In this document: one piece after another, positions 1 through 36,349 of the stretch | Position numbering within the stretch: position 1 is the stretch's first letter | Layout of the letters: each line of letters starts with the position of its first letter | DNA from: Gammaproteobacteria bacterium | Lineage (GTDB): Bacteria > Pseudomonadota > Gammaproteobacteria > SG8-11 | NCBI GenBank assembly: GCA_024641505.1 | Contig: JAHECY010000026.1 | Location: 7,568 to 43,916, forward strand | Direction: 5' to 3' | DNA length: 36,349 nucleotides | Position numbers and translations under genes: made by a program | The notes under the pieces: model-generated | The model's input: the letters and a program-made list of their open reading frames with translations, nothing else | Database searches by the model: none | What the model was told of the DNA's origin: nothing

Positions 1-1014
1 ATGGTGGCTGCTCAAGGCCTGGAGAAATTCCTGGCGCCTGGCGTCATCCACATACAGGGATGACACCATGATATGCAACAGTTCGTTTTGCGTATATCCC
101 AAAAGTCGTTGCGCGGATTTCGAAATCATGACGATGCGTCCATCGAGATCCGTGCGGTAGAAGGTGTCGACCATTTCGTCCAGAATGTTATGCAACGCGC
201 GTTCGGACTCCCGCAGCGAAGCTTCCGTGGTGCGGAATGCGCTCAAATCCCGCAAGGCGACGATTCTGAAGGTTTGGGTATCATAGCGCACGGTTCTGGC
301 GCGCACTTCCGTCGGGATCAAGGCGCCGTTCTTGTGGACAACGAAGGTTTCATAGGGGCCTTCATCTTCCGCGGTCATGCGTGCCATCACCGCGGCGCGT
401 TGCTCGGGAGCGACGTAGGTCACCAGATTCCGGCCTAATAACTCCGCGCGCTGATAGCCGTAGATATCGCTGACGACGTTGTTGATGTCCAGAATCCTGC
501 CCTGCTCGTGGAGAAACAGGGCATCAAACGCGGCGTTAAAAAACTGCTCCAAACGTTTGTCGTAGCGCGTCGGGACGATAGGGTCCGTGTGGCGCCGGCT
601 GGACGGTTTGAGGGTTATGGTAATGCATGCGCCGCTCCCCAAGCTGAGCGGAGCGGCTTCCAGCAACCGGTGGCAGTGGATACTCGTGGTCGCGCGCGCG
701 GAGTTTTTTTGCAGTGGAATATGATACTCCAGGATCGGCTCTTGAGTTTCCCGCACCTGTTCAAAGAGGCTTCTGGAGGCGTCAGCGAACAGCTCAAAAT
801 GGTTACTGCCGGTAAAGCTTTCTAATGGCAGGCCATATTGCCGGGCATAGTTGGCGGTGACGCGAACATAATTGAAATGCTCGTCCAATATACCTACGCT
901 TGCGTGGTCGTTGATGAATGATTCATCAATTACGGGTAGGTGGTCAGGTGCAAGCATGCGAGAAACCCTGTATTCAGGCGATACGCATGCCGCAGTGATG
1001 GGAGCGATTGCCAT
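1..1014 (-). CDS. PAS-domain sensor protein, N-terminal part (C-terminus lies beyond the left edge)
   Basis: The minus-strand frame is open from about 1060 to position 1 and is only visible by translating the reverse complement. It gives MAIAPITAAC...FELFADASRSLFEQVRETQEPILEY...HKNGALIPTEVRARTV, which looks like PAS-fold sensory modules. The ATG at 1014 has a weak Shine-Dalgarno sequence, and an in-frame GTG lies at 1026. The start is uncertain. The plus-strand ORFs 73-438 and 508-825 are antisense artefacts. Confidence 0.5.
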   Translation of the reverse strand, partial: MAIAPITAACVSPEYRVSRMLAPDHLPVIDESFINDHASVGILDEHFNYVRVTANYARQYGLPLESFTGSNHFELFADASRSLFEQVRETQEPILEYHIPLQKNSARATTSIHCHRLLEAAPLSLGSGACITITLKPSSRRHTDPIVPTRYDKRLEQFFNAAFDALFLHEQGRILDINNVVSDIYGYQRAELLGRNLVTYVAPEQRAAVMARMTAEDEGPYETFVVHKNGALIPTEVRARTVRYDTQTFRIVALRDLSAFRTTEASLRESERALHNILDEMVDTFYRTDLDGRIVMISKSAQRLLGYTQNELLHIMVSSLYVDDARRQEFLQALSSHH

Positions 1015-1387
1015 TCCGAGTGCCACGGTCGCGAGAGAACGAATCTTGCGATTAAGCAGGTTGTTTTGATTCTACACATTATTTCCTAATAATGTCTAAG
1101 GTTTGGAGGAGGGGAATGTAAAAAAATGTTAATTCGACCCGTTGGCTTAGGGACACATCCAGGCCACCGGCAGTGGCGTTGGGGCGCAAGATCGGAGAAA
1201 GAAACGGCGTACCGAGAGTGCGCTCAGGAAATATACGGTTGCAGTTCAGTCATTGTCCAATGGCATAATGTTCGCCAGTGGGCGAGGCGGCGCCCGCCTA
1301 TTCAATTATGTTGCATAGAAAGTTTACCATCGCTCTTATATGGTGTCTTTGCAGGGGCGGCCCTGGAGAACGCATACAGACCATGCG

Positions 1388-3343
1388 TTAACCGACACGG
1401 CACATAATCATCAGTTGATACGGCTCCATGGTCAGTTCCTGGGTCGCGGTAATGGGCTGGCCTGCATACAGATCGATCATGGTTTTGCGCATGCCCATCT
1501 GGCGCAGACGCCGGGCTTCCAGATGCTGTGTGCGCTCGCTGAAATTAGCCAGAATAAACAAGGCCGATTGCTGGTGGCTGCGAGTGAAAGCCAGTACATG
1601 CGGGTTGCCGGTTTCCACGAAGTCGGTATCGCTGCCCGCGAAGGCTGGATTCTGGTTGCGCAATTGGATCAGCCGCAACAACCCCTGGAACACCCGGCCT
1701 GGCAGGCTTTGCGGGTCACGGCGCAGTTCCGCGCGGTCCCAGTCAAAAGGCGCGCGGTGCAGCCAGCGGGAATCGCCGGTCTTTTCCCGATCTTGTTCAT
1801 AGCTGTAGTCATTGAGGGTGGCAATTTCGTCACCGAGGTAGAGTAAAGGAATGCCGCTGATGGTGATGATGACGCCATGGATCAGCAGGATGCGCCGCAC
1901 CGCAAGATCCAATGCTGAGTCATCTTGTTGTTGCAGGGCCAATTCAACGCCCGCCAGTGAGGCGCAGGTACCGGAGACTCGCGCTTCACCGGTGAGGCGG
2001 TCCTCCTGGAACGGCGCGCCCCGGGCGAAACTGCCGGCAAACTTCCCGGTGTAAAAGCGCGTCAGGAAGGGCCGGTGTTCCCGTGGGGTAAAGCCGGCGC
2101 TGATGACATCGTCATCGGCGAAGGCCCAGCCGATGTCATCGTGGCAGCGCACGTAATTCACCCAGGTACAACCGGGCGCGATCGCAAAACGTTGCTTCAT
2201 CGCCTGCTGTAAGATGCGCACATCCCGAGTCGCCAGCGCATCCCACAACAGAGCCATCAGTTGCGGGTTGTAGGAAAGCGGACATTCTTCCGTGCTGATG
2301 TATTTGCGGACCTCGTCGGGGTGCACAATGGCTTCGGATTTGAAGACCATGGCGGGTGCCGCGATACTGGCCAAGGCATTGAATGCCTGGATGATCCAGT
2401 GGGCTTGCGGCAGATTTTGGGAATTGGTGCCCAGCTCCTTCCAGATGAAGGCGACCGCATCCAGGCGCAGGATCTCCACACCTTGATTCGCCAGAAACAG
2501 CATTTCTTCCAGCATGCGGTGAAACACCGCGGGATTGGCGTAGTTTAAATCCCACTGATAGGTGTGAAATGTCGTCCAGACCCATTTTTTCAAATGTGAT
2601 CGATAGGTGAAGGCGCCGGGATGATCGTCGCTGAATACCTCGGGCATGGTTTTCTCATAGGCATCCGGCAGTGTCCGGTTGGGGAACAGGCGGTAATAAG
2701 CCTGATATTCAGCGTCGCCGTCGAGGGCCTGACGCGCCCATTCATGTTCGTCCGCGGTATGGTTGAAAATAAAATCCAGGGTCAGGGATATGCCGTGATG
2801 GCGCAACTCCGTGGCTAACTCAGCCAATTGCTCCATGGTACCCAGTGCCGGATCAACTTCCCGATAACTACTGATCGCGTAACCACCGTCGTTATCACCT
2901 TCCGGTACTTTGAAAATGGGCATCAGGTGCAGGTAGGTTACACCCAGTTCGGAAAGGTAGGGGATTTGTTTGCGCAGACCTTCGAGGTCACCGGCGAACA
3001 GGTCCACATAGCACATGGCGCCGACCATGCGGCTGGCCAGATACCAGCGGGGATCCGCTTCCCGTAACGCATCCAGGGCTTTCAGCTCGGGCGGGCGCGC
3101 CAGCCACATTTCCGTGGCGCCGCTGATGATGGTTTCGAGATGGTAAAAGAAATCATATTGGGCGCCATACAGCGCGTACAGGCGTCCGAACAGCCGGGGG
3201 AAGTGTTTTTTCATGCGCGTGAGGTACATTTCCCACGCCACCGGATCGGTTTCGTTCTTGAAGCGGTTTTCGATGCGCGGCAGCAGGCGGCGCAGGGATG
3301 CGGCGCTCTGCTGTTCCAGCCATAGCGGATCTTTGTCGGTCAT
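1388..3343 (-). CDS. ams: amylosucrase (GH13 sucrose glucosyltransferase)
   Basis: The 651-aa product aligns along its whole length with my recollection of Neisseria polysaccharea amylosucrase, including GAMCYVDLFAGDL, LHLMPIFK, DFIFNHT, LRLDAVAFIWK, KSEAIVHPD and NYVRCHDDIGW. Confidence 0.9.
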   Translation of the reverse strand: MTDKDPLWLEQQSAASLRRLLPRIENRFKNETDPVAWEMYLTRMKKHFPRLFGRLYALYGAQYDFFYHLETIISGATEMWLARPPELKALDALREADPRWYLASRMVGAMCYVDLFAGDLEGLRKQIPYLSELGVTYLHLMPIFKVPEGDNDGGYAISSYREVDPALGTMEQLAELATELRHHGISLTLDFIFNHTADEHEWARQALDGDAEYQAYYRLFPNRTLPDAYEKTMPEVFSDDHPGAFTYRSHLKKWVWTTFHTYQWDLNYANPAVFHRMLEEMLFLANQGVEILRLDAVAFIWKELGTNSQNLPQAHWIIQAFNALASIAAPAMVFKSEAIVHPDEVRKYISTEECPLSYNPQLMALLWDALATRDVRILQQAMKQRFAIAPGCTWVNYVRCHDDIGWAFADDDVISAGFTPREHRPFLTRFYTGKFAGSFARGAPFQEDRLTGEARVSGTCASLAGVELALQQQDDSALDLAVRRILLIHGVIITISGIPLLYLGDEIATLNDYSYEQDREKTGDSRWLHRAPFDWDRAELRRDPQSLPGRVFQGLLRLIQLRNQNPAFAGSDTDFVETGNPHVLAFTRSHQQSALFILANFSERTQHLEARRLRQMGMRKTMIDLYAGQPITATQELTMEPYQLMIMCRVG

Positions 3344-3431
3344 GGGTCCTCATTTAACATCAGTCGTATCGGGCGTAGTCTACCCGATATGCAGGTAAAA
3401 ACCGAAATAAACGCAAGTTTACCGCCAGCGG

Positions 3432-3446
3432 GTGCGTTAAACGCAC
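3432..3446. promoter_or_regulatory. perfect 7-1-7 palindrome GTGCGTT-A-AACGCAC in the amylosucrase upstream region
   Basis: Read directly. It lies about 90-105 bp upstream of the ams start and shares its core with the GGTGCGTA/TACGCACC hairpins nearby. Confidence 0.35.
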
Positions 3447-3454
3447 GGGTTTTG

Positions 3455-3545
3455 CGCAGGGTGCGTATTACGCACCGGCTTTTTATTTTCAGAACGAAGC
3501 ATGGCTTTGTTCAAAAAAAACAATGGTGCGTAATACGCACCCTGC
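3455..3545. terminator. pair of near-identical hairpins (GGTGCGTATTACGCACC at 3461-3477 and GGTGCGTAATACGCACC at 3525-3541), each followed by a T-run on opposite strands. Together they form a bidirectional intrinsic terminator or REP-like element
   Basis: The right-hand hairpin is preceded by A8 on the plus strand. On the minus strand this reads as hairpin then UUUUUUUU, directly 3' of the peptidase gene (stop at 3614). The left-hand hairpin is followed by GGCTTTTTATTTT on the plus strand. The two arms, including their CAGG/CCTG flanks, are inverted repeats about 21 bp long. Confidence 0.6.
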
Positions 3546-3613
3546 AATCTGCGCCGGCATCCCATGGTGTCTTGGGAACGGAAGAGTGCCGGACCGACCG
3601 ATATTTTACTGAA

Positions 3614-4303
3614 TCACAAGGGCCGCAGCATGCGCCCCCAGCGCCACAGGCGAATGATATCGGTGAGGGCGACGGCGAGGTAAGTCAGTGCCGCGGCGCG
3701 CAATATCCGGCGCAATACCGGCAGGTGCCGGTCGTCAACGTACTGACCCGCCGCCAGGATCGGCAGCGCTTTGCCAAAACTGGCGTCCCATTCCATGGGT
3801 AAAATAAACGTATAGCTGACCACCGATGCCAGCAGCATGGCGAGCGCGACAAACACCGGCAGTAACGCGGCGGCCGGAGCATGCAGCACCGCGGTGGCGG
3901 CCGGTGCCAGCATGAATAAAACAGTGCCGATGCGCTTTAGCCGGTTCGCCCAGGGCATGTATTGGTGCCACAGGGTGGATACCGCTTCCTGACGATGAAA
4001 TTGCAGGGCATGCCCCACTTCGTGCGCGGCCACCGCCACCGCGGTCAGCGAGCGTCCACCGAAGTTCTTGGGGCTCAGACGCACCTTGTTGGTTTGCGGG
4101 TCGTAGTGATCACCACCGGCGTGAGTTTCTTCCACACCGGTTTCTGACAGATCGAACCGCTGCAACAGGTGGCGCGCCAGTTCCGCGCCGGTACCGGGAA
4201 TGTCGGACCGGTCCGCGCTGTTCTTGTGCATGACCCAGCGTACCCAAAGATAGGGACCGAACACCAGGCCGAGGAACAGCAGGCCGGAAAGTCCAATTAT
4301 CAT
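3614..4303 (-). CDS. membrane zinc metallopeptidase (YugP-like, Zn_peptidase_2 family)
   Basis: The product has an N-terminal transmembrane segment, a DHYDP...KVRLS motif and the HEVGHALQ zinc site, with an AAALTY C-terminal region like B. subtilis YugP. The start is set at MIIGLSG (ATG 4303), where the ATGA overlaps the aroG stop. The ORF-track start at 4378 is probably a spurious upstream extension. Confidence 0.8.
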   Translation of the reverse strand: MIIGLSGLLFLGLVFGPYLWVRWVMHKNSADRSDIPGTGAELARHLLQRFDLSETGVEETHAGGDHYDPQTNKVRLSPKNFGGRSLTAVAVAAHEVGHALQFHRQEAVSTLWHQYMPWANRLKRIGTVLFMLAPAATAVLHAPAAALLPVFVALAMLLASVVSYTFILPMEWDASFGKALPILAAGQYVDDRHLPVLRRILRAAALTYLAVALTDIIRLWRWGRMLRPL

Positions 4304-5358
4304 TTTTGACGCCGCCGTTGCGCCACGGCCTCCGCTAATTGGTGGAGTAATGGCTGGGTCTCCGCAAAACTCAGGCACGCATCCGTGATGCTTTGTCCAT
4401 AGCGCAGGGGGGTGTCGAGTTGGAGTTTTTGATTGCCCGCCGCCAGATGGCTTTCGATCATGACGCCGACGATGGCATGTTCCCCGCCGGCGATCTGCGC
4501 GGCCACATCCCGGCCCACGGTCAATTGATTGAGATATTGCTTCTCGCTGTTGCCATGGCTGAGATCGATCATGAGGCTCGGCGCCAGGCCGTTTTGGGCC
4601 AATGCCAACTTGGCTTGCGCCACATGTTCGCGGTCATAGTTGGGTGTTTTCCCCCCTCGCAAAATCACATGAGTGTCAGGATTGCCGGTGGTAGTAAAGA
4701 TGCCGGTCTTGCCGCTGCTTGTGGGTGATAAAAAAATATGGGGTCCGCCGGCGGCGAAAATCGCATCGCAGGCGATAGTCAGATTGCCGTCGGTGCCGTT
4801 TTTGAAACCCACGGGGCACGACAGGCCGGAGGCCAGTTCCCGGTGAATCTGGCTTTCCGTGGTGCGGGCACCGATGGCACCCCAGCTGATCAGGTCCGAA
4901 TAGTATTGGCCGGTAACGATGTCAAGAAACTCCGTGCCCGCGGGCAGGCCCAAGGCATTCAGGTCCAGCAGCAGCTTCCTCGCCAGACGTACGCCGTTAT
5001 TGATGTCGTAGGTGCAGTTGAGGTGAGGGTCGTTGATCAGGCCCTTCCAGCCGGTGCGGGTGCGCGGTTTTTCAAAATAAACGCGCATTATGATCAGCAG
5101 GTGTTGCGCCAAAGCGCGACGCTCGGCGAACAGTCTCACGCCGTAGTCCAGCGCCGCAACCGGGTCATGTATGGAGCAGGGACCGACCACTACCAGCAGC
5201 CGGTCATCCTTGGCGCACAGGATCTCATGGATTTCGTGGCGCGTGTCTGCAACCAGGCCGGCGGTTTCGTCACCCAGGGGCAGTTCGCCGCTGACTTGCT
5301 CCGGAGGATCAACGGGGCCGATATGGCTAATGCGTAAATTGCTGGTTTGAGTCGTCAT
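4300..5358 (-). CDS. aroG: 3-deoxy-7-phosphoheptulonate (DAHP) synthase, class I
   Basis: The 352-aa product carries KDDRLLVVVGPCSIHD and GARTTESQIHRELASGLS, typical of AroG/AroF/AroH. The isozyme cannot be assigned. Confidence 0.9.
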   Translation of the reverse strand: MTTQTSNLRISHIGPVDPPEQVSGELPLGDETAGLVADTRHEIHEILCAKDDRLLVVVGPCSIHDPVAALDYGVRLFAERRALAQHLLIIMRVYFEKPRTRTGWKGLINDPHLNCTYDINNGVRLARKLLLDLNALGLPAGTEFLDIVTGQYYSDLISWGAIGARTTESQIHRELASGLSCPVGFKNGTDGNLTIACDAIFAAGGPHIFLSPTSSGKTGIFTTTGNPDTHVILRGGKTPNYDREHVAQAKLALAQNGLAPSLMIDLSHGNSEKQYLNQLTVGRDVAAQIAGGEHAIVGVMIESHLAAGNQKLQLDTPLRYGQSITDACLSFAETQPLLHQLAEAVAQRRRQK

Positions 5359-5716
5359 TGGGTGGAGGCATCATCCTGGCAAATGGTCTCACGTCAGAGG
5401 GTCCTACTTTACGACATACTACAGGCGGTAAACAGCCGTTGCCGAGGGCGCCGCAGAGAAGCAGTCGGCCCGCCTGGACGGCCTTCTCGGCCAGGCTGCG
5501 GCATAAAAATATACATTATATAACTTGATGTATTATTGCCAGAGTCCGGTCTGAGGCAAGCCCCAATATGAATCATTTCATTATAGGCGGATAATGTGTA
5601 TCTTCATGATTTTACGGAAGTTAACAAAAATTCCGCATGGCACTAAAAAAGCGCAAGCTTTCCCTACAGGGCTCGGCTAGAATCTTAATTACCCATTAAC
5701 CGTTTTGGAAACTTCT

Positions 5717-6487
5717 ATGACCTATTGTGTTGCTATCGCAGTGCAGGATGGCTTGGTGTTTTGTTCGGATTCGCGTACCAATGCGGGGCCGGACATGATT
5801 TCCACCTACAGTAAAATGCATGTGTTCAAGCCGGCAGCGGACCGGTTTTTCGTGGTGTTGAGCGCCGGCAACCTTGCCACCACGCAGGCGATCATCGCGC
5901 GCCTGGAAAACCAGGAAGAAGATCCAGGGCAGGGGAGTCTGGCGAACTGCAAGAAAATGATCGATGCCGTACGCTATGTCAGTCAGGTGAGTCGCGATGA
6001 ACAATTGCAGGCGGCGGAGACCCTGGCTACCGCGAATGTGGATGCTTCCGCTTCCCTGATCTTCGGCGGTCAGATTCTCGGCAGCCCGCCGGCGATCTAC
6101 ATGATCTATTCGGCGGGCAATTTCATTACCGATTCCGACGAGAATCCGTTTTTGCAGATCGGTGAAAGCAAATACGGTAAGCCCATTCTGGATCGGATCC
6201 TGACCCGCGAGACAAGCCTGGAAGATGCCGCCCGTTGCGCCATCGTGTCCATGGATTCCACGGTACGTTCCAATGCCACCGTCGGGCCGCCGATCGAAGT
6301 CATGGTGTGCATCACGGATTCCGTGGAAGAGAGCCACTATGCGCGTCTGGAAGATGATGACGAGTATCTGCGCACGGTCCGGCAAGCGTGGAATGACGCC
6401 CTTAAACTGTCATTCGCCGAGCTGCCCCGTTTTGATTGGGAAAAACGTCAACCCCCGCGCTCATTGCGCGCGGTAAAAAATGACTGA
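5717..6487 (+). CDS. Anbu (ancestral beta-subunit proteasome homologue, Ntn-hydrolase, COG3484)
   Basis: The protein begins MTYCVAI, with Thr directly after Met as in proteasome beta subunits. DGLVFCSDSRTNAG contains an Asp about 17 residues in, and there is a Lys around position 32-33. Length is about 256 aa. It sits next to COG2308 and COG2307 genes. The track start (TTG 5705) is probably wrong; ATG 5717 is preferred. Confidence 0.8.
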   Translation: MTYCVAIAVQDGLVFCSDSRTNAGPDMISTYSKMHVFKPAADRFFVVLSAGNLATTQAIIARLENQEEDPGQGSLANCKKMIDAVRYVSQVSRDEQLQAAETLATANVDASASLIFGGQILGSPPAIYMIYSAGNFITDSDENPFLQIGESKYGKPILDRILTRETSLEDAARCAIVSMDSTVRSNATVGPPIEVMVCITDSVEESHYARLEDDDEYLRTVRQAWNDALKLSFAELPRFDWEKRQPPRSLRAVKND

Positions 6488-6530
6488 ATGTACCGCAACA
6501 CCCCAGGATTAACCGTGTAACGCTCTCGGG

Positions 6531-6570
6531 CCGGGGTTTCACCCAAGAAACCCCGGATCAGTATTTTACT
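6531..6570 (+). terminator. intrinsic terminator after Anbu
   Basis: A perfect 9-bp stem (CCGGGGTTT / AAACCCCGG) with an 8-nt loop is followed by ATCAGTATTTTACT. It starts 44 bp after the Anbu stop. Confidence 0.6.
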
Positions 6571-6831
6571 CCTCTCTCTCTTACCGACAAATTTACATAG
6601 CATTGCCATCGAGTAGCCCATCATCCTCGCGGTGTCGTTCAAGAATGCGACACGTTAGCCGTACGTGGGCACGTCATAAAACGGGCACACGTTGATTGCC
6701 GCGCTTGAATGCGGCGCAGATGGTGGTCGTGCGCACAGGATTTCATGGCGTTGGTGAAGCTCGAAAAATTTCGGCGGTCAGTATTGACTTATGCTTATTC
6801 TCGTGGTGAGTTGTGTTTGCCCTGTGAAATA

Positions 6832-6848
6832 GTGTAATGTAATCACAC
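6832..6848 (+). promoter_or_regulatory. CRP/FNR-like imperfect palindrome GTGTA-ATGTAA-TCACA, 21-37 bp upstream of the ATP-grasp start
   Basis: Read directly. One TCACA half-site is perfect and the other reads GTGTA (consensus TGTGA-N6-TCACA). A TTGACT -35-like hexamer lies at 6784-6789. The element overlaps a possible -10 region. Confidence 0.3.
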
Positions 6849-6868
6849 GTTAACAACAGAGAGATCGC

Positions 6869-8329
6869 ATGACTATCCGTTGGGGCAGTTACAAGATCAA
6901 AGGGTTTTACGACGAGTTATTACGCGCCTCCGGGCGGCCACGGCCGGCAGCCGCTTCATTGTGCAAATACCTGCGCACGCTTAAAGACAAAGAAATCGAA
7001 GAGTACAAGGCCGCCTCTGATCTGGCGATACAGGTCATGGGTATCACTTTCCGGGTGTATTCGGAAGAGGAAGGCTCCATTGATCGCGCCTGGCCCTTCG
7101 ATATTATCCCGCGCATCATCGATCGCAAGGAATGGCAAGCCATTGAGGCAGGTCTGGTGCAACGAGTGCACGCCTTGAACCTGTTTATCGATGACCTCTA
7201 TCACGACCAGAAAATCGTCAAAGACAAGGTGTTTCCCGCGGAGCTGTTGCAGGACTCGGTGAATTTTCGCAAGCAGTGTGTCGGGGTCAAGCCACCATTG
7301 GGCATCTGGGCACATATTTGTGGTTCGGACCTGGTGCGGGACAAGGACGGCACGGTGTTCGTGCTCGAAGACAACCTGCGCGTGCCTTCCGGTGTGTCCT
7401 ACATGCTGGAGAATCGCCAGGTGATGAAGCGTGTGTTCCCGGAGTTGTTCGAGGACTACAGCATTCTGCCGGTGGATGATTATCCCTCGCAGTTGTTCGA
7501 TACCCTGGCCTCCCTGTCGCCGCGCCCAGGTGATCAACCGGAAATTGTGGTGCTCACGCCCGGTGTCTACAATTCCGCCTATTTTGAACATGCCTACCTG
7601 GCGCAACAAATGGGCGCGGAACTGGTGCAAGGTTCCGACCTGGTGGTGCAGAAGGATAATTGCGTGTACATGCGCACCATCGAAGGTCTCACCCGGGTGG
7701 ATGTGATCTACCGGCGCGTGGATGATCTGTTCCTGGACCCGGAGGTATTCAACAAGGACTCCACCCTGGGCGTACCCGGTCTGATGCGAGCGTGGAAAGC
7801 AGGCAATGTGGCCCTTGCCAACGCCCCGGGTGCCGGTGTCGCCGACGACAAGGTGGTCTACGCTTATGTGCCGGACATCATCAAGTACTATCTTGACGAA
7901 GATGCCATCCTTCCCAACGTACCCACCTATAAATGCAACGTCAAGGAAGAACGGGACTATGTGATCAACAATATGGACAAGCTGGTAGTGAAGCCCGCCA
8001 ATGAGTCCGGTGGCTATGGCATGTTGATCGGACCTCAGGCCAGCGACGAGGAACGGGAGAAATTCGTGCGCCTGATCAAGCGTGATCCGCGCAACTACGT
8101 GGCGCAACCCATGCTCATCCTGTCCACAGCGCCGACCCTGGTGGGTACCCATGTGGAGCCGCGCCATCTGGATTTACGCCCGTTTATTCTGAGTGGCGAC
8201 AAGACGGTGGTTACCACCGGCGGGTTGACGCGTGTCGCCCTGCGCAAGGGATCTACCGTGGTTAACTCTTCCCAGGGCGGTGGCAGCAAAGACACCTGGA
8301 TCGTGGATCTGGAAGGAGCCGGCGCATGA
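6869..8329 (+). CDS. circularly permuted ATP-grasp protein (COG2308; DUF404/DUF407 type, predicted amide/peptide ligase)
   Basis: The 486-aa product has an N-terminus (GFYDELL...GRPRP...ITFRVYSEEEGSIDRAWPFDIIPRII...EWQAIEAGLVQRVHALNLFIDDLYHDQKI) that matches my recollection of this family. Its stop overlaps the next gene's start (ATGA at 8326-8329). Confidence 0.85.
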   Translation: MTIRWGSYKIKGFYDELLRASGRPRPAAASLCKYLRTLKDKEIEEYKAASDLAIQVMGITFRVYSEEEGSIDRAWPFDIIPRIIDRKEWQAIEAGLVQRVHALNLFIDDLYHDQKIVKDKVFPAELLQDSVNFRKQCVGVKPPLGIWAHICGSDLVRDKDGTVFVLEDNLRVPSGVSYMLENRQVMKRVFPELFEDYSILPVDDYPSQLFDTLASLSPRPGDQPEIVVLTPGVYNSAYFEHAYLAQQMGAELVQGSDLVVQKDNCVYMRTIEGLTRVDVIYRRVDDLFLDPEVFNKDSTLGVPGLMRAWKAGNVALANAPGAGVADDKVVYAYVPDIIKYYLDEDAILPNVPTYKCNVKEERDYVINNMDKLVVKPANESGGYGMLIGPQASDEEREKFVRLIKRDPRNYVAQPMLILSTAPTLVGTHVEPRHLDLRPFILSGDKTVVTTGGLTRVALRKGSTVVNSSQGGGSKDTWIVDLEGAGA

Positions 8330-9252
8330 GTATGCTGTCACGGGTCGCGGAAAATCTCTATTGGCTGGGACGGTATATCGAGCGTGCGGAGAATACCGCG
8401 CGCCTGATCACCGTCAACAGCAATCTGTTGCTGGATCTGCCGCGGCGCGTGCGTCTGGGCTGGCAACCCATCGTCGATATCATCGGCGCCAGTGATCTAT
8501 ACAAGGATCAACATGACGCCGTCGATGAACGCAGTGTGCTGCGCTTCATCGTCGCCAGTCCCACCAATGCCGGCTCCATTTTGCATTCGCTGACCATGGC
8601 GCGGGAAAATGCGCGCACCGTGCGTGATATCATTCCACGGGAGGCTTGGGAGCAGATCAATCATTTGTATGCGCTGGTGAAGGAAGACATAAACCGGGTA
8701 TACACCCAGCGCACCCGGTTTGATTTTCTGCGCCAGATCATTCTCGGCGCTCAGACCATCACCGGTTTGCTGTCGGGCACCATGACCCATGACGAGGGCT
8801 ATGCGTTCTTGCGGGTCGGGCGCAACCTGGAGCGGGCGGACATGGGCACGCGCATCATCGACGTGCGCTCCGCGTCCCTGCTGCCGGATCTGTCCGGTGA
8901 GTTGACGCCCTTCGAAAATATTCAATGGATGAGCGTGCTCAAATCCATGACCGGTTACCAGATGTACCGCCGCAGCATGCGCCTGCGGGTACGCCGCGCC
9001 GATGTGCTGCGTTTCCTGCTGCAGAACCTGCAATTTCCCCGTTCCTTTCTGCATTGCGTGAGCGCGGTGGAAGACTGTTTATGGGAACTGCCAAATCATG
9101 AGAAGCCCATAGCGCTGGTGCAATCCCTGCAGCGCAAGGTGCAACGGATCAATACCGACAAGCTGGAACAGAGTCAACTGCACGATACTCTGGACAATTT
9201 GCAACTGGGTTTGGCGAAAATCAGTACCGAACTCAAGCACAGCTATTTTTAA
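8326..9252 (+). CDS. alpha-E domain protein (COG2307 / DUF403)
   Basis: The 308-aa product begins MSMLSRVAENLYWLGRYIERAENTARL, the hallmark N-terminus of alpha-E proteins. It is translationally coupled to the ATP-grasp gene. Confidence 0.85.
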   Translation: MSMLSRVAENLYWLGRYIERAENTARLITVNSNLLLDLPRRVRLGWQPIVDIIGASDLYKDQHDAVDERSVLRFIVASPTNAGSILHSLTMARENARTVRDIIPREAWEQINHLYALVKEDINRVYTQRTRFDFLRQIILGAQTITGLLSGTMTHDEGYAFLRVGRNLERADMGTRIIDVRSASLLPDLSGELTPFENIQWMSVLKSMTGYQMYRRSMRLRVRRADVLRFLLQNLQFPRSFLHCVSAVEDCLWELPNHEKPIALVQSLQRKVQRINTDKLEQSQLHDTLDNLQLGLAKISTELKHSYF

Positions 9253-9338
9253 CCCTGCAACTCCGCGCATTGTCTGTCGCCGTCCCGGATGAGCGTGCCG
9301 CGAGCGCTTGCAGGCTGGTTGGGCAACAGGAGGCGATA

Positions 9339-10685
9339 ATGAGTGACACCGAAGCCGTGAAACCAGCACTTCCACAAGGCCTGGAACCGGAGAACCTCAA
9401 TCCGGTGGCCATCGGTCAGGCGCAGTTTTTTCGCGCCGCGCGCCATGTGGTCGGTCTTAAGGCAGGGCTGATCGAGTTTCTCAACGCACCCAAGCGCTCG
9501 CTGACCGTGTGTTTTCCCGTGGAAATGGATGATGGCGCGGTGCGCACCTTTACCGGTCATCGCGTGGTGCACAATCGGGTGCTCGGCCCCGGCAAGGGCG
9601 GTATTCGTTATCACCCCGACGTGGATCTCGACGAAGTGACATCCCTGGCGTCATTGATGACCTGGAAAAACGCCCTGGTCGGCGTTCCCTTCGGCGGCGC
9701 CAAGGGCGGCGTAATCTGCAATCCCAAGGAGCTGAGCGAGGGTGAATTGCGGCGCATCACGCGCCGTTTTACCACCGAGATCAGTAATTTCATCGGTCCC
9801 TATGTCGATATCCCCGCGCCTGATCTTTACACCAATGCGCAGACCATGGCCTGGATCTTCGATACCTATGATGTGCTCAATGCCGGACGCAATAACCGGG
9901 CGGTGGTCACCGGCAAGCCGTTGGATATGGGCGGGTCCGCGGGGCGCAGTCAGGCGACGGGTCTGGGTGTGTTGTTCGCCACCGAGCATATGTTGGGGAA
10001 CGGCATCTGCCCCGATTTACTGGCGCTGGCCGGGGCGCGCGTGGTGATCCAGGGCTTTGGTGATGTCGGCGGCGTGGCGGCGCGCGCGTTTCAGGGCGCC
10101 GGCGCGCAGATCATCGGTATCAGCGACAGTCAGGGCGGCATCGTCAGCGCCGAGGGACTGGATCTGGACACGGTGCACGAATTCAAGCGCGAGCATGGCA
10201 CGGTCGTGGGTTTACCCAGCACGTTGTCCGTGACCAACGCCGAACTCCTGGAAACCGAGTGCGATATTCTGATACCGGCGGCCACCAGCTTTCAGATTCA
10301 CCGTGACAACGCGGCGCGCATCAATACCAAGCTGGTTGTGGAAGGGGGCAATTCACCGGTGACGCCGGCGGCGGATGCCATTCTTACGGCGCGCGGTATT
10401 CCCATAATCCCGGATATTCTGGCCAATGCCGGTGGCGTCACCGTGAGCTATTTCGAATGGGTGCAGAACAACCAGAACGAAACCTGGGAGCTGGATGAAG
10501 TGCTGCAGAAATTACGTCGCAAGATGTACAGCGCAGTGGACATTACCTACCAGCGTTGGCAGCAACTGCAACAACGAGTGGCGGCGGGTGAAACTTTTGA
10601 TGGTATCAATCTGCGCAATGCCGCCATGATGGTGGCCATCGAACGTGTGGCCAAGGTGACGTTGGAGCGTGGCATCTGGCCGTAA
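9339..10685 (+). CDS. NAD(P)-dependent glutamate dehydrogenase (Glu/Leu/Phe/Val dehydrogenase family, short roughly 450-aa type)
   Basis: The product has GPGKGGIRYHPDV, the catalytic-Lys motif VPFGGAKGGV and a GFGDVGG Rossmann motif. The start is placed at ATG 9339, five nucleotides after a perfect AGGAGG. The track start at 9270 is an upstream extension. Confidence 0.85.
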   Translation: MSDTEAVKPALPQGLEPENLNPVAIGQAQFFRAARHVVGLKAGLIEFLNAPKRSLTVCFPVEMDDGAVRTFTGHRVVHNRVLGPGKGGIRYHPDVDLDEVTSLASLMTWKNALVGVPFGGAKGGVICNPKELSEGELRRITRRFTTEISNFIGPYVDIPAPDLYTNAQTMAWIFDTYDVLNAGRNNRAVVTGKPLDMGGSAGRSQATGLGVLFATEHMLGNGICPDLLALAGARVVIQGFGDVGGVAARAFQGAGAQIIGISDSQGGIVSAEGLDLDTVHEFKREHGTVVGLPSTLSVTNAELLETECDILIPAATSFQIHRDNAARINTKLVVEGGNSPVTPAADAILTARGIPIIPDILANAGGVTVSYFEWVQNNQNETWELDEVLQKLRRKMYSAVDITYQRWQQLQQRVAAGETFDGINLRNAAMMVAIERVAKVTLERGIWP

Positions 10686-10818
10686 TCGACCGACCGTCGG
10701 CTGGAATCGCAAGCAGTCGGCAAATACCGGATCACGTCTTTCCTCGCAGGTATTTCCTTGCGCTGTCAGAAATATACTGTGGCCACGGGCGGTCCGGCCG
10801 CGCAATGCCGAGGGCTCC

Positions 10819-11664
10819 ATGACGCTTTTGTCACGGGTGTATTCGATGCGTTTCGTGTTACTGATCCATCTCCTGTGTGCCATGGGTGGTTGTGCCACTT
10901 GGGGCGATAAAGGCATGGCTACGGGTCGTGACGGATTCTATCGGGTCAGTGTCGCGCCGGTGGGCAATATCGCGCCCATCGCCACATTGGCGGATATCAT
11001 GACCGTGCCGCCCGACCAAGCCGATGACCAAGCCAGACTTGCCGAGCAAATCCGCACTGTGGAACAGCATCTTACCGCCAACCTTGCCGACGCTCTTGTC
11101 GGTAGCGTAAACCTGCGCCTGGCATCGCCGACGGAGCTTAATGCCGGCGGCGCGCTCATGCGCCTGGAAGTGCAAGTTGTCGCCTATGGCAAGCTGGAAA
11201 AAAAATGGCAATGGTACCTGATCGGCAGCGGCGTGGCCGAGGGGTTGATGCAAGGAGTGTTAGCCGCCGGCGTGACCCGGAATCCATGGGTAGGGCTGGT
11301 GGTGGCGACGGAGGAGATTGCCCAGGAAACATTGTTATGGACCGGCGGCGCCGGACTGTTCAATAAATATTTCACGCCGGTCAGTCTGCAGGCGCGCCTG
11401 GTTGATGTTGTCAGCGGTGCGGAAATATGGACGGATCATGTGTTCGTTGCCCATGATGCCGATGCCATTGGCGTGTTGCCGGACGCGCAACGGCAATGGA
11501 AAGAGCTGCAGTTGCAATTGACCGCCGACAAAGCGCTAAGGGAGTTGGTGGCGGATCTGGATGGCGCGGCGTCGGACAACCTGCGCTGGGAGCGCGCGGC
11601 CGATTCCGACCTGCGCTGGTTCGATGGCGAGGTCGAAGCGTGGTCAGGCGTTTCGTTGCAATAA
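10819..11664 (+). CDS. hypothetical lipoprotein
   Basis: The N-terminus MTLLSRVYSMRFVLLIHLLCAMGGCATW has a signal peptide with a lipobox-like AMGGC. No recognisable family. The start could be ATG 10819 or 10846. Confidence 0.55.
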   Translation: MTLLSRVYSMRFVLLIHLLCAMGGCATWGDKGMATGRDGFYRVSVAPVGNIAPIATLADIMTVPPDQADDQARLAEQIRTVEQHLTANLADALVGSVNLRLASPTELNAGGALMRLEVQVVAYGKLEKKWQWYLIGSGVAEGLMQGVLAAGVTRNPWVGLVVATEEIAQETLLWTGGAGLFNKYFTPVSLQARLVDVVSGAEIWTDHVFVAHDADAIGVLPDAQRQWKELQLQLTADKALRELVADLDGAASDNLRWERAADSDLRWFDGEVEAWSGVSLQ

Positions 11665-11716
11665 TAATCACAAGAAATATCACGACGAAAAACCTGACGC
11701 CCCGCTTCTTTCGTTT

Positions 11717-13420
11717 TTATTTGGCGGGTGCCTTAGTGGCCGGTTTGGCGTTCAACATCTGCACCAGGTTCGATGCGCCCAGAATCGCGGCGGCTCCTTC
11801 GTAGCTGGTGCCGCTGCCGTTAACGTTGACAGTGGGGATCTTGATGATGTCAGGCGTTTTCTCCGCGACCGCCAGCACATCCTTGAGCATTTGCAACTGC
11901 AATGTACGGTCCTGACCGAGCACGGCGACCTGTGCGCTTTGGCCCTTCGAGATTTCGATGAGTTTCAGTTTTTCACCTTCACCTTCCAGTTTCAGGCGCG
12001 TTTTCTGGTGTTCCGCCGCGAGTTTTTCAATTTCGGCACGCACCAGTATCTGTTGCTGGTCGGCCGTGGCGCGGTCCCGCTCCACCTTGATGCGTTCGGC
12101 TTGCGCGGCCTGTTCTTTCTTGTAGGTTTGTTCCAATTGTTCGGCCAGCTGTTCACGCAGGGTAGCGACCAGCAGTTCCGGGGGGATGGCGGGCTCCCCC
12201 AGGCGTACTTCCTGGATACTGATGCCGGCTTTTTTCGCTTCGTTAATGATTTGTTTTTCCACCAGCGCCGCCAGATCATCGCGCTTGCTGATGAAGTCCA
12301 GTACTCTGCGGTCGGAATGACCGCCGATGGTGCGCAGAATGTCGCGAATCGCCGGGGTTACGATGCGGTTTTCCACGTCCTCGATGGTACCGACGGACGC
12401 CACGACGATCGGGGCGTCCTTGGGATATACCTGAACGACGATGCGCAGCTCCACGGGAATGGTCCAGCCTTCGACGCGCACATTGATGGCGCCGTCAGCG
12501 GCGTTTTCCGGCACCGGAATTTCACGCGAAGTTTCATCCTGTTTGATCGCCCCGTTATCTTCGACGTGCAGGTTGATCTGTCGCTGGGTGTAGCCCCCTT
12601 TGTAGGCCCAGGTTTGCACCAGGGTAGGGATTAGTTGCGGGACATACGCGCGCGGATTCAAATAGTAGCGCCCCGGAGGTAATGGCTTGTCCCAGACGCC
12701 AACGCAACCCTGGGGCACAATGGGCGTGGAGACATTGGCATCCGATGCGCCGAGAGCGGTTTGCACCGGATCGGGACATTGACTCGCGGCGGTACCGACA
12801 TTGGAGCGGATCACCGCCACCTGACCGGTGGGCACATCCAGAGCGGGTTCCTCCTTGATATTGTACAGGTAGTGGTTGATACGGTACTTGCCGGGTGGCA
12901 GTACCGTGAGTTGTGGACCTTTCTGACCTTTGCCCGCGGTGAGAAAATAGCTGGCATCGAGCATGGATTCGAATTTGTCTTCGGGCCAGGGTTCGGCGAT
13001 AAACTGCCCATCACGCAGCGGCATGCCGTCTTTGGTGGTGACGAAACCCAGATGTCCTTCCTTGATCTCAACCACCGGAAGTTCCTCGATTTCATAAAGC
13101 ATCTTGGCAAACAGAATGAAATGAAAGCCAGGACCTAATACTTCAGCGCGCGGGCCTTTTTCACCGTGGGCGGCGATAATGCGACCGGTGGGCAAATCGC
13201 TGGCGAAGTAAACGCGTTTAAGATGTCCGGTACCGTTACTGTCGATGATGACGAAAGACCGGGTTACGATGCCGATAATGCCGAGCACAATCAGTATTTT
13301 TGAGCTTAGCGTCGGTTCCAGCTTCGGAATTTTATCAAGAAAATTTCGAACGTTGCTGACTCCCGCCAATGTTAAGATGCCCAAAGCAATGGCGAGCAGG
13401 GACAAAGTGACGGTAATCAT
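11717..13420 (-). CDS. flotillin-like SPFH/band-7 membrane protein (YqiK-like)
   Basis: The 567-aa product has an N-terminal transmembrane segment, an SPFH core and a long charged coiled-coil segment (EQAAQAERIKVERDRATADQQQILVRAEIEKLAAEHQKTRLKLE). A GGAG ribosome-binding site precedes the ATG. Confidence 0.8.
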   Translation of the reverse strand: MITVTLSLLAIALGILTLAGVSNVRNFLDKIPKLEPTLSSKILIVLGIIGIVTRSFVIIDSNGTGHLKRVYFASDLPTGRIIAAHGEKGPRAEVLGPGFHFILFAKMLYEIEELPVVEIKEGHLGFVTTKDGMPLRDGQFIAEPWPEDKFESMLDASYFLTAGKGQKGPQLTVLPPGKYRINHYLYNIKEEPALDVPTGQVAVIRSNVGTAASQCPDPVQTALGASDANVSTPIVPQGCVGVWDKPLPPGRYYLNPRAYVPQLIPTLVQTWAYKGGYTQRQINLHVEDNGAIKQDETSREIPVPENAADGAINVRVEGWTIPVELRIVVQVYPKDAPIVVASVGTIEDVENRIVTPAIRDILRTIGGHSDRRVLDFISKRDDLAALVEKQIINEAKKAGISIQEVRLGEPAIPPELLVATLREQLAEQLEQTYKKEQAAQAERIKVERDRATADQQQILVRAEIEKLAAEHQKTRLKLEGEGEKLKLIEISKGQSAQVAVLGQDRTLQLQMLKDVLAVAEKTPDIIKIPTVNVNGSGTSYEGAAAILGASNLVQMLNAKPATKAPAK

Positions 13421-13519
13421 GGCGGCTCCTGGAAACTCAGGTTATTGTGAGGATTTTCAGTTCTAACGGCCGCAACTCACGCTTCTTTATACCGGTGTAA
13501 TGGCGAGGCCAGGCTCTTT

Positions 13520-13750
13520 ATGGCTATAACATCAATGCGGTTCAGGTTATCGATCAGTCCTGAAGACTATCTTGCCTACTATCAGGGCGGTGTGCGCAGC
13601 GTGGTGGTGCGCGCCGTTGATGGCAGGCGCATCGAATTTCCGGCGGCAAAGCTGCAACCTTTCATCATCCACACCGGTATCAGAGGGTTGTTCGAAATCG
13701 CTTTTGATGACCACCATCGGTTTGTCAGCCTGCGGCGAATAGCCGACTGA
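13520..13750 (+). CDS. DUF2835-family small protein
   Basis: The 76-aa product carries YLAYYQG...RRIEFPAAKLQPF...GIRG.FEIAFDD, a pattern I recall from DUF2835 proteins. Confidence 0.55.
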   Translation: MAITSMRFRLSISPEDYLAYYQGGVRSVVVRAVDGRRIEFPAAKLQPFIIHTGIRGLFEIAFDDHHRFVSLRRIAD

Positions 13751-13859
13751 GCGGGCCGCCGGCAGGACAGGCATCTCGTGTCGGGATGGGGTAGAATCGG
13801 CGCTGTATGCCCGGTGCATCGGACCGGGACAGTTAACCTACGATATGTATAGGAAAGAT

Positions 13860-14177
13860 ATGCAACGCTTTGATAATGTTACCGTTATTAAAAAGGCCAA
13901 TGTCTATTTCGAGGGCAATGTGGTGAGCCGTACGGTGCTGTTTGCCGACGGCAGCAAGAAAACCCTGGGCTTTATGCAGCCGGGCGCGTATGAATTTACG
14001 ACCGGCGATCCGGAGGTGATGGAAATCCTCAGCGGTGAATTGGAAGTGTCTCTGCCGGGCCGACAGGACTGGCAGGCGGTGCGCGGCGGACAATCCTTCG
14101 AGGTGCCCGGCAATGCGCGTTTCGTCATGAAAGTGCAAGCCCACACCGACTACTGCTGTTCCTTCATTAAAGAGTAG
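13860..14177 (+). CDS. ppnP: pyrimidine/purine nucleoside phosphorylase PpnP (YaiE/DUF1255)
   Basis: The product resembles E. coli YaiE (ANVYFEGNV.S, GEYEFTTG.PEVME..SGEL, QVYEAG..F.VPG). An AGGAAA ribosome-binding site precedes ATG 13860. Confidence 0.8.
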   Translation: MQRFDNVTVIKKANVYFEGNVVSRTVLFADGSKKTLGFMQPGAYEFTTGDPEVMEILSGELEVSLPGRQDWQAVRGGQSFEVPGNARFVMKVQAHTDYCCSFIKE

Positions 14178-14179
14178 AG

Positions 14180-14554
14180 ATGAAAGAAAAACTGGAGAAA
14201 TTCGGGCCCTTGGGCACGGTCATCGCCGCGGCGGCTTGTCCCGTGTGTTTTCCCAAACTGGCGTTGTTGGGAGCCTTTTTCGGTCTGGGTGCGTTCGCCG
14301 AGTTTGAGGGCGCGTTTTTCATTGTTGCTCAGCTGCTGGTGCTGGCGATGCTGGCAGGTTACGTGATTTATTACCGGCGGAATGGCAACCGGGGTTTGTT
14401 GGTGTTAGTGGTGCTGTCGACACTATTGTTCTTTATTTCGCTGTATGTACTGGGCAATGAGTATGTGTCCTATGGCGCGCTGCTGGGATTCTTCGCGGCG
14501 TCGATCTGGCTGGTGGTCGACAGCCGCCGCCGCTGTGGGCTGCCTGCTTCATGA
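14180..14554 (+). CDS. MerC-family membrane protein (mercury-transporter-like; function here unknown)
   Basis: The product has four predicted transmembrane segments, an AAAACPVCFPKLA motif (compare MerC GCAACFPALA) and a C-terminal SRRRCG (compare MerC HRRCGP). Its start lies 3 nt after the ppnP stop. Confidence 0.65.
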   Translation: MKEKLEKFGPLGTVIAAAACPVCFPKLALLGAFFGLGAFAEFEGAFFIVAQLLVLAMLAGYVIYYRRNGNRGLLVLVVLSTLLFFISLYVLGNEYVSYGALLGFFAASIWLVVDSRRRCGLPAS

Positions 14555-14574
14555 ACCAATAGGAGATTGGCGTT

Positions 14575-15321
14575 ATGACCATTGATACGGATAAGGATCT
14601 CATCGGCCTCAAGGCCGTAGGTCGGGTGACGGCCCTGATCATCAAGGAAATGCTGGCACGTGTCGAACCGGGCATGACCACGGCGGAACTGGACTTGATC
14701 GGCCGTGACCTGTTCGAGCGTTACGGCGCCCGCTCCGCGCCGCAACTGTCCTATAATTTTCCCGGTTACACTTGTATCAGTGTCAATGAAGAAGCCGCCC
14801 ACGGCATCCCCGGTGCGCGCGTGCTGATGCCCGGCGACATGGTGAATATCGATGTCTCGACGGAAATGAACGGCTATTTTGCCGATACCGGCGCTACCTG
14901 CATCGTGCCGCCGGCCACTCCGTTGAAGGAAAAGCTGTGTTACGCGGGCAAGCTGGCCTTGCACCGTGCCATGGACAAAGCGCGCCACGGTGCGCCGTTG
15001 AATGCCATCGGCAAGGCCATTCAGGGGGTTGCCAAAGAAAAGGGTTTCAAGGTGATACGCAATCTGTGCAGTCATGGGGTGGGTCGGGCCTTGCATGAGG
15101 AGCCCAAGGAGATTCCCGGTTATTATAATCCCAAGGACCGCCGGCAACTACGCAAGGGCATGGTCATCACCATCGAACCGTTTTTGTCCACCCGCAGTCG
15201 CCTGGTTAATGAAGCCGCTGATGGTTGGACCCTGATGGCGGAGCCGGGAAACCTCAGCGCGCAATACGAGCACACCATGGTGATCACCAACGGTACACCA
15301 TTGCTGATCACCGCGCTGTGA
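14575..15321 (+). CDS. map: type I methionine aminopeptidase
   Basis: The 248-aa product carries the metal-ligand motifs of M24A (DMVNIDV, HGVGRALHEEP, ITIEPF). An AGGAG ribosome-binding site is present. Confidence 0.9.
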   Translation: MTIDTDKDLIGLKAVGRVTALIIKEMLARVEPGMTTAELDLIGRDLFERYGARSAPQLSYNFPGYTCISVNEEAAHGIPGARVLMPGDMVNIDVSTEMNGYFADTGATCIVPPATPLKEKLCYAGKLALHRAMDKARHGAPLNAIGKAIQGVAKEKGFKVIRNLCSHGVGRALHEEPKEIPGYYNPKDRRQLRKGMVITIEPFLSTRSRLVNEAADGWTLMAEPGNLSAQYEHTMVITNGTPLLITAL

Positions 15322-16092
15322 TCAGCCGAATTGGACGCTGAGCGTGCTCAGTACCGACAGTTCGTAGCCACGCACCGGAAAGTTCACCGTGTCATCATGG
15401 TAGGTGGCGCCGGCGGCGACCAGCAGCGGCCGAAAATGTTCCGGTGTCGGGTGATTCTCGATGGCGTGAGGGGCGTCTTGTTCCCAAGTCACAAGCCGTG
15501 CGCGATCGTGCTGTAAGCTGTCCATGGTCCATTGCTCAAAGGCGGTCACCCATTCCGGTGGCGTATTGTATTCCGCGAGAAATGCCGAGCGCAGGTTATG
15601 GGTTATGCCGCCGCTGGCAATCAAAAGCACTTGCTGTCGGCGCAAGTCCGCCAGGCGCCGGCCAAGCGACATAAGATCGGCGTTTGAATAGGTGCGTGGC
15701 AGGGATAGCTGCAACACCGGGATATCCGCCTGCGGCCACAACATTGACAGCGGCACCCAGACCCCGTGGTCCATGCCTCGTTGCTCAACGGGCAGGGTTG
15801 TTTGCTCTGGCAGCACATTTTTTATAGTATTTATCAGATCCGGCGCGCCTGGCGCCGGGTACTGTTGCTCGTAGAGTCGGTCAGGGAAGCCATGAAAGTC
15901 ATAAATCAATTCCCGATGGGTGCTGGTTTCGCCGCAACGCAATTCCGGGGTTTCCCAGTGCGCGGAAATAATGATAATGGATCGGGGTGTCGGTAACGCG
16001 GTACTCCACTGGCGATATGCCGCTGCAGTACCGGCATCGAGCAGCGACAAGGGGCTGCCATGGCTGATAAAAAGAACGGGCATAGGATTCAT
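15322..16092 (-). CDS. ygiD: 4,5-DOPA-dioxygenase-like extradiol ring-cleavage dioxygenase (YgiD family)
   Basis: The product has PVLFISHGSP, ISAHWE and GITHNL motifs. The start is set at MNPMPV (16092), because the track start at 16176 adds a non-conserved extension. Confidence 0.75.
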   Translation of the reverse strand: MNPMPVLFISHGSPLSLLDAGTAAAYRQWSTALPTPRSIIIISAHWETPELRCGETSTHRELIYDFHGFPDRLYEQQYPAPGAPDLINTIKNVLPEQTTLPVEQRGMDHGVWVPLSMLWPQADIPVLQLSLPRTYSNADLMSLGRRLADLRRQQVLLIASGGITHNLRSAFLAEYNTPPEWVTAFEQWTMDSLQHDRARLVTWEQDAPHAIENHPTPEHFRPLLVAAGATYHDDTVNFPVRGYELSVLSTLSVQFG

Positions 16093-16288
16093 GAAACGCA
16101 CTCCACCAGGTCGCCGGAATTCCCTTAGTGGTGAATGTAGCGGATATGGGGGTGACGGGCAAGTCCCGGGGTTCATGATGTACGACGCGAATTATAGGCA
16201 ACAAAGCCGGGTTGTGGCGGCAGTCGGATATGGCACTTCAAGTTTAGTGCCGGTGCCGGAGTTGTAGAGTGACAGGGGTAAGGAAAGC

Positions 16289-16750
16289 GTGAGTAATAAC
16301 GATTTGAAGCTGCTGCAAGACTATTTGTCGCGCCATATTCCACTGTCCAGCGCCATGGGTGTGCAAGTCGCGGAAGTTGGCGCCCGGCGGGTGTGTCTGT
16401 GGGCGCCGCTGGCGCCGAATATCAACCACCGTGAAACGGTGTTCGGTGGCAGCGCCTCGGCGGTGGCGATTCTGGCCGCCTGGAGCCTGCTGCATGTGAG
16501 CCTGCAACGCGAGGGTTTGGTGAGTCGCGTCGTGATTCAACGCAATACCGTGGCGTATGACAAGCCGATTATTGGTGATTTTCAGGCGTGCGCCGAACTG
16601 GATACCGGGCAATGGCAACATTTTCTTGCCATGTTGAAACGCCGCAAAAAGGCACGCATCACCGTCACCGCGCAACTGATGTGCGGCGCGGAGTTGGTAG
16701 GCGCGCTGCAGGGAGATTTTGTGGCGCTGGGCATGGCGGCGTCATCGTGA
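16289..16750 (+). CDS. YiiD_C-type (hotdog-fold) putative thioesterase
   Basis: The 153-aa product begins at GTG with an AAGGAAAG ribosome-binding site. The APLAPNINHRETVFGGSASAVAILAAW region resembles the C-terminal domain of E. coli YiiD. Confidence 0.65.
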   Translation: MSNNDLKLLQDYLSRHIPLSSAMGVQVAEVGARRVCLWAPLAPNINHRETVFGGSASAVAILAAWSLLHVSLQREGLVSRVVIQRNTVAYDKPIIGDFQACAELDTGQWQHFLAMLKRRKKARITVTAQLMCGAELVGALQGDFVALGMAASS

Positions 16751-17241
16751 TTTATTGCCCGCAATGCCGGAACGAACTGACGCAACAAATGATCGACGGC
16801 GCGCGGCGCACGGTATGCACCGACCCGCAGTGCGGCTATGTGTTCTGGAACAATCCGGTGCCGGTAGTGGCCGCGCTGGTGCGGTACCAGGGACAAATCC
16901 TGTTGGCCCGTAATGCGCACTGGCCGGCGGGCATGTTTTCCCTGGTAGCCGGTTATCTCGAACAAAACGAGGCGCCGGAGGCGGCCGTGGTACGTGAAGT
17001 CAAAGAAGAATTGAGCCTGGATGCCAGCATACAAGCCTTCATCGGCCACTATTCATTCACATTAAAGAATCAACTTATCATCGCCTACGCGCTACATGCC
17101 ACGGGAAATCTGGTGCTGAATCATGAAATCGCTGAAGTTAAAATGGTGCCACCGGACCGGCTCGACCCCGCCATGTTCGGCAAGCTGGCCTTGACCGCTG
17201 CCGTGGTGCGTGATTGGTTGCGCTTGGAAGTTTCATGCTAA
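16747..17241 (+). CDS. small NudC-like NUDIX hydrolase with N-terminal zinc ribbon
   Basis: GTG 16747 overlaps the previous stop (GTGA). The product has CPQC...C..PQC followed by the Nudix box GYLEQNEAPEAAVVREVKEELSL. The longer track ORF starting at 16588 begins inside the upstream gene. Confidence 0.65.
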   Translation: MIYCPQCRNELTQQMIDGARRTVCTDPQCGYVFWNNPVPVVAALVRYQGQILLARNAHWPAGMFSLVAGYLEQNEAPEAAVVREVKEELSLDASIQAFIGHYSFTLKNQLIIAYALHATGNLVLNHEIAEVKMVPPDRLDPAMFGKLALTAAVVRDWLRLEVSC

Positions 17242-17263
17242 GCCGGTGGTTGCCGAATATTTG

Positions 17264-17746
17264 TTAGTGTCCCGTCCGGTGTTTTCCGGGCGTTCTCTGC
17301 CGGCTGGTGGCGTTGGTCTCGGAACAGTCGTATTTATAGTCGAACGCCAGTAACATGCATTTAAAACCGGCGGCAAACTCATTGCTCAAGCAGAGGAGTT
17401 TTTCCACAAACGCCTGATCTTTTGTTGCCGTGTTTTCCAGGCATGTGGCGTTCAAATAGAAATTCCACTGCAGGTGCTGTATCGGATGCCGCCACGATTG
17501 CATTGCCGGATTAACCCAGATGCCGCTATCGCCGTCACCGGTGCCAACCAGATGGGTATGGCTGTCCCAAACCTGTTGTGCATCCAAACCCTCCCACGCC
17601 GCGGCCACGAGCTCATGTTGCGCCAATGTTTCCGGGAGCCCCGTTTCCGGGCAAGGGTTCCACAAGCCACCGTCAAGGCGAACGTGATCGCAGGCCGTGT
17701 TGAGCAGGCTCGCGCCGCACAGGGTGAGGAATTCCCGTCGTTTCAT
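17264..17746 (-). CDS. Tat-signal protein, possible truncated amidohydrolase-like remnant
   Basis: The product begins MKRREFLTLCGASLL (twin-arginine motif) and has a DSHTHLVGTG motif, but is only 160 aa. It ends 23 bp from the convergent NUDIX gene. Confidence 0.45.
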   Translation of the reverse strand: MKRREFLTLCGASLLNTACDHVRLDGGLWNPCPETGLPETLAQHELVAAAWEGLDAQQVWDSHTHLVGTGDGDSGIWVNPAMQSWRHPIQHLQWNFYLNATCLENTATKDQAFVEKLLCLSNEFAAGFKCMLLAFDYKYDCSETNATSRQRTPGKHRTGH

Positions 17747-17960
17747 TTTTTAAGACATGCTTCGGTGCGGCCTGTGTTATGTCATGGAGGTCATGGTAGG
17801 GTTTTTGTCTATGGTGTCGGTGAAATATGTAAAAAAAATGGACATGGTAACACCCGAATGATAATTCTTGGTCTGGAGGTTGTGTGTGGTCAGATAGGTT
17901 CTAGCGCTCGCGCCACAGTGGCGTGAGCGAGCTATGCACCAGAATGTCGAGGTTTACCTG

Positions 17961-19655
17961 CTAGTGCATCCCACGACCACCCGCGGTGATGGTAACCGTG
18001 CTTGAGCTGCCGTTGGCGCCGTTACCGTCGGTGGCAGTGATAATGACGGCGCCGGCAATGAGCCCCGTTAGTAAACCGTTGGCATTGATCGTGGCGCTGA
18101 TAGGGTTGCTTACCGACCAGGTGTAGGAGCCGATGCCGCCAGTGGCGCTGAATTGCAGGGAGGCGCCGGTGGCGAGAGCAGCGACCTGGGGGGTGACCAC
18201 GATGTTGGCGCTGGCAGCGCTGATGGTAACGACGCCACTGCTGCCGGTGAAGCCGTTGGCATCGGTGGCGCTGACCACGACCGTGCCGGCGGCGGTGCCG
18301 GTGAGCACGCCGCTGGTCGCGTCGATGGTGGCGCTGGCGGCATTGTTTATCGCCCAGGTGTAGGGTGCGCGGCTGCCGCCAGTGGCGGTGAATTGCCGGG
18401 CTGCGCCTACGCCCAAGGTGGTGTTGAAGGGCGATATGGTGATAATCGGGGCGACGGCCAAAATAGTAAGCGGATCGCTGCGTCCGCTATTGCCAAGTTC
18501 ATCGGTGGCAATGACTGCTACCGTGCCCGCCGTGAGCGCGGTCAACACACCGAGATTGCTGATGTTGGCGATTGTGATATCAGTGGTGGACCAGGTGACA
18601 GCGCCGATGCCGCCGGTGGCGCTGAAGGTTTGGCTATCGCCAATAATCAACACTGCCGTGATCGGAGTCACGCTCAGCGGCGTGCTGTCGGTTATGTTGA
18701 TGGCGCCGCTGCTGCCGCTGATGGCGTTGGCATCCATAGCGCTCACGGTAATCACGCCCGGAGCGAGCGCCGTGAGCAGGCCACTGGCGTCGATAGTGGC
18801 GACGGTGCTGTCGCTGGTGCTCCAGGCGTAAGGCAAGGCGCCGCCACTGGCGGTGAACTGCAATGTAGCGCGGCTCGCCAAAGTGCCGGTGCCGGGACTA
18901 ACCTCGACGCGGCGCACCTCAATGTTGCCGGATGTGACGCTAACGCCGTTGCCGTCGGTGGCGCTCACCACCATGGTGCCCGCGCCCACCCCAGTCAACA
19001 GACCGCTGCTGCTGATGCTGGCGACGGCGGCGTTGCTGCTGGACCAGACTATGGCGCCGACGCCACCGGTGACGGTGAAGCGCAACACCTGACCGATACC
19101 CAGGATGCCGGTTTGCGGCGTGATGCTCAAGGGCGCGGGTGGCGGTGGCGGCGGTGCCGCGGCGCTGACATTGATGGTGCCGCTGCTGGCGGAGAAGCCG
19201 TTGACGTCCACGGCGCTGACGCGCGTAGTGCCGGCGTTAACCGCGGTCAGTACCCCGGTGCTCGCGTCGATCGTGGCCACCAGACCGTTGCTGCTGCTCC
19301 AGGTATAGGGTGCGTTACCACCGATGGCGGTAAATTGCAGGTTGTCGGCCACGGTCAGATTGGCGCTTTGAGGGGCAACTTCCAGGCTGACGATGTTGAT
19401 ACTGCCGGTGGATACGCTGCTGCCCGTGTTATCGGTTACCGTGACGGCGGTGTTGCCCGCGGCCAGTGCGGTCAACAAACCGGAGATGCTGTTGATGGTG
19501 GCGACCACCGGATTATCGACGCTGTAGGTGTAAGGGGTTACACCACCGGCGGCATTGAATTGCAGCGTGCCGCCGAGCGCCAGAGTGCCGGACTGTGGCG
19601 TCAAGGTCAGGGCCGGCATGGGTGGCGGGGCGGGGGGCGCGGGTGTTGCTGCCGC
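17961..19655 (-). repeat. intragenic tandem repeats (about 7 x 260 bp) encoding the Big_2 domains
   Basis: Nucleotide-level repetition is visible, for example around 18150 and 18380. This is the source of many long spurious antisense ORFs in this region of the track. Confidence 0.7.
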
Positions 19656-20945
19656 AACGCTGCTGACCGCGTTAAACGCATTGAGTCGGCCGCCGGTCAC
19701 GGTGCGTCCAGCCAGCGCCGGCAGCGCATCGGTGGTGCTGAGGATGGCGGTGCGTAATTCCGTCACGGACAGCTCGGGATTGGCCGCCAGTACCAGACCC
19801 GCTACGCCGGTGACGTGGGGCGCCGCCATGGACGTACCGCTGTATGCGGCATAAGCGTTATTGCGGATGGTGCTGACGATGCCCACGCCGGGTGCGCCCA
19901 GATCCACCGAATTGACACCGAAGTTGGAGAATGTCGCCAGCCGGTCGCTGCTGTCGGTGGCGGCGACGGACAGGACATTTGCCAGATCGTAGTCGGCAGG
20001 GTAACTGGGGCGGTTGTCGGTGTTGGCGCCGTTATTGCCGGCGGCGGCCACGAACAGCACGCCGGCGTTATTGGCGGCGGCGATGGCATTGAACATGGCG
20101 TTACTGAAACCGGCCCCGCCCCAACTGGCGTTGATCACCTTGGCGCCGTTGCGCACCGCATACTGAATGGCGCCCACCGCGGCGGCCACGCCACCGGCGC
20201 CGGCAGCGGTCATGAATTTCACGGGCATGATGCGGGCGGACCAGTTGATGCCCGTCACGCCTATGGCGTTGTTGCCCAGTGCCGCGATGGTGCCGGACAC
20301 ATGGGTGCCATGGTTGTTGTCATCGACGGGATCATTGTCGTTATTGGCGAAGTCCCAGCCGCGGATATCATCTATGTAACCGTTGCCATCGTCGTCGATG
20401 CGATTGTTGGCGATCTCTCCGGCATTCCGCCAGATGTTGGCGGCCAGATCGTTGTGATTGTAATCCACTCCGGTATCGATCACGGCGATCACCGTGTCGG
20501 CGCCGGTTTGCAGATCCCAGGCCTCGGGAGCATCGATGTCGGCATCCACGACGCCGCCGGTTTGACCGCTATTGTTCAGGCCGTACAGGTCGGCGAAACG
20601 GGGGTCGTTGGGAATGTCGGCTGCGGTAAGCATGTAATTGGGTTCGGCGTATTCGACATTCGGGTCCAGAGCGAGCAGGCTGATGGTTTGCGCGGTGTTC
20701 AGACCGGAGGTGATGCGGGCATAGGTCAGTCCGGACACCAGCGTGAAGTTCTGCACGCCGCGGCAACCGGCGGAGCGCAAGCTGCGTGTCTGGTTACGCA
20801 GACTGGTGGTGCTGCGGAATTTTATCAGGATGCCACCGGCTTCGGCGGCCGCCGGCGCCTGGCCTTCAACGGCGAAACCCGTTGCCGGCACCAGCATGGC
20901 TCCGACGATGACGCAAAGACAAACGAAGGTATTTCGTATCCGCAT
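17961..20945 (-). CDS. secreted subtilisin-family (S8) serine protease with propeptide and seven C-terminal Big_2 (bacterial Ig-like) repeats
   Basis: The product has a signal peptide and the S8 catalytic motifs Asp (VIDTGVD), His (HGTHVSGT) and Ser (GTSMAAPHV). About seven units of roughly 85-90 aa then each contain LQFTA(T)GG...Y(T/A)WS. Confidence 0.85.
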   Translation of the reverse strand: MRIRNTFVCLCVIVGAMLVPATGFAVEGQAPAAAEAGGILIKFRSTTSLRNQTRSLRSAGCRGVQNFTLVSGLTYARITSGLNTAQTISLLALDPNVEYAEPNYMLTAADIPNDPRFADLYGLNNSGQTGGVVDADIDAPEAWDLQTGADTVIAVIDTGVDYNHNDLAANIWRNAGEIANNRIDDDGNGYIDDIRGWDFANNDNDPVDDNNHGTHVSGTIAALGNNAIGVTGINWSARIMPVKFMTAAGAGGVAAAVGAIQYAVRNGAKVINASWGGAGFSNAMFNAIAAANNAGVLFVAAAGNNGANTDNRPSYPADYDLANVLSVAATDSSDRLATFSNFGVNSVDLGAPGVGIVSTIRNNAYAAYSGTSMAAPHVTGVAGLVLAANPELSVTELRTAILSTTDALPALAGRTVTGGRLNAFNAVSSVAAATPAPPAPPPMPALTLTPQSGTLALGGTLQFNAAGGVTPYTYSVDNPVVATINSISGLLTALAAGNTAVTVTDNTGSSVSTGSINIVSLEVAPQSANLTVADNLQFTAIGGNAPYTWSSSNGLVATIDASTGVLTAVNAGTTRVSAVDVNGFSASSGTINVSAAAPPPPPPAPLSITPQTGILGIGQVLRFTVTGGVGAIVWSSSNAAVASISSSGLLTGVGAGTMVVSATDGNGVSVTSGNIEVRRVEVSPGTGTLASRATLQFTASGGALPYAWSTSDSTVATIDASGLLTALAPGVITVSAMDANAISGSSGAINITDSTPLSVTPITAVLIIGDSQTFSATGGIGAVTWSTTDITIANISNLGVLTALTAGTVAVIATDELGNSGRSDPLTILAVAPIITISPFNTTLGVGAARQFTATGGSRAPYTWAINNAASATIDATSGVLTGTAAGTVVVSATDANGFTGSSGVVTISAASANIVVTPQVAALATGASLQFSATGGIGSYTWSVSNPISATINANGLLTGLIAGAVIITATDGNGANGSSSTVTITAGGRGMH

Positions 20946-21294
20946 AACTCGCCCCTGCAGTGTTCCGGGTCTGGTAACCCGGTGTGGTTATTCCACGTGC
21001 TGGTAAAACGGCAACCACTGGTTGCTCTCATGGAGCAGCGGTAGCACGGACGACGGAGTGGTAGAAAAATTGTGGCGCTATTGTACGCTTAAACGGCGCT
21101 GACCATCAAACTGGAAGGATAAAGAGGTTTTGCGGCGGATGACCGTCGAGGTCTGTTGTTTCGTCATGGGGCTTCGGACACCTTTTTTTCAGTGGGTGTG
21201 AATGTCGTCCATAGTGACATCCAACAAGCGTGCGTTTCCGCCTGATCAAGTGACAGGTCAATGCGCTGAGCCACAGGTACGCGCTACTACCCTC

Positions 21295-21321
21295 AAAAAA
21301 GCTGCCAGGGCCGGTGGCTGC
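21295..21321 (-). terminator. likely intrinsic terminator of speA
   Basis: Plus-strand AAAAAA is followed by GCTGCCAGGGCCGGTGGCTGC. On the minus strand this is a 6-bp stem with one mismatch and a 7-nt loop, then U6. It lies about 50 bp after the speA stop. Confidence 0.45.
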
Positions 21322-21367
21322 CGCTTGGTTGCGAGCTGCAGCCAAGCGCAGGCTTGACGCGGCGCAT

Positions 21368-23272
21368 TCAATCTTCGAGATAGGTGTATCCGGTAAGCCC
21401 GGTTTCCAGAGCTTGCAACGTGGCCGCGCTTTGCGCCGCATTCAGGTTTGCCGCTTGCACCTTGGCACGGAACGCCGCCAGCAATTCCTGGGCGTCGTAC
21501 TTCACATACCGCAGTACCGTGTCCACGGTGTCCCCTTGCAGGGGTTGCGATAAGGTGTAGCCGCCGTCCTGGTCGAGGGTGACATTGATGGAGTCCGTGT
21601 CACCGAACAAGTTGTGCATGTCACCCAGAATTTCCTGATAGGCGCCGGTGAGGAAGATGGCGAGCATGTAGGGGTGATCGTGTTCAAAGGCGTGCAAAGG
21701 CAAACTGGATTCCAGACCTTCACCGTCCACATAGCTGTCGACCCGACCGTCGGAATCGCAGGTGATGTCCTGCAAGATGGCGCGGCATGTCGGCTTCTGT
21801 GCCAGACGGTGAATGGGGACAATGGGGAAGATCTGGTCGATGGCCCAGATATCCGGCAGCGATTGGAAAATGGATAAGTTTAAAAAATATTTATCCGCGA
21901 GCTTTTCATTGAGCTCGTCGTGCAGTTCCCGGTGCGCCTTGATATTGGGTTGCAGACGGCCCTGCACCTGCCGGCAGATGGCCAGGTAACGTTCCTCTGC
22001 CTGAGCCCGGTCGCTCAGGGTGATGACACCGTGGGTATACATTTCCTGAATCTGGCTCAGCCAATAGGAAGCATCGTGATAGGCTTCCAGCAGCGACACA
22101 CTCTGCCGGTTCTGTTGCAGCTGGCGCAGCAACGCATGCAGATCCACCAGCGCCAGGGGCGCATCGTGCGCCAGGGTTTCCTCGATGCGGGTGCCGCCGG
22201 CATTGTCGATATCGATGACGTTGGCGATCAGTACCGCGTGGTGCGCGGTGAGGGCGCGTCCGGACTCAGAAATAATATTGGGGTGGGGCAGTTTGCGTTG
22301 TTCGCAGGTTTCCCAGATGGCCGCCACCACATTCTTGGCGTATTCGTCCACGGTGTAATTACGGGAGCAGTAGCTGCGGGAGCGGGTGCCTTCATAGTCG
22401 ATGCCCAGACCGCCACCGACGTCGATGGTGTCGATGGGAATGTCCATGGCGAGCATTTCCGCATAGAACTGGCTGCATTCCTTGAGCCCGCCCTGGATGC
22501 TGCGGATATTGGGCAGTTGCGAACCCAGATGAAAATGCAGCAGGCGCAGACAATCCACCATGTCGTGCTGGCGTAACTGATCGATAATCTGCAAGGTTTG
22601 GCTGGCGGACAGGCCGAACTTGGATTTTTCGCCCCCGGAATTTTGCCATTTGCCTTCGCCGGCGGACGCCAACCGCAGGCGTATGCCCAGCAGCGGCTTA
22701 ATGCCGCTGGACTGGGATTCCTTGATAATGATTTTCAGTTCCGACAGCTTTTCGATAACGATAAAGCTGCGCATGCCCAGTTGATTGCCGATCAAGGCGA
22801 GGCGGATGTACTCCGCGTCCTTATAGCCATTACAAATGATGGTGCTGCCATTGGCGGGCGATTTCGCCAACACCGCCAGCAATTCCGGTTTGCTGCCGGC
22901 TTCCAGTCCGACCCGGCTGCCGCCGTGACGCAGGATTTCGCTGACCACCGTATGGTGTTGATTGACCTTGATGGGGTAAACCGCGGTATAGCGCCCCTGA
23001 TACTCATATTCTTTTATGGCCTTGCTGAAGGCGCCGACCAGGGTGTCGATGCGATCCGCCAGGATATCGGTAAAGCGCACCACCACCGGGCAGGACAGCT
23101 TGTGGGCGGCCAATTTCTCCGTCAATTCATGCAGATCGATGCGCGTACCCGTGGCGGCGCGCCGGGGAGAAACCACCAGATGCCCCAGGTCATTGATGTC
23201 GACGTAACCCTCCCCCCAATGGGCGAGGTTATACAGCGCGCGGGAATGGGAAATGGACCAGTCGCCGGACAT
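21368..23272 (-). CDS. speA: biosynthetic arginine decarboxylase
   Basis: The product matches SpeA along its length (MSGDWSISHSRALYN..., VVVRFTDIL, HFHLGSQ). The start is set at MSGDW (23272) instead of the track's 23356. Confidence 0.9.
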   Translation of the reverse strand: MSGDWSISHSRALYNLAHWGEGYVDINDLGHLVVSPRRAATGTRIDLHELTEKLAAHKLSCPVVVRFTDILADRIDTLVGAFSKAIKEYEYQGRYTAVYPIKVNQHHTVVSEILRHGGSRVGLEAGSKPELLAVLAKSPANGSTIICNGYKDAEYIRLALIGNQLGMRSFIVIEKLSELKIIIKESQSSGIKPLLGIRLRLASAGEGKWQNSGGEKSKFGLSASQTLQIIDQLRQHDMVDCLRLLHFHLGSQLPNIRSIQGGLKECSQFYAEMLAMDIPIDTIDVGGGLGIDYEGTRSRSYCSRNYTVDEYAKNVVAAIWETCEQRKLPHPNIISESGRALTAHHAVLIANVIDIDNAGGTRIEETLAHDAPLALVDLHALLRQLQQNRQSVSLLEAYHDASYWLSQIQEMYTHGVITLSDRAQAEERYLAICRQVQGRLQPNIKAHRELHDELNEKLADKYFLNLSIFQSLPDIWAIDQIFPIVPIHRLAQKPTCRAILQDITCDSDGRVDSYVDGEGLESSLPLHAFEHDHPYMLAIFLTGAYQEILGDMHNLFGDTDSINVTLDQDGGYTLSQPLQGDTVDTVLRYVKYDAQELLAAFRAKVQAANLNAAQSAATLQALETGLTGYTYLED

Positions 23273-23385
23273 GATGGGATTTTCAGCCTTATATAAACAC
23301 CAGGATTGCGAGTATACTATGAATCCATAAAAGACAGCAGCTGCGCTGTGCCCCACAGATAATCGCCCCCAGGAGTTTCAGGCCC

Positions 23386-24237
23386 ATGCAAGACAGTTTT
23401 ATCGAGAGAAATAAGGAAGGCGGCATCGGATTCTCGTTCGATGTGAAAGCCAAGTTACACGCGGAACAGACGCCTTATCAATCGATCGAGATTTACGAGA
23501 CCACCAAGTTCGGCCGCCTGATGGTCATCGATGGCTGCATCATGCTCACGGACCGGGACAATTTTCTGTACCACGAAATGATGTCCCACCCGGTGCTGTT
23601 TACCCATGACGCCCCCAAAGATGTGCTGATTATCGGCGGCGGCGACTGCGGCACCATGAAAGAGGTGCTGAAGCATGACAGCGTGACCCGGGTGGAACAA
23701 GTGGATATCGATGAGCGGGTGACTCGCTTGAGCGAAGAGTATTTCCCTGATTTGTGTGCCAGTAACGATGATCCACGGGCGTCGTTGCACTTCGTCGACG
23801 GTATCAAATGGATCAAGGACGCGACGCCGGAAAGCTACGATATCATCATCATTGACAGCACCGACCCGGTGGGTCCCGCCGAGGGCCTGTTCACTGCGCC
23901 GTTTTATCGGGATTGCTATCGGGCCCTGCGCAAAGGCGGCATTATCGTGCAGCAGAGCGAGTCGCCGCTGCTGCACATGTATATCCTGGAAGCCATGCAC
24001 CGGGATCTGAAAGCCTCGGATTTTTCGTCGGTGGCGACGGTATTTTTCCCGCAGACGGTTTATCCCTCCGGCTGGTGGTCCGCTACCATGGGCGGCAAAG
24101 GCCGGAATGTGCGTAGCTACCGGGAATCGGACGCTCGTGGCAAGTCTTTCGCCACGCGCTATTACAATGCCGATATTCACCGCGGCGCGCTGGCGATGCC
24201 GGAATTTTTCCGGGAGAGGCTCGCCGGTCAGGACTGA
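23386..24237 (+). CDS. speE: spermidine synthase (polyamine aminopropyltransferase)
   Basis: The product has VLIIGGGDCG and IIIIDSTDPVGPAEGLF motifs. The gene is divergent from speA. Confidence 0.9.
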   Translation: MQDSFIERNKEGGIGFSFDVKAKLHAEQTPYQSIEIYETTKFGRLMVIDGCIMLTDRDNFLYHEMMSHPVLFTHDAPKDVLIIGGGDCGTMKEVLKHDSVTRVEQVDIDERVTRLSEEYFPDLCASNDDPRASLHFVDGIKWIKDATPESYDIIIIDSTDPVGPAEGLFTAPFYRDCYRALRKGGIIVQQSESPLLHMYILEAMHRDLKASDFSSVATVFFPQTVYPSGWWSATMGGKGRNVRSYRESDARGKSFATRYYNADIHRGALAMPEFFRERLAGQD

Positions 24238-24293
24238 TTGTCGAACGGGGCGGGACCAGGGAAGATCAGTCGGGTGCCGGAACGGGAGCGCCG

Positions 24294-24770
24294 CTACTTG
24301 CAGCGTTCCTTGATATTGGCTTGGGTCTTGACGATGTCTTGCTCGCGGTCGGCATCACTTTTGAAAACCTGATTGCCGTTTTCGTCACGATCGATGATAC
24401 GCAGCCCTTCCTGAAGGTTTTTCAGGTGATCGCGCAGGTTCTTGCATTCGGTGTCGATGGCGTCCTGTTTTTTCCTGTCGTCCGCGGCGGTTTCTTTTTT
24501 CTTGAGGCGTTCTTCTTTTTTCTTCAATAGTTCTTCGCTTACCGTCTTCAGGGTATCTTTGCTTTCGGAGCCGAGATTGCTGGACCCGCTGGGTGGCTCG
24601 GAGCGGACGTTCAGGGTTTCGACCTTGGCGCCGTTGGGGGCATCGCCATAGTGGATTTTGCCGGTCTCGTCGACCCACTTATAGACCTGCCGGGCCCAGG
24701 CATGACCAGCCATCAAGGTCAGAGCGAGCAAGATAAGGCTGAATAAGCTGAAAAGACGTAGTGAGCGCAT
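24294..24770 (-). CDS. DUF4124 domain periplasmic protein
   Basis: A signal peptide is followed by the YKWVDETGKIHYGD motif. The rest is lysine- and glutamate-rich and low in complexity. Confidence 0.7.
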   Translation of the reverse strand: MRSLRLFSLFSLILLALTLMAGHAWARQVYKWVDETGKIHYGDAPNGAKVETLNVRSEPPSGSSNLGSESKDTLKTVSEELLKKKEERLKKKETAADDRKKQDAIDTECKNLRDHLKNLQEGLRIIDRDENGNQVFKSDADREQDIVKTQANIKERCK

Positions 24771-24785
24771 GGTAATCCGGGTTTT

Positions 24786-24808
24786 CGATAATTATTGCTC
24801 TATTATCG
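24786..24808. promoter_or_regulatory. palindrome CGATAAT-N9-ATTATCG in the DUF4124 promoter region
   Basis: Read directly. It lies 16-38 bp upstream of the start codon. A third CGATTATT copy sits at 24821. Confidence 0.3.
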
Positions 24809-24821
24809 GTCGATTCCCCGA

Positions 24822-25622
24822 TTATTTGAGCGTCCGCAGGCGGTCCAAGCGCAGGCGATGGCGTTCGTCGAACAGGCGGCGCGCCGTGAAATGGCCTGCC
24901 AGCAGCGTACTGAAACCGGTGCTGGCGGTGATTAGAAACATTATCAATATCTGGTATTTCACCGCTTCCAGGGGGGCGGTGCCGGACAGGATCTGGCCGG
25001 TCATCATCCCCGGCAGGCTGACCAGGCCGGCGGCGGCCATGCCGTTGATGATGGGAATCATGCCGGTACGGATACTGTCCCGCAGCAGGTCACGGATGGC
25101 CGTCGGCGCGCTGTCGCCCAGTATTAATTGAGCTTCAATGATGGCGCGGTTCTGGATGATGCTGGTGGTCAGTCGATCAACGCTCAGCGCCACCCCGTTC
25201 ATGGTATTGCCCAGCATCATACCCAGCAGGGGAACGGCATACTGGGGTTGATACCAGGGCTGCGGTTGGATGATCACCACCAAGGCGAGAATGGTGATGC
25301 AGAAAGATGATACGAACATGGTGGAAATGCCGATGGTATAGGACCATGGACCCGTGAAGCGGTGTTTTTGGCGTGCCGTGACTTCGTATCCCGCGACCGA
25401 CACCATGACCACGCTGATGGCGACGATCCAGGCCACATGCACATTGTCGAACAGTATTTTGAGTACCAGGCCAATGAGCAGCAGTTGTATGACCGTACGC
25501 GTCGCGGCGATCAACAGGGAAGCGGTGACTCCCATATGGGTGAAGTGAGAGATCAATGCCAGGATCACGATCAACGATGCCGTCAGTGTCAGATCCAAGG
25601 GCGTGAGCAATATCAGCGTCAT
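24822..25622 (-). CDS. fetB: iron-export ABC transporter permease FetB (UPF0014/YbbM)
   Basis: The product is collinear with E. coli FetB as I recall it (LVSLPGMM.G, KYQI...F.....STL.A). Confidence 0.8.
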   Translation of the reverse strand: MTLILLTPLDLTLTASLIVILALISHFTHMGVTASLLIAATRTVIQLLLIGLVLKILFDNVHVAWIVAISVVMVSVAGYEVTARQKHRFTGPWSYTIGISTMFVSSFCITILALVVIIQPQPWYQPQYAVPLLGMMLGNTMNGVALSVDRLTTSIIQNRAIIEAQLILGDSAPTAIRDLLRDSIRTGMIPIINGMAAAGLVSLPGMMTGQILSGTAPLEAVKYQILIMFLITASTGFSTLLAGHFTARRLFDERHRLRLDRLRTLK

Positions 25623-26209
25623 GGTCGGTCTTCGGGTACCAGGGTACCGTTAGTGATGACCAAATGCCGATCAGTGATGCGTTTGATTTGGGCGGTGTCG
25701 TGGGAAGTCCAGAGCGCGCACGCCTGGGCGGTGTGCAAATAGTCCAAAATCAGGGTTTCCACCAGGTCTTTATTGCGTTGATCGAGGTTCGCCGTCGGTT
25801 CGTCCAGCAACAGTACCTTGGGTTGGTATTGCAGCAAGCGCAGCAGCGCCAGCCGTTGTCGTTCGCCGCTGGACCCCAAATGCACTTTTTGCTGCAAAAT
25901 ATCCGCCCGCAGATTTAACCGCGCTAGCTGCGCCGCATCCGGAATGTGTTGGAAGTGGGCGCAAAAGGTATCGTGCCACCAGTAATTTTCCGTGGTCAGC
26001 AGAGCGACCTGGCGGCGCCAGTCGGGACCGGACCAGTGGCTGCAGGTCAGGTTATCCAGGCAAACCGTACCCGTCGCCGGCTCCAAATCCGCCAGGGCGC
26101 GCAATAGTCGTGTCTTGCCGCTGCCCGAGGGGCCGGTGATGCTCGCGCACTCCGGGCTTTCGATCTGCAAATTTATGTCGGTGAGCCCGGGGATGGCGAC
26201 ATTGGTCAA
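25619..26209 (-). CDS. fetA: ABC transporter ATP-binding subunit FetA (YbbL)
   Basis: The product has a Walker A motif (GPSGSGKT), an ABC signature (LSGGERQRL) and a Walker B motif (LLLDEPT). It starts at TTG (26209), with an in-frame stop immediately upstream. Its stop overlaps the fetB start. Confidence 0.75.
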   Translation of the reverse strand: MTNVAIPGLTDINLQIESPECASITGPSGSGKTRLLRALADLEPATGTVCLDNLTCSHWSGPDWRRQVALLTTENYWWHDTFCAHFQHIPDAAQLARLNLRADILQQKVHLGSSGERQRLALLRLLQYQPKVLLLDEPTANLDQRNKDLVETLILDYLHTAQACALWTSHDTAQIKRITDRHLVITNGTLVPEDRP

Positions 26210-26244
26210 GGTGAATCGGGTCAGGGTGATGCTCCGCGCACAGG

Positions 26245-26263
26245 GATGCTCTATGATAGCATC
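26245..26263. promoter_or_regulatory. palindrome GATGCT-N7-AGCATC between the divergent fetA and CDGSH genes
   Basis: Read directly. The middle section (TATGATAGCAT) has a weak resemblance to a Fur-box half. Confidence 0.3.
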
Positions 26264-26295
26264 TCACCTACCCGTAACCGCACAGGAGAATCTAC

Positions 26296-26538
26296 ATGCC
26301 GCAACCGGAAATTGCCCAGAAAGCGCCGTACAAGGTTGATCTGGAACCGGGTAAGAAATACTGGTGGTGCCAATGTGGCAAATCCAGGAACCAGCCGTTT
26401 TGTGATGGTTCCCACAAGGATACAGATTTCAGTCCGGTAGCGTTCGAGGTTCAGGAAAAAGCGACGAAGTTTTTGTGCGGTTGCAAGCGCACCCAGACAC
26501 CGCCGTTTTGTGATGGCAGCCATAAAAAGTTGCCCTGA
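26296..26538 (+). CDS. CDGSH-type iron-sulfur domain protein (two CDGSH motifs)
   Basis: The 80-aa product contains two C-x-C-x8-CDGSH units. An AGGAG ribosome-binding site is present. Confidence 0.8.
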   Translation: MPQPEIAQKAPYKVDLEPGKKYWWCQCGKSRNQPFCDGSHKDTDFSPVAFEVQEKATKFLCGCKRTQTPPFCDGSHKKLP

Positions 26539-26651
26539 TAGCCTGCTTCGCGCTAACGCAAAAAATTCTTGTTGCGAAAGTTACCTGCAACAGGCGTTCG
26601 CTAATACCGTGTCGCGGTCATGTGTTTTTATGTTGGCGTGGTTGAGGTTGC

Positions 26652-26678
26652 AAAAAAAAACGGGCACCGAAGTGCCCG
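26652..26678 (-). terminator. intrinsic terminator of the glnK-amtB operon
   Basis: Plus-strand A9 is followed by CGGGCAC-CGAA-GTGCCCG. On the minus strand this is a GC-rich hairpin followed by U9, 25 bp after the amtB stop. Confidence 0.8.
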
Positions 26679-26703
26679 CGTTAGTTTCCATTAAAGGAGA
26701 GGA

Positions 26704-27963
26704 TTATTTGCCGGAGCCATGGCTGCCGGTGAATTCCGGATAAGCTTCGATACCGCAATCCACCAGATCCAGACCTTCGTATTCTTCTTCTTCACTGACT
26801 CGGATGCCCAGTACCGCTTTGAGAATGGACCAGACGATCAGGCTGGCGATGAATACCCAGGCGAAGATCGATACTACGCCCAGGAGTTGGGCGCCCAGTG
26901 AGGACTCAGGGTTGGACAAGGTGACCGCGATCAGTCCCCAGATCCCGCCAATACCGTGTACGGAAATGGCGCCGACCGGATCATCGATTTTCAGCTTGTC
27001 CATGCCGACGATGGCGAACACCACCAATACGCCGCCAATGGCGCCGACCAGAGTCGCCAGTCCCGGAGTGGGCGTCAGCGGTTCCGCGGTGATGGCCACC
27101 AGTCCGGCCAAAGCACCGTTCAGCGCCATGGTGAGGTCCGCTTTGCTGAACATCAGGCGCGCGGTGATCAGGGCGGCGATGACACCACCGGCTGCCGCGG
27201 CATTGGTGTTGACGAAAACCATCGCCACTGCGTTAGCCTCGCCGATATCGGAGATTTTCAGTTCCGAGCCGCCGTTAAAGCCAAACCAACCCAACCACAG
27301 GATAAAGGTACCGAGGGTTGCCATGGGCATATTGGCGCCGGGAATCGCGTTGATTTCGCCGTTCTTGCCGTATTTGCCGCGGCGCGCGCCCAGCAACAAG
27401 ACCCCGGCGAAGGCGGCAGCGGCACCGGCCAGATGTACCACGCCGGAACCGGCGAAATCCAGAAAGCCCGCTTGATCAAGAAAGCCGCCGCCCCATTTCC
27501 AGAAACCCTGGACTGGGTAGATGAACGCGGTCATGACCACGGCAAATGCCAGGAACGACCACAGTTTCATGCGTTCGGCCACCGCGCCGGAAACGATGGA
27601 CATGGCGGTTGCCACGAACACCACCTGGAAGAAGAAATCCGCCAGCTTGGAATAGTGGGGTGCGTCGTCACCACCGGCCATGACCATTTCGACCGTGTTA
27701 TCGGTACCCAGGAAGAAGCTGATACCGGGGATGATGGAGTTGATACCGTCGCCGTACATGATGTTGTAACCACAGATCAGGTACATGACGCAGGCGATGG
27801 CGTAAAGGGCGATATTCTTGGTGAGTATCTCAGTGGTGTTCTTGGAACGCACCAGACCACCTTCCAGCATGGCAAAGCCCGCCGCCATCCACATGACAAA
27901 CGCACCTGATATCAGAAGATAAAACGTATCTAGTGCGTAACTGAGTTCTTTTATTGCTTCCAC
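26704..27963 (-). CDS. amtB: ammonium transporter
   Basis: The 419-aa product has a GTG start with a GGAGG ribosome-binding site and typical Amt motifs (DFAGG, HGIGG). Confidence 0.9.
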   Translation of the reverse strand: MEAIKELSYALDTFYLLISGAFVMWMAAGFAMLEGGLVRSKNTTEILTKNIALYAIACVMYLICGYNIMYGDGINSIIPGISFFLGTDNTVEMVMAGGDDAPHYSKLADFFFQVVFVATAMSIVSGAVAERMKLWSFLAFAVVMTAFIYPVQGFWKWGGGFLDQAGFLDFAGSGVVHLAGAAAAFAGVLLLGARRGKYGKNGEINAIPGANMPMATLGTFILWLGWFGFNGGSELKISDIGEANAVAMVFVNTNAAAAGGVIAALITARLMFSKADLTMALNGALAGLVAITAEPLTPTPGLATLVGAIGGVLVVFAIVGMDKLKIDDPVGAISVHGIGGIWGLIAVTLSNPESSLGAQLLGVVSIFAWVFIASLIVWSILKAVLGIRVSEEEEYEGLDLVDCGIEAYPEFTGSHGSGK

Positions 27964-28002
27964 AGACTGTACCTCCGCTCGTGAAATTTTTATGTTGTTT
28001 GC

Positions 28003-28458
<456 letters not shown>

Positions 28459-28543
28459 TTAACAATTACAATAAGATATTGGTATTTTTCCGGTTGATCC
28501 GGGAGCTTGCATGCACCATTGTGTTGATTACTCCCGGTTTTGA

Positions 28544-28560
28544 TGCACTAACATGGTGCG
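28544..28560. promoter_or_regulatory. NtrC-type enhancer site TGCACTAACATGGTGCG, with a half-site at 28512-28527
   Basis: The site almost matches the E. coli glnA NtrC site TGCACCAACATGGTGC as I recall it. It lies about 100 bp upstream of the sigma-54 promoter. Confidence 0.55.
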
Positions 28561-28636
28561 TTTCGATGCGGCCATGGCGGCCAGGTTGCTGACGGGTGGT
28601 AGAATGAGCGGAACATTCAACAGGGGAACATAAACG

Positions 28637-28888
28637 ATGATCAGACCCAGTGCCATCGATGAACTGACGGACAGGATCGTGGGCTTGTTGCCGGATGCGG
28701 TGCGTCACTTTCAGGAGGATTCCCGCCAACATCTGCGATTGGGCGTTAAGGCATTATTGCAGCGCATGGATCTGGTGACGCGCGAAGAATTTGATATTCA
28801 AAAAGCGGTATTGGCCCGAACCCGGGAAAAGCTGGAGGTGCTGGAGCAACAGGTGGCGGCGCTTGAACGGGAGAGCAAGAACCGGTAA
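28637..28888 (+). CDS. ubiK: ubiquinone biosynthesis accessory factor UbiK (YqiC/BMFP)
   Basis: The 83-aa coiled-coil protein resembles YqiC (DL.TREEFD.Q..VL.RTREKLE.LE..VA.LE). Confidence 0.7.
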   Translation: MIRPSAIDELTDRIVGLLPDAVRHFQEDSRQHLRLGVKALLQRMDLVTREEFDIQKAVLARTREKLEVLEQQVAALERESKNR

Positions 28889-28966
28889 CGTAGCAATGAG
28901 TAATGGAGCGTCCCGCACTTTGACGCACAGGATTATACGGCAGGATGCCGATTTCCAGGATGGAAA

Positions 28967-30490
28967 ATGTCTCTCGCTATTGTTTTCAGCCGCGCCATGG
29001 CAGGTGTGGATGCGCCGCTGGTCACGGTGGAAGTTCACATCGGCAAAGGATTGCCTGGCTTGTCGATCGTGGGTCTGCCGGAAACCGCGGTCAAGGAAAG
29101 TAAAGACCGGGTGCGCAGCGCTATCTTCACATCCGGATTCAACTTTCCGGTGGGCCGCATTACGGTAAACCTGGCGCCCGCGGATTTACCCAAGGAGGGT
29201 GGACGTTTCGATCTGCCCATCGCACTGGGCGTGCTCGCCGCTTCTGAACAAATTCCCCTGACACCGTTGACGCACATGGAGTTCCTGGGCGAATTGGCGT
29301 TGGGAGGAGCATTGCGGTCGGTGCGTGGCGTATTGCCCGCCGCATTGCACTGCCGGGATGCCGGACGCATGTTGGCGGTGCCGGAAATAAACGTCGCCGA
29401 AGCGGCGCTGGTGTCCGATACGCGGCTGCTGGCGGCGCAGTCGCTGCTGCAGTGTTGTCAGTTCATTTGCGGTCAGGTACCGGCACCCCCGGTGAGCGCC
29501 GACCAGCGCATCCACGATACATCAATTGAGTTGCCGGATCTGGCGGATATTCACGGACAGCATTATGCCAAACGCGCATTGCTGGTGGCCGCTGCCGGCG
29601 CCCACAGTCTGCTGATGATCGGACCTCCGGGCACCGGTAAAACCATGCTGGCAAGCCGCTTGCCCGGTTTGCTGCCGCCAATGACGGAAGCCGAAGCGTT
29701 GGAAAGTGCGGCCATCGCATCAATCAGCGACCAGGGCTTTAATCCTGGTAAATGGCGGCAGCGGCCGTTCAGGGCGCCGCATCATACGGCTTCAGGTGTG
29801 GCATTGGTCGGTGGCGGCAGTAATCCACGACCCGGTGAGATTTCGCTGGCGCACAACGGCGTGCTGTTTCTGGATGAGCTCCCGGAGTTCAGTCGCCAGG
29901 TGCTGGAAGTCTTGCGGGAACCGCTGGAGTCGGGCACGGTCACCATCTCTCGTGCCGCGCGGCAGGCCCAGTTTCAGGCGCGCTTTCAATTGGTGGCGGC
30001 GATGAATCCCTGTCCTTGCGGATTTTTAGGACATGCCAACGGCCGTTGTAATTGCAGTGGGGACCAGGTGCAACGCTATCGGGGCAAGATCTCCGGCCCG
30101 TTATTGGATCGAATCGATTTGCATGTGATGGTGCCGGCCATGTCGTTCAATGATATTTCCGCAGTGCCCGCACAGCCCGGGACTTCCAGTGCGCAGGCGC
30201 GCGCGCAGGTGACCGCCGCTCGGCAACTGCAAACCGCCCGCGCGGGTAGCGCCAATGCAATGCTGAGCACGAAATGGCTCAGCCGCGATTGCGCGTTGGG
30301 CGCGGCGCAGCATCAGATGCTGGCGCAAGCTGTAGATACATTGGGGTTGTCAGCACGGGCTACCCACCGTATATTGCGAATTGCCCGCACCATTGCTGAT
30401 CTGGAGGGTGGTGGAGCAATTTCGCCGGCGCATCTTGGCGAGGCGATTGGTTACCGGCAGCTGGATCGCGCTGCCGGTATCAGGAATTAG
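28967..30490 (+). CDS. comM: YifB/ComM family Mg-chelatase-like AAA ATPase
   Basis: The 507-aa product begins MSLAIVFSRAMAGVDAPLVTVEVH. It has a Walker A motif (GPPGTGKT), a VLFLDELPEF motif and a C4 cluster (CPCG...C.C). Confidence 0.85.
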   Translation: MSLAIVFSRAMAGVDAPLVTVEVHIGKGLPGLSIVGLPETAVKESKDRVRSAIFTSGFNFPVGRITVNLAPADLPKEGGRFDLPIALGVLAASEQIPLTPLTHMEFLGELALGGALRSVRGVLPAALHCRDAGRMLAVPEINVAEAALVSDTRLLAAQSLLQCCQFICGQVPAPPVSADQRIHDTSIELPDLADIHGQHYAKRALLVAAAGAHSLLMIGPPGTGKTMLASRLPGLLPPMTEAEALESAAIASISDQGFNPGKWRQRPFRAPHHTASGVALVGGGSNPRPGEISLAHNGVLFLDELPEFSRQVLEVLREPLESGTVTISRAARQAQFQARFQLVAAMNPCPCGFLGHANGRCNCSGDQVQRYRGKISGPLLDRIDLHVMVPAMSFNDISAVPAQPGTSSAQARAQVTAARQLQTARAGSANAMLSTKWLSRDCALGAAQHQMLAQAVDTLGLSARATHRILRIARTIADLEGGGAISPAHLGEAIGYRQLDRAAGIRN

Positions 30491-31041
30491 CCGGTATAGT
30501 TGGAGGCTTCCTGGAGTACTTGTACCGGGAAGGGGTTCGCGTCGTAGCGGTCGGATGCTTGCTGCAGCTCTTGCACCAGGACGTCATACAGTTTGTCCTG
30601 AAACTGTTTGTCCATGTCACGCAGATGGCGTTTCAGGACCAGTTTGAAATCGGCGACGGCGTCCTCATTGCCTTGATTGGCGGCCAGTTCCAGCCACTTC
30701 ATGGCTTCCACACGGTCGCGATCGACGCCTTTGCCCATTTCGTACATCCAGCCCAGGAAATTCTGTGCGCGGGCATAGCCTTGTGATGCCGCTTTCTTGT
30801 ACCATTTAATGGCTTCGTGATAGTCAGGCTTGGAGACGATACCGAATTCGTACATATAGGCGACGTTGAATTGCGCGCGCATATGTCCGGAGGTGGCCAG
30901 TTCGTTCCAGATTTTAAAGGCGCCATCATAGTCACCGGAGCTGTAGGCCAGCATGCCATCACTGTAGTCGGCGGCGGCCACGGGATTAACGCTGAAACCG
31001 ATAAGTACCAGGGAAATAAAGGAAGCAGTTAGGAACCGCAT
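30487..31041 (-). CDS. Sel1-repeat (TPR-like) secreted protein
   Basis: A signal peptide MRFLTASFISLVLIGFSVNPVAAA is followed by Sel1 repeats (A.FN.AYMYE.G, KWYKKAASQGYARAQ..LGWMYE.G). The start is ATG 31041, which has an AGGAG ribosome-binding site 8 nt upstream. The track's GTG at 31050 is too close to that ribosome-binding site. Confidence 0.7.
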   Translation of the reverse strand: MRFLTASFISLVLIGFSVNPVAAADYSDGMLAYSSGDYDGAFKIWNELATSGHMRAQFNVAYMYEFGIVSKPDYHEAIKWYKKAASQGYARAQNFLGWMYEMGKGVDRDRVEAMKWLELAANQGNEDAVADFKLVLKRHLRDMDKQFQDKLYDVLVQELQQASDRYDANPFPVQVLQEASNYTG

Positions 31042-31200
31042 TGCATACACTCCTTCAAATAGGGCTGCGCTTTAAGACTTTTTCGGCCGTCAGCCTCGAA
31101 ACCTGAGCCATGAAGGGTAAAAGACAGATAATTTCTGCAATGCGGGGATCTATGACTTTCTACATTAAGTCAGGAAAAACAATAAGATAGCATCTTGGTA

Positions 31201-31215
31201 TATAATTAAATTGTA
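31201..31215. promoter_or_regulatory. near-palindrome TATAATTAAATTGTA overlapping a TATAAT -10 hexamer just upstream of pgl (HexR-type operator candidate)
   Basis: Read directly. About 12 of 15 positions match the TGTAATTAAATTACA-type HexR motif as I recall it. It lies only about 6-20 nt upstream of the pgl ATG. Confidence 0.25.
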
Positions 31216-31220
31216 TTAAC

Positions 31221-31949
31221 ATGAACAACTTACATATATTTGACGACAAAGAAGCAGCGATACGGGATTTGGCGGAACACTGGTGCCGCTGGAGCGCCAG
31301 GCGTGATGGCGACCGCAGGGGATTCCATGTCGCCCTGGCGGGCGGCAGTACGCCACAGGCCTTGTACCAACTATTGACGACCAGCGACTATGTGGAACGT
31401 ATGGCCTGGGAGAAAAACTGCTTCTTTTTCAGTGATGAACGTTGTGTCGCGCGTGATCATGCGGACAGTAACTATCGGATGGCGCGGTTGGCGCTCTTTG
31501 ACCATGTACCGATTGATATGTCCCATGTGTTTCCCATGCGCGGCGATGCCGCGGATTTGCACAAAGCGGCGGCGGAATACGAGCGTGCGATTCGCAAGAC
31601 CGTGCCTGACAAAGACGGCATTCCCTGTTTCGACCTGGTGCTTCTGGGAATGGGGGATGACGGGCATACGGCGTCTCTGTTTCCCGGCACCACGGCACTG
31701 GCGGAGCGCGACAGGCTCGTGGTGCCGGTATTTGTACCCAAATTTAATGCCTGGCGGTTGACGTTTACCTACCCGCTGATCAATCAAGCCACGCGCGTGG
31801 TGATCCTGGTGACGGGCGCCGCAAAAGCGGGAATTGTGGCGGAAGTCATCAACGGGGGAGGCGAGTTGCGTTATCCTATCCAAGGTGTCACGTCCGGTGG
31901 CGAACTTATCTGGTATCTCGATCGGGCGGCTGCCGCGCAACTCGAATAA
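31221..31949 (+). CDS. pgl: 6-phosphogluconolactonase (DevB type)
   Basis: The 242-aa product has GGSTP, FFFSDER and GMGDDGHTASLFPG motifs. Confidence 0.85.
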   Translation: MNNLHIFDDKEAAIRDLAEHWCRWSARRDGDRRGFHVALAGGSTPQALYQLLTTSDYVERMAWEKNCFFFSDERCVARDHADSNYRMARLALFDHVPIDMSHVFPMRGDAADLHKAAAEYERAIRKTVPDKDGIPCFDLVLLGMGDDGHTASLFPGTTALAERDRLVVPVFVPKFNAWRLTFTYPLINQATRVVILVTGAAKAGIVAEVINGGGELRYPIQGVTSGGELIWYLDRAAAAQLE

Positions 31950-31976
31950 TTTCCTCCAATCAGAAGGACGCCCCAA

Positions 31977-32972
31977 ATGCGAGTATTGACCGGTGACATT
32001 GGCGGTACCAAAACGTTTCTGCAAGTGGCGGATATCTATCCGAATCAATACAAGGTGATTTATGAGCGGGAGTACCGCAGCGCCGACTATGCGGAATTCA
32101 CGCCCCTGTTGAAAGAGTTTCTGCATGAGGCCGCGGGCAAGGCCGATTTGATTCTGGGCAGCGCGTGCATCGGTGTCGCCGGGCCGGTGAGCGATAATTG
32201 CGCACAGGTGACGAATTTAGAGTGGCGCCTGGACGCGGCACAACTCAGTAAAGACACCGGCATCGCCACCGTGAAACTGATCAATGATTTTCAGGCGATC
32301 GGTTACGGTCTGGACGGTATGAGCGGGCAGGAACTGCATACTTTGCAGGAAGGTAAACCGTTGCATCACGGGCCGCGCGTCGTCATCGGCGCCGGCACCG
32401 GTCTAGGTGAAGGCGTCATCTACTGGCATGAAGATGGTTACCGCATCCTGCCGTCCGAAGGCGGGCATACCAATTTTGCGCCGGCGGACGATCTGCAAGT
32501 GGAGTTTCTCCAGTATTTGCGCCGCCATGAGGCCACGGTGTGCTACGACATCGTATTGTCGGGCCGCGGACTTCACAATATGTATAAATTCCTGCGTGAT
32601 ACCGGCAAAGCTGAGGAGTCACCGGCGCTCCGGGATGCCATTCCCGTGGGCGATCCAGCGGAGGTGATCAGTCGGGCGGCATTGGCAGGCAACGATGCCC
32701 TGGCGGTGCAGGCCCTTGACCTGTTTTGTGCGATTTATGGTGCGCAAGCCGGGAACCTGGCGCTCACCACGGTGGCTTCAGGCGGCGTGTACGTGGCCGG
32801 TGGCATCGCACCCAAAATCATCGACAAGCTGGCGGACGGCGGTTTCATGCGCGCTTTTCACGCCAAGGGCAAGATGTCCGAACTGATGACCACCCTGCCG
32901 GTTTACGTGGTGCTCAATCCCAAGGTGGGCGTGATCGGCGCGGCCTTGTATGCCTGCCGCACCAGTAAGTGA
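31977..32972 (+). CDS. glk: glucokinase
   Basis: The 331-aa product begins LTGDIGGTKT... and has a GAGTGLGEG motif. An AGAAGGA ribosome-binding site is present. Confidence 0.85.
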   Translation: MRVLTGDIGGTKTFLQVADIYPNQYKVIYEREYRSADYAEFTPLLKEFLHEAAGKADLILGSACIGVAGPVSDNCAQVTNLEWRLDAAQLSKDTGIATVKLINDFQAIGYGLDGMSGQELHTLQEGKPLHHGPRVVIGAGTGLGEGVIYWHEDGYRILPSEGGHTNFAPADDLQVEFLQYLRRHEATVCYDIVLSGRGLHNMYKFLRDTGKAEESPALRDAIPVGDPAEVISRAALAGNDALAVQALDLFCAIYGAQAGNLALTTVASGGVYVAGGIAPKIIDKLADGGFMRAFHAKGKMSELMTTLPVYVVLNPKVGVIGAALYACRTSK

Positions 32973-33045
32973 CGGTAACGCTCGCGCCAAGCTAACCACT
33001 ACCGTAACGGCAAGTCGCCACGGTTCTCTCATCAAGTTAAATGCA

Positions 33046-33076
33046 AACGGTGCGTAGGGTAGGTATTACGCACCGT
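33046..33076. repeat. REP-like palindromic hairpin ACGGTGCGTA-(10 nt)-TACGCACCGT between the convergent glk and zwf genes
   Basis: A perfect 10-bp stem is read directly. It shares the GGTGCGTA/TACGCACC core with the elements at 3432-3545. No adjacent T-run. Confidence 0.5.
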
Positions 33077-33114
33077 GCAGCCCAGTCGGCACTCCGATGA
33101 CCAAGAGCCGCACA

Positions 33115-34602
33115 TCAATCCTCGTCATCCGGGTCCAACGAATGGCGCCACCACTGGTCTTCGCGGTCGAACAGGCGTTGTGTGGCACGCGGACCCCAGG
33201 TGCCCGCGGGATAGGTGTGAATGTATTCCCGTTCCATGGACCACACCCGAAGGATCGGGTCCACCACGCGCCATGCCCACTCCACTTCGTCATAGCGCAG
33301 GAACAGGCTGTGGTCGCCCTCGATTACATCCAGTAACAGACCTTCGTAAGCATCATAGGGAATTTCATCTTCCTCGCGGAAGTTGGCGTCGAGACTCAGC
33401 GAGCGGGTGCGCATCTCCAGGCCCGGTTGTTTCACCTGTACTTCCATGCGCACGCATTCCGTGGGTTGGATGCCCAACAACAACCAATCAGGCTTCAACC
33501 GATCCACCTGGGTGTTATGAAACAGGTGTTGGGGCGGGTGCTTGAACCGAATACTCACCATGGATTTACCTTCCGCCAGCCGCTTGCCGGTGCGCAGGTA
33601 AAAGGGCACATCGCGCCAGCGCCAGTTGTCGATATACAGTTTCAGTGCGGCATAGGTTTCGGTGACGCTGTTCTTGGCGGTTTCGTCTTCTTCCAGGTAG
33701 CTGGGGACCTTTTCGCCGTTGATCATGCCACTGGTGTATTGCGCCCGGAAGGAGTGGGCGTGCACCGCGCTCTGCGGAATCGGGCGAATCGATTTCAGTA
33801 CCTTTACTTTTTCATCACGCAGCGATTCGGCATCCATGGTGGCCGGAGGTTCCATGGCCACCAGGGTGAGCACTTGCAATAAATGACTTTGGATCATGTC
33901 GCGCAGGGCGCCCGCGCCGTCGAAGTACTCGCCGCGGCCGCCGATGCCGGCGGTTTCCGAGTGAGTGATTTGCACATGGTCGATATAGTTGCGGTTCCAC
34001 AAGGGTTCCATCAGCACGTTGGCGAAACGAAACACCAGCACATTCTGGATGGTGCCTTTGCCGAGATAGTGGTCGATGCGGTAGATCTGTTCTTCCTTCA
34101 GATGTCGCTGCAATTTGGTTTGCAGCATATGGGCGCTTTCCAGGTCGTAACCGAACGGCTTCTCGATTACTACCCGACGCCAGCCGCCATCTTCCGTGGC
34201 CAGGTTGGTTTCCGCGAGATTCTGGGTGACGATGCCGTATTCCGCGGGACGAATCGCCATGTAGAAAATAATATTCCTGGGAAATTCTGTATTAGTGTAG
34301 ATATGGTCACGCAGCGCGCCAAAGGAAGCGGCGTCCTTGAGGTCCCCTTGCTGGAAATGCATGCGCGCCAGCAGGCGATCCATGTTCTCGGCTTTGCCAC
34401 CGTCGCGGACTTTTGGCGCAAGGGTGCGGCGCACCTCTTCCCGCCATTGGCTGTCGGACCAGTCACGCCGGCCGAAACCAATGACTTTGCTGCCCTCGGG
34501 AAGTTTGTTTGCGCTTTCGAGATGGTACAGCGCCGGCAGCAGTTTCAACTGCGCCAGACTGCCGGTGGCGCCGAATATCACAAACGTGCAGGGTTCGATC
34601 AT
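33115..34602 (-). CDS. zwf: glucose-6-phosphate 1-dehydrogenase
   Basis: The 495-aa product has an NADP site ([11 protein letters not shown]), RIDHYLGKE-like and EKP.G motifs. Confidence 0.9.
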
Positions 34603-34605
34603 GAG

Positions 34606-35517
34606 TTACTCCGCTTTCTTTACCGCGTGGCCGCCAAAGGCGTTGCGCATCATCGATAATAACCGATTGCCGTAGCCCACTTGATCCTGGCTGGCAAACC
34701 GCATGTGTAAAGCCAGGGTCATCACTGGCGCCGCGACGCCCTGATCGATGGCCTCGATGGCGGTCCAGCGGCCTTCGCCGGAATCAGGCACCACCGGAGC
34801 CACATGTTGCAGGGTCTGGTCCTGGGCGAGGGCGCTGGCGGTAAGATCGAGCAACCAGCTGCGAACCACGGAGCTGTGGCGCCAAAGCTCAGTGATTTGG
34901 GCCAGGTCCAACTGATAAGCGGTTTTGCCTTTGAGTAATGCCAGGCCTTCCGCGTATGCCTGCATCATGCCGTATTCAATGCCGTTGTGAACCATCTTGG
35001 TGAAATGTCCCGCGCCTATCGGACCCACATGAGCCCAACCGGTATCGGCTTTTGGTGCCAGCACCTTGAGCGCCGGACTGATGTTGGCCACGGCCTCTTC
35101 ATCACCACCCACCATCATGCAATAACCATTTTTCAAGCCCCAGATCCCACCCGAGGTGCCGACATCGACATAGTGCAGCCCACGGTTCTTGACCAGCGCG
35201 CCACGGCGCTCGGTGTCGTGATAGTTGGAGTTGCCACCATCGATGATGATGTCGCCCTTGCCCAGTTGGGGCGTGATGCGTTCGATCATTTCTTCCGTGG
35301 GTGCTCCCGAGGGTAACATTAACCAGACAATGCGCGGACTGCCGAGTTTTTTGATCAGCTCTTCAACGCTGCCCGCCGGGGTCATGCCTTCGTCCTTGAC
35401 AAGAGTGTCTACAATTTCCCGGGATCGGTTATAACCGACCACCTGGATGCCACCGCGGCATAAACGTCGTGCCATGTTGCCGCCCATTTTGCCAAGACCG
35501 ATTAATCCGAGTTTCAT
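34606..35517 (-). CDS. gnd: 6-phosphogluconate dehydrogenase (decarboxylating), short roughly 300-aa type
   Basis: The product begins MKLGLIGLGKMGGNMARRL. The start is set at 35517 with a GGAA ribosome-binding site. The gene lies 3 nt upstream of zwf. Confidence 0.8.
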   Translation of the reverse strand: MKLGLIGLGKMGGNMARRLCRGGIQVVGYNRSREIVDTLVKDEGMTPAGSVEELIKKLGSPRIVWLMLPSGAPTEEMIERITPQLGKGDIIIDGGNSNYHDTERRGALVKNRGLHYVDVGTSGGIWGLKNGYCMMVGGDEEAVANISPALKVLAPKADTGWAHVGPIGAGHFTKMVHNGIEYGMMQAYAEGLALLKGKTAYQLDLAQITELWRHSSVVRSWLLDLTASALAQDQTLQHVAPVVPDSGEGRWTAIEAIDQGVAAPVMTLALHMRFASQDQVGYGNRLLSMMRNAFGGHAVKKAE

Positions 35518-35600
35518 AACTGGGTTCCTGTGAGTGTGTAGCTTGAAGGTCAATAGTGTCTCATTGCATCCGGCGAACCGACAATCCCAAATATCCCATA

Positions 35601-35632
35601 GTTAATTTATGAGTTAATATGAGTCAGTTAAT
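35601..35632. promoter_or_regulatory. three direct GTTAAT repeats (35601, 35613, 35627) with a duplicated TATGAGT, about 85-115 bp upstream of gnd
   Basis: Read directly in the gnd-zwf upstream region. Confidence 0.3.
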
Positions 35633-35879
35633 ACCCTGGACGCTTTTTTACTCTCGATGTAACACTATGTATTGAATCGAGTATGCTAACCTTGTGTGAA
35701 GAAGAACGAGCGATTGACTGGTCGTTGACGCCAGGTAAGCAAGTTTGATTCCACTATAGCATTTGTTTGCCAGCCGATCATGGGTCGTTTTTCCGCGGGT
35801 GGAGTGTACGACGAAAGTCTAACGAAATGAAAAAAATTGTCCATGGAGTCATCCTGAGTCATTTGAGGAGCAACTACTT

Positions 35880-36080
35880 ATGAACGTGGCGGAAATCCGT
35901 GTAATTGCGCAGCAACATGGTATCAAAGCCGGCAAGTTGACAAAAACCGATCTAGTGCGACAGATCCAGACGACTGAAGGCAACAACCCCTGTTATGGCA
36001 CCGTGCCGGAACTGGATTGTGACCAGGGAGGATGTCTTTGGCGTACCGATTGTTTCAAGGATTCCAAACGCAAGTCGTGA
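35880..36080 (+). CDS. small Rho_N/SAP-like domain protein with a C-terminal Cys4 cluster
   Basis: The 66-aa product has an N-terminus (MNVAEIRVIAQQHGIKAGKLTKTDLVRQI) that resembles the Rho N-terminal helix-hairpin domain, and a C-terminus with C-x8-C-x4-C-x5-C. A GAGGAG ribosome-binding site lies 9 nt upstream. Confidence 0.55.
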   Translation: MNVAEIRVIAQQHGIKAGKLTKTDLVRQIQTTEGNNPCYGTVPELDCDQGGCLWRTDCFKDSKRKS

Positions 36081-36083
36081 TAT

Positions 36084-36349
36084 TCAGCCCACATAGCTGA
36101 GGGCTTGTTGATAGGCGGCGGTATAGTGCTGCGCGCTGGCTTGCCAGCTGAAATCCCGTGACATACCGGCCCGTTGCAGCGCGCGCCACTGCTTCTTGTC
36201 CTGGAACAGCAGATAGGCACGGTCAAGGGCGAGTTCCAGGTCGCTGATCTGTTCCTCGAAAAATACCAGACCGGTGGCCTGCTTGCGCCGCAGGTTTTGT
36301 GGCGTCGCATCCACGACAGTGTCCGCGAGTCCACCCACATTGTGAACGA
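36084..36349 (-). CDS. glgA: glycogen synthase, C-terminal part (N-terminus lies beyond the right edge)
   Basis: The product has GGLADTVVD and GLVFFEE motifs followed by a ...DFSWQASAQHY tail, as in GlgA C-termini. The frame stays open to the window edge. Confidence 0.75.
   Translation of the reverse strand, partial: VHNVGGLADTVVDATPQNLRRKQATGLVFFEEQISDLELALDRAYLLFQDKKQWRALQRAGMSRDFSWQASAQHYTAAYQQALSYVG

What the first reader, a model, noticed from the sequence alone, without database searches (positions are those of the whole stretch)
33046..33076. A family of GTGCGT-core palindromes near carbohydrate genes
The same core occurs four times: 3432-3446 (GTGCGTT-A-AACGCAC), 3461-3477, 3525-3541 and 33046-33076 (stem ACGGTGCGTA). 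All four are intergenic. Three lie upstream of amylosucrase and one lies between glk and zwf. The alternatives are a REP-type repeat family or operators of one sugar-responsive regulator. The 3432 copy lacks a T-run and sits in promoter position for amylosucrase, which favours the operator reading.
Basis: partly seen in the sequence, partly recalled or inferred. Interest (0 to 1): 0.5.

Follow-up and report, generated by a model that had tools for sequence, protein, structure and literature searches.

The report
REP-type hairpin repeats, not operators
The four GTGCGT-core palindromes are most likely copies of a dispersed REP-type hairpin repeat that lie just past gene ends and may act as transcript stop or stability signals, not binding sites of a sugar regulator, so the finding is real but ordinary.

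Summary
Four GTGCGT-core palindromes lie at 3431-3447, 3460-3476, 3525-3541 and 33047-33076. All are intergenic, far above chance, and present in independent assemblies.

The favoured operator reading does not hold.
- Copies 2 and 3 are the arms of one inverted pair, GCAG-GGTGCGTATTACGCACC-48 nt-GGTGCGTAATACGCACC-CTGC. It folds into one long hairpin (z = -8.3). This is the head-to-head dimer layout of GTAG/GYAG-tagged REP elements (REPIN-like).
- The same 17-mer recurs in unrelated genomes: Alysiella crassa, Moraxella, Planctomycetota and gammaproteobacterial MAGs. There it carries a one-sided GTAG/GCAG/GTAA tag, mostly as head-to-head dimers with 21-37 nt spacers. In the 17 sites checked in Alysiella and Moraxella, 16 are intergenic, and the ten adjacent genes examined are functionally diverse.
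- Close syntenic relatives lack the elements. One has aroG, Zn-peptidase and amylosucrase with a 150-nt palindrome-free spacer. Another has zwf and glk stop codons only 4 nt apart.
- The copy at 33047 lies between two convergent 3' ends.

Copies 2 and 3 each carry an inward T-run. Copy 3 probably terminates the aroG/Zn-peptidase transcript.

Two things are untested: genome-wide copy number in the source genome, and a cognate RAYT transposase. I rate this a new member of a known kind, of low interest.

The parts
3431..3447 (.). E1: degenerate, untagged repeat unit GGTGCGTTAAACGCACG. It has a 6-bp stem and lies 13 nt from the dimer, so the three copies form a group. It is 89 nt upstream of the amylosucrase ATG.
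   Evidence: 3 mismatches to the 17-mer. The hairpin is weak: -7.5 kcal/mol, z = -1.5.
3456..3476 (+). E2: REP unit made of the GCAG tag (3456-3459) and the palindrome GGTGCGTATTACGCACC (3460-3476). It is the left arm of the head-to-head dimer.
   Evidence: (I1).
3477..3524 (.). 48-nt dimer spacer. It holds a T-run (3480-3489), a small internal hairpin, and an A-run (3513-3520). The A-run reads as a T-run on the minus strand.
   Evidence: The A-run and T-run pair with each other and extend the long hairpin.
3525..3545 (-). E3: REP unit made of the palindrome GGTGCGTAATACGCACC (3525-3541) and CTGC (3542-3545), which is the GCAG tag on the minus strand. It is the right arm of the dimer. On the minus strand it is a hairpin followed by U8, 73 nt after the Zn-peptidase stop codon.
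   Evidence: -13.2 kcal/mol.
3456..3545 (.). The whole head-to-head (REPIN-like) dimer. It has 21-nt perfect terminal inverted repeats and can fold into one long hairpin.
   Evidence: I1.: -72.2 kcal/mol, z = -8.3, 0 of 200 shuffles fold as well. classifies it as HH with a 48-nt spacer.
33047..33076 (.). E4: single variant unit. It has a 10-bp stem ACGGTGCGTA/TACGCACCGT and a 10-nt loop GGGTAGGTAT, with no canonical outer tag and no T-run. It contains a 2-mismatch copy of the 17-mer at 33058-33074. It lies between the convergent glk and zwf genes.
   Evidence: -18 to -20 kcal/mol. The intergenic region that holds it is absent in relatives.
3614..4303 (-). Context: Zn-peptidase (PF04298) gene, last gene of an aroG/Zn-peptidase pair. 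E3 follows its 3' end.
1388..3343 (-). Context: amylosucrase-like GH13 gene downstream of the E1-E3 cluster.
   Evidence: In one search the homologues are named amylosucrase by their sources.
31977..32972 (+). Context: glucokinase gene. Its stop codon is 75 nt before E4.
33115..34602 (-). Context: glucose-6-phosphate dehydrogenase gene. Its stop codon is 39 nt from E4.

Best explanation
The four palindromes are copies of a dispersed REP-type repeat: a short hairpin-forming palindrome, GGTGCG-(loop)-CGCACC, with an unpaired GTAG-type tag on one side. In this genome the tag is GCAG.

E2 and E3 together form a head-to-head dimer with the tags on the outside (REPIN-like). E1 is a decayed extra unit beside the dimer. 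E4 is a rearranged single unit.

By analogy with characterised REPs, such elements would spread, or once spread, as single-stranded DNA hairpins handled by a REP-associated tyrosine transposase (RAYT). They persist in gene-poor positions just past 3' ends. That step is inferred, not shown.

Their local effect is probably at the RNA level, and this too is inferred.
- E3 on the minus strand is a 7-bp GC-rich hairpin followed by U8, 73 nt after the Zn-peptidase stop codon. It most likely terminates the aroG/Zn-peptidase transcript and insulates the amylosucrase promoter.
- E2 is the mirror-image hairpin with a T-run for the opposite direction.
- E4 gives both convergent transcripts (glk and zwf) a stable 3' hairpin without a U-tract.

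The proximity to carbohydrate genes is coincidental.
For: Shown here:
1. Architecture. E2 and E3 form GCAG-palindrome-48 nt-palindrome-CTGC with 21-nt perfect inverted ends. The pair folds as one hairpin: -72.2 kcal/mol, z = -8.3.
2. The same 17-mer recurs in unrelated genomes. The truncated genome scan gave 83 stretches. About 20 contigs were from Alysiella crassa, several hits came from Moraxella species, and there were Planctomycetota and gammaproteobacterial MAGs.
3. One-sided tags. In the 93 hits of the two scans the tags were GTAG/CTAC 36, GCAG/CTGC 13, and GTAA/TTAC in Moraxella. No hit had a tag on both sides. Chance would give about 1-2%.
4. Dimers. Of 33 dimers counted (one of them the window's own), 28 are head-to-head and 30 have spacers of 21-37 nt. 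In Alysiella the dimer is a conserved unit.
5. Location. 16 of 17 sites examined in low-GC genomes are intergenic, mostly between unidirectional or convergent genes. The ten adjacent genes examined are diverse: ABC transporters, RdgC, FtsK, TatD and one glycogen phosphorylase.
6. Presence/absence polymorphism at syntenic sites.
   - L102 has aroG, Zn-peptidase and amylosucrase with a 150-nt spacer and no palindrome.
   - L097 (zwf 90% identical) has gnd-zwf facing glk-pgl with only 4 nt between the stop codons.
   - L099-L101 also lack E4.
   - L094 (amylosucrase 78% identical) carries a GTAG-tagged pair downstream of the gene, not upstream.
   - L104 has GGGGTGCGTACGCACCCC right after its Zn-peptidase stop codon.
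7. E2 and E3 pass the terminator scan. The only other strong intergenic terminator in the window, that of amt at 26679-26660, has an unrelated stem.

From the literature:
- GTAG REPs have 6-13 bp stems and short loops. Their tags can degenerate to GYAG. Head-to-head dimers have 20-100 bp spacers. The elements lie mainly after 3' ends between unidirectional or convergent ORFs (PMC3733652).
- The RAYT-flanking REP of Haemophilus influenzae is GTAGGGTGGGCTTCAGCCCACC. It has the same GTAG-GGTG...CACC frame (PMC2817692, Table 1).
Against: - Copy number in the source genome is unknown. Only 4 copies at 2 loci are visible.
- No RAYT or Y1-transposase gene was found in the window or in any fetched locus. 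The query for one search was recalled from memory. RAYTs are usually single-copy, so this result is weak either way.
- E1 and E4 lack a canonical tag.
- The window's tag is GCAG, not GTAG.
- The spacer of the window dimer is 48 nt and carries T- and A-runs, unlike the 21-37 nt spacers elsewhere. This copy may therefore have been reshaped by selection for termination.
- Both loci do lie next to carbohydrate genes.
- Termination itself is not demonstrated.
Confidence: 0.75

Rival explanations
1. The palindromes are operators of one sugar-responsive dimeric transcription factor that co-regulates amylosucrase and the glk/zwf genes.
For: - The 15-17 bp dyad symmetry is perfect.
- Both loci adjoin carbohydrate genes.
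- E1 lies 89 nt upstream of the amylosucrase ATG and has no strong T-run.
Against: - E4 lies between two convergent stop codons, not in a promoter.
- E2 and E3 are terminator-like and lie just after the upstream gene's stop codon.
- Syntenic relatives lack the sites altogether.
- The non-syntenic amylosucrase homologues have no palindrome upstream.
- No regulator gene was found among the 30 window ORFs scanned.
- The same tagged palindrome is multi-copy in unrelated genomes, next to unrelated genes.
- The one-sided GCAG tag and the long-hairpin dimer have no role in an operator model.
Confidence: 0.05
2. The palindromes are ordinary intrinsic terminators or 3'-end hairpins. They share a stem through local duplication or convergence, without any mobility or dedicated enzyme.
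For: - E2 and E3 meet the stem-plus-T-run rule.
- All copies lie after 3' ends.
- Some hits in other genomes look like plain terminators: L034, L055 and L077.
Against: - Four copies of an 8-17 nt identical core at two loci 30 kb apart are far above chance.
- Terminators need no conserved one-sided tag or head-to-head dimer, yet both recur across genomes.
- E1 and E4 have no U-tract.
- E2 faces a direction with no upstream gene.
- The amt terminator in the same window uses an unrelated stem.
Confidence: 0.12
3. [quoted passage not shown] A conventional DDE transposase would mobilise it through its 21-bp terminal inverted repeats. It would be unrelated to RAYTs.
For: - The element is 90 nt long with perfect 21-nt terminal inverted repeats.
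- It shows presence/absence polymorphism at syntenic sites.
- In Alysiella the dimer is nested in a larger composite element with further inverted repeats.
Against: - No target-site duplication flanks positions 3456-3545.
- Each arm is itself a palindrome with a GTAG-type tag, which is the REP signature and not a typical DDE terminal repeat.
- Single units (E1, E4) and variable spacers are typical of REPs.
- No transposase was found in any fetched locus.
Confidence: 0.06

Closest known systems
GTAG-tagged REP superfamily (Di Nocera et al. 2013, PMC3733652); REPINs (Bertels and Rainey 2011, PMC3116915)
   Same: - Short palindrome with a 6-8 bp GC-rich stem and a 3-5 nt loop.
- One-sided unpaired tag of the GYAG type.
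- Head-to-head dimers, tags outside, spacers of 20-100 bp, able to fold into one long hairpin.
- Extragenic position after 3' ends, between unidirectional or convergent genes.
- Patchy presence among relatives.
   Different: - The stem sequence GGTGCG...CGCACC was not found in the text or held supplements of that paper, nor in any searchable paper.
- The tag in this window is GCAG.
- Copy number and a cognate RAYT are unverified for this genome.
- The window dimer has an unusually long spacer with T- and A-runs.
Haemophilus influenzae and H. parasuis RAYT-flanking REPs, GTAGGGTGGGCTTCAGCCCACC and GTAGGGTGGGTCTTGACCCACC (Nunvar et al. 2010, PMC2817692, Table 1)
   Same: They share the frame GTAG + GGTG-stem ... 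CACC and a total length of about 21-22 nt. They occur in gammaproteobacteria.
   Different: The inner stem and loop differ: GGGC/GCCC there against CGTA/TACG here. Association with a RAYT gene is documented there and not here.
Escherichia coli REP/BIME elements
   Same: Tagged palindromes in alternating orientation within 3' untranslated regions. Proposed roles are in termination and mRNA stability.
   Different: E. coli REPs are longer (about 35 nt) with bulged stems and a different sequence. They bind IHF, gyrase and Pol I, which is not assessed here.
Rho-independent (intrinsic) terminators
   Same: E2 and E3 are GC-rich hairpins followed by a T-run. E3 is correctly placed after the Zn-peptidase gene.
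   Different: Terminators are not a sequence family. E1 and E4 lack U-tracts. The tags and the dimer layout are not terminator features.
Inverted DNA-uptake-sequence pairs that form terminators in Neisseriaceae and Pasteurellaceae
   Same: A repeated short motif occurs as an inverted pair after genes. In Alysiella the REP dimer lies between inverted DUS-like 12-mers.
   Different: Uptake sequences are also enriched as single copies inside genes. Here the 8-mer GGTGCGTA has only 2 non-palindromic copies in 36 kb against about 1 expected.

Membership tests
GTAG-type REP / REPIN | Short hairpin-forming palindrome with a 6-13 bp stem and a short loop | tested here: met
   E2 and E3 have a 7-bp stem and 3-nt loop (-13 kcal/mol). 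E1 has a 6-bp stem. E4 has a 10-11 bp stem. The definition comes from PMC3733652.
GTAG-type REP / REPIN | Unpaired tetranucleotide tag (GTAG, or degenerate GYAG/GTRG) on one side only | tested here: met
   E2 has 5'-GCAG and E3 has CTGC-3', which fits GYAG. In the other fetched copies the tags are GTAG 36, GCAG 13, and GTAA in Moraxella. No copy has a tag on both sides.
GTAG-type REP / REPIN | The tag is present on every unit | tested here: not met
   E1 and E4 have no canonical outer tag. E4 has GTAG inside its loop. I read both as decayed or rearranged units.
GTAG-type REP / REPIN | Inverted dimers (head-to-head or tail-to-tail), spacer 20-100 bp, able to fold as one hairpin | tested here: met
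   E2 and E3 form a head-to-head dimer with a 48-nt spacer. Fold: z = -8.3. 28 of 33 dimers in the fetched DNA are head-to-head.
GTAG-type REP / REPIN | Extragenic position, mainly after 3' ends between unidirectional or convergent genes | tested here: met
   E1-E3 lie between unidirectional genes, 73 nt after the upstream stop codon. E4 lies between convergent genes. 16 of 17 sites in Alysiella and Moraxella are intergenic.
GTAG-type REP / REPIN | Tens to hundreds of dispersed copies in the genome | not testable with these tools
   The source genome could not be reached. Only 4 copies at 2 loci in 36 kb are visible. Other genomes are multi-copy: Alysiella crassa has about 20 contigs with exact copies in a truncated scan.
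GTAG-type REP / REPIN | A cognate RAYT (Y1/HUH transposase) gene in the genome, flanked by the repeat | tested here: inconclusive
   None was found in the window or in about 100 fetched loci by motif search and phmmer. The phmmer query was recalled from memory. RAYTs are typically single-copy, so whole genomes would be needed.
GTAG-type REP / REPIN | Presence/absence polymorphism at orthologous sites (a supporting feature, not strictly a defining one) | tested here: met
   L102, L097 and L099-L101 lack the elements at syntenic sites. L094 and L104 carry related units at other positions.
Intrinsic terminator | GC-rich stem-loop directly followed by a U-tract | tested here: met
   This is met for E2 (plus strand) and E3 (minus strand) only. 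E1 and E4 do not qualify.
Intrinsic terminator | Transcripts end at the site | not testable with these tools
   This needs 3'-end mapping such as Term-seq or 3' RACE.
Operator of a sugar-responsive regulator | Located in the promoter or 5' region of the regulated genes | tested here: not met
   E4 lies between two stop codons. E2 and E3 are more than 115 nt upstream of the ATG and terminator-like. Only E1, 89 nt upstream of the amylosucrase ATG, could qualify.
Operator of a sugar-responsive regulator | Conserved at orthologous promoters in related genomes | tested here: not met
   the sites are absent in every syntenic or homologous locus examined.
Operator of a sugar-responsive regulator | A candidate cognate regulator is encoded nearby | tested here: not met
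   No DNA-binding regulator domain was found in the 30 window ORFs scanned. A regulator encoded elsewhere in the genome cannot be excluded.
DNA uptake sequence | Strong genome-wide over-representation of the single motif, including inside genes | tested here: not met
   Only 2 copies of GGTGCGTA lie outside the palindromes in 36 kb, against about 1 expected.

The most novel reading that the evidence does not exclude
One REP sequence class, a GTAG/GYAG tag plus GGTGCGTAWTACGCACC, is shared almost base for base by very distant lineages: Neisseriaceae, Moraxellaceae, Planctomycetota and several uncultured Gammaproteobacteria. This would imply either horizontal spread of one RAYT-REPIN system across phyla or an unusually constrained recognition hairpin. 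In Alysiella the dimer is nested between inverted DNA-uptake-like sequences, which could let natural transformation carry it between genomes.
Probability: 0.2. Interest if true: 0.5.

Novelty: new member of a known kind. Interest (0 to 1): 0.2.

Why it matters
- For annotation, these palindromes should be labelled as REP-type repeats or 3'-end hairpins, not as a sugar regulon. This avoids a false regulatory inference for amylosucrase, glk and zwf.
- The E2-E3 dimer is a neat example of a repeat that seems to have been co-opted as a two-way terminator between an aromatic-amino-acid operon and the amylosucrase gene.
- The stem class was not found in the searchable literature, yet it recurs in several phyla. 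It could serve as a marker for tracing RAYT/REPIN systems in uncultured Gammaproteobacteria, Moraxella and Alysiella.
- None of this changes current understanding of REP biology.

Tried and rejected
1. Genome-wide count. The metagenome scan with the tagged 21-mer found 8 contigs, none of them the source.
2. Source identification. Exact-protein look-ups for the NCBI contig failed. Cluster look-up gave no names. Only short Logan contigs of run SRR12825371 were recovered. By homologue names the taxon is an uncultured gammaproteobacterium. The nearest named amylosucrases, at about 75% identity, are from Thiotrichales SG8_50, Halochromatium and Candidatus Tenderia.
3. RAYT search. A regular expression for HUH...YxxxNP/Q and a phmmer run with an E. 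coli RAYT sequence recalled from memory were applied to all ORFs of the window and loci. Nothing was found. Clustering ORFs across loci gave no shared transposase-like family.
4. Literature search for the 12- to 17-mers gave no relevant paper. The motif is not in the text or held supplements of PMC3733652.
5. Rfam gave no family at gathering score. There were only meaningless weak miRNA-precursor hits on the long hairpin.
6. The promoter scan found no sigma-70-like site in 3300-3700, so the amylosucrase promoter remains unplaced.
7. Alignment of the window spacer with the L102 spacer was too diverged to define insertion boundaries.
8. Rejected as coding coincidences: a fifth GTGCG...CGCAC match at 26475-26492 lies inside a small CDGSH-type ORF, and single GGTGCGTA copies at 19749 and 28030 lie inside ORFs.
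9. An uptake-sequence reading was rejected because the single motif is not enriched.

Full report
**1. What is in the sequence**

The four palindromes are real.
- E1 is GTGCGTTAAACGCAC at 3432-3446.
- E2 is GGTGCGTATTACGCACC at 3460-3476.
- E3 is GGTGCGTAATACGCACC at 3525-3541.
- E4 is ACGGTGCGTA-GGGTAGGTAT-TACGCACCGT at 33047-33076.

They are not chance events. The 15-mer pattern GTGCGTWNWACGCAC has 3 matches against 0.04 expected. The 8-mer GGTGCGTA has 8 matches against 1.06 expected, and six of them lie in these palindromes. With up to 3 mismatches the 17-mer finds only E1, E2, E3 and an internal copy within E4 at 33058-33074. A fifth loose match at 26475-26492 lies inside a small CDGSH-type coding ORF and is a coincidence. 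Independent Logan assemblies of run SRR12825371 reproduce both regions.

**2. Gene context**

E1-E3 lie in the 270-nt gap between a Zn-peptidase gene and an amylosucrase-like GH13 gene.
- The Zn-peptidase gene (PF04298, 3614-4303, minus) is the last gene of an aroG/Zn-peptidase pair.
- The GH13 gene (1388-3343, minus) begins at the other end of the gap.
- The cluster is therefore downstream of one gene as much as upstream of the other. E3 begins 73 nt after the Zn-peptidase stop codon.

E4 lies in a 142-nt gap between two convergent 3' ends, those of glk (plus) and zwf (minus).

No DNA-binding regulator domain was found in the 30 window ORFs scanned. No Rfam family matches.

**3. Anatomy**

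E2 and E3 are not independent sites. They are the arms of a 33-nt inverted repeat (I1). The layout is GCAG-GGTGCGTATTACGCACC, then a 48-nt spacer, then GGTGCGTAATACGCACC-CTGC.

The 21-nt ends are perfect inverted repeats. The region folds into a single long hairpin: -72.2 kcal/mol, z = -8.3, and 0 of 200 shuffles fold as well.

Each arm alone is a 7-bp hairpin of about -13 kcal/mol followed by an inward T-run. Both arms pass the terminator scan.

E1 is a weaker, untagged unit 13 nt from the dimer. E4 has a longer stem and a 10-nt loop, with no outer tag and no T-run.

**4. The same element elsewhere**

- Hits were concentrated in Alysiella crassa (about 20 contigs) and several Moraxella species.
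- Others came from Planctomycetota and Sedimentisphaerales MAGs and from gammaproteobacterial MAGs.
- A few hits are coding coincidences. Five lie in release-factor genes, where the 17-mer encodes the conserved VRITH motif.

The non-coding hits share a larger design.
- A tetranucleotide tag lies on one side only. Over the 93 hits of the two scans the counts are GTAG/CTAC 36 and GCAG/CTGC 13. No hit has a tag on both sides. Moraxella uses GTAA/TTAC.
- A second, related palindrome usually lies 17-37 nt away.

Of 33 dimers counted (the window's own included), 28 are head-to-head with the tags outside. Thirty have spacers of 21-37 nt, and the window's spacer is 48 nt. In Alysiella the dimer GTAG-GGTGCGTATTACGCACC-25 nt-GGTGCGTGGTACGCACC-CTAC is a conserved unit.

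A metagenome scan with the GCAG-tagged 21-mer found 8 contigs, most with the same head-to-head dimers.

In the low-GC genomes 16 of 17 sites are intergenic, mostly between unidirectional or convergent genes. The ten adjacent genes examined are functionally diverse.

**5. Comparison with relatives of the window**

This is the decisive test between operator and repeat.
- L102 is syntenic: aroG, Zn-peptidase (79% identical) and amylosucrase. Its spacer is 150 nt and holds no GTGCG...CGCAC palindrome.
- L097 (zwf 90% identical) keeps gnd-zwf facing glk-pgl but has only 4 nt between the two stop codons. The whole E4-bearing spacer is missing.
- L099-L101, which encode a zwf placed in the window protein's 90%-identity cluster, also lack E4.
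- Three non-syntenic amylosucrase homologues (76-78% identical) have no palindrome upstream.
- One of these, L094, carries a GTAG-tagged pair downstream of amylosucrase.
- L104 has GGGGTGCGTACGCACCCC right after its Zn-peptidase stop codon.

The family therefore exists in this gammaproteobacterial group, but its positions are not conserved.

**6. Interpretation**

The features match the published description of GTAG-tagged REPs (PMC3733652):
- stems of 6-13 bp and short loops;
- a one-sided GTAG tag that can degenerate to GYAG;
- head-to-head dimers with 20-100 bp spacers that can fold into one hairpin;
- a preference for positions after 3' ends, between unidirectional or convergent ORFs;
- trimers made of a singleton next to a dimer.

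The RAYT-flanking REPs of Haemophilus (GTAGGGTGGGCTTCAGCCCACC; PMC2817692, Table 1) share the GTAG-GGTG...CACC frame.

I conclude that E1-E4 are members of a REP-type family. E2 and E3 form a REPIN-like dimer, E1 is a decayed neighbour, and E4 is a rearranged singleton.

Mobilisation by a RAYT acting on the single-stranded hairpin is inferred from what is known of such families. I found no RAYT gene, and whole genomes were out of reach.

The local function is also inferred.
- E3 with its U8 tract is a plausible intrinsic terminator for the aroG/Zn-peptidase transcript.
- E2 is its mirror image for the opposite direction.
- E4 gives both convergent transcripts a stable 3' hairpin.

The amt gene in the same window uses an unrelated classical terminator. 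The shared stem is therefore a family trait and not a general property of terminators in this genome.

**7. Rivals**

- The operator model is contradicted by the position of E4, by the lack of conservation at orthologous sites, by the tags and dimer architecture, and by the element's distribution in other genomes. It survives only as a small possibility for E1.
- Plain terminators would not need tags, dimers or U-less copies.
- A DDE-type MITE is not excluded. However, there is no target-site duplication, and the arms carry the REP signature.

**8. Verdict**

The REP alternative is supported and the favoured operator reading is not. This is a new member of a known kind and of low general interest. 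One side observation may merit follow-up: the same REP sequence class recurs in distant phyla, and in Alysiella it is nested between uptake-sequence-like inverted repeats.

Noticed in passing
L030:1-160, L043:190-400, L064:1-160 and other Alysiella crassa loci: The REP head-to-head dimer is embedded in a conserved composite element of about 150 nt. It is bounded by inverted DUS-like 12-mers (TTCAGGCTGCCT ... AGGCAGCCTGAA) and a second pair of inverted repeats (CAGTACACGACAAAATTCAT ...).
   Followed up: partly
L041:1642, L053:4800, L054:1697, L080:4335, L083:5005: The 17-mer GGTGCGTAWTACGCACC also occurs inside peptide-chain release factor genes (PCRF and RF-1 domains). There it encodes the conserved VRITH motif. 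This is a coding source of background hits in any genome scan for the palindrome.
   Followed up: yes
L104:1108-1125: A perfect 18-nt palindrome, GGGGTGCGTACGCACCCC, begins a few nt after the Zn-peptidase stop codon in a 67%-identical relative. It lies in a 35-nt convergent intergenic gap. It is a loop-less variant of the same core.
   Followed up: partly
L094:7548-7630: The closest amylosucrase homologue examined (78% identical) has a pair with the tags inside: ATGCGTGGAACGCACC-CTAC, then 43 nt, then GTAG-GGTGCGTTTTACGCACC. It lies downstream of the gene, between convergent ORFs.
   Followed up: partly
window 33057-33066: The 10-nt loop of E4 (GGGTAGGTAT) contains GTAG. Positions 33058-33074 match the 17-mer with 2 mismatches. 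This suggests E4 arose by partial duplication or rearrangement of a canonical tagged unit.
   Followed up: partly
window 26297-26538 and 26660-26679: A small CDGSH-type iron-sulfur ORF lies here, recognised from its CxC...CDGSH repeats read by eye. Beside it is a textbook intrinsic terminator (GCGGGCAC-TTCG-GTGCCCGT followed by T9) after the ammonium transporter gene.
   Followed up: partly
L099:8606-8739, L100:3834-4007, L101:2048-2249: Three metagenome contigs that encode a zwf placed in the window protein's 90%-identity cluster all break off 130-200 nt after zwf, in a CCTGGTGG tandem repeat. glk is not convergent there, so synteny differs from the window and from L097.
   Followed up: no
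window 6869-9252: A gene pair encodes a circularly permuted ATP-grasp protein and an Alpha-E domain protein. A proteasome-type subunit gene lies at 5705-6487. This is a conserved cluster of unclear function and is unrelated to the finding.
   Followed up: no
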